Positions 1 through 64,000 of a stretch of 64,000 nt of DNA are shown one piece after another. A program made the translations under genes and the position numbers. This stretch comes from an uncultured Gemmatimonadales bacterium (GTDB lineage Bacteria > Gemmatimonadota > Gemmatimonadetes > Palauibacterales > Palauibacteraceae), in NCBI GenBank assembly GCA_963807645.1, contig CAWECO010000005.1, positions 23,510 to 87,509 of the forward strand, read 5' to 3'. Under the pieces are notes generated by a model. It saw only the letters and a list, made by a program, of their open reading frames with translations. It was not told the DNA's origin and did no database searches. The first letter of the stretch is position 1. Every line of letters begins with the position of its first letter.

Positions 1-62
1 CACCTTGAGCAATGAGTCCGGCCTCAGACCCATGGGCTATGCTCCCGCTTCATGCACGCGGG

Positions 63-3054
63 TTATCGATAGAAGTAGACGTTGTCCACGTACACCGTGT
101 TCGGGTCACCCGACAGGATCAGCTGCGCAATCGCACCGGTCGTGGTCAGCGCCGTGAAGTCCGCCAGCGGGATGTCGAAGCTGACCCACTGCCCGTCGCC
201 AGTGCCGGCGTCGTCGTCGCGTCGAACGTCAGCTCCGGCTCGGTGTCGTCCCCGCCATCGAACGCCCCGTCAGCCCCGAAGTCCACCAGCTTGATCTTGA
301 ACACGGCCGGCGCCGCCGTCGCGTCCGGCGTCCAGATGTCCATGTGGAAGTGCGTCATCGCCGACGCGTCGATCGGCTGCGTCGTCGCCTCGACGCCGGC
401 GAAGACCAGGTTCGTGTACAGCTTCGTGTCATCCGCCCGGACCTGCACGTCCTCCACGTCCGCCTGGTCCCAAGTCCGCCGACCACGTGTCCACCGGCAC
501 GTCCGTGTACGCGTTGCTGAACAGCGACACCACGTCCGCCTCCGGCACCGTCGGCATCGGCGCCGCCACCGCCGGCTCCGTGGGATCGCCGCCGCCGTCC
601 TCCGCATAGAAGTAGACGTTGTCCACGTAGACCGTGTTCGGGTCACCCGACGATGATCATCTGCGCGATCGCACCGGTCGTCGGTCAGCCCCGTGAAGTC
701 CGCCAGCGGGATGTCGAAGCTGACCCAACTGCCCGTCGCCAGTCGCCGGCGTCGTCGTCGCGTCGAGCGTCAGCTCTCGTGCTCGGTGTCGTCCCCGCCA
801 TCGAACGCCCCGTCAGGCCCGAAGTCCACCAGCTTGATCTTGAACACGGCCGGCGCCGCCGTCGCGTCCGGCGTCCAGATGTCCATGTGGAAGTCGGTCA
901 TCGCCGACGCGTCGATCGGCTGCGACGTCACCTCGATCGCCGGCGAACACGAGGTTCGTGTACAGCTTCATGTCGTCCCCGGCGACCTGCACGTCCGCCA
1001 CGTCGGCGCTGGTCCCAAGTCCGCCGACCACGTGTCCACCGCGACGTCCGTGTACGCGTTGCTGAACATCGAGATCGACGTCGCCTGCCGGCACCGTCGG
1101 CATCGGCGCCGCCACCGCCGGCTCCGTGGGATCGCCGCCGCCGTCCCCGTAGAAGTAGACGTTGTCCACGTAGACCGTGTTCGGGTCACCCGAGATGATC
1201 AGCTGCGCGATCGCACCGGTCGTGGTCAGCGCCGTGAAGTCCGCCAGCGGAATGTCGAAGCTCACCCACTGCCCGTCGCCAGTGCCGGCGTCGTCGTCGC
1301 GTCGAACGTCAGCTCCGCGCTCGGTGTCGTCGCCGCCGTCGAACACCCCGTCAGGCCCGAAGTCCACCAGCTTGATCTTGAACACGGCCGGCGCCGCCGT
1401 CGCGTCCGGCGTCCAGATGTCCATGTGGAAGTCCGTCATCGCCGAGGCGTCGATCGGCTGCGTCGTCGCCTCCGCGATCGAGAACACCAGGTTCGTGTAC
1501 AGCTTCATGTCGTCCCCCTGGACCTGTACGTCCTCCACATCGGCCTGGTCGAAGTCCACCGACCACGTGTCCACCAGCACGTCCGTGTAGGCGTTGCTGA
1601 ACATCGACACCACGTCCGCCTCCGGCACCGTCGGTACCGGCGCCGCTACCACAGGCTCCGTGGGATCGCCCCCGCCGTCCTCCGCATAGAAGTAGACGTT
1701 ATCCACGTACACCGTCGAGCTGGAGCCCGAGATGATCAGCTGCGCGAGGTTGGTCCGGCCCGTGAGTCCGACGAAGTCCGACATCGGGATGTCCAGAACG
1801 CTCCAGGCCCCAGTGGTCATCGCCGGTGTCGTGCTTTCGGTAAGGGTGACCTCGTGCTCGCTGTCATCTCCGCCACCGAACTCTCCGTCCGGTCCGAAGT
1901 CCACCAGCTTGACCTTGAACTCGGAGGAATCGAACGTCCACACGTCCATGTGGAAGCCCGTCATTTCCGTCACGTCGATCTGCTCGGACGTGAACTCGAC
2001 CACGGCGAACCCCAGGTTCGTGTACAGCTTCGTGTCGCTTCCGTCGATCACCACGTCCTCAACCGTCGCCGGGTCGAAGTCCGCTGCCCACCGGTCCACG
2101 AACACGTTCGTGTACGCGTTGCTGAACAGCGAGATCACATCCTCGGCGGGTCGCGTCGGAGTCGGCGCAGCGCCGGAGGGTCCCACCACCGCGGTGACGG
2201 TGACAGCTCCGTCGGCAGCCACCGAGCCGAGCGTGGCGGTGATGGTGGCGGTCCCGGTTCCCACGACCAAGATCGTCCCGTCCTCGGCGACCGTGGCTAC
2301 TCCGGCATCGGAAGAGCTGAACGTGAAGTAGTTGGGGGAAGCCTGGACGGTCGACCTCTCGGCCAGCGACGTCGTACGTCACGATGGTCCCGCCGACGTT
2401 GACCGTTGCGCCCACGGTCGTGGACACGTCCTGAGTCCCGATTTCCGGACGTGGATTCGTGATCGTCGGGTCGTTTACGAACTGGACTTCGTCCAGCCAC
2501 AGCTCGAATCCGGTTTCATCTTGCGGCCCCGCGGCGACCTCGAACAGACCGCGTTCCAACGCCAGCTTCTCGGAAAGCGGAACCGGAACGACGTAACGCT
2601 CCCAGATCGTGGTGAGAGGAAGGTCCGTCACCTGGGCACCGTAGAGAGAAGCCCCCGTGTTGTCGTTCCCGATACCGGCCAGCCCGAGAGTGGCCGGCAT
2701 GCTCGCTCTGGCCCAGAACTCCAGCGCATTGTAGCCGGTCAGGTCCCGCTCGCCGGAACTCGTAAAGGCTCCGCCGGCGAAGCTGCCCTCCGGATCGCCG
2801 AAGTTCGGTACGGTGAGTTGCAGAGCGCGCGAGCCCTGGTACGTGACGAGAAACGAGATGTCCAGCGCAGTCACCTTGGATCCGGCGAAAGCGTCGTAAT
2901 CGACACCGGGCCCGAACTCGTCGAGAAACACCTCGGAATCCGTCGGAAAGGGCGCCGGCTCCAACATGCCCACGTCCCGCTCGCAACCTGTGATTCCAAG
3001 GAAGAGTGCCGCAGTGAGGACGCCGATGGGGCGTGACACGATGCTCGAAGTCAT
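63..3054 (-). pseudogene. Surface lipoprotein: CBM-like N-terminal region, Big_2-like Ig domain, then four ~180-aa tandem glycan-binding-like repeats; frame broken at least 5 times as sequenced (indel errors or pseudogene)
   Basis: ATG 3054-3052 gives MTSSIVSRPIGVLTAALFLGITGC (lipobox). Consecutive pieces of one protein lie in ORFs 2059..3279, 813..2270, 968..1189, 429..626 and 146..646. One junction is on a G5 run (2334-2338), between TYDVAGREVD and NYFTFSSSDAGVATVAEDGTILVVGTGTATITATLG (Big_2-like). The last repeat ends VYVDNVYFYR followed by TAA (65-63). Confidence 0.8.
66..2200 (-). repeat. Four tandem coding repeats of 537-543 bp inside the lipoprotein gene
   Basis: GAAGTAGACGTTGTCCACGTA starts at 72, 609 and 1152, with a 1-mismatch copy at 1689. 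Copies 1-3 are about 90% identical by eye; copy 4 is clearly more diverged. Confidence 0.9.
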
Positions 3055-3333
3055 GGCCTGCCTCGAGGTTGGGTGCGGGATCCCGACGTCGCGAGGCAAC
3101 GGAGCGGACCGCCGAGTCCCGCTTTGTTCGCGTGCCGAACAAAGTAGGGGTCGGGGGGGATACGTGTCAAGCTTGACGGGCGGGCCCAGCTTGCACCTCT
3201 TCGAGGTGGGTCTCGACCGTCGAGGCGCGTAGCGCTCAGATCGCGGTTCCTTGCCCCGAAGACGCTTCGCGGGCGACATTGCCCGCCGCCGACCACAATG
3301 TCGCTGTGTCCCAAACCATTAGGGAAGAGTAGC

Positions 3334-6300
3334 ATGCCAGGAACATCTTTCGACGACTCCCAGCGGTTCATCCTCGAGAGTTTCGCCAGCGGTCTGCCTT
3401 TCTCCAGCTTTCTCCCGGGCATTGCCGGCCCTCTCGGGACGCCCATGTGGGTCTTCTACGTCAACCGTGGCCAGGCAATCGCCAGCTTTGGTGTGGGCAA
3501 TAAGGACAACCCGATCATGGAGTTTCTTCCTGCCAACAAATCCTACCAGAGCACGCCGTATACCGGGTTCAGAACGTTTCTCAAGTTGGCTGAGGCAGAC
3601 GGCCCATTGCTCTATGAGCCCTTCTCGCCATGGCGGTCCGATGAATCAACTCAGATGTTCGTGGGCCTGAACGAGCTGGAACTGCAAGCCACGAATCCGT
3701 CGCGTGGCATCCAGACGAACGTGCTCTACTTCGTGTTGCCTGGCGAGGACTTCGCCGCACTCGTGCGGCAGGTGCAAGTCACGAATGTCGGCGACCGCCC
3801 CATCTCGTTCGAACTGCTGGACGGCATGCCACGAGTCATCCCTTTTGGCGCTGATAACTGGGGCCTGAAGAACATCAACCGCACGCTCGAGGCCTGGATG
3901 GAGGTGTTGCATCTGGACCGGGGAATCCCGTTCTATCGACTGCGGGCCAGCGCGGGAGACACGACCGAGGTCGTGGAATTCCAGGCGGGACACTTCTACC
4001 TCGCGTTTACCGCGGATACGGGACCCGAGCGGCGCCTCCCGGCGATCGTGGACCCCAGGCTGGTGTTCGGGGAAGACACCTCGCTGAGCGTGCCTCAGAA
4101 CTTCGCTCGGACCGCTCTGGAGGATCTCGTTTCGCAACCCCAGGTCACCGTGGGGCGCACGCCGTCTGGCCTGTTTGGGTTGACGGCGACGCTCGAGCCC
4201 GGGGAAGCGACCACCGTCCACGCGTTGATCGGGCATACGAGCAGTGACGAGCGGCTCTATGCGATGGCCGATCGCATCGGTCGGACAACCTACATCCAGG
4301 AGAAGCGTCAGGAGGCACGCCAGCTGGTTCGGGAACTGACGGACGTGGTCGATACCCGAACCGATCTACCGATATTCGACGCCTACTGCCGTCAGACCTT
4401 CCTCGACAACGTGATGCGCGGCGGCTGGCCGATCGTCATGGGCGAAGCTGAACGCCCGATTGTATACCATGTCTACTCGCGTAAGCATGGCGATCTGGAG
4501 CGTGATTACAACGACTTCTATCTGGCTCCCGAGCCCTATTCGCAGGGGAATGGCAACTACCGGGATGTGAATCAGAACCGCCGGTGCGATGTCCTGCTGA
4601 ATCCGAACGTGAGGGACTTCAATGCACTCACCTTCCTGGGCCTGATTCAGCTGGACGGGTACAATCCGCTCGTGGTGCAGGGGAGTCGGTTCACCCTGCC
4701 GCCCGAGGCGCGGGCCGGAGTACTGGAGTTCGTCGAGCAGCCCGAGTTGATGGGCCAAATTCTGGAGCGACCGTTCTCCCTCGGGGAACTCGTGCAGTCG
4801 ATCCGCAATGCCCCGATCGGGCTGACGGTGGACCTGGAGACGTTCATCGCGAAGGTGTCGAGCGAGGCCACCCAGCATGTCGAGGCGAGCTTCGGGGAGG
4901 GCTACTGGGTCGACCACTGGTTCTACAACCTCGACCTCATCGACACGTACCTCGCGGTCTATCCCGACAGGGAGACCGAACTGCTCATGGGCGAGTCGCG
5001 TGTGCCGTACTACGATAGCGCGGCGGCCGTGCCGCCACGCTGGCGGCGGTACGTACGAACCCATGACGGCCGCGTGCGCCAGTACGGCGCGGTTCACGAA
5101 GTGGACGGCGAGAAGCTGGCGCTGATCGACTCGCGCACGGAGCAGCCCCGTCTGATGCGCACGGCGCACGGGAGGGGCGAGGTGTATCGGACCACGGTGC
5201 TCGCCAAGCTCGTGGGGCTCGCCGTCGTCAAGTTCAGCACGCTGGACCCGGGCGGCATGGGGATCGAGATGGAAGCAGGCAAGCCCGGCTGGTACGACGC
5301 CCTCAATGGTCTGCCCGGGTTGTTCGGCTCCTCCATGTGCGAGACGTACGAGCTTCATCGGCTGCTGACCTTCCTGATCGACGCCACGAATGCCCGGCTC
5401 GATGCGGACCTGATGCTGCCGATCGAGCAAGTGCGGCTCCTGGAGCAGGTCCAGCAGGCGCTGTCCGACTGGGCTGATTCGTCGGACCCGGACCGCGACT
5501 TCGTGTGCTGGGATCGGATGTCAACCGCGCGAGAGGCGTATCGTGAAGACACCCGCCTGGGAATCGATGGCGCGACGCACACGTTCGCCTGTCGGGAATT
5601 GGGCGCCATCCTCACAGAGTTCCGCTCCAAGGTGGCGCTGGCCATCGAGCGCTCGCTGGAACTCGGCGACGGCGTGCCACCCACGTATCTGGAGTATCGC
5701 GCGATCGAAACCGTGGATATCCTCGACGGGAATGGTCAGCCCGAGAGAGACGACCAGGGCCGGCCCTACGCGTGGGTGAAGCAGTTCGAGGTCACCCCGC
5801 TGCCCCCATTCCTGGAAGGGCCCGTCCACGCGCTCAAGGTGCAGGCGGATACCGCGTCCGCTCGCTCGCTGCATCGGCAGGTGAAGGAGAGCGAGCTGTT
5901 CGACCGAGAGCTCGGCATGTACAAGGTCAATGCTTCCCTGGCGAGCGAATCACACGAGATCGGGCGGGCCAAGGCGTTCCCACCGGGCTGGCTGGAGAAC
6001 GAGTCCATCTGGCTGCACATGGAGTACAAGTACCTGCTGGAACTCCTCCGGGCGGGGCTCCATGAGGAGTTCTACGAGGCACTTCGGACGGCCCTGGTGC
6101 CGTTTCAACCCCCGGCTCGCTATGGCCGCAGCCCCCTGGAGAACTCCTCATTCATCGTGAGCAGTGCCCATCCCGATCCCTCGTTGCATGGAGCGGGGTT
6201 CGTGGCTCGTTTGAGCGGTTCGACCGCCGAGTTCCTGAGCCTCTGGACCTCCATGATGGCGGGCGAGCGACCGTTTCTTGTGAGCGGTGGTGCGCTTCAG

Positions 6301-6559
6301 CTGAAGTTGAGCCCCGCCCTGCCAGGCTGGTTCTTCACCGACCCGGGGAGTCGTGCGCTTCCGATTCCTGGGACAGTGCGACGTCACGTATCACAACCCA
6401 CGTCGGCTGGATACGTTTGCCGACGGGATCGAGCCTCGCCGCATCGTGCTATGGCGTTCCGAGGATGAATCTGTCGAGATCGCGGGCCACACGGTCGGCG
6501 CTCCCTACGCCGAGATGGTACGAAGCGGAGACATCAGCCGCGTGGAGGTGTTCTTCTAG
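3334..6559 (+). CDS. Large cytoplasmic glycoside-phosphorylase-like protein, putative beta-1,3-glucan/laminari-oligosaccharide phosphorylase (GH94/GH149/GH161-type); one frameshift near 6341-6350
   Basis: ORF 3298..6468 (1056 aa) is continued by ORF 6353..6559 (FRFLGQCDVTYHNPRRLDTF...RVEVFF) after a CCCGGGG run. AGGGAAGAG lies 5 nt before ATG 3334. No signal peptide. Motifs include GIAGPLGTPMWVFYVNRGQAIASFG, HGDLERDYNDFYLAPEPYSQGNGNYRDVNQNRR and ENESIWLHMEYKYLLELL. The family call rests on memory plus the GH16/transporter context, not on a search. Confidence 0.6.
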
Positions 6560-6613
6560 CGTCGGCGACGGCCCGGGAGGGACAAGAACGGTATGTGGGG
6601 CAGTTCTGGAAGG

Positions 6614-7156
6614 CTAGAATACGCCTCTGCAATTGTCTTCTAGCACGACGACGATCCTGTCAACTTCACGAGCGGTTCCCGGTAGTTCCGCAAGCTCGAG
6701 GCCTGGATAAGAATCCATCTCTTTCCAGTTCTCAATGGTAGCACTGAAGAACTGAGATGCTGACGCATCGGCCTCATAGACGATGAGGTCATAGGGTTCC
6801 CCCTTATCCCCGCCAAATCTGGTAATCACCTGCCATTCACCGTCTCTCTTGTACGAGGTGTTCGTGTGGTCCGATTGGGGATAGTACTTGTCGTCGGTAG
6901 GCTTCAGCAGAACCCAAATGTCTTCATCGTGTGCATCCGGATACACCCCCATGGTGAGGATCCGGCATTTCACGGAGTCGCCTTCAAGGGGCGAGATCAC
7001 CTGCACTCTTTGAACTGGGACCTCAATTTGCAGTCTGTTTCCGACAGCTACCTGTTCAAGGGGGCTTTGTTGATACACGGTTCCAAATGAATACCCGCCA
7101 TAGATGACCAGGAGGATGCCTGCTCCTCCCAGGAGAAGTCTCAGCGTGGGATTCAT
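6614..7156 (-). CDS. Hypothetical membrane-anchored protein (single N-terminal TM helix plus ~150-aa soluble domain), unknown function
   Basis: ATG at 7156 gives MNPTLRLLLGGAGILLVIYGGYSF followed by a soluble domain. It lies in the ~50% GC segment, downstream of and co-oriented with the GPH transporter. I recognise no motif. Confidence 0.6.
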   Translation of the reverse strand: MNPTLRLLLGGAGILLVIYGGYSFGTVYQQSPLEQVAVGNRLQIEVPVQRVQVISPLEGDSVKCRILTMGVYPDAHDEDIWVLLKPTDDKYYPQSDHTNTSYKRDGEWQVITRFGGDKGEPYDLIVYEADASASQFFSATIENWKEMDSYPGLELAELPGTAREVDRIVVVLEDNCRGVF

Positions 7157-7265
7157 CAGGTTCAGAGAAACAAAGCATCGCCAATTGCACAGAGTATGAG
7201 TGCGGCGCCAACAATCGTGACTACTATTTCTGCAGACATTCTTCTTGTCTCGATTAGAGGATTCT

Positions 7266-8697
7266 CTACAAGACTCCCCTGCGCGCTTCCAATTCAGCTT
7301 TGATTTCCCGGGCACGTTCCTCGGACAGACTGTAATTCCACATCACCAGTATCGCTAAGAAGGCTGTGGATGCCGGGATCACGATGTCCGCTATGCGCAG
7401 GTTCAACAAGGTTTCAGCCGTCTGTTGGGCAGCGTTCCCATCAAAACCTACCAGCTTGAGCACCAGTCCTCCCAACACGAGGGCCAGTGCCTGTCCGAGC
7501 TTCACCATCCACCAATAGATGGCGCCGAATGTCCCTTCCTTTCTGGGCATGCCGTTGTTCAACTCATCCAGATCGCAAACATCGGCCGTCATGCTCATCA
7601 TCAACGTGAAGAGTCCACCCAATCCAAACGCTATGAATGGAATTGGCATGAACATCAGCCATGGATTGTCTGGATTGAAGGCCCACCATTTCAGGAGATA
7701 GCCGACAATGGATATCGCTGTCGAAATGATGAAGGCCATTCTCTTTCCTACCCTGTCCGAAATCCAGGTTATCGCCGGGATCACCACGAAGGCGGTGACC
7801 ACAGCCGTGATGCTGGAGAACCATGCCGGCCAGGTGCCCGCACCTTCATAACTCCCGTTGAACAGATAGAAGACGATGATGTAGACGCTGAAGGCCGCCA
7901 CCATCTGAAATCCGTTGAACACCAGGAAGGTCGCTCCACACAATCTGACGAACGGTACATTCCTCATCGCTTCAGAAATGCCCCGGAACAGATCGAGCAA
8001 GTTACTGAAGAGCGTACTCCAGGTGATCTTGACCCGGTTTTCCATCTTTGCCGAATCTATACCTCTGCAAAAGAATGGCTGGTAGAATGCCCAGTACGAT
8101 ACAAATCGCTCCAACAACGACCGACAACTGACGAACACCCACCGCCTGGGATTCAAAAATGTCAGGATCTGCGATGATCACCCAGAACCAGGGCACGATC
8201 ATCCACGCGATTTGCCCCATGGTTTGAGAGAACGCCATCAGGCGGGTGCGTTCATTGTAGTCGGACGTCATCTCGTATCCGAGTCCGACCAACGGAGTGG
8301 CAAACATGGTATTCCCGATCAGAAAGACCATCGAAAAGATCAGGAAATACCAGAAGTTGAACATCTGAGAATTGTTCTCATTGAGCTGCCACAGCAGAGC
8401 AAAGAAGATCCCACTCAGAATCGCACCAACGAAGATATATGGCCTTCGCCGGCCAAATCTGGACGTGGTATTGTCTGAAATGAACCCCATGACAGGGTCA
8501 GTAATGGCATCGAAAATTCGTGGGAGCCCTCCAAGCAATCCTGCCAGGAAAGGATCCATGCCGAAGGCCGTGAGCAGGAAGAACATGAAGAACCCGAGAG
8601 ACCCTGGCAGGAGGTTCAGCACCAGGTGTCCGGCCCCAAATGCGGCTTTCTGCCCGAGGGGCACTCTGTCTTTCGCAGCCGTTTCGTAATGTGTCAT
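7266..8697 (-). CDS. Glycoside-pentoside-hexuronide (GPH)/MFS-type sugar:cation symporter; one frameshift
   Basis: The N-terminal half is ORF 8002..8697 (MTHYETAAKDRVPLGQKAAFGAGHL...DPVMGFISDNTTSRFGRRRPYI, MelB/GPH-like). The C-terminal half is ORF 7266..8156. The frames join at an A4 run (8069-8072 on the plus strand). About 12 hydrophobic helices by eye. Confidence 0.8.
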
Positions 8698-8983
8698 GGC
8701 GTTAGACGTTGGCTTTGGTTGAGTTCTCTGAATACGCCGATATTACCGACTGCAATCGTCTGAATGGCGGTACGCATAATACGGCAAGTACAGTCCCCCT
8801 GTCATCCAGCAAAGGGGCGTGAGGTGCGCGGCCCGACTCGTGGCAGGCGCTCTCAACCTCTCCCCCGTAGATTGCCGGCGCCCCCTGTGTTTCCCAGGGG
8901 CATGAAGACCCGACCTTTCTGGAGCGTATCACTGCGACCCTAACCGCACGCACTGGTTTGACCACGAGAGGAGACGACTATCC

Positions 8984-9877
8984 ATGCTCACGAGAATGCC
9001 TCGCTGGATCTTACCCTCACTCGGGGCTGTGCCCTGCCTGGTCGCAGCCTGCGCCAACCCGGAGCCCGAAGGATCGCAGGCGACGGGTGAGACGGCGGCC
9101 GCCACAATGGCCGCAGAGTGGGAAGTCGACTTCTTCGACGACTTCGACCGCTTCGATCCGGAGAACTGGCAGGACCAGCTTCTCTGGGTCAACGACGAAG
9201 ATCAGTGCTACGTCCGGGACGGCCTGCACGGCACGCGGGCCGTCAGCGACGGCACGCTGAAGGTCCGCGTCGTCGACCTCGGTGAGCCCATCGAGTGCGA
9301 CAACTTCAACAAGGTCGGAGACCAGCACCCGCCCACGCAGTACGTCGCGGGGCGCATCACCTCGAAGAACCGGCAGGAGTTCGTGAAGGGGCGCTGGACG
9401 GCGCGGCTCCGTGTGCCGGACAGCGGTCAGGCCGGCATGTTCCCGGCGTGGTGGCTGCTTGGAGCGCGCAACAACGAACCGCCGATCGAGGAGGATGACG
9501 AGGACGTCTGCTGGCCGATGACCGGTTCAGGAGAGATCGACATCTTCGAACACCACAGCGACGGCGGGCCCGACCACTATGCCGCGCGGGCCATCAAGAG
9601 TCTCGGCTATTGCGGCGGAGGCGACTGGCAGCAGCTGATGCACGTTCAGGAGGCCGCGCTGGCCGAATATCACGAGTACGCGGTCGAATGGGACGGGAGC
9701 GATCTCCTGTTTCTGCTCGACGGCGAGGTGATTTACCGCAGCGAGGGACAGGGGGACCAGTTCCCCGAGCCGCTCTTCGCGGTGTTGAACTTTGCCAAGA
9801 TCAACCCTTCGCCCATGACGGTGGAGAGTTGGACGATGGAAGTAGACTGGGTGAAGCACGAGCGACCGCTAGAGTAG
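8984..9877 (+). CDS. GH16 family beta-glucanase (laminarinase-like) lipoprotein
   Basis: Signal peptide plus lipobox (LVAAC). GH16 catalytic motif GEIDIFEH (E-x-D-x-x-E). GMFPAWWLLG and EYAVEWDGSDLLFLLDG are typical of GH16. Confidence 0.9.
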   Translation: MLTRMPRWILPSLGAVPCLVAACANPEPEGSQATGETAAATMAAEWEVDFFDDFDRFDPENWQDQLLWVNDEDQCYVRDGLHGTRAVSDGTLKVRVVDLGEPIECDNFNKVGDQHPPTQYVAGRITSKNRQEFVKGRWTARLRVPDSGQAGMFPAWWLLGARNNEPPIEEDDEDVCWPMTGSGEIDIFEHHSDGGPDHYAARAIKSLGYCGGGDWQQLMHVQEAALAEYHEYAVEWDGSDLLFLLDGEVIYRSEGQGDQFPEPLFAVLNFAKINPSPMTVESWTMEVDWVKHERPLE

Positions 9878-10036
9878 AGAGCCAGCGGGAACTCGATGCA
9901 GGACCTGGCGCCTGCCCGAGGTCCTTGCGGCACAGGGCGGCACGATCGAGATCCTGCACACCCTGCGGCCGCTCGTGGTCGTGATGGCCGGGCCGGACGT
10001 GTTCGACCCGTACCGGGACTAACGAACTCTACCGAC

Positions 10037-10429
10037 CTACTTCTTCTGCACGCGGAAGTTCAGCGTACCGCTGTAGTCGGTGAGACCCAGCGTGATCGTC
10101 CAGGTGCCCGAGGACCCAGCCGCCGTGTCCTCGTTCAGACTGGGAGCGAGACCCTGCTCGTAGACGATGGTGTCATCCGCGTCCCGGATCACGAGCCCCG
10201 CGGCGCCGTCTGCCGTGGTGGTGGAATGGTCTACCGAGGCCATCGATCCGGTGTTCTCCCACGAATACTGCAGGACAGCGCCGACATCCGTGACATCGGA
10301 CGCCTGCAACTGGAAACTGTCGGTGGCGTTGTTCACCTGGGGCTCGAAATCCGCCAGCGGATCCGTCGGATCGCTGCCGCAAGCGCTCAGCATGAGGAGC
10401 GCTACAACGATAAGTGCTTTTGTTTTCAA
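10037..10429 (-). CDS. Small lipoprotein, unknown function
   Basis: MKTKALIVVALLMLSACGSD (lipobox LSAC). Clean 130-aa ORF with a non-repetitive, beta-rich composition. Confidence 0.7.
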   Translation of the reverse strand: MKTKALIVVALLMLSACGSDPTDPLADFEPQVNNATDSFQLQASDVTDVGAVLQYSWENTGSMASVDHSTTTADGAAGLVIRDADDTIVYEQGLAPSLNEDTAAGSSGTWTITLGLTDYSGTLNFRVQKK

Positions 10430-10678
10430 CGTTTACCTGCCCGTCTCGAGGGGATTCGCTGTTACTGACAGGGTTTGTTACACACAAGAAGCATTCCGAT
10501 CGCACCGGCTGGGCTGCGTATCGGGGCACGCGGCGGCAGGCAACACGTTACCGGTCAACTGGTTAGGTGGACACGCGTCTGAGGCGAATGTCCGACGGCT
10601 GGCTGGCCGAAGACCTCGCCGGCTTCGGAACAATCTGCCCGATACGGCACACATCGGCCCTATCGAGACGGCTCCGAG

Positions 10679-12169
10679 CTATTCTCCCTCCACCCGCACG
10701 ACCCTGATGCCCTGCCCTTCCAGCCACATCGCCCGACCGTCCGGGCCCCACTCGACCGTGATCTTCAGGTCGGCCTCGACCGCCATGAAGGTCTCCGGGC
10801 CGGTTCGAACGAGCCGGGCCGGCGGCTCACCGTTGGCGCCCAGCATCAGACCGTCGTCTCCAAGGAACACCTGGACCTCGAGGTCGGGCGGCGGACTCGC
10901 GACCCGATAGTGCCCCACCATTCCCGCGGCCTCTTCCTCGGATAGCGGGACCTCGGTAATGACGCGCGGCGCGATGTCGTCCCAGCCGTAGACGGCGGCC
11001 ACGCCCAGCAGGACTTCCTCCATCAGGGCGCCGCCGGTGTCGCTGTTGGTCAGAACCGCCACTCCGCGTCCCGAATCGGCGTAGCCCTGGAAGGCGCCGC
11101 GGAACCCCTCGTTGGCCCCACCGTGCCCGAACCGGAGAGCGCCCTCCTGGATCAGCGCCGGACCGAGGCCGTGACCGCCAACCCCGGGCATCAGCACCTG
11201 GTCCACCATCGCCTTCGACAGGATGAGGCCTTCTTCGCCGGCCCGGGCACGCTGGATCTGGTCCACGTACTTCAGGAGATCCGAGGGCGTGGTCCACAGA
11301 CCGGCGGCCGCCATCTCGGGGTACGTGTGCCAGTTGCCCTCGACCGGCTCGCCTCCGGGCCGGTGCCCGGTCGTGGCCCGCGACCACAGGCTGTCGGGGA
11401 GCGGCTGCTCGTACGTGCTCTCCGTCATGCCCGCCGGATCCAGGACGTACTCCCGCATGACCTGGGCGAAGGGCTGGCCTCGCACGTCCTCGATCAGCTG
11501 CTGCATCACGGTGTAACCGCCACCGGAATAGCGGTGGATGGTGCCCGGCTCGATGTCGATCCGGATCGGGTCCGTATTCGCGGGTCCTGATCCATCGAGC
11601 ACTTCGATCGTCGTCGCGACGTCTTCCCCGCGGGCGTAGCCGGGAAATCCGTGCACCGTCAGCCCGGCCGAGTGCGTGAGCAGACGACGCAGCGTGACCG
11701 GTTCCCCGTTCGCGGCGTCGCTCGCGGGCACCTTCCAGGACGTCAGGTACTCGTTGACGTCCGTGTCGAGATCGACGAGTCCTTCCTCGACCAGCTGCAG
11801 CGCGGCCGACCCCCGCCACCGGCTTGGACATGGAGGCCGCCTGGAAGAGCGTATGCGCATCCACCGGCTCGCCGGTCGAGACATCGCTCACCCCGTAGCC
11901 CCGCGCCCACTCGATCTTGCCGTCGTTCAGCACCGCGACGCTCGCGCCCGGCACTCCGTAGAACTCCATGCGCTCTTCGAGCGTGAATGCCGCCTCGGGT
12001 CGCCCTTCGACCTGCACGGAGGTGAGGATCCGGCCCTCGACGAGGGTCGCTCGCTCTTCCGGCGTCGGGATCTGTTCCCCATCGGCGGGTTCCTGGTCGG
12101 CGCACGCCAGCGGCGCGGTCAGTAGGACCGCAAGCAAGAGCGCCTGCAGCGGACGATCGAGGACGAGCT

Positions 12170-12173
<4 letters not shown>
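10679..12173 (-). CDS. Beta-lactamase-fold serine hydrolase (class C / D-aminopeptidase-like family) lipoprotein; one frameshift near 11820
   Basis: ATG 12173 gives MKLVLDRPLQALLLAVLLTAPLAC (lipobox). The S-x-x-K motif ASMSKPV is in ORF 10827..12266. The rest is in ORF 10679..11884 (YSGGGY, HGGANEGF, extra C-terminal domain). The ATG overlaps the upstream gene's stop (ATGA at 12173-12170). Confidence 0.85.
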
Positions 12174-13585
<1,412 letters not shown>

Positions 13586-13592
13586 CGGCTCG

Positions 13593-14689
13593 TCAACGCG
13601 ACCCGGAGAATTCGCTCACCGAAGGAAGGCCCTCGAGACCGTTCGCCGCCCGCACCGCATCGAGGATCGCTTCGGCCACGACCTCCGCCGCCACCGCGCC
13701 GAGCACGATCAGGTCCGCCTCGCCTTCGATCTCTCCGGTCGCCAGCGAGAAGATCGTGTCGCCGTCCCACGGCGTGTGCGCCGGGTAGATCGCGCGGGCC
13801 AGGCCGTCGTGCGCCATCTGCGCCAGCTTGGTCGCCTGCGCCTTGGTCAGGGTGGCATTCGTCGCCACGACTCCGATCGTCGTGTTCTCGCCGGATGCGC
13901 CGACGAGGCCGGTCCGCGTGAGGATCAGCTTCCGGGCGTCGGTGAACCCGGTCCCGTCTTCGTTTCGGATCCCGGCGATCACCTCGCCCGTGGCCGGATC
14001 GACCACGTCGCCCACCGCGTTGACCGCGACGATCGCCGCCACGACCACGCCGCCCGGAAGCTCGATCGACGCGGTGCCGATTCCGCCCTTCATGGCCCGG
14101 TCCATGCCGGCCAGCTTGCCGACCGTGGCGCCGGCTCCGGCGCCGATGCTGCCGCGCGCGACGTTGCCGCCTGACGCCGCGTCGGCCGCCGCGTATCCGC
14201 AGTCCGCGCCGGGTCGGATCGCCGAGTCTCCGATCCCGAGGTCGAACAGGATGGCGCCGGTGACGATCGGGATGGTCGAACCCCAGGCGTCGAGGCCGGT
14301 CCCGTGCTCTTCCAGCCAGCGCACCGCCCGGACACCGCGTCGAGTCCGAACAGGCTGCCGCCGGAAAGAACGACGCCGTGGACCTCCTGGACCGTGTTCA
14401 CCGGGTCGAGCAGGTCGGTGTCCCGTGTGCCCGGCGCTCCGCCGCGGACATCGACTCCGCCGACGGCCCCGCCACGCGCCAGGATCACCGTGCAGCCCGT
14501 CGGACGCTCGGCCAGCGTGTGGTGACCGACCTCGATCCCGGCCACGTCGGTGATGGAGTTCGGTCTGCGTCGCCGCCCGACCTTCGGAAGCCGTCGGCCG
14601 GTCCCGCTCCTGCTGGGCGCACCCGGCAGCGGGCAGCGCGAGAAGCGCCACGACTGCCAGGGCCGGAATCCCGCCGCGCCGATTCGCAC
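13593..14689 (-). CDS. Peptidase family S58 (DmpA/BapA-like aminopeptidase); 1-3 frame breaks
   Basis: PNSITDVAGIEVGHHTLAERPTGCTVIL...GGAPGTRDTDLL...VHGVVLSGGSLFGLDA is in ORF 14090..15085. The C-terminal two thirds (GSIGAGAGATVGK...NTTIGVVATNA...HDGLARAI.P.HT..DGDT) are in ORF 13593..14651. A lipoprotein-like leader (IPALAVVALLALPAAGC) appears in the other frame. Confidence 0.8.
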
Positions 14690-16020
14690 TAGTGGCCCTC
14701 CGCCTCGCGGGTGGACTTCACGGTGATCGTCTCCAGGCCGTGCGCGTGCGGACCCATCTCCTCCCGCCTGAGCATGAAGGCGAAGAAGAACCCGAGGAAG
14801 CCGAGGACCGAGAAGATCCACATTCCCGAGCGCGTAACCGCCCGGGTTCGCGGCGCTGGCGCCGGAGTAGTCGTTGGCCGCCCCGATCATCCAGTTGAAC
14901 CCGAACAGGCCGATGTTCTGGATCATCGTCATCAGGCCGTAGGCCGTGCCGAGCTTGGCTTCGTCGACGAGGTAGGCCACCGACGGCCACATCACGGCCG
15001 GCATCAGGGAGAACGCGATCCCCATGATCGCCATCGGAACCACGAGGCTGACGGACGTGTAGGCCATCATCAGGTAGACGGGCACCAGCAGCAGCGAGCC
15101 CGAACATCATGAACAGCGAGCGGCGACCGACCCGGTCCACCAGCAGGCCGAACAGCGGCGTGCAAGATCATCGCGAACAGGGTGAGGATGCTGGACAGGA
15201 AGCCCGCGCTCTCCCGGGTCGCGCCGTGCGCATCCTGGAAGAACTTGATGGCGAACGTCTGGAACGGGAAGATCGCCGAGTAGAAGGTCACGCACAGCAG
15301 GACGACCCAGAGGTAGGAGCGGCCGAAGCGGAACAGGTCGGCCCATTCCACCCTGTCCGTCTCGCCCGCCTCGCCCAGGTCGTAGCGCTTCTCCGCCCGG
15401 TCCTCGAGCACCCAGTAGACCAGCGCGCCGATGACGCAGAACGTGGCGAACACGACCGTGATCAGCAGCGGCGTCTGCCAGTTCTCGAACGCCGGCCGGG
15501 CCCAGGTCGGCGAGTTCAGTGCCAGCGAACGAGCCCAGCCGGGCGATCGTCAGGTTCACCCCGAAGGCGAAGCTCAGCTCCTTGCCCCGGAACCAGCGCG
15601 CCATGCCCACGGTGACCGCCACGATCAGCGACTCGGCGCCGATCCCGAAGATCAGCCGGCCGGCCGCCATGACGTCGAACTCGCCGGTCGCTGCCGTGAC
15701 CGCCGCGCCGACGAAGCAGAGCACGCCGAACAGCAGCGTGGCCTTCTTGACGCCGATCCGGTCGATGATGATCCCGCCGATCAGGACCATGATGATGTTC
15801 GGGAAGCTGTAGATCGCGTTCAGCGTGCCGATGTCGGCTGTCCGAGAAGCCGAGCTGGTCTCGTAGCACGTCGGCCAGCGGGCTGATGGCGTCGTAGACG
15901 TAGTAGTTGCCGAACATCGCCAGGCTGATCGAAGACCAGCACGACCCAGCGGAACAGCGCCGGGGGCGGTGGCTTCAGGCCGGCTCCGGCACCGGAGGAC
16001 GGATTCTGGTCAGAATTCAT
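14689..16020 (-). pseudogene. MFS transporter (MFSD1-like putative peptide/solute carrier); 6 frame breaks as sequenced
   Basis: One protein can be followed through ORFs 15820..16020, 15516..15917 (MFGNYYVYDAISPLADVLRDQLGFSDS), 15107..15790, 15070..15453, 14718..15140 and 14090..15085. A last frame ends ...GMWIFSVLGFLGFFFAFMLRREEMGPHAHGLETITVKSTREAEGH-TAG (14691-14689). Confidence 0.7.
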
Positions 16021-16211
16021 GGCTCTCGTGGATCGGCGAGGAAGGCCCGCCTCGGGCCGGGAACGAGAGCGAAGTTAGGGGAGGATTCGGCGGTGAGCCA
16101 GCGGGAACATTGAACCTGCAGGTCAGCTTCGACCTGGAGCGGGAGCAGGGCCTTCTCGGAGACCGCCGGACCGAAAGGCCCTTCCCCGCTCTGCCTGAGG
16201 TGAACAGCAGG

Positions 16212-17108
16212 TCAGCTCGGCTTGATCGTCGCCACGTCCGCCAGCCCCATGGCCTCGTACAGCTGGCCGTACAGCGGGTCGGCCGCCTCGTTCATCGGGC
16301 CGACGACGCCGAAGTCGAAGCCCACGACGCTGCGGAACGGCCGCGTGCCCGGCGCCATGTCGACGAGTTCGACGAACCTGTCCACCACCAGGTCCGGGTT
16401 CGTGTTGACCTCGTCGCCCTCGAACAGCTGCTCGAACGCGGCGCCCATTCCCTCGGTCGCCGCGTGCAGGGCGGCGGGATAGGTCGCGGCCCGGCCCTCC
16501 TCGTCCGCGGGCTGCGGGGTGCGCGGGAACAGCTCGGTCGTGAACGGACCCGGCTCGACGACCACCACGTCCACGCCGGCCGAGGCGAGCTCGGTGCGGA
16601 AGCCCAGCGAGTATCCTTCCACGGCCCACTTGCTGGCGTGGTAGACGCCGAACAGCGGGGCGCCGAAGCGGCCGGCGATCGAGCTCACGTTGATGACCAG
16701 TCCGTCGCCCTTCTCACGCATGGCCGGCAGGAAGGCCCGCGACACGCGGTGGATCCCCACCACGTTCACGTCCAGCTGCCGGGCCAGCTCATCCGGCGTG
16801 AAGGCCTCGGTCAGGCCCATGTACATCTGGCCCGCGTTGTTGATCAGCGCATCCGGCGCGCCGGACTCGGCGAGCACGGTCTCCGCCGCCGCGTTCACCG
16901 ACGCGTCGGACGTGACGTCCATCTCGAGCACGCGAAGGTCGATTCCCTCGTCCGCCGCGGCCGAGCGCAGGGCGCCGGCAGGTTCCTGGTTCTTGCCGTC
17001 CACGCCGCGCATGGTGGCGTAGACCCGGTCTCCGCGTCGGGCGAAGCGAAGCGCAGCGAGGTATCCGAATCCGGTGCTGCATCCGGTGATGACGATGGTC
17101 CTGGGCAC
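16212..17108 (-). CDS. SDR family oxidoreductase
   Basis: GTG 17108 is preceded by AAAGGAGG (4-nt spacer). Motifs: TGCSTGFG (TGxxxGxG), NNAG, and YHASK (YxxxK) after ISSIAG. Confidence 0.9.
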   Translation of the reverse strand: MPRTIVITGCSTGFGYLAALRFARRGDRVYATMRGVDGKNQEPAGALRSAAADEGIDLRVLEMDVTSDASVNAAAETVLAESGAPDALINNAGQMYMGLTEAFTPDELARQLDVNVVGIHRVSRAFLPAMREKGDGLVINVSSIAGRFGAPLFGVYHASKWAVEGYSLGFRTELASAGVDVVVVEPGPFTTELFPRTPQPADEEGRAATYPAALHAATEGMGAAFEQLFEGDEVNTNPDLVVDRFVELVDMAPGTRPFRSVVGFDFGVVGPMNEAADPLYGQLYEAMGLADVATIKPS

Positions 17109-17266
17109 GGGGCCTCCTTTGTGGTTTGTCGTCGGTTCGGCCCCAAGTATAGAAGATGAGGCGTCATGGAAGGTCCGATGCTCCCCCACGCGGCCGCGGC
17201 TCGCTACATTGAGGGACCCACCCTCCCTCTCTCGCCGTGAGAACGCTCGACCAAGGCAGGCCTGCC

Positions 17267-18629
17267 ATGACTGGCTCAGCGTCCGCCGCCCCCGTGCAGG
17301 AAGACCTCAACCCGTTCCACATCGCGCAGCAGCAGTTCGAGCACGCGATCCGCTACCTGCCGGAGTTTCAGAAGGGACTGGTCGACTACCTGGTCCGGCC
17401 GGAGCGCGTGCTCATCACCGAGTTTCCGATCGAGACGTCCAACGGGACGGTGCGGAACTTCACCGGATACCGGGTGCTGCATAACCGGGCCAGGGGTCCC
17501 GGCAAGGGCGGGATCCGCTACCACCCGGACGTGACCGCCGACGAGGTGCGGGCGCTGGCCACGTGGATGACCTGGAAGTGCGCGGTGATGGACATCCCGT
17601 TCGGCGGGGCCAAGGGCGGCGTGATCTGCAATCCCAAGGAGCTCACGAAGGACGACCTGCGGAAGATCACCCGCCGCTTCATCGCGGAACTCGGCGACGC
17701 GATCGGCCCGCACACGGACGTGCCGGCGCCGGACGTGAACACGAGCGCCGAGACCATGGCCTGGGTGTTCGACACCTACGACATGATGCACTCCGGCCGG
17801 AACAACCTCCCCGTCGTGACCGGGAAGCCGGTGGAAATGGGAGGTTCGTACGGCCGCAACGAGGCCACGTCGCGGGGCTGCCTGTTCTGCACGCAGCACG
17901 CGCTGTCGCGTGGCCTGGTGCCGGGACTCGACTCGGTGGACGGAGCGACGGTCGTGGTCCAGGGATTCGGCAACGCGGGCTCGATCGCCGCCCAGCTGTA
18001 CGCCGAGCAGGGATCGAAGATCATCGCGGGCAGTGACTCTCGTGGAGCGATCTTCAGCGCCGACGGATTCGATCCCGACGAGGCCGTGGCTCACAAGAAG
18101 GAGACGGGCTCGGTGGTCGGGCTTCCTGGAACGGAGGAGATCAGCAACGAGGAGCTGCTGGCGCTCGAGTGCGACATCCTCATTCCGGCAGCGCTCGAGA
18201 ACCAGATCCGGGCCGACAACGCGGACGACGTGAAGGCCCGGCTCGTCGCCGAGGCCGCCAACGGCCCCACGACTCCGGCCGCCGACCGGATCCTGGCCGA
18301 GAAGGGGATCCCCGTCCTGCCCGACATCCTGGCCAACGCCGGCGGGGTCACGGTCAGCTACTACGAGTGGGTGCAGAACATCGAGAACGAGCAGTGGGAC
18401 GAGGAAGAGGTCAACGCGAAGCTGCTCCGCAAGATGACGCGGGCCACCGACTCCGTGCTCGACACGCGGGAGCAGGATCAACGGTACGCTTTCCGAGATC
18501 GAGACGACGCGCCAGGAGCTGAGTCGTGGCAATGACCCACTCGAAGAAATCGACCTGCGAACGGCCGCCTACATCCTCGCGGTGAAGCGTGTGGCGGACG
18601 TGACTCTGCGCAGGGGGATCTGGCCCTAA
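17267..18629 (+). CDS. gdh: NAD(P)-dependent glutamate dehydrogenase (Glu/Leu/Phe/Val dehydrogenase family); one frameshift near 18478
   Basis: Motifs KGGIRYHP, PFGGAKGG and GFGNAG (Rossmann). After ...DSVLDTREQ an extra G shifts the frame. The shifted frame reads INGTLSEIETTRQELSRGNDPLEEIDLRTAAYILAVKRVADVTLRRGIWP-TAA (18627-18629). Confidence 0.9.
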
Positions 18630-18669
18630 AACAAATGTGTGGTGATCTGCGCCTTCGATGAGTCAGAGG

Positions 18670-18718
18670 TCGGTTGAATCCGACATCGGTTGAGGATCTG
18701 GGGTCGGTTGAGGATCTG
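18670..18718 (+). repeat. Three direct copies of TCGGTTGA; two are exact 15-mers (TCGGTTGAGGATCTG) in the leader of the HNH gene
   Basis: TCGGTTGAATC at 18670. TCGGTTGAGGATCTG at 18686-18700 and again at 18704-18718. The surrounding segment 18630-18850 is visibly less GC-rich than the flanks. Confidence 0.8.
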
Positions 18719-18851
18719 TTGAGCTTTCCTCCCGAATCCGGGCCTCTTTGAGGGCTATTCGTTGAAGGTTCGTTGCGAGCTTCGGTGTATATTCGTGTGT
18801 AGGCGATCCCCTCGTGGAATTCGCAACCACCGACACCGGAGATGAGCACGG

Positions 18852-20259
18852 ATGATCCAGTTCGCCCCTCTCGCCCTCGATTTCTCGCGCGTCCGCGAGG
18901 CGGCTGAGGTCTACGTGCCGCCTGCCCTCGACCCGGCTCCCGGTCCAGACGTCGACGTCGATGCGATCGAGGAGTTGGAAGAAGAGATCGTGATCCTCGC
19001 GGCCCACCTCCACGCGGGCGATCACCGTCTTCTGAAGCTTGTGGCCGAGTTCGATCGGCTGCGCGGCTGGGAACTCGGCGGTCACCGGTCCTGCGCGCAC
19101 TGGCTTGCGTTCCGCACCGGGATCGACCTCGGCGCGTGCCGTGAGCGAGTGCGGGCGGCGCGGGCCCTCGCGGACCTGCCGGAGATCAGCGCATCCATGA
19201 GCCGCGGCGAGCTCTCCTTCGCCGCCGTCCGTGCCCTGACCCGGGTGGCCACGCCCGAGAACGCAGTCCGACCTCCTGGAGCTGGCCCAGGGCTGCACGG
19301 CCGCCCAGCTCGAGCGCATGGTGAGGAGCTTCAAGCTCGGGAGTCGGCAGGACGAAACGGTTCGGGAGAGGGAGCGCCACGAGAGCCGGGCCCTCTCCGT
19401 GTTTCCGGACTCCGACGGAATGTACGTAGTGCACGGCCGGCTCACGCCCGAGCAGGGGGCGCTCCTGATGCGAGCCGTCGAGGCGGCCTCGGACTCCCTG
19501 TACCGGGCCAGAGACGTTTCCGCGGAAACGTCTTCGGCGGACGACGCGGCCCAACGACGGGCCGACGCCCTGGCCCTGGTGGCCGAGCGGGCGCTCGCGA
19601 CCGGGTTCGGAGACGAGGCCTCTCCCTTCAGCGGGACGAAAGCCGAGCGGTACCAGGTACTGCTGCACGTAGACGCGGACACCCTCGAGTCCGGTGGCAG
19701 CGGGCTCGGCCGCTCCGAGCTGGAGGACGGGACACGCGTTTCCGCGGAAACGTCGAGGCGGCTGTCCTGTGACGCGTCGGTCGTCCCGATCGGCCATGCC
19801 CGGAACGGATCAGTGCTGGATGTTGGACGGAAGGCGCGCACCGTACCGCCGGCGCTGCGCCGAGCGCTCGAGGCTCGGGACCACGGTTGCCGCTTCCCCG
19901 GCTGCGGACTTCGGTTCACGGACGCGCATCACGTCGAACACTGGGCCGATGGAGGCGAGACCAAGCTCGAGAACCTGGTGCTCCTGTGCGCCCACCATCA
20001 CCGGCTGATGCATGAAGAGGGCTGGAAGGTGGAGTGGTGGGCCGAGAACCGCCCCTCTTTTACGGATCCGAGAGGCCAGGTGCACTGGAACGCGAGGCCG
20101 CCAGAGCGCGAACTCCCTTCCGATCCAGTCGAGAGCCTCATTCGGGAGAACCGGAGCCGCGGCGTTCAGCCCGACTTCCGCACGGCCGGCGCACGGTGGA
20201 AGCGCGAGGCTGATATCCCCGACGACGTCTACTTCATGGCCCGCGAGGCGCTGGGTTGA
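18852..20259 (+). CDS. DUF222 + HNH endonuclease domain protein (REP13E12-like selfish-element-type gene); one frameshift near 19266-19270
   Basis: The N-terminal part is ORF 18852..19772 (...HLHAGDHRLLKLVAEFDRLRGWE...SFAAVRALTRVATPEN). It continues in ORF 19318..20259 (DLLELAQGCTAAQLERMVR...). The HNH region reads RDHGCRFPGCG...HHVEHWADGGETKLENLVLLCAHHHRLMHE. Confidence 0.85.
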
Positions 20260-20262
20260 AAC

Positions 20263-20508
20263 TCAGGCGTTATGCGGGCAGCAGCCGCCAGTGCCGCAAG
20301 CCGGACCCGAGCTCGATCCCGTCGACCCACCTGTCATCGGCACGGGCGCGCCCATCAGCTTCCGCAGCGGAGCGTCGGCCGGCGTGTCACCGGATTCGAT
20401 TCCAGCCAGTTCGCACAGCTCGCCCCACGTCTTCACGGACTCGGACATGCCGTGCCGCACCTCGACCGTGCGATCGTTGGCCTCACAGTAATAGTCGTAC
20501 AGTGCCAC
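20263..20508 (-). CDS. Small FmdB-like zinc-ribbon family protein
   Basis: MALYDYYCEANDRTVEVRHGMSE... with a Cys-rich C-terminus (PACGTGGCCPH). Assignment is from memory of FmdB-type small proteins. Confidence 0.55.
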   Translation of the reverse strand: MALYDYYCEANDRTVEVRHGMSESVKTWGELCELAGIESGDTPADAPLRKLMGAPVPMTGGSTGSSSGPACGTGGCCPHNA

Positions 20509-20631
20509 GATTCACTCCTTCTATTCGTCCCCGCGGGCTGCAACGATCCGAACCCGCGCATTATTCTCAATACCATTATACGCCGGGGGTTCCCCTCGAC
20601 GGCAGGGCCCGAGGCTCCCTCAGCGAGGCGC

Positions 20632-20865
20632 TCAGTCTCTGCGCGTGTGCCGGATGGCGTACGCGTAGGTGCGCGAAAGCGCCCGTTCGGCCATCGCCTG
20701 CACTTGCCGGTTGATCAAGCCGGCCGCGGCGTCCCAGGCGTGCGACCACGCGAGGAACAGGGGTCGGAACACGGCCAGGCTGAACAGGAAGCTCAGGGTC
20801 AGGACGAACAGGATCGGAATCGCCCACGCGGCGACGATCAGCGGGATGCCGATGAGCTGGAGCAT
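20632..20865 (-). CDS. Small hypothetical membrane protein (77 aa, two hydrophobic helices)
   Basis: ATG 20865 is preceded by AAGGAGG with a 5-nt spacer. Sequence begins MLQLIGIPLIVAAWAIPILFVLTLSFLFSLAVF. Confidence 0.55.
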   Translation of the reverse strand: MLQLIGIPLIVAAWAIPILFVLTLSFLFSLAVFRPLFLAWSHAWDAAAGLINRQVQAMAERALSRTYAYAIRHTRRD

Positions 20866-20955
20866 GCCTACCTCCTTGGGCGAGTCATCCCTACGGAATG
20901 CCCTACCCCGGAAGCGCATGATGGATTCGTCATGCACTTCCGGGTCGGAGCAGAG

Positions 20956-22116
20956 CTACCGGTCACCCCCGAACTGGTCGACGACGCTCGAATCGAGGGC
21001 GTCGGGGTGCACCATGTACGCCAGCACGCGCATCGCCATCGAGTCCCCGCGGATCCAGACGTAGCCGCGCCGGCCCGAACCGGTGCCGTGCGAGTTCTTG
21101 ATCAGATACCAATCCACTCCGTCCACCACCCGATGGTCCACGGCCAAAACCAGGTGATCATCCGTGGTTCGGCCTTCGGCGAAGTCTGCCTGCCGCGATT
21201 CCTGGTCGATCGCCGCATCGCCGAGCTGATCCGGATGGATGACCGCGATTCCGGCGCCGTTCCAGGACGCTCCCTTGTCCCCCCAGTCCGTATCGATCAC
21301 CACCGGATACCCGGCGTCGAGAGCCCGGTTGATCGTCTGCATGTAGGCGTCGAGCGGGAGGTTGAAGTAGCCGTCGTAGTCCCACCAGTTGTCGGGGACG
21401 TCCAGCTCACCGCGCCCGTAGAAGGGGATGTCCGTGTAGGACGTGATCTCCCAGTAGCTGGCTGGATCTAGCGCCAGGTATTCGGTTGCGTACTCGACCG
21501 GAGTCATTGTCTTCCCGGCCACGGTGATGGCCTCCGGCGGGGGTGCGAGGTGACGATCGAGGACCTCGCGGATCTCGGCCACAACCACGTCCTCCGTCCA
21601 GTCACCGGATTCCTCGTGCGCCTTCAGAACCGCGTTCAAGTCGTTGCGCATCGCCCCGTAGTCCTCGACCACGGCGAAGTCGGACTCGGGAACGATGCCG
21701 TACTTCTCGACCAACCACGTCACGTCGTGGCTCAGTCCGCCGTCCGTGAAGCGAGCGTTCTCTCCCTGCCTGCGCGCGTACTCGCGGGCCTTCTCGACGT
21801 AGGCCCAGTAGACCACGTAGTACTCCGACAGGTCGAGCTCTTCCCTGGCCTCGTCGAGAGCGGCTACGACATCCTCGTTGGTGCGCAGGACTTCGGACTC
21901 GAAAAACGCCACGGTCGAAAAGCTCCAGCAACTGCCGCCTCGCTGTCGCTTGATCGACGTATGCTCGATATCCGTGCCGAGCCAATTCGGAGCCTGGATC
22001 TCGTCGAAGAACGCCTGGCGTTCGTCGACTTCGGCCTCGGACTGGGCTGACAGAAGGGCCGGAGTGACGATGACCGCGGCTGCGAGGGCCGCGAGGAAAC
22101 GCACTGGATGTCGCAT
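20956..22116 (-). CDS. Secreted C1 (papain-like) cysteine peptidase, aminopeptidase C/bleomycin-hydrolase-like
   Basis: Signal peptide MRHPVRFLAALAAAVIVTPALLSAQ. Catalytic Cys motif QRGGSCWSFS. A distal DHLVLAV...NSHG region fits the His/Asn part of the triad. Confidence 0.8.
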   Translation of the reverse strand: MRHPVRFLAALAAAVIVTPALLSAQSEAEVDERQAFFDEIQAPNWLGTDIEHTSIKRQRGGSCWSFSTVAFFESEVLRTNEDVVAALDEAREELDLSEYYVVYWAYVEKAREYARRQGENARFTDGGLSHDVTWLVEKYGIVPESDFAVVEDYGAMRNDLNAVLKAHEESGDWTEDVVVAEIREVLDRHLAPPPEAITVAGKTMTPVEYATEYLALDPASYWEITSYTDIPFYGRGELDVPDNWWDYDGYFNLPLDAYMQTINRALDAGYPVVIDTDWGDKGASWNGAGIAVIHPDQLGDAAIDQESRQADFAEGRTTDDHLVLAVDHRVVDGVDWYLIKNSHGTGSGRRGYVWIRGDSMAMRVLAYMVHPDALDSSVVDQFGGDR

Positions 22117-22410
22117 GGGTCCGCTCCGGGATCACTGGGCTTGATGCCTCCGAGTCGAGGCGCTTCAATCCATGGACGATTGGGCAAGAGTCGTGCGGCT
22201 GGCGCCGAACCTTCGAGCCTTGAATCGACACCGGGGGGAAAGCGAGGTCAGGTAGCTGTCGCGAAAGGACTTGCGCGGGTTCTCGTCCGTGGACTCAGGT
22301 TCGGACGGTCCGCTACGAGCGCCGACCCCGGACAGCCACGGCGTCATGTTGTCGACGCCGGATCGCCCGGGGGTGACAGGGTGTCACATCGCCCGCCTAT
22401 GATTCGCGTC

Positions 22411-23572
22411 CTACTTCGAGTCGTCGAGCCTGATCCTGGTTCGCGAGTCGGAGGTCACGATCTCGATCTCGCGTCCGGGCTCTATGATGTTCACGACGAC
22501 CGATCCGGTTCCCCTCACTTCGACACTCGTCTCTCCGACCAGGCCCGAATACCGGAGCTTGGCCGAGGCGTAGTCTTCCACAAGGCCGCTGTACGCCGTC
22601 GGCGCCGCACCCGCAGTCGGCGGCGGTGGGGGCATACCCGGCCTCCTGGCGGCCGTCGCGGTCGTGGTCCTGGTCTCGCCGCCACGCCTGTACGTCCAGC
22701 GCACCGTCTCACCGGGCTCCACCGAACCGAATCGCCGGCCGCCGTCGCTACTGAGCAGGGGTTCACCGTCGATCTCCAGCAGAACATCACCGCGTCTCAG
22801 ACCGGCCGCCTCGGCGGGACTTCCGTCCTCGACAGAGCTGATCTCCGGCGGGGCACTGAACTCCCACTCGGAGACTCCGGTATCCTCGTCGACGCTCCAC
22901 CGGCAGTTGGTGCACTGAATCCCGAACCCGAACCAACCGGAGGGAAGCAGCGTGTACGTTGGCCTGGGGACCGGGCCCACGCCGACGGCCACACCGGTAG
23001 CCGGCGCCGCATTCGGTCTCGGCGCCACCGCGGCGCGCGGGACCCCCACAGCCACACCCACGTTCACCGGCGCCGCGGCTGCCGCGGGAGGGGCGGGTGC
23101 TTCCGCGTGGGTACCCGGGCGCGGGCACTCGCCCTCCGGCACGACCTCGACGGTACGCTCGCGATTGCCGCGGCGCACGACCAGTGACACCGCCTGGCCC
23201 GGTTTCAGGTTGCCGAACCTTCGTCCGCCCTCTCCCGTGGTGATCGAGATGGCCATCGATGGCTACGATCTCGTCACCCTCCCGGATCTTCCCCGCAGCG
23301 GGAGAACCCGGCTCCACGACCAGAACTTCAGGCTCCGAGCTGAAGCTCCACACGCGCTCGTCTCCGTCGGTAGTCAGCGTGCAGTTCTTGCACTCGAAGC
23401 TGGAGATTCCGACCGTCCCGCGCAGTTTCGCCCCGTCGGGGCACGCCCGGGCCGCCACTCCGACCTGTCCGTGCAGCTGTAGCGGCGACCCCAGCAGCAG
23501 GCCGCAGCCCACCAATGCGGTGCCAAGGACCCTCATTGCCCGACTTCTGATCTCGTTCGTCATCCCGTTCAC
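22411..23572 (-). CDS. Secreted protein with two CxNC-PDZ-like repeats; one frameshift near 23250-23256
   Basis: GTG 23572 follows GGAGGA. Repeat 1: GISSFECKNCTLTTDGDERVWSFSSEPEVLVVEPGSPAAGKIREGDEIVAIDG / ISITTGEGGRRFGNLKPGQ. Repeat 2: FGFGIQCTNCRWSVDEDTGVSEWEFSAPPEISSVEDGSPAEAAGLRRGDVLLEIDG...DGGRRFGSVEPGE. The pieces are in ORFs 22787..23572 and 22411..23256. Confidence 0.7.
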
Positions 23573-23589
23573 CTCGTCCTCCCCTCTGC

Positions 23590-24198
23590 CTAGAACTCGA
23601 CCAGGAGCTGTCCGGCGGCTCCGTAGTCATCCGATTCTTGAGCCCTCGCCTGAAAGCCCTGGAGTATCCGGGCTGCCAGAGGATCGTCCGGCGCGAGACG
23701 CACGATCTCGTGGGCCGCCGCCCACAGTGCCGTGAGCGCCACTTCGAGAGCCTGGCTGGTGTCCGCCACGGCAGATCCGTTCGCCCCGGATAGCGCCGCC
23801 AGGGCCGCCACGTAGTCCGACCCGGTTCGTTGCACCTGCGCGGCCAGCAGGGCGTCACCCTCCTCGAAGACAGTCTGGAACGCATCCGCCGTCTGGCGAG
23901 CACCGAGCATTTGTCCGAGCGATAGACCTCCCGCGAACAGGGCGATTCCCGCGGCGATCGCCGCGGCGGAACGCCAACTTCGCCTCCGCGTCTCGGCTAC
24001 GGCGGTGGCTGGGTTTGCCCGACCGGCCGACCCCTTAGCCGCAGCGAGCAGACCCTCCTCTCGGAGCGCTCGCACGGTTCGCTCTTCGAGCAGCTGTCCC
24101 GGGTCCCGCTCTCGCGGAAGCGCCGCCAGCGCCTCGCGCTCAGAAGCCGTGAGATCCAGCGGGTCTACCGCGTCGTCGTGTGGCCGATGGTCCGTCAT
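23590..24198 (-). CDS. Putative anti-sigma factor (single-pass membrane protein)
   Basis: The start overlaps the sigma gene stop (ATGA, 24198-24195). One central TM helix (WRSAAAIAAGIALFAGGLSLG). Its position immediately downstream of the ECF sigma gene supports the call. Confidence 0.65.
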   Translation of the reverse strand: MTDHRPHDDAVDPLDLTASEREALAALPRERDPGQLLEERTVRALREEGLLAAAKGSAGRANPATAVAETRRRSWRSAAAIAAGIALFAGGLSLGQMLGARQTADAFQTVFEEGDALLAAQVQRTGSDYVAALAALSGANGSAVADTSQALEVALTALWAAAHEIVRLAPDDPLAARILQGFQARAQESDDYGAAGQLLVEF

Positions 24199-24755
24199 GT
24201 CACGTCTCCCTGCTCGGAGCCTGCCGGGTCCAGGAGCCGACGCATCGCGCGCCGGGCCGAGAACAGCTGGCTCTTGGAAGTGCCTTCTGTGACGCCGAGC
24301 CGCTCCGCGATCTCGGCGTGCTTGAATCCCTCAATGTCATGCAGCACCAGGACGGTTCGAAATCCCGGCGGCAGCAGCGAGATCGCTCTCTCCAGGTCGA
24401 TCCGGGACTCCCGGGGGTCGGGGCGCACCACCCCGAGCGAGTGCTCGGGCAGGTCGGTCCACCGACCGCTCGAGCGCAGCCGGTTGCGGCACAGATTGAG
24501 GCCAATGCCTGTCAACCAGGTCTCGAAGCGGGACTCCCAGCGGAATCCCGCGAGATTGCGGCTGGCTCTGATCCAGGTATCCTGCACGACATCCTCCGCT
24601 TCCAACTCGTCACCGCCCATGACGCGCAGGACGAATTGGTACAGTCTGGGCGTGTGGCGGCGGTACAGTTCGCGGAACGCGGACTCATCGCCCGCGCCCA
24701 CGATTTGATCGGCCAGGAACCGGTCGGTCGTCGCTACCACCGCTTGCGCTCTCAT
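24195..24755 (-). CDS. ECF-type RNA polymerase sigma-70 family factor
   Basis: Region 2 reads FRELYRRHTPRLYQFVLRVMGG..EAEDVVQDTWIRA. Region 4 reads LPPGFRTVLVLHDIEGFKHAEIAERLGVTEGTSKSQLFSARRAMR. Confidence 0.9.
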   Translation of the reverse strand: MRAQAVVATTDRFLADQIVGAGDESAFRELYRRHTPRLYQFVLRVMGGDELEAEDVVQDTWIRASRNLAGFRWESRFETWLTGIGLNLCRNRLRSSGRWTDLPEHSLGVVRPDPRESRIDLERAISLLPPGFRTVLVLHDIEGFKHAEIAERLGVTEGTSKSQLFSARRAMRRLLDPAGSEQGDVT

Positions 24756-24948
24756 CTCGACTTTGAGTGTTCGGAAGGACGGGAAAGGTTGTTCGCACGC
24801 TTCGCGTGCTCAATGTCACTCCCTACGGTCGTGACGGGTCCTCACGCTTTTGCGCTGCGACGGGTCTCCCGACACGAGCGTCCTCAATTGAGTATATTGG
24901 GACTCGCGTCACGGGCACGCACGCCGTCCTTCTTCAGAAAAAGCCACC

Positions 24949-25800
24949 ATGACTCGGCCGATCACGAAGGGACGGTGCCTCTGTGCACCTGTAGCGTTCG
25001 CGACTCTCCTCGCCGCGTCCATTCCGGCGCCCGCACTCGGCCAGGGTGCAGCCCCGATGGTGGAAATCCCTGACGAATCGACCTCCGGGTCCGCGTGGAG
25101 TTTCGCGTCCGGCGAGACGGCCACATACAGCGTGGCCTTCGGACGGTTCAAACTCGGGGAAGCCCGTCTGGCGGTGCACGACATCGAGACCATCGACGGA
25201 CGCGAAGTGGTCAGGACTTCCCTGCAGGTCGAGGGCGGACCGCCTTTCTACCGAATAGAGAACTATTTCTCGAGCTGGATCGACACGGAGCGCTTTCGTT
25301 CCATCCGATTCGAAAGACGAGTCCGGGAAGGTTCCAGGCGAACGAGGGATCGATACGAACTGGATCCGGTCGCCGGGGTCTATACCGCCGACAGCTGGTC
25401 CGAGGATCTCGAATCCTACGAACCGTCCACTTTCGAGGATGGCGGCCCCATGCCTGAGGACGCGATCGACGAGATCGCGTTCCTCTTCCTGGTCCGAACG
25501 CTGCTTCTGGAGCCGGGAGACGAGAGTCGGATGGAGCGGTACTTCAAGCCCCACTCGAACCCCATCGTCGTTCGCGTTGTGGGCCGCGAGGAGATCCGTG
25601 TGCCTGCCGGACGGTTTCAGACGATCGTGGTAGAGCCGATCATCCCGGAGCTCGAGGTGTTCGGCAAGGACCGTAAGCCGCGTGTCTGGATCTCGGACGA
25701 CGAGCGCCGGATCATCGTGAAGGTGCAGACGTCGGCTCGCGTTGGGCCCGTGGCGCTGAACCTGACGGACTACGAGGAAGGAAGCCCGTCACCGGAGTGA
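24949..25800 (+). CDS. DUF3108-like secreted protein
   Basis: Signal peptide, then GETATYSVAFGRFKLGEARLAVHD... and a C-terminal VWISDDERRIIVKVQTSARVGPVALNL. This pattern is typical of DUF3108 (from memory). Confidence 0.65.
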   Translation: MTRPITKGRCLCAPVAFATLLAASIPAPALGQGAAPMVEIPDESTSGSAWSFASGETATYSVAFGRFKLGEARLAVHDIETIDGREVVRTSLQVEGGPPFYRIENYFSSWIDTERFRSIRFERRVREGSRRTRDRYELDPVAGVYTADSWSEDLESYEPSTFEDGGPMPEDAIDEIAFLFLVRTLLLEPGDESRMERYFKPHSNPIVVRVVGREEIRVPAGRFQTIVVEPIIPELEVFGKDRKPRVWISDDERRIIVKVQTSARVGPVALNLTDYEEGSPSPE

Positions 25801-27396
25801 CTGCAGGCCCCGGCCGTGCAGCTTCCACCACTCCTTCGCCATGTCCTTCGTCCAGGCGTCGACCGAACAGGTCGCGAGTCGGGCATCCAGCTCTTCGGCG
25901 TTCTGCGGCCTGTCCGCCGGGTCCTTCGCCAGGCACGCCAGGATCACGGCGTCCAGGTCTTCCGCGATTTCCATCTCGGTGCGGCGCGACGGCGGGATGG
26001 GCTCCTCCTGCACGTGCTTCAACAGGGTCGAAACCGGCGTTTCGGCCGCGAACACCGGCTGCCCGGTCAGCAGCCAGTAGCCGACGCAGCCCAGGGCGTA
26101 GATGTCGGCCCGTCCGTCCACGCTTCCGTCCCCCAGGGCCATCTCGGGCGCCATGAACGCCGGCGTTCCGGCCACGGAGCCCTCCTGGGTGAGGGCGGTG
26201 GCGGCGCCCGCTTCCTCGCCGGTCGACTTCACGAGCCCGAAATCCAGCACCTTTACGAAGTCCAGGTCCGGACCGAGCCGGCAGGTGAAGATGTTGGCCG
26301 GCTTCACGTCCCTGTGAATCAGCCCCTGCCCGTGGGCTTCACCGAGTGAATGGCAGACGCCGCGCAGCAGGTGAACGACCCGGCCGGCCGGCAGGGGCCC
26401 GAACCGTTCGACCAGCGTGGCCAGGTCCAGTCCGTCCAGCATCTCCATGACGTAGTAGAACGCACCGTCGTCCGTGACTCCGAAGTCATACAGGTCCACG
26501 GTGTGCGTGGAGCGAAGAGCCGCCGTGGCCCGGGCCTCGCGCTTGAACCGCTCCTCCACGACGCGCGTGCCGGCCTCCTGGGAACCGAGGGCCTCGGGCC
26601 GGATCAGCTTGATCGCCGCCGGGCGGGCCAGCATCTGGTGCTCGGCGACCCACACGTCGCCCATCCCTCCCCGTCCCAGCAACTCCGTGAGCCGGTAGCT
26701 TCCCACCTCCTGCGCCTTCGCGAGCCTCTTCCCGTACCGGTACACGCCACGCGAAATCACGATGGCGATAGCGGCGCACAGGTAGGTGCTGAAGAAGTAG
26801 TACCAGAACAGATCGGCCATCGGCACGTCGGCCGCCGTGGCGCCGAACGCCTTGGACAGCGTTAGAACCAGGACACCGGCCGACGCTGCGCCGAGCGACG
26901 CGAGCACCGTCTTCCCGGGAGTGGTGGGCACGATCAGCGGAAACAGGAGGATCCACACACACTCCCAGGGTATCCCTACCCAGCCGGCCCTGGTTCGAAG
27001 CTCTTCGTACCAGCTGCCGAACTGCCCCATCTCGGGCCAGCTGCCCCACACGTTGGCCCACGCGATCCCGATGGCGCCGACCACCTCGAAGACGAGCCCG
27101 ATGTCCAGCAGCCGCTCGGGCGGCAGCGTGCCGTACCGGGATAGGAGGTAGATCCCGAGACCGAGGGCGATGGAGGCCGCCGCGACCGGAGTGGCCGGGT
27201 GTTCGAGCAAGTTGGCCCTGTGCACCGGATCGCTGAGCGCGGCGCCGAAATACGCCATGAAGTAGGTGCCGGCGTAGATCAGGGCGGCGAGGCCCAGACG
27301 CTTCGAGGCCCGCTGCAGGAGATCTGGCGGCAGGCCCGTAGTTGCGGCACCGGCGTAGCGAACCTGCCGGGGCCCCGGCGTGGATTCGAGGGTCAT
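25789..27396 (-). CDS. Ser/Thr protein kinase with an N-terminal polytopic membrane domain
   Basis: About 230 aa with ~6 hydrophobic helices come first. The kinase domain follows: LGRGGMGDVWVAEH, AIK, HRDVKPANIF, DFGLVK, GTPAFMAPE. Confidence 0.9.
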   Translation of the reverse strand: MTLESTPGPRQVRYAGAATTGLPPDLLQRASKRLGLAALIYAGTYFMAYFGAALSDPVHRANLLEHPATPVAAASIALGLGIYLLSRYGTLPPERLLDIGLVFEVVGAIGIAWANVWGSWPEMGQFGSWYEELRTRAGWVGIPWECVWILLFPLIVPTTPGKTVLASLGAASAGVLVLTLSKAFGATAADVPMADLFWYYFFSTYLCAAIAIVISRGVYRYGKRLAKAQEVGSYRLTELLGRGGMGDVWVAEHQMLARPAAIKLIRPEALGSQEAGTRVVEERFKREARATAALRSTHTVDLYDFGVTDDGAFYYVMEMLDGLDLATLVERFGPLPAGRVVHLLRGVCHSLGEAHGQGLIHRDVKPANIFTCRLGPDLDFVKVLDFGLVKSTGEEAGAATALTQEGSVAGTPAFMAPEMALGDGSVDGRADIYALGCVGYWLLTGQPVFAAETPVSTLLKHVQEEPIPPSRRTEMEIAEDLDAVILACLAKDPADRPQNAEELDARLATCSVDAWTKDMAKEWWKLHGRGLQSLR

Positions 27397-27995
27397 CTCT
27401 CAGCCCGGTACCGCTTCGCCACCGCGGCCACGCGCTCGCCCAGGACCCTGGCGCGCTCCAGCTCGGCTTCGTCCAGCCCGGGACTGTCCTTGCCCGGTAG
27501 TGGCCGCGACACCGAAGCCGCCAAAGCGGAATACCGTCTTCCTCGTAGTGAGGCCCGGCCACGATCATCCCGTTGTTGAGCATGGCGGCCAGGATCGAAA
27601 GCACCGCCAACTCCTTGCCTCCGCCGTCGCTGCCCCCGGTGGCGAAGGCCGCGCCCACCTTGTCTCCCATGAAGGGGCGCTGGCCGTCGATGAACTGCTT
27701 GACCGGCGTGGACATCGACCCCCAGTAGGTCGGCGATCCGATCATCAGGGCGTCACACGCTTCGAGATCCGCGTTCGTGGCCTCGTCGACGGTCTTCATA
27801 CTCACCTCGACGCCCGCCTAGACTCCGGGCGCCCTCGGCCGCGGCCTCGGCCAGCGTCTGCGTGTTGCCGGTCTCACTGTGGTAGACGATGAGTACCCGA
27901 ACCGTATCCGGGCTCGAGAACGCCGCCGAAGCCTGGCCAGCCCAGGCGACGAGAGAAACCAGCGCCGCGAGCGACGCCGCGCCGAACTTGCGCAT
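27393..27995 (-). pseudogene. Flavodoxin/WrbA-like FMN protein with a Sec-type signal peptide; 3 frame breaks as sequenced
   Basis: MRKFGAASLAALVSLVAWAGQASA then VRVLIVYHSETGNT (ORF 27753..27995). Next comes VEVSMKTVDEATNADLEACDALMIGSPTYWGSMS... (first ~95 aa of ORF 26486..27805). The tail is in two further frames (VFRFGGFGVAATTG / KDSPGLDEAELERARVLGERVAAVAKRYRAER-TGA). Confidence 0.7.
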
Positions 27996-29754
27996 CAGTA
28001 CCTCCAGCTCGTCAGGTCCGCGCCAGGGGGGGCCGCCTCGCGAATCCTCTCCAGGATGCGAGGCAGGTACATCGTGTTGTACCGCAGTCGGGATATGGCG
28101 TTCGAGTTCTCGTGATCCCCGTTCCAGCAGTGCTCGAAGCGGTCTCCGTAGTCCACCACGCCGGCGTAGTACGGATCCGTCGTGCTCTCCAGGAACTCCT
28201 CCATGAGGTACGTGGCGTTGTTGAGGTAGTAGTTGTCCATGTCCCCGGCGTAGATGTGGATCTTGCCCTCGAGGCTCGGGCCGATCTCGGCCCAGTCACG
28301 CTCCAGGATGTGCCGGATGTCGTAGTTCTCTTTCCAGTACTCGGCCACCTCGTGGTCGATCTCTCCGGTCCGCTTGTCCCAGAGGCGCTGCGGGTAGCCG
28401 TCGTCGCCCATCGGGGAGTAGGTGGCCTCCCAGATGTCCCACTGGCCGCCGGACCGACCCTTCGTCCCCCGCACGAGCTCGGCGTGGTTTTCGTTGCGCA
28501 CGGTGTAGCTGACGTGGCCGAGCCAGTCCCGGTGCGCCGGACGCTCGATGCGACCGAACGGCCCGATGTCGAAGTAGGCGTTCTCGTCTTCGTAGATGTT
28601 CACCAGCTCGTAGGCCCGGAAGTCGATCGGATCGGGGCAGGCCGCGAAGGCGCCGTTGTACTCGTCGGGGTAGAACACCTGCACGGCGAGCGCCTCCCAA
28701 CCACCGGTCGAGCCACCGTACGTGAACCGGGCCCAGCCCTCTCCGATGCCGCGGAACTGCTCCTCGATATAGGGGATCAGCTCGTAGGTGAGGGCGTCGC
28801 CCCACGGGCCCTGGCTGGCCGAGTTCACGGCGTACGAGTCGTCGTAGTACGGCGTGGGGTGCTGGATCTCGATCGCCAGGAAGCGAGGGAAATCGGCGAG
28901 AGATCCAGCGCTGATACAGGTCGTACGCCTCCTGCTGCTGAATCCGGTTGTAGCAGTCGAGGCTGAAGCGCTCGCTGTACTCGCACTCGAGGTCCGGATC
29001 CGGCGGCTCCGTGCGGAAACCGCCGAAGTCCCTCGGGAAGTGTCCGTGGAACACCATCAGCGGGTAGCGGGCCTCGGGGTGGTCGTCGAACCCCTCGGGC
29101 ACCAGGACGTGCGCGCCAAGGTACATGTCGCGGCCCCAGAATTCCGACAGCAGCTCGCTGCGCATCCGGATGTGCCGAATGTACTTCGTGTCCTCCGGCG
29201 GTTCGATCTCCGGCATGACCTGGTCCAGCGTGATCTCGATCGTCTCGGCCCTCGCCGGATCGACCCGAACCGTAATCGGCGTCGAGTAGAGATTGCCGGG
29301 CTTTCGGTTCCACTGCTGACCCTCGCCGCGGTCGGGCGGAAGGCTCACAGTGTGCCCGGTCGCCAGCTCGAACGCCTCGTACACGTTCAGCACTGCCTGT
29401 ACCGAGTATTCGCCCGCCGGAAGGTCCGCGAGCGCCTCGATCGGGTGACCGAACGTGGCGCCGTCGACCACCGCCGGCTCGCCGGGCTGCCACGCTTCGA
29501 CGTCGATCCCGAAGCCCTGCGCACTGCGCGCCGGCTCGGAGCGAAGCTGAAATCGTGGCTCCGACTCCGAGTCGGCAGGCGCGATCAGCAGGATGACCCG
29601 GCCATCGAGCGGGCCGCTTCGTACGTCGCCGTCGTATTGAACCGCGAAGTTGAGTAGACTCGAGTGCGTCACCGCCGCTATCGGCCGGAGCGCAGGACAC
29701 GATGAGTGCGGCCAGCAGAGCAATGGACGCAGTGATCAAACTCGGGAAACGCAT
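27995..29754 (-). CDS. Alpha/beta-hydrolase (putative esterase family) lipoprotein; 2 frame breaks
   Basis: MRFPSLITASIALLAALIVSC (lipobox) is in ORF 28825..29754. The body is in ORF 28296..29723. The C-terminal half is ORF 27995..28828, with the nucleophile-elbow-like motif YGGSTGGWEA. Confidence 0.7.
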
Positions 29755-29783
29755 ACCGTTACCTCTCGTACGGTTGAAGCTCG

Positions 29784-31019
29784 TTAGCCGGAGACGACGA
29801 AGGAGCGGTCCAGATCAGCCAGCGATTGAACTCCGTGAAGCTGCATCGCCAGTTGCAGCTCCGCGGTCAGAATCTCCAGGACCTTCTCCACGCCCGCCTG
29901 TCCGAACGCCGCCATTCCCCACAGGTAAGGCCGACCGATGCATATGGAGTCCGCACCCAGGGCCAGCGCCTTCAGAATGTCTGTCCCCCGCCTAAATCCA
30001 CCGTCCACCAGCACCGGAATCTCCCTGTTCACGGCGGCTACGACTTCCGGAAGACTCTCGATGGTACTCCTCCCGCTCGCTTCTGCCCTTCCGCCGTGGT
30101 TCGACACGATGATACCGTCGGCCCCGTACTGCACGCAGCGAAGCGCATCGTCACCGCGAACGACCCCTTTCACGAGGATGCGCATGTCCGTTTCGTCCCG
30201 CAGCCGAGCGACGAAGTCCCATGTCATCCACGGCGTGTCGAAGGCGACTCCCTGCATATCGAGTCCTTCGAACATGGGCTTTCGACCGAGCCAACCCGTC
30301 GGTCCCGCATCGTGGCAGGTCGAACAGTCGCGGGTATCCGCCTTCACGGACCGCTTCAACGTCTCCCGGTTGCTGTCGACCGGGAGGTCCACGGTCAACA
30401 CTAGCGCGGGACAGCCGGCCTCCTCGGCCCGCCGCAGAAGGGTCCGGGTCACTTCCCAGCTTGAGGTCGGATAGAGCTGGTACCACGCGGGCCGGCTTCG
30501 CACCGCGTTCACGTCCTCCACCGATGTCGTCGTGACCGTCGAGAGAATCTGGTGGTGACCCAGGGCCGTGGACGCCCGCGCCGCGGCCATCTCCCCTTCG
30601 GGATGGAACGCCTTCTGGCTTCCCGCCGGGGCCAGGACGATCGGGGTCTTCCAGCTCTCGCCCAGCAGCTCCACGCCCGTGTCGACGGAACTCACATCCA
30701 CCAGCCGCCGTGCCCGGAGGTCGAAATGCCCGAAACCCTTCCGATTGGCGCGCAGCGTTTCATCGCCGTCCACGCCGGTCGCCAGGTATCCGTAGTGGGC
30801 CGGCGGAAGGGTCTGCCGGGCCACATCGCGAAAGTCGAACACGTTGATCGCCTCATCCGGAGATCCGATGAGGTCGGACAACTCCCGAAGTGTGGTGCCT
30901 GCCGTCGAGTCCTTCGGTTCGCCCGGGGCGCAGGCCGAGAAACCCAGCAGGGGAAGTAGCGGACTGCCCGCGAGAAAACGCGCGAACGACCTGCGAGTGA
31001 GGGGAGCGACCTGAGTCAT
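29784..31019 (-). CDS. FMN-dependent alpha-hydroxy-acid oxidase/dehydrogenase family protein with Tat signal and lipobox
   Basis: TRRSFARFLAG (twin-arginine) then LLGFSAC. Family motifs: WYQLY, VKGV, SNHGGR, DGGFRRGTDILKALALGA. Confidence 0.85.
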   Translation of the reverse strand: MTQVAPLTRRSFARFLAGSPLLPLLGFSACAPGEPKDSTAGTTLRELSDLIGSPDEAINVFDFRDVARQTLPPAHYGYLATGVDGDETLRANRKGFGHFDLRARRLVDVSSVDTGVELLGESWKTPIVLAPAGSQKAFHPEGEMAAARASTALGHHQILSTVTTTSVEDVNAVRSRPAWYQLYPTSSWEVTRTLLRRAEEAGCPALVLTVDLPVDSNRETLKRSVKADTRDCSTCHDAGPTGWLGRKPMFEGLDMQGVAFDTPWMTWDFVARLRDETDMRILVKGVVRGDDALRCVQYGADGIIVSNHGGRAEASGRSTIESLPEVVAAVNREIPVLVDGGFRRGTDILKALALGADSICIGRPYLWGMAAFGQAGVEKVLEILTAELQLAMQLHGVQSLADLDRSFVVSG

Positions 31020-31043
31020 CGATATCTCCCGTGTGAGGAAACG

Positions 31044-32879
31044 TCAGAAGAAGTCCCGGAACAGCCGATCCGTCGCCCGATCCAGCTCGATCGACGGAAG
31101 GGCCTGCGTGCGCAACACCTGGATCTCGCGGGCGAATGCCTCTGCGTTGGTCAGGAACCGCTGGAAGCGCGCCTCGTCCACGTAGTCGAGCGCAGTCTCG
31201 TCACCCAGGAAGTTCGCCACGCCGCCCCAGCCATGCGCCGAGCGACGAACTCCAATGGCGATTTCCGGAGCTTCCTGCTCGATGGCGAATGCGTACAGCA
31301 ACACCGCCAGCTGGATGCGGCCGACGTGCGCCTTCTGCTCGGCCATGCGGGCCCGATGAGCCCTGATCTCGGCCACGTTGAACAGCATCGTGGGCGGAGG
31401 AAACAGGTTCGGGACCGCGTTCGTGACCAGCCAGTCGATCTCGCTCTCCACGACTTCTACGAGCAGCGGGTTCAGGGCCGCGGTACCCGCGGGTGACGGA
31501 AGTGTCGCCAGCGTAGTCTCGCGCCCACCCCCGTGGTTGACGACCAGGCCCGCCCCGTCGAAAGCCACGAGCAGGCTGTCATCCGGCGGCAGGGGCAGCA
31601 TGTGCACGAACGCGCCGGCAGAGATGGTGTCCGCCGGGTCTACCGGCGGGCGCACCTCTCCCCAGTGCCCTCGCCGCTGCCGCACGGTCGGCACGAACAC
31701 GGCCACGGCCCCGCACAGCGAGTCGTAGTAGGGATCGAAGATCCGGTCGGCGAGGCTGTCTCTCTCGACCACCGCAGCCAACGCCTCCGCCTCCTTCCAG
31801 TCCAGCTCACGCGGGAATCCCTGCCCCGCGGCCCACGCCGTCTCGACAGGGAGGCTCGGAATGGCGAATGGATACAGGGTCGCCACCAGCACCAGGGCAC
31901 CCGTCAGCCAGTGCTGCGCCTCCTCGCCGGTAAAGCGCGTGATGAACCAGGCGAAGAACACGCCGGCGATCGTCGAGGCCACCACCGTGGACTGGAGGAA
32001 GAACCGCAGGCCGTCCTGGAACAGCCACGGCAAGGGTGCCGCAGCCCACAGGAGCAGAAACAGGCCCTGCTTCCGGCGCCATACGAGCCACAGCACGCCC
32101 GGCGCCGCCAGGACGTAGGTGAAGAGGGCGATCGACCCCGCCACGTGGCCGCGCTGCCCGGTGTACCAGTCGAGGTGCCGCAGGAAGTGCACGATGTATG
32201 GGGACGCGAGGAGAATCGTGAACCCACCGGTGAGCAGAAGACCCTTCCAGCGCCGGGTGGCCAGCCCGGCCAGGAGAATTCCGAGGCCTACGACCGGAGC
32301 GCCCCCGAGGTGCATGTACGTGGTCAGCGTTCCAACCAGGATCGCCTCGACGTACCGCTGCTCGAGGAAGAAGTAGATCGCCCATCCCGAGAGGATGAAG
32401 ATCCACCCCGACGGCACGCCCACGAAGAACGGAGCGGCCGAGAAGACGCTGCCCGTCAGGAGCGCGACCGCGAACAGGGCGGCTCGATCACCTCCGAAGC
32501 GGCGGGCGAAGAAGCCGGCCGTGAAGACCGCGGCAGCCCACTGCCCGACGGCCAGCATCGAGAAGGCGTGAATGTACGCCCACCCATCGCCGCCCATCAG
32601 TCGTCCGAAGAGGGCGATCGCGTAATGGAGGGCCGGCCCCTGGAGGTTCGGTCTACCCGTGGGAGCCCAATTCAGGGAATCCCACCAGTACACGTTGTTC
32701 TCCGCGTACTGGCGCGCCAGCGAGATGTGGAACCCGAGGTCGTTGTCCGCGAAGTAGTCGCGAAGCATCAGCAGGAGGAGGACCGCGTGCAGGGCGATCA
32801 CCAGAGTCAGGGCGCGACGGGCCCCACGCGAATCCCGGGAATATTCGGTGACCAGACTGACGCTCTGATGGGCGCTCAT
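31044..32879 (-). CDS. Large polytopic membrane protein with a C-terminal soluble domain (GT-C/PMT-like architecture?), function unknown
   Basis: ATG 32879 (MSAHQSV...). About 11-12 hydrophobic helices over ~370 aa, then a ~240-aa soluble tail. I am not confident of any motif. Confidence 0.6.
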   Translation of the reverse strand: MSAHQSVSLVTEYSRDSRGARRALTLVIALHAVLLLLMLRDYFADNDLGFHISLARQYAENNVYWWDSLNWAPTGRPNLQGPALHYAIALFGRLMGGDGWAYIHAFSMLAVGQWAAAVFTAGFFARRFGGDRAALFAVALLTGSVFSAAPFFVGVPSGWIFILSGWAIYFFLEQRYVEAILVGTLTTYMHLGGAPVVGLGILLAGLATRRWKGLLLTGGFTILLASPYIVHFLRHLDWYTGQRGHVAGSIALFTYVLAAPGVLWLVWRRKQGLFLLLWAAAPLPWLFQDGLRFFLQSTVVASTIAGVFFAWFITRFTGEEAQHWLTGALVLVATLYPFAIPSLPVETAWAAGQGFPRELDWKEAEALAAVVERDSLADRIFDPYYDSLCGAVAVFVPTVRQRRGHWGEVRPPVDPADTISAGAFVHMLPLPPDDSLLVAFDGAGLVVNHGGGRETTLATLPSPAGTAALNPLLVEVVESEIDWLVTNAVPNLFPPPTMLFNVAEIRAHRARMAEQKAHVGRIQLAVLLYAFAIEQEAPEIAIGVRRSAHGWGGVANFLGDETALDYVDEARFQRFLTNAEAFAREIQVLRTQALPSIELDRATDRLFRDFF

Positions 32880-33017
32880 AGTGCCTCGGACTAGGAGTGA
32901 CCGGGGGCGACCCCCTGCGAGCGATCCCACAATGTGCACCAACCGTCCCGATCCTCGCACCCCGTGCAGCGCAACGGCGTTTGACAGCCGGCCCAGGAGC
33001 GGAGTCAATTGCCGACC

Positions 33018-34313
33018 ATGACAAGGCTACTCGAACGATTGACCAACGTGCGGAGGGACGAGACAGGGGCGCTGTTATGGGCCCTGGTCTACGGGTTCTG
33101 CATCTTCCTGGCCTACTACATCCTGCGGCCCGTCCGGGACGAGATCAGCTCGGCCGACCGGGGCAACCTGCAGATCCTGTGGACCGCGGTGTTCCTCGTG
33201 ATGCTCATCGCGGTGCCCGCGTACTCCTGGGTCGTCGCGCGCTGGCCGCGCGGGACGTTCGTCCCGTGGGTGAACCGGTTCTTCATCGCATGCCTGGTCG
33301 GGTTCTACGTCGCGCTCGTCTCGCTCCCCCTCGGCGCCCGCCCCTGGATCGATCGCGTGTTCTACGTGTGGGCCAGCGTGTTCGCGCTGTTCGTGGTCAC
33401 CGTGTTCTGGGGCTTCATGGCCGACCTGTTCACGAGCGAGCAGGGCAAGCGGCTGTTCGGCCCGATTGCGGTCGGCGGTTCGCTGGGCGCGATCATCGGA
33501 TCGACCGTGACCGCCGGCCTGGTCGACGTGTTGCCGGCATTCTCGCTTCTGCTCGTCGCCTGCGTCCCGCTGGAGATGGCGGCCCAGGCGGCTCGGCAGC
33601 TGCAGCGTAGCTCGAACCAGGCCGGGAGCACGCTGCGGCGTGAGAGATGCCCCGGTGTCGGGCGGCGTGTGGAGCGGAATCAAGGTCGTATTCAGCTCGC
33701 CGTACCTGGCACGGATCGCCCTGTTCATCTTCCTCATGACCTTCGCCTCGACCGTCCTGTACTTTCAGCAGGCACACCTGATCTACGACGCGATCAGCGA
33801 TCGGGCGGTCCGCACCGCGCTGTTCGCGAAGATCGACCTCGCCGTGAACGTGATCACGCTCGTGGGCCAGGGCTTCATCGTGGCGCACGTCATCCGCCGC
33901 CTCGGCATGGGCTGGAGCCTCGCGCTCGTCCCCATCATCTCGGTGTTCGGCTTCGTCGCGCTGGGGATCTTCCCGACCCTCGCCGTGCTGGTGGTGGTCC
34001 AGGTCCTGTACCGGTCCCTGCGCTACGCGGTCGCCAAGCCGACGCGCGAGGTGCTGTTCACCGTCGTCGACCGCGAGGAGAAGTACAAGTCGAAGGCCTT
34101 CATCGACGCCGCCGTCTACCGTGGCGGCGATCTGATCAACGGGTGGATCTACGCGGGTCTCGCGGCGCTGGGCATGACCGTCGGGGCGATCGCCCTCGTC
34201 GCGGCGCCGGTCGCCGGCCTGTGGGCCCTGATCGGATTGCAGCTCGGACGCCGCCAGGAGGCCCTCGCGGCCGACAACTCGAAGGAGCAAGCAATGACAC
34301 TCTCACGACGTGA
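33018..34313 (+). CDS. TLC/Npt1-like (ADP/ATP-translocase-related) MFS-type transporter; 1-2 frame breaks, 3' end uncertain
   Basis: N-terminal part: LAYYILRPVRDEISS...RVFYVWASVFALFVVTVFWGFMADLFTSEQGKRLFGPIAVGGSLGAIIGS (ORF 33009..34313). It continues in ORF 33640..34515 (GIKVVFSSPYLARIALFIFLMTF...EEKYKSKAFIDAAVYRGGD). There is no in-frame stop before the next gene's ATG. Confidence 0.6.
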   Translation: MTRLLERLTNVRRDETGALLWALVYGFCIFLAYYILRPVRDEISSADRGNLQILWTAVFLVMLIAVPAYSWVVARWPRGTFVPWVNRFFIACLVGFYVALVSLPLGARPWIDRVFYVWASVFALFVVTVFWGFMADLFTSEQGKRLFGPIAVGGSLGAIIGSTVTAGLVDVLPAFSLLLVACVPLEMAAQAARQLQRSSNQAGSTLRRERCPGVGRRVERNQGRIQLAVPGTDRPVHLPHDLRLDRPVLSAGTPDLRRDQRSGGPHRAVREDRPRRERDHARGPGLHRGARHPPPRHGLEPRARPHHLGVRLRRAGDLPDPRRAGGGPGPVPVPALRGRQADARGAVHRRRPRGEVQVEGLHRRRRLPWRRSDQRVDLRGSRGAGHDRRGDRPRRGAGRRPVGPDRIAARTPPGGPRGRQLEGASNDTLTT

Positions 34314-35230
34314 CCTGGTCAAGATCGGGGCGGGCGCTTCGGCGGCCGTGGCCCTCGGGGTGCGGCCGGCGTTCGGGCGCGGCCCGCGCTTGCCCCTCGT
34401 CCCTCATCAAGCGTCAGATCCCGTCCACCGGGGAGGAGATCCCCGTCGTCGGGATCGGGACATCGCGACGATACGACGTCGGCGTTTCGGCCGCCGAACG
34501 AGATCCCCTCCGTGAGACCCTGGCGGTCTTTCGCGAACTCGGCGGGACCGTGGTCGACACCGCCCCGTCGTACGGCAACGCAGAGGTCGTCGTCGGTGAC
34601 CTCGTATCCGAACTCGGGATCCGTGACGACCTGTTCTTCGCGACGAAGGTTCGGAAGGATGGCGAAGAAGCGGGCCGGACCGAGATCGCCAGCTCCTTCG
34701 AGCGTCTGCGCACGGACCGGTTCGAGCTCCTGCAGGTGCACAACCTGGTGGACACCGGAACCCAGCTCGCGACGCTCCGTGAGATGAAGGCCGCGGGCAC
34801 GATCCGCTACGTCGGGATCACGACGTCGTCGAGGCGGCAGTACGAGGAGTTCAAGGCGGTGATGCGGTCGGAGCCCCTGGACTTCATCCAGGTCAACTAC
34901 TCGCTCGCGTCGCGGGATGCGGCGGACGAGATCCTCCCTCTCGCGGCTGACCGGGGAGTGGCCGTCCTCGTGAACGTGCCGTTCGGCAGGGGGCGGCTGT
35001 TCGACGCCGTCGGAGACCGTCCGCTTCCCGATTGGACCGCGGAATTCGACTGCGAGAGCTGGGGCCAGTTCTTCCTCAAGTACATCGTGGGCCATCCGGC
35101 GGTCACGTGCGTGATCCCCGGCACCGCGAAGCCGCACTACGCCACGGACAACATGGGGGCGGCGATGGGACGACTGCCGGACGCGGCGATGCGAACCAGG
35201 ATGGAGGCGTTCTTCGACGGCCTGGTCTGA
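34294..35230 (+). CDS. Aldo/keto reductase with Tat signal peptide; one frameshift near 34375-34395
   Basis: AAGGAG lies 6 nt before ATG 34294. The leader MTLSRRDLVKIGAGASAAVALG is twin-arginine. The body is ORF 34310..35230 (VDTAPSYGNAE, LQVHN, GITTSS). Confidence 0.8.
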
Positions 35231-35245
35231 TTCCCTGACCGGAGC

Positions 35246-36820
35246 ATGAGCATGAATTCGTCGCCGAGCATCCGCCGTCTCGGTGTCCTGGTCCTGGTCT
35301 GCGCGGCTGGTGTGGCGTCCGGGTGCGCACGCCCGGAAACCCGGGACTCACCCGAGCGACCCAACATCCTGTTCGTCTTCGCGGACGACCACGCCTACCA
35401 GGCGATCGGCGCGTACGGGTCCGCCATCAACGAGACTCCGAACATCGACCGGCTGGCCGCCGGCGGGATGCGCTTCGACAGCGCCGTGGTCACGAACTCG
35501 ATCTGCGCCCCGGCCGCGCGGTGATCCTGACCGGCAAGTACAGCCACCTGAACGGCGTGCGCGACAACTCCGACGTGTTCGACGGCGCCCAGGTCACGTT
35601 CCCGAAGCTCCTGCAGGAGGCCGGCTACCAGACGGCGATGATCGGCAAGTGGCACCTGAAGAGCGCGCCCACCGGGTTCGACCACTGGGAGGTGCTCCCC
35701 GGCCAGGGCGCATACTACAACCCGGACATGCTGATTCCCGACGCCGACACCACGGCCCGGCACGCGGCGGGACGGCTACGTCACCGACATCATCACCGAC
35801 CTGGCCCTCGACTGGCTGCGCGACGAGCGCGATCCAGGAAGCCGTTCCTCCTGATGTTCCAGCACAAGGCGCCGCACCGGAACTGGATGCCCGGCCCGGA
35901 CCACCTGGCGACGCTACGAGGACGTGACGATCCCCGAGCCCGACGACCCTGTTCGACGACTACTCCGGCCGCGCGTCGCCGGCCGCCGAACCAGGAGATG
36001 ACGATCGCCGGGCACATGATTCGACACGTACGACCTGAAGCTCGGCCCGCTGCCGAGGACCGACCGTTCCAGAGTGGCAGGCGACCGCGTTCGGAGCGCC
36101 TGTCGGCCGAGCAGCAGGCCGCCTGGGACGCCGCCTACGACCCGCGCAACGAGGCGTTCGCAGCCGCCGGCCTCGAAGGCGACGAGCTCGCGCGCTGGAA
36201 GTACCAGCGCTACATCAAGGACTACCTGCGCTGCATCGCCTCGGTCGACGACAACGTCGGCCGCGTCCTCGACTGCCTCGACGACACGGGCCTCGCCGAG
36301 AACACGATCGTCATCTACTCCTCCGACCAGGGCTTCTACCTCGGCGAGCACGGCTGGTACGACAAGCGCTGGATGTACGAGGAGTCGTTCCGCATGCCGC
36401 TCATCGTGCGCTGGCCGGGCGCGACGGCCGCGGGCAGCGCATACGGGAGCGCTCGTCTCGAACCTCGACTTCGCCCCGACCTTCCTCGAGATGGCGGGAC
36501 TCGAGGCTCCCCCGGACATGCAGGGCCGCAGCCTGGTGCCGCTGCTGCGCGGGCGAGACGCCGGCCGACTGGCGACGAGCTTCTACTACCACTACTACGA
36601 GGCCGACGGCCCGCACGCGGTGGCCGCGCACTACGGCGTGGCCACCGACCGCTACAAGCTGATCCGCTATCCGGCGACGGACGAGTGGGAGCTGTTCGAC
36701 CTCGAGACCGGACCCGCTCGAAATGACTCAGCCGGGCGGCGGACCCCGCGTACGCCGGGATCAGGTCGGAACTGGAGGCCGAGCTGGAGCGGCTGCGGGA
36801 GGAGCTGGAGCGTGCCATGA
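35246..36820 (+). pseudogene. Sulfatase (formylglycine-dependent, lipoprotein signal); roughly 8-10 frame breaks as sequenced
   Basis: [37 protein letters not shown], and the CAPAR-type FGly motif at ~35505. Also [69 protein letters not shown] and [14 protein letters not shown]. These are spread over all three plus frames. The 3' end is approximate. Confidence 0.7.
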
Positions 36821-36942
36821 AACCCGAGAGCGGGGTGGGGGCGGCACTCGGTGCGGCCCGCTCTGGCCCCGTGTGGGCTTGGCCCCGCTCCCGGCACTGG
36901 TATATACACCGACTTGCAAGTGGCGTTTCGATGTCCCGAGCC

Positions 36943-37677
36943 TCAGCCTGCCTTCCGGTATACCGTCACGTGGGTCACGCTCGCCGCCGTGAACGGCTCC
37001 TCGTTCCACCCGCCCCACCGGTGCTCGAGCTCCAGTCCGGCGAGTCGCGCCATCAGGTCCAGCTCCGAAGGCCAGCAGTAACGGGCCTGCAGCGGGTAGA
37101 AGCGCGATCCGCTCTCCGTCAACCGAACGATCCGCGACTTGACGCGCTGGCTGACCGGGTCGTGGAGCGTCGCCTCCAGACGAACCGCGTCGTCCTCGAT
37201 CTCCGTCACCGACACGCGCTGTCCCCGATCGAACCGGCCCAGATCCGGGACGAAGCACTCGAGAAGAAACCGGCCCGCAGGAGCGAGGTGGTCGGCCACG
37301 CTGCCGAAGCAGCGCACCTGGTCATCCTGCGTGAGCAGCGCAAAGAAGGTGTTGAACACGACGTAGGCGAGCGAGAATCGCTCCTGCAGTTCGAAGGCCG
37401 CGAAATCACTGAGCGTGACGCCGATATCCGCCGCACCGGGTTTGGAGCGGAGCTTCTCGACCATGGCCGCCGAGGCATCGATTCCGTGGATCGCCACGCC
37501 CTTCGCCGCCAGCGGAATCGCGATCCGTCCGGTCCCGATGCCCAGCTCCAGGGCCGGGCCGTCTCCGCCCAGCTCCACCAGTCGATCGACCATCGACGCG
37601 GGGTCACCGCCGGGATACCAGGTGTCGTACACGTCGGCGATTTCGTCGCCGTAGGTGGATGCCTCGTAGTCGTTCAT
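36943..37677 (-). CDS. Class I SAM-dependent methyltransferase
   Basis: ATG 37677 (MNDYEASTYGDEIADVYD). SAM motif I is LELGIGTGRIAIPLA. The C-terminus reads WGGWNEEPF. Confidence 0.85.
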   Translation of the reverse strand: MNDYEASTYGDEIADVYDTWYPGGDPASMVDRLVELGGDGPALELGIGTGRIAIPLAAKGVAIHGIDASAAMVEKLRSKPGAADIGVTLSDFAAFELQERFSLAYVVFNTFFALLTQDDQVRCFGSVADHLAPAGRFLLECFVPDLGRFDRGQRVSVTEIEDDAVRLEATLHDPVSQRVKSRIVRLTESGSRFYPLQARYCWPSELDLMARLAGLELEHRWGGWNEEPFTAASVTHVTVYRKAG

Positions 37678-37800
37678 CGCGAATCCGCCTCGAGCGGTTT
37701 CTTGAAAGCTGCCGGTCACTCCAGATATTAACATATGCCGACGAGACTACCGATATCGACCTCGGGCGCGGCGACGCCTGCCGGCTCAGCCAGTGGAGGA

Positions 37801-38367
37801 ATGTTGGACGAGCGAACGAAGCTGCGAAGACCCGATCGATCGGCCGACGAGGACTGGATCCGATCGTTTCTGCACGACTCGGCCGTCGGCGTTCTGGCCA
37901 CCGTGCACGACGGCCAGCCGTTCGTGAACTCCAACATCTTCGTGTACGACGAGGAGAGGGCGGCGATCTACCTGCATACCGCGCGCGCGGGCCGCACCCG
38001 TGACAATGTCGAGGCCGACTCTAAGGTCGCGTTCACCGTGTACGAAACCGGCCGGCTTCTTCCAGCGGACGAAGCCCTCGAGTTCAGCATCGAATACGGG
38101 GGCGTGGTCGTGTTCGGGGCGGCCTCCGTCGTATCGGATGGCGAAGAAGCGGAGCACGGCCTGCAGCTCCTGCTGGACAAGTACGCACCCCACCTGAAAC
38201 CGGGCCGGGACTACCGGCCGATCACAGCGGGAGAGCTCGAGCGAACCAGCGTCTTCCGGCTCGATATCGAGTCATGGAGCGGCAAGCGGAAGTACGAGAA
38301 GCCGGACTTCCCCGGCGCCTATCTGTACGAGGAGCGGGAACGACTGGCGGCCGAGTCCGCCGACTAG
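37801..38367 (+). CDS. Pyridoxamine 5'-phosphate oxidase-fold family protein
   Basis: MLDERTKLRRPDRSADEDWIRSFLHDSAVGVLATVHDGQPFVNSNIFVYDEE... is typical of PNPOx-like split-barrel proteins. The start could instead be ATG 37735. Confidence 0.7.
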   Translation: MLDERTKLRRPDRSADEDWIRSFLHDSAVGVLATVHDGQPFVNSNIFVYDEERAAIYLHTARAGRTRDNVEADSKVAFTVYETGRLLPADEALEFSIEYGGVVVFGAASVVSDGEEAEHGLQLLLDKYAPHLKPGRDYRPITAGELERTSVFRLDIESWSGKRKYEKPDFPGAYLYEERERLAAESAD

Positions 38368-38490
38368 CCTTCAGGAATTTACTCCGTCCATCCCGTCCAC
38401 CCGGGACCATCGATCCCGGCGCAGCCGGTCCGGTCCAGTAGTCGGAGGGCACCTGGACGAACGAAGCTTCGAAGGACCGTGATCGAGTAA

Positions 38491-38520
38491 GCGGGCGAAG
38501 GGAACCGCCCCCTCGCCCGC
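38491..38520. terminator. Candidate hairpin between the convergent PNPOx-like gene and katG
   Basis: GCGGGCGAAGG (38491-38501) pairs with CCCTCGCCCGC (38510-38520) with one mismatch and an 8-nt loop. There is no clear U-tract. Confidence 0.35.
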
Positions 38521-38604
38521 AAACGTCGCCGCAATCGTGAGAGCCGCGCCGGACTACATCTCGGCCCGCGCTCCCTCCCCACCGCCGAGGCCCATGGCCT
38601 TCAC

Positions 38605-40929
<2,325 letters not shown>

Positions 40930-41041
40930 TCATGGGTATTCAGTCCAAATAAATAGATGGCGCAGATCCGCGGCACCAGATCCAGCGCCTCGCGGGCGAA
41001 GCCCCCGAATAGGCGCTCGTAACCCACCCGGAGTCGCGGCC

Positions 41042-42727
41042 CTACTCCGTCCTGCCTGTCCACCCGGGACCACGCACCACCCGACCGGGCTTCGCCCCTG
41101 TCGGGCCGCCATTCAGAATCACCGCCTCTCCGTTCACGAACACGTACTGCACGCCGACGGCGTACTGGTGCGGCTTTTCGAACGTCGCCCGGTCGGCGAT
41201 CGTCTCGGGGTCGAACACGACGACGTCGGCGAAGTGGCCAGGCGCGAGAGACCCGCGCTCCCGGATTCCGAGGTTCCCGGCCGGTAGCGACGTGAGCCGG
41301 CGCACCGCCTCCTCCAGCGGGATCACCTGCTCGTCGCGCACGTACATCCCGAGGAGCCGCGCGAACGTCCCGTACCCACGCGGATGCGGCTGTGAGTTGA
41401 GAAACACGCCATCGGTGGCGTAGGCGCCCGCGTCCGAGCAGAAGCTCACCCACGGCACCGCGATCTTCCGCCGGATGTTGTCCTCGGACATCGTGAAGAA
41501 CACGGCCTGCACCCGGCTGTCGTCCTGGATCACCAGGTCCATCGCCGTTTCCTCGGCGCCGGCATCCCGCATCCGGGCCACCTCGGCCAGCGTCCGGCCG
41601 GTGAGGTAGCGGAGCGAGTCCGTGCGGAAGCCGGTGAGCAGGATGTTGTCGGGCGACCCGGCGCTGAGCCACGTGTTGTCCCACTCGCCGGCCGGGTCAT
41701 TCATCTCGGCCTTGACGCGTTCGCGAATGGCCGGGTCCGTCAGGCGCCGGGCCCAGGCGTCGAAGCCGCCCTCCTGCACCCACGGCGGCATGACCGCGTT
41801 GAGACCCGTCGAGCTCGCGTGGTAGGTGTACATGTCGGCGGTGATCCTCAGGCCCTCGTCACGCGCGGCCTCCACGCGGCGGATCACCTCGCTCAGCTTG
41901 TCCCAGTTGTCCCGGCCGGAGGCCTTGAGGTGGTAGATCTCGGCGGGAACTCCAGCCTCGCGGGCGATCGTGATCAGCTCCTCCACGTTCTCGAGCAGCC
42001 GGTTTCCCTCGCCCCGGATGTGGCTGATGTACATGCCGCCGTACTCGCCCGCGACTTCCGCCAGCGCGATCAGCTCGTCGGTGCCAGCGTAGAACGCCGG
42101 CGCGTAGATGAGCGACGACCCGACGCCCAGCGCGCCCTCCTCCATCGCCTGGGCCACGAGAGTGCGCATGTCCTCGAGCTCCTCGTCCGTCGGCGGTCGG
42201 TCCTCGTACCCGAGCGCGTGGATGCGGACGGTGGTCGCGCCCACGAAAGAAGCTACGTTCGGGGCCACACCCCGGCCGGTCAGCCAGTCGAGGTACTCGC
42301 CGAGCGTCGTCCACTCGATCGGGTACCGGATGTCTCCCTGTGAGTCGAGCTTCTCCTCCTTCATGACCTCGCTCAGCGGCCCCATCGACGAACCTTCGCC
42401 GAACACCTCCAGGGTCACGCCCTGCCGGATGTCGCTCTGCCCCAGACCATCCTCGATCAGCGACTCGTTGGCCCACGAGAGCATGTTGATGAAGCCGGGT
42501 GAGACGGCCAGGCCCGTCGCGTCGATTTCGGTCGTCCCCGTCGCCCGGCCCAGGTCTCCGACCGCGGCGATCCTGTCCCCCTGGATCGCGACGTCGCCCA
42601 CGTAGGGCTCGGCCCCCGATCCGTCGTAGATCGTTCCGTCCCGGATCACGACGTCGTATTCCATCGGCGCCCCGCAGGCGGCGACGGTCGTCAATAACAC
42701 CGCCACCGCGGCAGCGAACCTGTGCAT
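41042..42727 (-). CDS. N-acyl-D-amino-acid deacylase (D-aminoacylase) family amidohydrolase, lipoprotein
   Basis: ATG 42727 gives MHRFAAAVAVLLTTVAAC (lipobox). YDVVIRDGTIYDGSGAEPYVGDVAIQGDRIAAVGDL is the typical N-terminal beta-sandwich. GFINMLSWA, YISHIRGEG, ADMYTY and the C-terminal ADVVVFDPETI are also present. Confidence 0.8.
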   Translation of the reverse strand: MHRFAAAVAVLLTTVAACGAPMEYDVVIRDGTIYDGSGAEPYVGDVAIQGDRIAAVGDLGRATGTTEIDATGLAVSPGFINMLSWANESLIEDGLGQSDIRQGVTLEVFGEGSSMGPLSEVMKEEKLDSQGDIRYPIEWTTLGEYLDWLTGRGVAPNVASFVGATTVRIHALGYEDRPPTDEELEDMRTLVAQAMEEGALGVGSSLIYAPAFYAGTDELIALAEVAGEYGGMYISHIRGEGNRLLENVEELITIAREAGVPAEIYHLKASGRDNWDKLSEVIRRVEAARDEGLRITADMYTYHASSTGLNAVMPPWVQEGGFDAWARRLTDPAIRERVKAEMNDPAGEWDNTWLSAGSPDNILLTGFRTDSLRYLTGRTLAEVARMRDAGAEETAMDLVIQDDSRVQAVFFTMSEDNIRRKIAVPWVSFCSDAGAYATDGVFLNSQPHPRGYGTFARLLGMYVRDEQVIPLEEAVRRLTSLPAGNLGIRERGSLAPGHFADVVVFDPETIADRATFEKPHQYAVGVQYVFVNGEAVILNGGPTGAKPGRVVRGPGWTGRTE

Positions 42728-42755
42728 CGTGATCTCCCTCCGGTGTCGGAGCCGG

Positions 42756-45117
42756 TCAGAAAGCCGCATGCTCCGTCCTCTCGATGATCTCTTCCTGCAG
42801 GGCATCGGACAGGTCGCAGAAATAGTCGCTGTATCCGGCGACCCGCACGATCAGGTCCCGGTGCGAATCGGGGTCGGCCTGCGCCGCCCGCAGGGTGTCC
42901 GCATCCACGACGTTGAACTGGACGTGATGTCCGTCCATCTGGAAGTATCCGCGGACCAGGTGGCGCATTCTCTCGATCCCCTCTTCCCCCTCGATCAGAG
43001 ATGGCGTGAACTTCATGTTCAGCAGCGTTCCGCCGGTCTTGATGTGGTCCATCTTCGCCGCCGACCGGAACACGGCCGTCGGCCCTTTCCGATCGGCGCC
43101 CTGTACCGGAGATATACCCTCCGAGAGGGGGAGTCCGGCCCGTCGGCCGTCCGCGGTCGCCCCGGTGACCGATCCGAAGTACACGTGCGACGTGGTGGGG
43201 AGCATTTCGAGCCGGTGCGCACCGCCGATCGCCGTCGGACGTCCGTCGATGCATTCGAACGTGGCGTCGAAGACGCGCCGCATGATGTCGTCCGCCGCGT
43301 CGTCATCGTTGCCGTACTTGGGCGTCCGATGCAACAGGCGCTGGCGCAGGGCCTCGTGCCCCTCGTAGTCCGCCTGCATGGCCGCCAGCAGCTCGGACAG
43401 GGTGAGCAGGCCGTCCTCGTAGACCACCCGGCGGATCGCCGCCAGGCTGTCGGCGATCGTGCCGATTCCCACGGCCTGGATGAACCGGTTGTTGTAGCGC
43501 GCGCCGCCCGCGTTGTAGTCCAGGCCATTGGCGATGCAGTCGTCCGTGAGCACCGACAAAAAGGGCGCAGGCATTTCCCGGGCGTACATGCGGGCGATCA
43601 CCTGGTTGCCCCGGATCTTCACGTCGACGAAATGGCGCAGCTGTTCCTCGAACGCCTCGAACACGTCTTCGAACGTGTCGAATCCGGACGCCGGGCCGGT
43701 CCGCGGCCCCAGCTGCCGGCCCGTTCGCGGATCGAAGCCCGTCGTGCAGGGCCAGCTCCAGCACCTTCACGAGGTTGAAGTAGCCGGTCAGGATATAGGC
43801 TTCCTTGCCGAACGCTCCGACCTCGACACAGCCGCTGCACCCGCCGGCCCGCGCGTCCTCGATGGTCTTCCCCTGGCGCAGTTGCTCGGCCACGGCCGCG
43901 TCCGCGTTGAACAGGGACGGAAAACCGTAGCCCTTCCGGATGACGCGCAGCGCGTGCTCGAGCACTTCGTCGGGGGTCTCGACCGCCACCTGTACGTTGG
44001 TGCTCGGCTGCAGGAGGTGCATCTCGTCCACGATGTCGAGAAGGATGTGAGACACCTCGTTCGACCCGTCGGAGCCGTCCGCCAGCAACCCGCCGATGTT
44101 GATGTTCGCGAAGTCGGTATACGTGCCGCTTTCCGCGGCCGTGACCCCGACCTTCGGAGGGGCCGTGTGGTTGTTGAACTTGATGAAGAACGCCTCGAGG
44201 AGTTCCCGCGCCGAGTCCCGGGTAAGGCTCCCGTCGGCCAGTCCTCGCTCGTAGAACGGCAGCAGGTGCTGGTCCAGGTGACCGGGGTTGAACGCATCCC
44301 ACCCGTTCAGTTCCGTGATCACGCCGAGGTGGCAGAACCAGTAGTACTGCAGGGCCTCGTGGAAGTCGCGCGGAGCGTGCTCCGGCACGTGCCGGCAGGT
44401 GGCCGCGATCTTCTCCAACGCCGCCCGCTCGGCGGGATCCGATTCGGCTGCGGCCTTCGCTTCCGCGAGTGCCGCGTGCCTGTGGGCGAACCGGATCAGG
44501 GCGTCGCACGAGATCCGCATGGCGTGCAGCGCCTCGCGCCTGTCCTGCGCCATCGAGTCCTCGGCGAAGTCCAATCCGGACAGCGCGGCATCGATGTCGG
44601 CCTGGAAACCCGTCATTCCCTTCGAGTAGATCTTGTCGTCGAGCACGGTGTGGCCGGGGGCTCGCTGTTCCATGAACTCGGTGAACACGCCGGCTTCGTA
44701 CGCTTCGTGCCACTCGCCGGGGAGCGCCTCGAACAGCCGGTCGCGCAACGAGCGGCCGGTCCAGAACGGAATCACGGTCGTCTCGTAGTCGACGATCGCT
44801 TCATCCGATACCGAGTAGCGGGTCATGGGCCGCGAGTCGAGGATCCGCAGATCCTCGATGGAGTGACACGTCAGCTCGGGAAACGTCGGCACGGCCTTGG
44901 GCTCCGGGCCCCGTTCACCGACGATCAGCTCGCCCTCTCCGTGGTACAGCGTCTTGTGCTCGCACAGGTGGAGGAACGTCCGCGCCCGCAGAACCGGCGT
45001 GGACAGTCGGCCGAGGTTCTGCTCGTAGAAGCCGGTGACCAGCACGGCGCGCTCCGCGGAGATGCTCGGCACCGCTTCCAGGCTCTGCCGCCGAAGCCGC
45101 TTGGTTCGATCGGTCAT
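42756..45117 (-). CDS. Glycyl radical enzyme (PFL2/dehydratase-lyase branch, substrate unknown); one frameshift near 43738-43741
   Basis: The N-terminus TDRTKRLRRQSLEAVPSISAERAVLVTGFYE...GELIVGERG is in ORF 43303..45117. The thiyl loop reads GGCSGCVE. The frame switches at HDG/GFDPRTGRQLG on a GGG run. The C-terminal part is ORF 42756..43664, with the Gly-radical motif RVAGYS (Gly codon 42836-42834). Confidence 0.9.
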
Positions 45118-45121
45118 TCCT

Positions 45122-46040
45122 TCATCCTCCGATTACGGTGAGGAGGCCCGCCTCCTCGAAGATCGTGGCAATGTCACGAATGCGCTCTGCCTGGGGCGGA
45201 TCCGCTCGGAACGTGGCCCCCGGCACGCCCACTCGCTCTCTCTTGTCTTCGCCGAGCTCGTGGTAAGGCAGGAGGCTCACCCGCCGAACGCCCGGCAGCG
45301 ACGCGGCGAGCGCCGCCGTCCGGCGCAGATTTTCGGTGTCGTCGTTGACGCCGGGCACGAGCGGAACACGGACCCAGATTTCGGCGTGCACCCGGGCCAG
45401 AGATTCGAGGTTCGCGAGGATCCGGTCGTTCGGCGCTCCGACCCATTCCGCATGCGAGGCTTCGTCAGCGTGCTTGATGTCGAACAGGAAGAGGTCGGCG
45501 AGCCGGGCCGCCCTGAGAAGAACATCGCGATCGACGAGTCCGCAGGTGTCCACCGCCGTGTGGATGCCCCGTGCGTTCAGAGACTCGAGGCAGGCGAACA
45601 CGAACTCCGCCTGACTCAGCGGCTCGCCGCCGGAGAACGTGACGCCGCCCCCCGACTGCTCGTAGAACACGCGGTCGCGTGTCGACCTCGTCTACGAGCT
45701 CCTCGACCGTGATCTCGCTGCCCGCGAGTCTGCGGGCCCCGGTCGGGCAGGCGTCGGCGCACCATCCACAGGCCTCACAACGTTCTCCGGATACGGCCCA
45801 GCCCCCGTCGACTCCCGAGGGAAGACCGTGCGGACACGCATCCACGCAGGCCCCACACGCGATGCAGCGGTCCGGTGTCACCAGGATTTCGGGAGCCGCG
45901 CGCATGCCCTCCGGATTGTGGCACCAGCGGCACGCCAGCGGACATCCCTTGAGAAAGACGGTCGTCCGAATTCCCGGTCCATCGTGCACGCTGAACCGCT
46001 GCACGTCGAAGACGAGTCCCGTGGGAGGAGCCGGACTCAC
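45122..46040 (-). CDS. Glycyl-radical enzyme activating enzyme (radical SAM); one frameshift near 45678-45685
   Basis: [37 protein letters not shown] (CxxxCxxC). Two ferredoxin-type motifs, [11 protein letters not shown] and [11 protein letters not shown]. The C-terminal part is ORF 45122..45670 ([11 protein letters not shown]). GTG 46040 overlaps the GntR stop (GTGA). Confidence 0.9.
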
Positions 46041-46741
46041 GGGGCGCTCGCCATCGCCCGTACCTCGGGATCGTCCATGTGGTAGTAGGCTCGGATGTAG
46101 GGACGCTGGACGTCGAAGGACCAATGCACGTCACGAAGGTAGTCCGCCGCCTCGTCGTGCCTTCCGCGCTCGATCAGCTCGACGATGTGCGCGTGCTCTC
46201 CGGTGGACGTCAGCTCCCACTCGCGGTGGAACTTCCGCTCGCGCGGAAAGTCGTACAGTCGTTGTTTGCAGATGTGCACGGTCCGGAGGAGAAGCGGGTT
46301 GTCCGAGGTGTTCAGGAACACATCGTGAAAGGCGAGGTTCAGGTCGTAGTACGTATCGAAGTCCCCGACCTCGATGGCCTCCACCATGGCCTCGTTGAGC
46401 GCCCGCATGTCTCGCGTTTCATGGTCGTGAACGCGAGCCGTGGCGTGCGTGAGCACGAAGCTCTCGAGGGCCCCGATCACCTGGTACAGATGCCGAATGT
46501 CGTCGAGCTCCAGGCGGCGCACCTTCACGCCCCTGCGCGGAAGCACCGAGACGAATCCTTCCAACTCCAGTTGAATCAGCGCATCGCGCAGGGGCTGGCG
46601 GCTGATTCCGAGCTCGGTGGCCAGCGTCTTCTGGTCGATGAATGACCCCGGCTCGAGGTCTCCGGAGTTGATCGACTGGCGCAGGTGCTCGTACACCTGC
46701 TCGCGCAGTGACTTGAGACGGAGTATTTCCCGTCGTTCCAA
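46037..46741 (-). CDS. GntR family transcriptional regulator (FadR/FCD-type C-terminal domain)
   Basis: The winged HTH reads [60 protein letters not shown]. An all-helical C-terminal domain carries His residues (FCD-like). Confidence 0.9.
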
Positions 46742-46802
46742 GGTTTGCTCCGGTCGAAGAGTGTCGCGAGGGGGTGGTTACGCGCGACGGCCTCCCTGAG
46801 GT

Positions 46803-46821
46803 CTGATATATTAGATATCAG
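46803..46821. promoter_or_regulatory. AT-rich inverted repeat CTGATAT-N5-ATATCAG upstream of the GntR/GRE operon; candidate operator
   Basis: CTGATAT (46803-46809) and ATATCAG (46815-46821) are exact reverse complements. They lie 62 nt upstream of the GntR ATG (46741) in the divergent intergenic region. The element is strikingly AT-rich for this genome. Confidence 0.45.
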
Positions 46822-46937
46822 CGCCCTGAATAGCAACGACGAGCGGGACGACTCCGAGTACTGCGGACCCGGAGGGCATCGCCTGCCGGCGTCTGCTCAC
46901 TTCCCGGCCCCACGCGCCCGTGTTATCGTCCGCCGCC

Positions 46938-47735
46938 ATGAGCAGCCCACCGCCCGTCCGCCTTCGAACCATCGCCCTGCCCGTGGAGCACGGAGGATGG
47001 GGGTTCCTGGCGGAACCTCTCGTTCTCGGGCTCGCGCTGGCACCCTCGTGGGCCGGCCTCGCGATCGCGCTCGGGACGCTGGCGGCCTTCCTGATGCGCC
47101 ACCCCGCGAAGCTCTACTGGAGGAACCGGAACCGGCTCGACCTCTCTCCTCGATTCCGGATCGCCCGACGCTTTGCGGTCTTGTACGCCGCCCTCGCCGC
47201 GACTGCCTTTTCCGCCGCCCTGGCGCTGGCCGGGTGGCGGCCCCTGCTGCCGTACCTGATGCTCGCCCCGCTTCTCGCCGTGTACGGAGCGTTCGATGTG
47301 CAGAACCAGGCTCGCCGCCTGCTGCCCGAGCTCACGGCCCCAATGGGCCTGGCGGCCTCGGCGCCGGCCATCGCCCTCGCCGGGGGGTGGGAGTGGACCG
47401 GAGCGTGGGTGCTGTGGATTCTCCTCCAGGCCCGCGCCATTCCATCGATCCTGTACGTGAGGGCCCGACTGCGGCTCGAGCGCGGAAACGACATCGACCG
47501 CCGACCGTCGTCGCTGTCCCATGTCGCGGCGGTCGTGCTCGGCGTCGCCCTGTGGAGTGCCGGCCTCGGCCCGCTGCTCGCCGCCGCCGCGCTGGTCGTG
47601 CTGCTCGTGCGAGCCGTTCGCGGTCTATCGGCCAGCCGCCGCCCGGCGAAAGCGAAGGAGGTCGGCTTCTCGGAGCTCGCATTCGGGCTCGGCTACGTGC
47701 TCGCGACGGTCTTCGGCTACCGGCTGGGGCTCTAG
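46938..47735 (+). CDS. YwiC-like family membrane protein
   Basis: ALPVEHGGWGFLAEPLVLG plus ~8 hydrophobic helices. The stop TAG abuts the ATG of the downstream SSS gene (TAGATG at 47733-47738). Confidence 0.65.
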   Translation: MSSPPPVRLRTIALPVEHGGWGFLAEPLVLGLALAPSWAGLAIALGTLAAFLMRHPAKLYWRNRNRLDLSPRFRIARRFAVLYAALAATAFSAALALAGWRPLLPYLMLAPLLAVYGAFDVQNQARRLLPELTAPMGLAASAPAIALAGGWEWTGAWVLWILLQARAIPSILYVRARLRLERGNDIDRRPSSLSHVAAVVLGVALWSAGLGPLLAAAALVVLLVRAVRGLSASRRPAKAKEVGFSELAFGLGYVLATVFGYRLGL

Positions 47736-49160
47736 ATGTCCGCGGCCGTGATCGACTGGGCGGTGGTCCTGGCGTACTTCGCCGGCACGATCTGGCTCGG
47801 TAACCGCCTGGGACGGGGGCAGCGGGACCTGGAGGACTACTTCCTGGCGGGTCGCCGCACGCCGTGGTTCGCCGCCTCCCTTTCGATCGTCGGCACCGAG
47901 ACGTCCACGCTCACGTTCGTGGGCGTGCCCGCGATCGCCTACACCGGAAACCTGGGCTTTCTCCAGGTGGCCGCCGGGTACGTGTTGGGGCGTCTTCTCG
48001 TGGCCTGGTGGCTGGTCCCGGCGTACTTCGAGGGCAGGATCCACACCGCCTACGAACTCCTCGCGCATCGCTTCGGGGACCGCGTAAGGCGGTTTTCTTC
48101 GGCCATCTTTCTCGTGTCGCGTGTGCTCGCCGATGGCGTCCGGCTGTTCGCGACGGCGCTGGTGCTCCAGGCCCTGCTCCCGATGCCGCTTCCGGTGGCG
48201 ATCCTCCTCGTCACCGGCGTCACGCTCTACTACACGATGCGCGGCGGCCTGCGGGCCGTCATCTGGAACGACGCGGTCCAGCTGGTGGTGTACGTCGGCG
48301 GCGCGGCGCTGGCGGCCTGGATCCTGTTGCGAGCGCTACCCGGCGGTTGGCCCGGAGCGCTCCCGGAGCTCCGGGCGGCCGGCAAGCTCGGCGTCTTCGA
48401 CTTCGGCTGGAACTGGGCCCGCCCCTACACGTTCTGGGCTGGAATCCTGGGCGGCGCGGTCCTCACCATGGCGACCCATGGGACCGATCAGATGTTCGTG
48501 CAGCGCCTGCTGGCCTGCCGTTCGGCCACCGACGCCCGGAAGGCCGTGGTGACGAGCGGGATCCTCGTGTTCGGGCAGATGGCCCTCTTCCTGATCATCG
48601 GATCCCTGCTCTTCGCCTTCTACGCCGAGTTTCCGCCGTCGACGCCCTTCGAGTCGGCGGACCAGGTGTTCGCTCGCTTCATCGCGACCGAAATGCCCGT
48701 CGGGCTGGGCGGCCTCGTGATCGCGGCCGTGTTCGCGGCGGCGATGTCCACCCTGTCCTCCTCCATGAGCTCGCTGGCCTCCGCATCGACGTTCGATTTT
48801 GGTCGCGGCCGGACTCGATCGGACGAGTCGGCGCTGAGAGCCTCCCGAATTCTCACCGCCGGCTGGGCCGTGGCCCTGGCCGGGGTAGCCGTGCTGGCCC
48901 GGGCCTGGGGCTCCGTGCTCGAGGCGGGACTCACCATTACGTCGATCACGTTCGGACCGGTCCTCGGGGTCTTCGGGCTCGCGGCCGCCGGACGCCAGAT
49001 TCGAGAGTTGCACGTGATCGTCGCCATGGGAGCGGGACTCGTGTTTGCGGCCGCGGCTCACCTGTTCACACCTCTCGCGTGGACGTGGCTCACGCCTCTC
49101 GGCGCGGTCGTCACGTTTGGACTCGGATGGGTTCTGAGCGAGCGGACCAGGCACCAATAG
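47736..49160 (+). CDS. Sodium:solute symporter (SSS) family transporter
   Basis: Intact 474-aa ORF. DYFLAGRRTPWFAASLSIVGTETSTLTFVGVPAIAY is SSS-typical. About 13 TM helices by eye. Confidence 0.9.
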   Translation: MSAAVIDWAVVLAYFAGTIWLGNRLGRGQRDLEDYFLAGRRTPWFAASLSIVGTETSTLTFVGVPAIAYTGNLGFLQVAAGYVLGRLLVAWWLVPAYFEGRIHTAYELLAHRFGDRVRRFSSAIFLVSRVLADGVRLFATALVLQALLPMPLPVAILLVTGVTLYYTMRGGLRAVIWNDAVQLVVYVGGAALAAWILLRALPGGWPGALPELRAAGKLGVFDFGWNWARPYTFWAGILGGAVLTMATHGTDQMFVQRLLACRSATDARKAVVTSGILVFGQMALFLIIGSLLFAFYAEFPPSTPFESADQVFARFIATEMPVGLGGLVIAAVFAAAMSTLSSSMSSLASASTFDFGRGRTRSDESALRASRILTAGWAVALAGVAVLARAWGSVLEAGLTITSITFGPVLGVFGLAAAGRQIRELHVIVAMGAGLVFAAAAHLFTPLAWTWLTPLGAVVTFGLGWVLSERTRHQ

Positions 49161-49161
49161 A

Positions 49162-49192
49162 GACGGGGAGACGGACATCCCGTCTCCCCGTC
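49162..49192. terminator. Perfect 13-bp stem hairpin between convergent genes (bidirectional terminator candidate)
   Basis: GACGGGGAGACGG (49162-49174), loop ACATC, CCGTCTCCCCGTC (49180-49192). It starts 2 nt after the SSS stop and lies 44 nt from the lectin gene stop. Confidence 0.6.
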
Positions 49193-49235
49193 AGGGGCTT
49201 ACACCGCTCCGCAGGGCGATCACCCCGGTCCAGCG

Positions 49236-50216
49236 TTACTTCACGGCTACTTCGTCCACTCCCGAGAACTCGACCCCGTCGGTCGTCGTGCCATGGAGGA
49301 TGAGCTCGGTCGTCTCCGCGGTCAGGCCGGCCGCTACGAGGTCCTGCGTGTTGAAGTGGAACAGGGCGTCGGCCAGGCCGTCCTCGTCGAGGTCCGGCCA
49401 CGCGACCATCAGCTTGCCGTGCTTGTTTCCGGCCACGGGCGCGTCCGGATCCGAACCGTCTCCCAGGGTGACCGTCGTCGGATCGATCGTGGTGGCATCG
49501 AACTCGTCGGCGACCGACAGGACCGCCGCCGCGATCTTGCCCCGGCTCTTCAGGTTGATGTTCCGGGGCCCTTCGCCCTGCGTGAGTTTCAGCATGACGT
49601 CGATCAGGGCATCCTCGGTGCAGTCGCCCTCGAATTCCACGACGTAACCCGGCGCGGTCTCCGCCTGGTTGAGGTCGGCCCAACCGATCACACCACCGAA
49701 ACCGCCGTCGCTCACCGACGCGAAGTGAATGGCGTCTTCGTCGGCCAAGACACCGCCGTCATCCGGCTGCAGATCAGCCCAGTCGGCGAACTCGAACGCC
49801 TCCCCCGAGACCCAGAGCCATCCGGCATCGGCCGGAGTCGTGCCCGGCGGTTGGTATCCACCGATCCAGTATCCGGGACCGATGACCGGAACAACGTTCG
49901 GGAAGTTCGACAGGATGAAGTCGTTCTCCTCGGCCGACGTGACCGAAGCCAGGTAGCCCTGGCAGCTGCCGGAGCTCATGCCTTCGGCGGCTGTCCTGGC
50001 GTCGGTCCAGTTGATCCCGCCGACATCAGCTTCGACGGCGTCGTACAGGTGGCCGCTCGCCTCGTCCAGGACGGGTACGGCGCCGAGCACGGGGGCCGTC
50101 ACCGACAGGCTACCGTCAGGGCCAGCGCCCGTCGCACCCGGATCCACAGGCGCGGAATCGCATGCTGCGAGCGCGATGATACAGAGTCCGGCAGTACTCC
50201 AACGAAGGTGCTTCAT
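49236..50216 (-). CDS. Lipoprotein with a C-type lectin-like domain and a C-terminal beta-rich domain
   Basis: ATG 50216 gives MKHLRWSTAGLCIIALAAC (lipobox). The CTLD-like pattern reads WTDARTAAEGMSSGSCQGYLASVTSAEENDF...YWIGG...GWLWVSGEAFEFADW. Confidence 0.7.
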   Translation of the reverse strand: MKHLRWSTAGLCIIALAACDSAPVDPGATGAGPDGSLSVTAPVLGAVPVLDEASGHLYDAVEADVGGINWTDARTAAEGMSSGSCQGYLASVTSAEENDFILSNFPNVVPVIGPGYWIGGYQPPGTTPADAGWLWVSGEAFEFADWADLQPDDGGVLADEDAIHFASVSDGGFGGVIGWADLNQAETAPGYVVEFEGDCTEDALIDVMLKLTQGEGPRNINLKSRGKIAAAVLSVADEFDATTIDPTTVTLGDGSDPDAPVAGNKHGKLMVAWPDLDEDGLADALFHFNTQDLVAAGLTAETTELILHGTTTDGVEFSGVDEVAVK

Positions 50217-50439
50217 GTGGATAGCCTCGCATTTGAGGTCTCTCTCGAATGATCGCGAAGGCCCAGGGTTGCAATGCGCGTTCCGAAATGCGGGTGATGT
50301 ATCGAGGCTCGTAATTCGATTGCGCAATGGTGATTTACGGAGTTACGAGACATCCTGTCGCGTGCCACGGGGCACGGCGGTACGGCGAGGCAGTGTCATG
50401 GATGGGAAATCTTTGCGCAGGCCTGGGGTTCCGTGCCAC

Positions 50440-51984
50440 TCAGAGTTGGCTGACGAGTTCCTGGAACCGCGGGTGTTCGCGCAGGGTGTCGAGGTCGGGA
50501 TCCTGTTCGATCCAGTCACGGTGCCCGAATCCCGACGCGACGGCGCTCTCCAGGCAGTCGATGGCCCGGTCCGTCTGATCTTCGAGGGAATACAGGCACG
50601 CCACGTTGTACTGCACCCCGGCGTCGGCGGGATCGATCTCGAGCGCCCGCTCCGCCCAGACCAGGCCGGCTTCCCGATCGCCGGTGCGACAGAGCGAGAC
50701 CGCCCGCATCGTGGCGGCACGCGGGTCATCCGGATTCAGTTCCATGTGCTTCTCGGCCACCTCCAGCGCCTTCGTGTAGCCGACCGCCGCCTGGTTCTCG
50801 CGACCCAGGGCCTCGAGGGCCTGGGCCGCAAAGAAGGCCGCCTGGTAATCCTCTCGAACGTCCGCCGCCTCCTGGAACAGGCGCGCCGCGTCCTCCAGAC
50901 GTCCCTGGGCGAAGCAGGCCCGCGCATAGAAGTAGCGGGCTTCGAACTGGGAAGGGTTGATCGCGAGCGCGGCCTGGAACTCGGCCTCCGCGTCCTCGAA
51001 CTGCTTCCGCTGGAGCAGGGCGAACCCACGGGCGCCGTGCGCCTCGGAGAGGTCGGGATCCAACTGGAGCGCCCGCAGGCTGGCCTCTTCGGCCTGACCC
51101 AGGTCGGCTCCCGTACCCGGATAGTACATGTTGGTGAGCGAAATGCAGTCCGAGATGCCCGCCCACGCGAGAGCGAAGTCGGGATCCTCGGCCACGGCAC
51201 GCTCGAACATCTGCCGCGCGTACTGCAGGCTCTTTCGTCGACTTTGCCGGAAGAACTGGCGGCCCCGCAGGTAGTACTCGTAGGCTTTGACGTTGTCCGT
51301 CGGGTTCCGGGCCAGCGCCGCGACCTCCTCGGGCTTCAGGATGCCTCGCAGGGACTCGACCACGTTCGCCGCGATCTCGTCCTCGATATCGAACACGTCC
51401 TTCATCTCGCGGTCATAGCGCTCGGACCACAGGTGATACCCGGTCGCCACCTCGACGAGCTGAGTCGTGACCCGGAGCCGATCGCCCGACCGCTGGACGC
51501 TGCCCTCGAGAACGGCTCCGGCTCCGAGATCGCGGCCGATGGTTCTCACGTCACCCGGCTTGCCCTTGTACGCGAACGCGGAGGTTCGCGCCACGACCTG
51601 CAGGCCCTCCATGTGCGCGAGCTCGTTGGTGATCTCTTCGCAGATTCCGTCGCTCAGGTACTCGTCATCGGCGTTCGCGCTGAGATTCGCGAACGGGAGG
51701 ACCAGGATGTCGGTAGGTTTCGCCGCCGGGGTCGCAACCGGGGTTCCGCGACCCGGAGTGCGGCGGCGGCGATCGGGGTGGCCGAAGCGCCAGGCGGCGA
51801 CGGCCACGATGGGAAGGAAGACGATCCAGGTGGCTACGACCAGGTCCGACACACCATTCGAGAGGGCGAAGCGATCCGTGGCCCAGTCGGTGAACTCGAG
51901 AAGGCCCCAGCCGGCGGCCAGGTATACGCCGACGACCTGCGGAACGCCACGTCGCAGCAGTTCGCTCACGATTTTACCGGTCAT
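50440..51984 (-). CDS. Membrane-anchored TolB_N-like domain + TPR-repeat protein
   Basis: ATG 51984 follows GGAGGAG. An N-terminal TM segment is followed by ILVLPFANLSANADDEYLSDGICEEITNELA...GSVQRSGDRLRVTTQLV. Multiple TPR-like repeats then run to the C-terminus. Confidence 0.75.
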   Translation of the reverse strand: MTGKIVSELLRRGVPQVVGVYLAAGWGLLEFTDWATDRFALSNGVSDLVVATWIVFLPIVAVAAWRFGHPDRRRRTPGRGTPVATPAAKPTDILVLPFANLSANADDEYLSDGICEEITNELAHMEGLQVVARTSAFAYKGKPGDVRTIGRDLGAGAVLEGSVQRSGDRLRVTTQLVEVATGYHLWSERYDREMKDVFDIEDEIAANVVESLRGILKPEEVAALARNPTDNVKAYEYYLRGRQFFRQSRRKSLQYARQMFERAVAEDPDFALAWAGISDCISLTNMYYPGTGADLGQAEEASLRALQLDPDLSEAHGARGFALLQRKQFEDAEAEFQAALAINPSQFEARYFYARACFAQGRLEDAARLFQEAADVREDYQAAFFAAQALEALGRENQAAVGYTKALEVAEKHMELNPDDPRAATMRAVSLCRTGDREAGLVWAERALEIDPADAGVQYNVACLYSLEDQTDRAIDCLESAVASGFGHRDWIEQDPDLDTLREHPRFQELVSQL

Positions 51985-52093
51985 CGGCTCCTCCGGCGCG
52001 AGGCGTCGGGCCGCGGACGCCGACCTTGGGCTGCGCATGCCTGTAGATACCCTGGAAGAGCGAAAAGTTCGCCCTTCCCGGGGCCGGTCTTCC

Positions 52094-52684
52094 TTAGCCG
52101 ACGGGCACCCCGAACAGGGCCTTGAACTGCCACGACCGGTTGCGGGAGGCCGAGCCGTCGAAAACATCCGAAATGCCGATCGAATAGCGGCCGTCCAGGC
52201 CGAAGTACTTGCCGCCCGCACTCCGGAACGCGAAGGCGAGGCCGACGGGCCACGTCCACTCCGTGCCCTTGGCGCGATCGCAGGCATCACTGAGGGGCGA
52301 GCCGCCATTCTCGCTGCAGCTCACTCTGAAGCCGATCCCGATCCCCGTATAGAAATTGAAGTTGAGGTCGTCGTTGTCGGTCGGAATGACAGCCCCGAGG
52401 AGAAACGGCACGTCGAGATAGGCGAGGTCGGCGAGGTCCCGGCCGCCCTTCTGCACGTAGTTGGCCTCCAGGCCGACCAGGCTGTTCCGGCCCGTGCGGA
52501 ACATCCCGAAGATCCCGCCGATGAAACCCCACTGGGACGAGGTGTTGATGATTCCGCCCTGGATGTCGCTCGTGGTGGCACCGGCCGAGACTCCGACGAT
52601 CGTCCGGGTGCGCTGCCCGGAGGCGGGAGTCGCCACGATCAGGCCCAGTGCCAGCACGAGCAGGCTCACGCGAAAACGGCTCAT
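52094..52684 (-). CDS. Outer-membrane beta-barrel protein (small porin/OmpA-like barrel family)
   Basis: Signal peptide MSRFRVSLLVLALGLIVATPASGQ. Alternating hydrophobic beta-strand pattern. The C-terminus reads WQFKALFGVPVG. Confidence 0.7.
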   Translation of the reverse strand: MSRFRVSLLVLALGLIVATPASGQRTRTIVGVSAGATTSDIQGGIINTSSQWGFIGGIFGMFRTGRNSLVGLEANYVQKGGRDLADLAYLDVPFLLGAVIPTDNDDLNFNFYTGIGIGFRVSCSENGGSPLSDACDRAKGTEWTWPVGLAFAFRSAGGKYFGLDGRYSIGISDVFDGSASRNRSWQFKALFGVPVG

Positions 52685-52707
52685 ACAGAAACTCCTTCAG
52701 GGTTCAG

Positions 52708-54906
52708 TTACATCACGGCCGCGTCGGCCTGCTCTTCCGACTCGTACAACATCCCCGCCACCAGCTCCGCGACGATGCGGTTGGCGTCGTATACGGTCTC
52801 CAGCGCGGCCCGGATGGCCCGGACATCCACCATCACGTTCCTGCCCTGCTCGGGCAGGTAGATGAAGTCGCGGGACAGGCCGTTGATGTTCCGATCGAAG
52901 TTGAGACCCACGAGCTCGAGCGCCGGGGTGACCGCGGGCGAGCCGCTGTTTCCTCCGTACGAGTCGGTGGTCGATATGAAGTTCAGCGGCGTGCTGAGAT
53001 CGAGCCCCTCAGGCGGAGTCTTCCAGCGCTCGGGGAGGTTCCACTCCTCACCGATCCCCACGCCTTCGCCGTGCCCGAAGTAGCGGTCGTACAGGCCATA
53101 GAAGGTCGTGTACGGAGGCGCGATCGTACCGTTGTAGGGATAGCCCTTCACGATGCCGTCCGCGATCCGGGGCGAGAACGAGCCGTCCGGTGGAATGTCA
53201 CTTCCGTACACCTCGAACCGGACGCGCCCCAGCGCGGCCTGCAGGTCGTTTTCCTCGCTCGTGAGGGCCCCCATGGCAGGCCGGAACTCGCTCGTGAGCG
53301 GACGGAGTTCGGCCATCAGGGCCATCACCGGATCGTCAACCCCGAGCGTACCGGCTTCGATGGCAGCGAGCGTGGCTTCGCCACTGCCGAGAATGCTGTT
53401 CTCCAGCATGGCATTGGCCGCCGCCTCGGGATCGAGCCCGCCCAGGGCGGCCTGCGTGATCGGATGGTCCGCCCCGAGGTAGCGCTCGAAGTCCGCGAAC
53501 CGGTGCGCCAGGAACCCAACCTCGACCTCGGGCGCCCGGTCGCGTACGCGGCCCAGCTCGGCCATGAGTTGCTCCATCTCCTCTTCCGACTCACCGTCCG
53601 CGATGGCGTCGAGAACGGTCTGGGCGCGCATGGCGCGGGCCATCGTGATCGAGCCGGCGAAGGTACTGCCCATGCCCTGGAAAGCCCCCGTGTAGGCCGC
53701 GAATTCACGCTTCTTGACCTGGATGGCGGCCAGGCGGTCGAACACGTCGCCGTAGGTAGCGCTCAGCATCGGGGCGGCGGCGATCGCCTCCCGGAGCTTC
53801 CGTTCCGCGTCGGCCTTGCGGGCCATGATCATCGGTTGGTTGAGAGCCTCGAGCCGGCCCGTATTCGCCTTCAGCGAGTTCGACAGGCCGAACATCCAGT
53901 TGCGGATGCCAAGCGCACGGGCGCCCTCCGGATCGGCCTTCCGGAAGTCCGCCAGGACCCCGAGACGCGTGCCGAGGAAGTGAACGTTGACCGGCACGGA
54001 CACGTCGCGCTGATACTCGAGCTGCGCGATCGTCTTGAGGCGGTTCGTCTGACCGGGATTGCCGATGATGAACACCGCATCGCCTGCCTCCACGCCCGCG
54101 CCCCAGCCGAAGTAGTGCTCGGGCTGGTAGGGCCGGTCGTCCTCGTAGACGCGCAGGAACGAGAAGTCGAGGTCATAGCGCGGATACGTGAAGTTGTCCG
54201 GGTCGCCGCCGAAGAAACCGAGCTCCACCTCGGCCGCCACGACCAGCCGGACGTCCGTGAACCGGCGGAACACGTAGGCGGAGTAGCGGCCCCCGTTGTA
54301 CAGGCCAATGACCTGCACCCAGATCGAGTCTCCGCCCGAGGCATGCTGGGCCTTGAGCTGCGCCTGGATCTCCTGGACGACCTCGGAGCGCGCGGCTTCC
54401 CGGTCTTCGTCGGAGGCAGCGTCGGTCACCGCGAACACCTCGGCCGAGATGTCCTGTACCTGGATCAGCTGGTCCGCGTAGTAGCCCGGGATCCGGCGTT
54501 CGTCGGCCAGGGTCCGGGCGACGAAACCATCGGAAAGCAGGTCCTCCCCTTCTCCGCTCAAGCCGGCGACGCGGCCGCGAACGCAATGGTGGTTCGTGGC
54601 CACCAGGCCGTGCGGCGACACGAACGACGCGGAGCAGCCCGGGATCCGAAGCACCGACAGCCGGGCCCGCTCGAACCACTCGGGGTTGGCGTCAAACTCG
54701 TAGGTCTCGCTGAAGTAGTCCGACGGGGGGTATTCGAACGTCCACATCTTGCCGTAGTCGAATCGCCCTGCCTGGATCGTGTCCAGATCCACGCCACCCA
54801 TCTGGGCGAGCGCGGACTCCGGAGCGATGACCAGGAGCGGCAGTGTAACCGAGAGAATGAGCGCGAGCCGAACGGCCCGCCCGCGGAATCCGCAGGACCG
54901 AAGCAT
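52708..54906 (-). CDS. S46 family dipeptidyl-peptidase (DPP7/DPP11-like)
   Basis: ATG 54906 follows GGAGG. Signal peptide present. Catalytic His motif GLVATNHHC. Ser motif TTDSYGGNSGSPAV. Length ~730 aa. Confidence 0.9.
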   Translation of the reverse strand: MLRSCGFRGRAVRLALILSVTLPLLVIAPESALAQMGGVDLDTIQAGRFDYGKMWTFEYPPSDYFSETYEFDANPEWFERARLSVLRIPGCSASFVSPHGLVATNHHCVRGRVAGLSGEGEDLLSDGFVARTLADERRIPGYYADQLIQVQDISAEVFAVTDAASDEDREAARSEVVQEIQAQLKAQHASGGDSIWVQVIGLYNGGRYSAYVFRRFTDVRLVVAAEVELGFFGGDPDNFTYPRYDLDFSFLRVYEDDRPYQPEHYFGWGAGVEAGDAVFIIGNPGQTNRLKTIAQLEYQRDVSVPVNVHFLGTRLGVLADFRKADPEGARALGIRNWMFGLSNSLKANTGRLEALNQPMIMARKADAERKLREAIAAAPMLSATYGDVFDRLAAIQVKKREFAAYTGAFQGMGSTFAGSITMARAMRAQTVLDAIADGESEEEMEQLMAELGRVRDRAPEVEVGFLAHRFADFERYLGADHPITQAALGGLDPEAAANAMLENSILGSGEATLAAIEAGTLGVDDPVMALMAELRPLTSEFRPAMGALTSEENDLQAALGRVRFEVYGSDIPPDGSFSPRIADGIVKGYPYNGTIAPPYTTFYGLYDRYFGHGEGVGIGEEWNLPERWKTPPEGLDLSTPLNFISTTDSYGGNSGSPAVTPALELVGLNFDRNINGLSRDFIYLPEQGRNVMVDVRAIRAALETVYDANRIVAELVAGMLYESEEQADAAVM

Positions 54907-55117
54907 GGTTGCCTCCAAAGACATATGAACAAAGGCCTTCCACCGAACACATCCCATCTGACACACAGGCCGTGAGTAGCACGGGCAAGATGCTGCGTCG
55001 GGCGCCACTTGTCACCCCGCCCCCCCCCGTACTGATCGCCGTTGGCCCGCTCGCCTTCGACCACTAGTTTCATCATGCTGCCTGACTCGAACCGCGAACC
55101 GTCCGGTGGAGAAACTC

Positions 55118-55585
55118 ATGATCACGCTTCTCGTTAACGGCGAACGCAGGACTGTCGACGCCGACCCGGCCATGCCCCTCCTGTGGGTGCTCCGCGACCT
55201 GCTCAGCCTCAAAGGCACGAAATACGGGTGCGGTGCAGGCCTGTGCGGGTCGTGCACGGTGCACGTGGATGGTGAGCCGGTGCGCTCGTGCATCACGACG
55301 GTGGGATCGGTGGCCGGAAAGGCCGTAACGACGATCGAGGGACTGGCGGAGGATCGACTCTTTCATCCGGTACAGGCGGCCTGGGTCGAGGCTGAGGCGC
55401 CCCAGTGCGGCTACTGCCACCCTGGCCAGATCATGAGTGCCGTCGCCCTGCTGGCGCGGACTCCGAGTCCGACGGATGAGGAGATCGACGCCGCGATGTC
55501 CGGCAACATCTGCCGCTGTGGAACCTACCTGAGGATTCGGGAGGCCATTCATCAGGCAGCGCAAGCCGGGGGAGGTGCATCGTGA
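55118..55585 (+). CDS. (2Fe-2S)-binding small subunit of an aldehyde-oxidase/IorA-like molybdoenzyme
   Basis: [11 protein letters not shown] and [10 protein letters not shown]...NICRCGTY, the two [2Fe-2S] motifs. The stop overlaps the GTG of the large subunit (GTGA at 55582-55585). Confidence 0.9.
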
Positions 55586-57786
55586 GCGCCGTCACCAAGG
55601 TCTCGCGGCGCCGATTCGTTCAGACCACGGGTCTCGCTGGATCGGCGTTGATTCTAGGGGTGCGTGCCGGAGTGTCGAAGCGAACCGGGATCCCCGGCAG
55701 CGCCATCGACGCCTTGACGTTCGAGCCGAACGTGTTCGTGGCCATCGGCGAGGACGGCGTGGTTCAGCTGACCGTTCACCGCACCGAGATGGGACAGGGC
55801 GGGAAGACGGCGTGCTGCATGCTGCTCGCCGAGGAACTGGACGTGGATATCGCCGATGTGAGAGTCGTGCAGGCGCTGGCCGATCCCAAGTACGGTCGCC
55901 AGGCCACGTCCGGGAGCACCACGGTGCGCCTGAACTGGGAACCGCTGCGTCGAGCCGGGGCCGCGGCGCGGGAGATGCTCGTCGAGGCGGCGGCACGCCG
56001 GTGGGGCGTGGCGGCCGCGGATTGCCGCACCGAATCCGGAACCGTCCTGCACGGCTCTGATCGCCTCCCGTACGGTGACGTGGCGGCCGAAGCCGCGGAG
56101 CTCCCAGTGCCGCGCCGGCCGGTGCTCAAGGAGATGGAGGACTTCAAGATCATCGGCACCCCACAGCGGCTCCTCGACACCGAGGACATGGTCCGGGGCG
56201 AGGCGGTCTACGGGTACGACATCGAGCTTCCGGACCTTCTGATCGCGAGCATCGAGCGGAGTCCGGTGCCGAAGGGCTCCGTCCGCTCCTTTGACGCGGC
56301 CGCCGCCCGCGCGGTTCGTGACGTGGTGGACGTGATAGAGCTCGAGGCGAACTCCACGGGCCTCACGAACGCCGGTGTCGCGGTTCTCGCCACCAACACG
56401 TGGGCCGCCATGCAGGGGCGGGCGGCCCTGGAGATCGATTGGGAACCCGGTCCGCTGGCCACCGAGACCAGCGACGCCCGGCGCGTCGAACTGGAGCAGA
56501 TCGCGGCGGAGCCGGGACGGATCGCCCGCGAGGAGGGCGACTTCGAAGCTGCAGCGGAAGCCGCGGATCGAGTGATCGAAGCCACCTATCATGCGCCCTA
56601 CGCCGTGCACGCCATGATGGAACCTCCGGCCTGCACGGCCGTCGTCGAGGGGGACCGGTGCGAGGTGTGGTCCGCCACGCAGGGACCTCAGTGGACCGTG
56701 GGTGAGGTCGCGGGGGCGCTCGGCATCCCGGGTGGGAACGTGAAGGTGCACGTGACGCTCGTGGGTGGAGGATTCGGTCGGAAGTCCAAGCCCGACTACG
56801 CGGTCGAGGCGGCGCTTCTGGCGCAGAAGACAGGACGCCCGGTAAAGGTGCTGTGGACCCGCGAAGATGAGGTCCGGCACGGCTTCTATCGTGCCGAGAG
56901 CTACCAGGTCTTGCGGGCGGCGTTGGGTGCGGACGGAACTCCGACAGGGTGGTTTCACCGCTCGGTGTTCCCGGGCATCGGGTGGGGCTTCCCGAAGGGT
57001 GGAGCGCCTCCCTCGGATGGCGAGCTTAGCCAGGGAATGACGACGATCCCCTACCGGTTTCCCAGCGTTCACCTGGAAGCAGCCGGTGCGCCGTCGAGCG
57101 TGCGGATCGGGTGGCTGCGGTCGGTGTGCAACACGTTCCACGCGCACGCTGTGCAGAGCTTCATGGACGAGCTGGCGCACGAACTGGGTCGAGATCCGTT
57201 CGAATTCCATCTGGAGATGCTTGGCGCACCCCGAATCCTGGTGAACCCTGAGGATCCCAACAGCCCGTACCCGTACGACACGGGACGTCTTCGAGCGGTG
57301 GGCGAAGCCGCCGGCGAGATGGCTGGCTGGGGCCGCGCCATGCCGGAGAGGCGCGGCCTTGGATTCGCGATGCACTACAGTTTCAACAGCTACGCCGCCA
57401 TGGTCGCGGATGTCTCCGTAAGCCGAAGCGGCGAGTTGACGGTCCACCAGGTAGACGTCGCCATCGACTGCGGTCCGGTGGTGAATCCGAATGCGGTCGA
57501 GGCTCAAATGCAGGGCGCGATCGCGATGGGCCTTTCGCTGGCGAAGTACGGGAGAATCACGCTGCGCGACGGCGCCGTGGTACAGAGCAACTTCAATGAC
57601 TATCCGGTCGTCCGGATATCGGAGATGCCCAAGGTGAACCTGCGGATGATCGAGACGGGGACCGTGCCGACGGGGATTGGCGAACCGGGCGTCCCGCCCA
57701 CCATGCCCGCGGTCACGAACGCGATTTTCGCGGCTACCGGCATGCGGATTCGAGACCTGCCGCTGGCGGGTCAGGACCTGGGCTGA
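55582..57786 (+). CDS. Molybdopterin-dependent oxidoreductase large subunit (IorB/aldehyde dehydrogenase-like) with Tat signal
   Basis: [20 protein letters not shown] (twin-arginine). Intact 734-aa ORF. TEMGQG and GGGFGRK motifs are typical of the xanthine-oxidase/IorB family. Confidence 0.85.
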
Positions 57787-57788
57787 AC

Positions 57789-59231
57789 TCAGCCGGCGAT
57801 GCGTTGTCGGGAGGCCCGGCCCACGCTTCTCAACATCCCGCGGAACACGAAGGCATGCACTGGAAGCGCGACGTACCAGTAGAGCAGACCGGCCAATCCG
57901 TGTGGGTCGAAGATCGCTGTTTGGGTCAGAACGCTCCCACCGTTGTCGGGCTCGACTTCGAACTGTAGCCAGGCCCGACCGGGAATCTTCATCTCGGCGC
58001 GCAGTCTCAGGAACTGGTCCGGCTCGTAGGCCTCGACTCGCCAGAAATCCAGCGCGTCTCCGGGGCGGAGATCGACGGGGTCCCGGCGTCCACGCCTCAG
58101 GCCCGGTCCCCCTATCAGACGATCAAAGGCCCCGCGAATCCTCCAGAGCAGATCGCCGTAGTACCAGCCCACTTCGCCCCCGATTCGACGTATCGGCTCG
58201 AAGGCCTCGACCGTCGGCGCCTCCACTCGAATGGCCTGACTGTCTACGATCCGGCGGCCGTATCGGCGAGGGCGCGTGGGGGCGCCCACGATGCCCGCAT
58301 CTGACCAGCGGGTAATCGCGAATTGTTGATCCTCGTTGTCCAGGGCCCGGGCGATCGACTCGGCCATCCCTCGTGGGCGAACGCCAAACACTTCCTTGGC
58401 CGACCCGTCATGCACCACAGTGGGGTTACGCACGCCCTCGATCAGCTTGCGGCCTACGCGGGCGTAGAGGGGAGTGATGAGACCGAGCCACAAGCTGGAA
58501 ATCGCCGGCGTCAGGACCGGAACCGGGATCATGATCCGACGTAGGCCCCTCTGCCGGGCGTACTCGCGCATGATATCGCCGTAGCTCAAGACATCGGCTC
58601 CGCCGATCTCGAACACCCGGCTGCCGTCGATGGAGACCTGGCGGGCTTCCATCAGATAAGCGATCACGTCTTCGATGGAGATTGGCTGCGCCAGGACGTT
58701 CACCCAGGAAGGCGTCGTCATGACGGGTAGCTTCTGGACCAGGGCCCGGATCATCTCGAAGGAGAGGCTTCCGGAACCGATGATGATGGATGCTCTCAGT
58801 TCGATCACGGTCACGCCGAACTCGGCCAGGATGCGTCCCACGTCCTGCCGGGTCTCGAGGTGGCTGGAAAGATCATCCCCGCTCCCGAGTCCCCCGAGGT
58901 ATATGATCCGGCCTACGCCGGCCTCCCGCGCCGCATGCCCGAAAGTCCGCGCGGCACGGCGTTCCATCTCTTCCCAGTCCCCGTCGTCACTCATCGAGTG
59001 AACCAGGTAGTAGGCCGTTGTAACACCGGCCATGGCTTCCGCGAGGCTGTTTCGATCGAGCACGTCGCCTTGGACCACCTCCGTCGATGCGGCGACGCGC
59101 GAGGCAAGAAAATCCGGCCGGCGCGCGAGACACCGGAGGGGTACGCCCTCCTCCTCGAGCGCCTCGAGCAACCGGCCTCCGACGTAGCCGGTAGCGCCTG
59201 TGAGAAGGGTCAGCCCGGGCGACTCAAGCAC
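57789..59231 (-). CDS. NAD(P)-binding SDR/NmrA-like domain fused to a DUF2867-like domain
   Basis: GTG 59231 overlaps the upstream SDR stop by 8 nt. LLTGATGYVGGRLLEAL (Rossmann). The C-terminal region WRVEAYEPDQFLRLRAEMKIPGRAWLQFEV is recalled as DUF2867-like. Confidence 0.75.
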   Translation of the reverse strand: MLESPGLTLLTGATGYVGGRLLEALEEEGVPLRCLARRPDFLASRVAASTEVVQGDVLDRNSLAEAMAGVTTAYYLVHSMSDDGDWEEMERRAARTFGHAAREAGVGRIIYLGGLGSGDDLSSHLETRQDVGRILAEFGVTVIELRASIIIGSGSLSFEMIRALVQKLPVMTTPSWVNVLAQPISIEDVIAYLMEARQVSIDGSRVFEIGGADVLSYGDIMREYARQRGLRRIMIPVPVLTPAISSLWLGLITPLYARVGRKLIEGVRNPTVVHDGSAKEVFGVRPRGMAESIARALDNEDQQFAITRWSDAGIVGAPTRPRRYGRRIVDSQAIRVEAPTVEAFEPIRRIGGEVGWYYGDLLWRIRGAFDRLIGGPGLRRGRRDPVDLRPGDALDFWRVEAYEPDQFLRLRAEMKIPGRAWLQFEVEPDNGGSVLTQTAIFDPHGLAGLLYWYVALPVHAFVFRGMLRSVGRASRQRIAG

Positions 59232-59967
59232 GGGGCATCGTGCGGGCGCTTCCAAGGCCCCCGTCGACTCCGAGGATCTGCCCGGTGACCCAGCTCTGCT
59301 CGGAATCGAGCAACCACGTGATCGCGGATGCCACGTCCATCGGTTCCCCGAGACGGCCCAGCGCATGCAAGGACCGGGAAGCTTCCGACGCTCGCTCATT
59401 CGAGGTGATCCGCTCGGTCAAGGGAGTCCGCACCAACCCCGGCGCCACCGCATTGACGCGAATGCCGGCCGGACCGTAGGTGGCCGCGGCCGAACGGACG
59501 AGTCCTTCGATGCCGCCCTTGGCAGCCGCGATCGCTTCGTGGTTCGGAAGACCCGACCGAACGGCAGCCGTGCTGACCAGGACGACCGACCCGCCCTGCT
59601 GAAGCGATTTTCCGCCAGCGCGCACGGCTGCGAAAGCCGTGTCCAGGTTCTGGGCGATCGTCTCGCGGTAGGCGGCCTCGGAGGTCATGTGGGCGGGCCG
59701 CAGGAGCACGGACCCCACGCAGTTGGTGATCCCATCGAGCCGGCCCCACAGAGCCATTGCCCGCCCGACGGCCTCCTCCACGGCATCGAACTGCGTAGCG
59801 TCCGCGGAGAGAGGCTCGCAACCGGTTTCCCGCCCGAGTTCATCGAGGCGGTCCTGGTTTCGGGCCACGGCCAGGACGTTGAAGCTCTGTTCGGTCAGAC
59901 GGCGGGTCACGGCAGACCCTATTCCCCCAGTTCCGCCAAGAACCACGAATGCGGGCACGTCACTCAT
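59224..59967 (-). CDS. SDR family oxidoreductase (atypical: Ile at the catalytic Tyr position)
   Basis: VVLGGTGGIGSA (TGxxxGxG-like). IRVNAVAPGLVRTPL is present. The active-site segment reads STAAVRSGLPNHEAIAAAKGG instead of S...YxxxK. Confidence 0.8.
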   Translation of the reverse strand: MSDVPAFVVLGGTGGIGSAVTRRLTEQSFNVLAVARNQDRLDELGRETGCEPLSADATQFDAVEEAVGRAMALWGRLDGITNCVGSVLLRPAHMTSEAAYRETIAQNLDTAFAAVRAGGKSLQQGGSVVLVSTAAVRSGLPNHEAIAAAKGGIEGLVRSAAATYGPAGIRVNAVAPGLVRTPLTERITSNERASEASRSLHALGRLGEPMDVASAITWLLDSEQSWVTGQILGVDGGLGSARTMPRA

Positions 59968-60017
59968 CGAAGACTCCCTCAGGTGTAAGACCGGCCACGG
60001 GGCCCGGCTCTCAGCAC

Positions 60018-60050
60018 GGAAGCCCGGCGCTCACACAGCACCGGGCTTCC
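60018..60050 (-). terminator. Candidate hairpin downstream of the fasciclin gene
   Basis: GGAAGCCCGG (60018-60027) and CCGGGCTTCC (60041-60050) form a perfect 10-bp stem with a 13-nt loop. No U-tract. Confidence 0.35.
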
Positions 60051-60123
60051 ACAAATGTACCATCAGTTGTCATGTCTACCGAACGGACGGGGGCGCGTGC
60101 GAGCTCCCCCGCCCGGCGACGGG

Positions 60124-60642
60124 TCAGTCCGTGGACGGCAGCAGGACCGCGTCGATCACGTGGATCACGCCGTTGCTGGCCTCGACGTCGGCCGCAATGA
60201 CTTGGGCGTCATTGACGTACACCTTATCCATTTTCACGGAGATTTCGACCGAGCCACCCTGTAGCGTCTCCGCGGACGTCAGCGTCACCACTTGGTCGGC
60301 TGTGACCTTGCCCTCGACCACGTGATACAGGAGGACTGCCTGCAGTTTCTCCTTGTTCTCCGGCTTCAGAAGGGTCTCCACAGTACCTTCCGGCAACTTC
60401 GCGAAGGCTTCGTCCGTCGGCGCGAACACGGTCAGCGGACCCTCACCCATGAGCGCGCCCGCCAGGTCGGCGGCTTTGGCCGCGGCGATCAGCGTGTTGA
60501 ACGTACCGGCCTCGGCCGCAACCTCGACGATGTTCTTTGCATCCATGTTGTGGTCTTTGGCCATCTCCTGCGCCGCAACCGTGGAAGCAGACGCTGCCAG
60601 AGCAACGGCGACTCCGAATGCCATGATCATTTTGCTGTACAT
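60124..60642 (-). CDS. Secreted fasciclin (FAS1) domain protein
   Basis: ATG 60642 follows AAGGAG (7-nt spacer). Signal peptide present. TVFAPTDEAFAKLPEGTVETLL and NGVIHVIDAVLLP are FAS1 H1/H2-type motifs. Confidence 0.9.
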   Translation of the reverse strand: MYSKMIMAFGVAVALAASASTVAAQEMAKDHNMDAKNIVEVAAEAGTFNTLIAAAKAADLAGALMGEGPLTVFAPTDEAFAKLPEGTVETLLKPENKEKLQAVLLYHVVEGKVTADQVVTLTSAETLQGGSVEISVKMDKVYVNDAQVIAADVEASNGVIHVIDAVLLPSTD

Positions 60643-60771
60643 GGGTCGTTCTCCTTGGTCTGTTTGGAACTGCACTCTACGTTACTGCGATCTATGATAG
60701 AGGCCCCACCGGGTGGCGAAGTCGTCACGGTCTGTACGTCGTAAGAGAAAGGATAGCGTGCCGGAGAGTGT

Positions 60772-60818
60772 TTGTCAAGTCTTTGTCTACATGCAATAAC
60801 TAGATATTAAATAGACAA
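60772..60818. promoter_or_regulatory. Candidate CarH/LitR operator overlapping the photolyase promoter
   Basis: TTGTCAA 60772, TTGTCTA 60783, CTAGATA 60800, TAGACAA 60812. These overlap TTGTCT-N16-TATTAA (60783-60810), 38 nt before ATG 60849. The same 7-mer family recurs at 63374-63416. Confidence 0.45.
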
Positions 60819-60848
60819 TCATGCAAAACGGGGAACGAGACCATCAGA

Positions 60849-62315
60849 ATGGACACACACGTACCGGAGTCCAGGGTTCGCGAACTGAACGATCGGGCTC
60901 CCAACCCGGAAGGGCAGTACATCCTGTACTGGATGACGAGTCACCGGCGCACCTCGGACAATTTCGCGCTCCAACGGGCCGTCGACTGGGCGGTCCAACT
61001 CGGACGCGGGGTCCTCGTCCTGGAGCCGCTCCGCTGCGACTACGAGTGGGCGAGTGATCGATTCCATCAGTTCATCGTGGACGGGATGGAGGACAACTCG
61101 GCAGCGCTGCGCGGGCGCGCGGGAATCGCATACTACCCGTTCGTCGAGCGCGAGCGCGGAGGGGGAAAGGGACTGCTGGAAGCGCTGGGCGAGGAGGCGT
61201 GTGTCGTCGTCACGGACGACTACCCGACGTTCTTCCTGCCCCGCATGCTCGAGGCCGCGAGTGGGCGCATGAAGGTCCGGATCGAGGCCGTCGACTCGAA
61301 TGGCCTCCTTCCGATGCGGAGCACCGACCGGGTATATCCCAGCGCCTACACATTCCGCCGGTACCTGCAGAAGAACCTGCCCTTACACCTCGAACAAGCG
61401 CCGGAGGGCGACCCTGTCGCCAGGCTCGCCTCGTCGAAGAGCCCAACGGTGCCAGATCATGTCCTCGATCGCTGGCCGTCGGCAGCCGTCGAGCTTCAGA
61501 AGGACGGACTCGATGTCGGAACGCTTCCGCTGGACCACTCGGTGGGTCCGACGTCGCTTCGGGGCGGATCCCGTGCGGCACAAGAGCGTCTCGGCGAATT
61601 CCTGCGGCATCGGCTCGCCCGGTACGGGGAGCGCAGCCATCCGGATGAGGAGGCGGCCAGCGGTCTCTCGCCATATCTCCATTTCGGTCACATTGGCCCG
61701 CACGCCGTCCTTGCGCGCCTCGGCGAGCGGGAAGACTGGACACCCGCTTTCGAGGGTCGCCCGACCCACGGCAAGCGGGCCGGCTGGTGGGGAATGAGCG
61801 AAGCCGCGGAGGGATTCCTGGACGAGCTGGTCACGTGGCGCGAAGTCGGCTTCAACATGGCCGCCAACCGCGCCGACCACCGCGAGTACGAGTCACTTCC
61901 CGACTGGGCGCAGCTAACTCTGGCGGAGCACGCGGACGATCCACGACCCCATCTGTACGGTCTCGAGCAGTTGGAAAGCGCGAGTACCGGGGACGAATTG
62001 TGGAACGCCGCTCAGCGACAGCTCCTGCGGGATGGAGTGATCAGCAACTACCTGAGGATGCTCTGGGGCAAGAAGATTCTGGAGTGGACGGAAACTCCGC
62101 GCGAAGCGGCCCGCGTCATGATCGAACTGAACAACCGATACGCCCTCGACGGCCGGGATCCGAATTCGTACTCGGGTATCTACTGGTGCCTGGGCAGGTA
62201 CGACCGGCCGTGGGGCCCGGAGCGACCCGTCTTCGGCAAAATCCGCTATATGACCTCGAAGAACACGGCCCGCAAACTGCGCCTGGGCGACTATCTGGAG
62301 CGATATGCGCCGTGA
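60849..62315 (+). CDS. phr: Class II CPD photolyase (deoxyribodipyrimidine photo-lyase)
   Basis: YILYWMTSHRRTSDNFALQ at the N-terminus. The C-terminus reads NYLRMLWGKKILEW...LDGRDPNSYSGIYWCLGRYDRPWGPERPVFGKIRYM, typical of class II enzymes. Confidence 0.9.
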   Translation: MDTHVPESRVRELNDRAPNPEGQYILYWMTSHRRTSDNFALQRAVDWAVQLGRGVLVLEPLRCDYEWASDRFHQFIVDGMEDNSAALRGRAGIAYYPFVERERGGGKGLLEALGEEACVVVTDDYPTFFLPRMLEAASGRMKVRIEAVDSNGLLPMRSTDRVYPSAYTFRRYLQKNLPLHLEQAPEGDPVARLASSKSPTVPDHVLDRWPSAAVELQKDGLDVGTLPLDHSVGPTSLRGGSRAAQERLGEFLRHRLARYGERSHPDEEAASGLSPYLHFGHIGPHAVLARLGEREDWTPAFEGRPTHGKRAGWWGMSEAAEGFLDELVTWREVGFNMAANRADHREYESLPDWAQLTLAEHADDPRPHLYGLEQLESASTGDELWNAAQRQLLRDGVISNYLRMLWGKKILEWTETPREAARVMIELNNRYALDGRDPNSYSGIYWCLGRYDRPWGPERPVFGKIRYMTSKNTARKLRLGDYLERYAP

Positions 62316-62330
62316 AGCGCGGGACCTTCG

Positions 62331-63299
62331 TCAGGCCGGTACGCCTGAATCCTGGATCGAGGCGAGGGTCGCATAGAGATCCGCGAGACTCATTACGATC
62401 CGGCAGCCGCTGGCTTCGATGGCTTCCCGGTAGGACGGAGCCGCCCGCCCTCCCGCCAGGATCGGCATGGCGGGCCCAACTTCGGCCCGAAGCTGCCGCA
62501 GGCCCTCCGCTACTCTCGGATCGTTCATCGGAAACACGAGACTCACGGCGATCGCCGAAGCGGCCGTGCTGCGGGCCACATCCGCGATGTCCGCGGCCGG
62601 CAGATCCGTTCCCAGGTAGGTCACCCGCCAACCCTGCGTTGCGGCAGCCGCGGACACGAACAGAGCCCCGAACTCGTGGACCTGTCCGGTTGGAGTCGCG
62701 ATCACCAGGCCCGGTGCATCGGCTCCCGGCATGGCCGAGTTCGCCAGGGACTCCAGCACCCGGCGGATAACCGCCGTGGCCAGGTGCTCCTGACCCGGGC
62801 TGAGCTTACCGTGTTCCCAGCTCTCGCCGATGGTCGTCAGCAGTGGACCGAGGACTTCCTCCAGCAGCATTGGGGCGGACAGCGCAACGGCCGACCGCAT
62901 GAGGGACTTCTCCAGCTTCCGCGCGTCGAGCGACTCGACGGCCTCGAGGCAGGCCGCGAGATGCACGGCGGGGGCGGCCGCCAGGGTCTGTTCGACTTCC
63001 CGACGGCGCTCGACGGCCGCGTCTTCATCGTCCCGCACGAGCGCCTTCAAGTCGACCATGGGCAGGTCCGCCACGCGGCTGATTCGTCGTCCGGCCGAGA
63101 CGGCGCGGTGGAGAAGGCCAAGACGCTCGACGTCCTGGTCGGAGTAGAGCCGGTGTCCGCCGCTCGAGCGACCCGGCTCGACGACCTCATAGCGCTTTTC
63201 CCATACACGCAGAACGTCGGCGGTAAGTCCTGTTCTGGTGGCCACGACCTGTATGGGGTGCCGCTTTTCGACGGCGACGTCTGAGCTCAGGTCAGTCAA
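62331..63299 (-). CDS. litR: MerR-family, B12-binding light-responsive regulator (CarH/LitR type)
   Basis: HTH: IQVVATRTGLTADVLRVWEKRY. W-x9-EH signature: WEHGKLSPGQEH. B12 lower-ligand loop: GQVHEFG, then AVSL and ILAGG. The start is proposed at TTG 63299 (GAGGAGA 6 nt upstream); the ORF track allows ATG 63383. Confidence 0.8.
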   Translation of the reverse strand: MTDLSSDVAVEKRHPIQVVATRTGLTADVLRVWEKRYEVVEPGRSSGGHRLYSDQDVERLGLLHRAVSAGRRISRVADLPMVDLKALVRDDEDAAVERRREVEQTLAAAPAVHLAACLEAVESLDARKLEKSLMRSAVALSAPMLLEEVLGPLLTTIGESWEHGKLSPGQEHLATAVIRRVLESLANSAMPGADAPGLVIATPTGQVHEFGALFVSAAAATQGWRVTYLGTDLPAADIADVARSTAASAIAVSLVFPMNDPRVAEGLRQLRAEVGPAMPILAGGRAAPSYREAIEASGCRIVMSLADLYATLASIQDSGVPA

Positions 63300-63373
63300 T
63301 GCACTTCTCCTCGCGGCAATCACCACGCACAGTTCTGGACAGCCGTTGAACGGAATTCGTTGGGCGCCCAAAA

Positions 63374-63416
63374 TTGTCGACATGACAAAGTTTTGTCAAT
63401 GACACGAACTAGACAA
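63374..63416. promoter_or_regulatory. Second cluster of TTGTC/GACAA boxes between the litR-like and SRPBCC genes
   Basis: TTGTCGA 63374, TGACAAA 63383 (together TTGTC-N5-GACAA), TTGTCAA 63393, TAGACAA 63410. Confidence 0.4.
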
Positions 63417-63487
63417 CACTTGCCAAAGGCGGGCTACCTGCCCAGACTCGGCCCGCGGCATCCGTCCACGACAATCAGGGAATCGGC

Positions 63488-63964
63488 ATGAAACATTGGT
63501 TGCGAAGAGAGATGAAAGTGAGGCGACCCGTCGGAGAAGTCTTCCGCTACTTCGCCGATGCCTCGAACCTGGAGAAGATCACGCCCCCGGAGCTGCGATT
63601 CCGGATCCTCACGCCCCTCCCGATCGAGATGCGAGAAGGGACGCTGATCGACTACCGGCTGCGGATCTGGGGCCTGCCCATAGGCTGGCGCACCCTGATC
63701 TCGCGTTGGGATCCGCCGCACGGTTTCGTGGACGAGCAGTTGCGGGGCCCCTATCGGACGTGGGTACACACCCACCGATTTGTCCCGGATGAGAAGGACG
63801 ATACGGCGACCTGGATCTACGACGAAGTCGAATACCAGCTTCCGTTCGGCGCTGCCGGCCGATGGGCGCTCCCTCTGGTTCGGCGCCAGGTCGAGAGAAT
63901 CTTCGACCACAGGGCACAGGTGACGGCGGCCGCTTTCGAAACCGGCGGGACAAACGCCGCGTAA
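63488..63964 (+). CDS. SRPBCC (START/cyclase-dehydrase fold) family protein
   Basis: VRRPVGEVFRYFADASNLEKITPPELRFRI...GPYRTWVHTHRF is typical of SRPBCC ligand-binding proteins (from memory). Confidence 0.7.
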   Translation: MKHWLRREMKVRRPVGEVFRYFADASNLEKITPPELRFRILTPLPIEMREGTLIDYRLRIWGLPIGWRTLISRWDPPHGFVDEQLRGPYRTWVHTHRFVPDEKDDTATWIYDEVEYQLPFGAAGRWALPLVRRQVERIFDHRAQVTAAAFETGGTNAA

Positions 63965-64000
63965 GGTCGCGTCCGGAGTGCCCGAGCGGTCACGCAATCG

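Follow-up and report, generated by a model that had tools for sequence, protein, structure and literature searches.

Does the gene at 62331–63299 (minus strand) encode a light-responsive, B12-dependent repressor, and which promoters would such a protein control? The gene lies within a 64,000-nucleotide stretch of DNA (the window) from an uncultured Gemmatimonadales bacterium, a MAG that is 86% complete. The arrangement of the protein, of its putative binding sites and of the genes around them indicates that the locus is very probably a class I LitR/CarH light switch.

The carH/litR product is 322 residues long and by its architecture would be a class I AdoCbl-type photoreceptor-repressor. Its start codon is TTG, with a GAGGAG Shine–Dalgarno sequence 7 nt to the 5′ side. 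The fusion of a MerR HTH with a B12-binding domain, proposed in an earlier note on this DNA, is borne out by the Pfam domains (MerR_1 at residues 16–78, E = 1.8e-13; B12-binding_2 at 116–185; B12-binding at 198–299) and by the NCBIfam models, among which CarH scores highest. The closest solved relatives are 3WHP and 5C8D (E ~1e-27), with both domains covered. Like Thermus thermophilus CarH (= LitR; 5C8D, 5C8E, 3WHP), with which it has the three-domain architecture, W-x9-EH and the axial histidine in common, the protein begins with a winged HTH, where the MerR_1 region aligns to the Thermus DNA-binding domain, and continues with a four-helix bundle and a Rossmann-type B12-binding domain, where the alignment to 5C8D and 3WHP spans residues 132–262. 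In its recognition helix and wing (TGLTADVLRVWEKRY...GGHRLYS) the protein is near-identical to T. thermophilus CarH, and the identity is ~35–40% overall in the aligned parts.

Four elements, GxxW, EH, GxxH (which holds the lower axial histidine) and GxxxP, make up the published light-response signature (PMC11796333). The window protein carries them as GESW, QEH, GQVH and GTDLP. The two diagnostic motifs that had been read from the sequence align to the corresponding Thermus residues, WEHGKLSPGQEH (W-x9-EH) to W131 and E141-H142, and GQVHEFG to H177. A CarH-family protein could nonetheless be a regulator and not a light sensor, reporting cobalamin availability or acting independently of B12 like Myxococcus CarA, with the light input located elsewhere. 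Some sister-family CarH paralogues adjoining photolyase (L051a, L054b and L058) have ER in place of EH, so B12-independent derivatives probably exist in the clade; in the window protein itself, a glutamate follows the signature tryptophan at the position matching Thermus His132, a residue with a role in the light state of Thermus CarH. We consider such a role improbable for the window protein, because all four signature elements, including EH and the axial histidine, are kept in it and in every genus orthologue (20 orthologues compared), because genome G000 has a single CarH with no partner anti-repressor seen, and because the target enzymes are useful in light only. Cobalamin handling is represented in the genome by a riboswitch of the cobalamin class and by a PduO-type adenosyltransferase gene. 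Sequence comparison supports the assignment of the product to the class I LitR/CarH family, a known type in a little-studied phylum.

The gene converging on carH across a 15-nt gap (60849–62315, plus strand) is, as the earlier note had it, a class II CPD photolyase. TIGR00591 (phr2), its top model, scores 332 bits, and the class I models reach 24 and 23 bits; the TIGR00591 score falls under the NCBIfam equivalog cut-off of 550, which marks the protein as a divergent class II member. Its top solved structures are class II enzymes from M. mazei (2XRY) and rice (3UMV), and by sequence the class II enzymes are nearer to it than either the class I or the (6-4) ones.

The promoters on both sides of this gene pair had been described as AT-rich and as carrying related boxes in an 11-bp phased repeat suited to a CarH-type protein. 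The boxes are present, in operator cores with AT contents of 69% and 62% (vs 34% for the window), and their TnGACA half-sites, at 11-bp spacing, match the experimentally defined CarH repeat nnnnTnnACAn (PMC9304148). The half-site was derived from 54 AT-rich GACA-N7-GACA pairs in relatives, where 102 of the 108 units have, 2 nt 5′ of GACA, a T that was not imposed when the pairs were collected; the derived unit, nnnnTnGACAa, fits the published 11-bp repeat. A motif search of the 3.23 Mb genome returned 106 occurrences of the TTGTCWA/TWGACAA 7-mers, and clusters of at least two within 50 bp at six loci (~0.17 expected). No box is found in 817 of the 845 AT-rich segments, and the two window promoters are among only seven segments with two or more. 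The boxes are far from chance, and they are not general to the AT-rich intergenic DNA of this genome.

Since the hexamer TTGACA conforms to the TnGACA half-site, and since in several promoters a box falls on the predicted −35, the boxes might be no operator at all, but strong −35-like hexamers together with AT-rich upstream promoter sequence, repeated by chance. This is hardly credible, given the many AT-rich segments that lack a box, the boxes that also lie 3′ of the −10 element, and the pairs at exactly 11 bp. Moreover, such pairs show 19 facing and 0 back-to-back orientations, at distances of only 17–19, 49–50 or 59–60 nt, and the presence of sites tracks the presence of CarH. CarH is encoded in 28 of 41 relatives, all 28 of which also have the photolyase, and 12 have neither gene; in the sole relative of the 41 with the photolyase and without CarH, such sites were not found.

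Counts alone were not taken as a test, since codon periodicity inflates exact counts at other spacings. Several matches were set aside as chance: one of the six genome hits to the strict pattern TGTC.A-N5-TGTC.A (C1:728112, in GC-rich coding sequence), a one-mismatch match inside the cobalamin riboswitch (C2:257309), and a cluster in a low-GC coding island (C3:59657). Clusters of GACA-N3-TGTC palindromes (C1:183690-183760) and of TGTC-N6-GACA (C1:164008) differ in geometry and were not assigned to CarH.

The predicted operator 5′ of the photolyase gene, O(fas/phr) (60773–60817), comprises four half-sites, TGTCAA (60773–78), TGTCTA (60784–89), TAGATA (60801–06) and TAGACA (60812–17), of which the third is degenerate; the corresponding 7-mers are TTGTCAA (60772–78), TTGTCTA (60783–89) and TAGACA(A) (60812–18). 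The hexamer starts are 11, 17 and 11 nt apart, and the dyad centre lies at 60795. Site 1 reads TGTCAAG without variation in 8 of 8 genus genomes, the core of site 2 and that of site 4 do not vary either, and the 2+2 arrangement recurs in four genomes (G007, G012, G006 and G015).

Promoters were predicted here by sigma70-like consensus alone, in a phylum whose promoters are poorly characterized. The sole match in 60600–63520, with 10 of 12 positions, is a predicted leftward promoter, P(fas) (60750–60778, minus strand), in which TTGACA (60778–60773) is operator site 1 and is separated by a 17-nt spacer from TATCCT (60755–60750); the TTGACA-17-TAnnnT arrangement is found in six relatives. The pair TTGTCT-N16-TATTAA, previously described as promoter-like and lying 5′ of the photolyase gene, is indeed present on the plus strand (60783–88 and 60805–10); the best-supported promoter is instead the leftward one. 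For candidate P(phr) (60772–60810, plus strand), this pair is one of two options, both within the operator; the other, TTGTCA (60772–77), 17 nt and AATAAC (60795–60800), is better matched in relatives, which have CATAAT, TATTCT or TATGGT at the equivalent place.

P(fas) would drive a three-gene operon on the minus strand. The first gene (60124–60642) encodes a secreted fasciclin-domain protein (Pfam Fasciclin, E = 4e-41), the start of which was corrected to ATG 60642 with an AAGGAGA site on its 5′ side. The second (59224–59967) encodes a classical-type SDR (adh_short_C2, Pfam E = 2e-54), and the third (57789–59231) encodes a protein assigned by Pfam to NAD(P)-binding (NmrA/NAD_binding_10) and DUF2867 domains, with a GTG start and an 8-nt overlap with the SDR stop. 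The SDR gene is kept beside the fasciclin and DUF2867 genes in relatives, and synteny of the fasciclin gene with photolyase and CarH extends to two families. In the sister family the DUF2867, SDR and fasciclin genes travel with CarH and bear the same operators, the DUF2867 gene having a separate five-site operator of its own. The conserved leftward promoter with box 1 as its −35, together with this synteny, supports the suggested membership of the fasciclin gene and both SDR-type genes in the regulon.

On the other side of carH, the divergent gene (63488–63964, plus strand) encodes a standalone SRPBCC-fold protein, as the earlier note had proposed: Pfam gives a weak match to Polyketide_cyc2, and a profile of nine orthologues matches the N-terminal domain of 3OH8 (E = 1.5e-6). 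The divergent arrangement is seen at 11 genus loci. The intergenic region holds the boxes TGTCGACA (63375–82), TGACAAA (63383–89), TTGTCAA (63393–99) and TAGACAA (63410–16). Within the predicted operator O(carH/SRPBCC) (63375–63415), the plus strand shows an 11-bp pair (TAGACA at 63410–15 and ATGACA at 63399–404), GACA at 63384–87 and TGTCAA at 63394–99; the last is TTGACA on the minus strand and a candidate −35 of P(carH). TnGACA sites overlap the −35 of P(fas) and the predicted carH promoters. Read toward carH, the operator is TGTCTA-N5-TGTCAT-TGACA, with the same inner spacing in three other genomes (G002, G012 and G008), and the carH promoter of other genus members is TGTCAA-N5-TGTCyA-N10-TTGACA(-35)-N17/18-TAnnnT. 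In this genome the −10 of P(carH), CAATTT, is weak, and the promoter is arranged unlike that of most genus members.

The comparison of orthologous promoters called for earlier was favorable: sites are kept at the photolyase/fasciclin and carH/SRPBCC promoters across the genus and one sister family. All lineages examined have sites 5′ of carH, among them other Gemmatimonadales and two MAGs, one from Acidobacteriota and one from Binatia. Such sites were not found 5′ of the homologue in Rubritalea tangerina, the only cultured match for the protein, which is therefore no direct model for the operator. Another factor could in principle read the TGTC/GACA repeats, either the TetR protein encoded beside folE or a LexA-type repressor, with CarH a mere target. 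Alphaproteobacterial LexA boxes (GTTC-N7-GTTC) are likewise 11-bp-spaced direct repeats, and damage regulons can include photolyase genes. We give this reading very little credence: the sites lie 5′ of carH in all lineages and of both carH paralogues, the half-site equals the CarH repeat defined by experiment (PMC9304148), Thermus CarH has a closely similar recognition helix and wing, and the TetR gene is limited to four genomes.

With CarH as the preferred reader of these sites, its predicted targets reach beyond the window. Operators of the same type are found at a second photolyase-family gene (a CIA30-fused, FeS-BCP-type photolyase-related gene), at an accessory GTP cyclohydrolase I gene (folE) divergent from the TetR gene, and at genes for a DUF4397 lipoprotein, an NmrA-like protein, an HlyD/RND efflux operon and a small membrane protein. 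The accessory folE operator is kept in all four genomes that have this gene, and the housekeeping folE is without such an operator. The single SQS_PSY gene of the genome has neither a box nor an AT-rich segment in the 8 kb flanking it on each side. Carotenoid genes are the classical target of CarH, and control of them does not define the protein family. The distribution of sites suggests a regulon with photorepair and light stress at its center in place of carotenoids, so that a B12 photoreceptor would time photorepair instead of pigment synthesis. Besides the two photolyase-family genes, the predicted regulon includes an extra folE, which could supply a pterin or folate antenna. Gemmatimonadota are widespread in soil and water and have few cultured members; for this phylum the sites give a concrete, testable light regulon. 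The regulon would tie fasciclin, DUF4397, DUF2867, standalone SRPBCC and Tyr-less SDR proteins to light exposure, a useful lead to their function.

By analogy with T. thermophilus CarH, a dark-state AdoCbl-dependent repressor, the same action is expected of the window protein, for which we infer AdoCbl binding, oligomeric state, repression and light release. In the dark, AdoCbl-loaded CarH would occupy the arrays of 11-bp-phased TnGACA half-sites, most likely as the tetramer known from Thermus and Bacillus; across Bacillus and Myxococcales the oligomeric state of CarH varies (dimer or tetramer), so that the state here cannot be assumed. The bound arrays would cover the −35 of the fasciclin-SDR-DUF2867 promoter, the photolyase promoter core and the divergent carH/SRPBCC promoters, and all of these would be repressed. 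Illumination with UV, blue or green light would then break the Co–C bond, and the oligomer would dissociate and release the DNA, allowing the genes to be transcribed.

The spacing of the half-sites is familiar, and their orientation is where the operators depart from known ones. In T. thermophilus, as here, a TnnACA half-site every 11 bp overlaps the −35 (PMC9304148). Bacillus megaterium and the Myxococcales (M. xanthus, Cystobacter, Sorangium and Haliangium) share with the present operators the 11-bp TnnACA repeats with tolerated pseudo-repeats, a plastic repeat number (1–4), divergent-promoter operators and autoregulation (PMC9304148). However, the Thermus operator consists of three tandem repeats in one direction, and the operators described for B. 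megaterium and Myxococcales are all same-direction tandem arrays controlling carotenogenesis, whereas the repeat pairs here face each other. A same-direction array of three or four tandem repeats, the Thermus/Bacillus design, is not present at these promoters, a difference that concerns the operator and not the protein family. The targets differ likewise, the Thermus one being a carotenoid/regulator promoter and the predicted ones here being photolyases, folE and exported proteins. In regulon content a parallel is class II LitR of Pseudomonas (PplR1-3 of P. putida, PmlR1/2 of P. mendocina), the light-induced targets of which include photolyase, short-chain dehydrogenase, folE and unknown-function genes (PMC9758184). 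Similar, too, are the two binding sites that it has at each promoter, the first on the −35, the second 3′ of the start site, and its inverted hexamers (TGTACA-N12-TGTACA) about one turn plus apart (PMC9758184). Unlike the window protein, class II LitR is without the Rossmann B12 domain and receives light via a short LOV protein; its half-site is TGTACA vs TnGACA here, and 11-bp tandem pairs are lacking.

We tentatively suggest that the CarH clade of Gemmatimonadota and some neighbors may use an operator grammar undescribed for CarH, in which two facing tandem 11-bp pairs are locked in spacing. Inner distances of 17–19, 49–50 or 59–60 nt would place the pairs on the same helical face, with ~0, 3 or 4 extra turns. 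A single tetramer would then use all four of its DNA-binding domains on two facing pairs, and where the spacing is longer, the promoter DNA would bend or form a loop between the two dimers. If confirmed, this helically phased layout would broaden the known modes of DNA reading by CarH tetramers; as a tunable, loop-forming light switch, it could also give CarH-based optogenetics new designs of operator.

The carH leader contains a further element, the 21-nt TCCGTTCAACGGCTGTCCAGA (63334–63354, minus strand). An RNA structure was rejected because the fold is weak (−2.9 kcal/mol) and without compensatory changes, and a translated N-terminal extension because in relatives no in-frame start codon lies on the stretch from the predicted transcription start to the element. 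The element occurs once in the genome, and its sequence is invariant in the six genus genomes that carry it.

The window corresponds to C5:23510-87509 of its own genome, G000, an 86%-complete MAG of 3.23 Mb and 65% GC whose closest named relatives are uncultured Gemmatimonadota MAGs. The genes considered are carH, a photolyase gene, an SRPBCC gene and a leftward group. The carH gene (62331-63299, minus strand) encodes a 322-residue protein with MerR_1, B12-binding_2 and B12-binding domains, and the NCBIfam model it fits best is that of the CarH repressor; its stop codon lies 15 nt from that of the class II CPD photolyase gene, phr (60849-62315, plus strand; best model TIGR00591, best solved structures 2XRY and 3UMV). 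To the left of phr, successive minus-strand genes encode a secreted fasciclin protein (60124-60642), an SDR (59224-59967) and an NAD(P)-binding/DUF2867 protein (57789-59231). The SDR carries Ile in place of the catalytic Tyr of YxxxK (NHEAIAAAKGG); it may be non-catalytic or of a non-canonical kind. Pfam recognizes the SRPBCC-type protein (63488-63964, plus strand) weakly, and a profile built from nine orthologues hits 3OH8 in its N-terminal domain. We note that SRPBCC is a standalone gene adjoining carH in this genus, whereas at two loci of the sister family (L056:10888-12261 and L059:8120-9529) the domain forms a fusion with an NAD-dependent epimerase/DUF1731-type protein (compare PDB 3OH8).

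By sequence, the best solved relatives of the window CarH are T. thermophilus CarH/LitR (3WHP and 5C8D, E ~1e-27), which the DNA-binding domain and the B12 module each match separately. The segment WEHGKLSPGQEH aligns to W131...E141-H142 of the Thermus protein, and GQVHEFG to the loop of its axial ligand His177. All four elements of the proposed signature of light-responsive cobalamin domains, GxxW, EH, GxxH and GxxxP (PMC11796333), are present (GESW, QEH, GQVH and GTDLP) and are kept in the genus orthologues. In its recognition helix and wing (TGLTADVLRVWEKRY...GGHRLYS) the protein very closely resembles Thermus CarH, consistent with a similar half-site. A cobalamin riboswitch (C2:257129-257320) and a PduO-type adenosyltransferase (C1:403690-404196) indicate that the cell handles cobalamin and can make AdoCbl. 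What the sequence data show directly are the features of the protein, how specific and conserved its sites are, and its co-occurrence with photolyase; that the window CarH binds the cofactor, forms oligomers, represses its targets and responds to light we infer from the family. In several photolyase-adjoining CarH paralogues of the sister family (L051:2245-3096, L054:15194-16060 and L058:7403-8326) EH is replaced by ER; by analogy with CarA of Myxococcus, these may be B12-independent or photochemically altered.

Upstream of the photolyase gene, the operator comprises TGTCAA (60773-78), TGTCTA (60784-89), TAGATA (60801-06) and TAGACA (60812-17), that is, two facing pairs of 11-bp spacing around a dyad centre at 60795. 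Each hexamer represents TnGACA on the appropriate strand, which fits the experimentally defined CarH repeat, 5'-nnnnTnnACAn-3' every 11 bp (PMC9304148). Among 54 AT-rich GACA-N7-GACA pairs collected from relatives, with GACA as the only imposed word, 102 of the 108 units have T at the second base before GACA. The earlier note had proposed TTGTCWA/TWGACAA boxes at two promoters, and every word it listed is present where it was placed. These boxes occur 106 times in the 3.23 Mb of G000, and six loci have at least two within 50 bp against ~0.17 expected; the reversed-word control yields no clusters in this genome. Nor are they frequent in AT-rich DNA in general, one of the outcomes that the earlier note named as refuting its proposal: among 845 segments whose AT content is 50% or higher over 80 bp (together 99 kb), 817 are free of boxes, 21 carry a single one and seven carry two or more. 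Both window promoters belong to these seven; of the remaining five, one on C2 and one on C6 are near-identical copies. Other AT-rich intergenic DNA in G000 holds dense GACA-N3-TGTC palindromes (C1:183690-183760) and clustered TGTCAA-N4-TAGACA/TGTCAA-GG-TTGACA (C1:164008-164040); both share the core word of CarH-type sites in a different geometry, and may be operators of another regulator or an alternative CarH binding mode.

A sigma70-like scan of 60600-63520 returns one match, TTGACA-17-TATCCT on the minus strand (60778 to 60750), whose -35 is operator site 1, the leftmost of the four half-sites. As a consensus prediction in a MAG, like the other promoters here, it is a well-supported candidate for the promoter of the fasciclin-SDR-DUF2867 operon; TTGACA-17-TAnnnT is shared with six relatives, which supports the guess that the fasciclin and SDR-type genes belong to the regulon. 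In five relatives, an additional TGTCTA-N5-TGTCnA pair lies just downstream of this -10; its window counterpart (60729-60745) is degenerate (GGTCTG...CGTCGT), so that the leftward operon may be less strongly repressed in G000. For the photolyase gene, the previously suggested TTGTCT-16-TATTAA pair does lie inside the operator, but relatives give better counterparts for a second candidate there, TTGTCA-17-AATAAC. The predicted carH promoter has TTGACA at 63399-63394, a 17-nt spacer and a weak -10, CAATTT. In the carH leader, a 21-nt element, TCCGTTCAACGGCTGTCCAGA (63334-63354, minus strand), is near-invariant between variable flanks in six genus genomes and unique in G000. It reads CGTTCA-N5-TGTCCA, a degenerate pair with 11-bp spacing, and a whole number of 10.5-bp turns separates it from operator site 1. 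It may serve CarH as an auxiliary site, or it may belong to another factor.

The genus keeps the order DUF2867-SDR-fasciclin, photolyase, carH (convergent with photolyase) and SRPBCC (divergent from carH). Across eight genus genomes, site 1 (TGTCAAG) and the cores of sites 2 and 4 are invariant in an otherwise poorly conserved fasciclin/photolyase intergenic region, and the 2+2 layout recurs upstream of photolyase in G007, G012, G006 and G015 with TGTC/GACA core-start spacings of 11, 18-19 and 11. Upstream of carH, most members have TGTCAA-N5-TGTCyA-N10-TTGACA-N17/18-TAnnnT, in which the third site is thus the -35; in the window, G002, G012 and G008 this site is one helical turn closer (TGTCAT-TGACA). 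The sister family has two CarH paralogues, one of which forms a fasciclin <> carH-photolyase arrangement close to DUF2867, and the carH-upstream grammar precedes both as well as DUF2867; it is also found in other Gemmatimonadales MAGs, one Acidobacteriota MAG and one Binatia MAG. CarH is present in 28 of 41 relatives, all 28 with a class II photolyase; 12 have neither. The single genome with photolyase and no CarH, G021, places DUF2867-phr inside a longer operon, and this locus lacks both the AT-rich region and TGTC-N7-TGTC.

In G000 and the relatives' loci, the TGTC pair precedes the GACA pair in 19 cases and never the reverse, counts that are not independent events, many cases being orthologous, and to which at least six different promoter families contribute. 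Inner-site distances are limited to 17-19 (eight cases), 49-50 (two) and 59-60 (nine), classes that differ by approximately three and four helical turns. Described CarH operators, in contrast, consist of three or four same-direction repeats (PMC9304148), and that of Pseudomonas class II LitR is TGTACA-N12-TGTACA (PMC9758184). Our literature search, of incomplete coverage, found no published account of the facing-pair layout or of any Gemmatimonadota CarH. By analogy with the family, AdoCbl-CarH would most likely bind the half-site arrays in the dark and occlude the -35 and core promoter elements, and photolysis would release it, such that photorepair enzymes and helpers are switched on only in light.

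Photolyase, SDR and folE are known light-induced targets of Pseudomonas LitR (PMC9758184). Elsewhere in G000, five CarH-type sites flank a TTGACA -35 at C7:117424, before genes for a 54-aa membrane protein and a 737-aa CIA30-DPRP protein related to FeS-BCP/CryB-type photolyases; the latter ORF (the two genes span C7:117539-120030, outside the window) is an apparent CIA30 and DPRP/FeS-BCP-type photolyase-related fusion. Sites at C9:104152 separate a TetR gene from a GTP cyclohydrolase I gene, an extra folE paralogue found only in G000, G005, G006 and G007. The operator TGTCctaGACA-N5-TTGACA is kept in all four of these genomes and is absent from the housekeeping folE. This divergently oriented extra folE (C9:104333-104968, outside the window) is 95-97% identical among the four genomes, whereas CarH is 74-77% identical, which suggests strong constraint or recent exchange. 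Around the only SQS_PSY gene of G000, no CarH-type sites occur within 8 kb on either side. Further sites precede a DUF4397 lipoprotein gene (C9:82996; TTGACA-17-TATTAT followed by TAGACA-N5-TAGACA), an NmrA-like gene (C5:141964), an HlyD/RND operon (C2:596831) and a small membrane protein gene (C2:540821, with a copy at C6:12946). The segments around the last two, C2:540691-540968 and C6:12816-13093, are near identical and hold the operator-like site and the start of the membrane-protein gene; contig C6, which is 22.8 kb long, may be a second copy of a portion of C2, whether through redundancy in the assembly or because the repeat is genuine.
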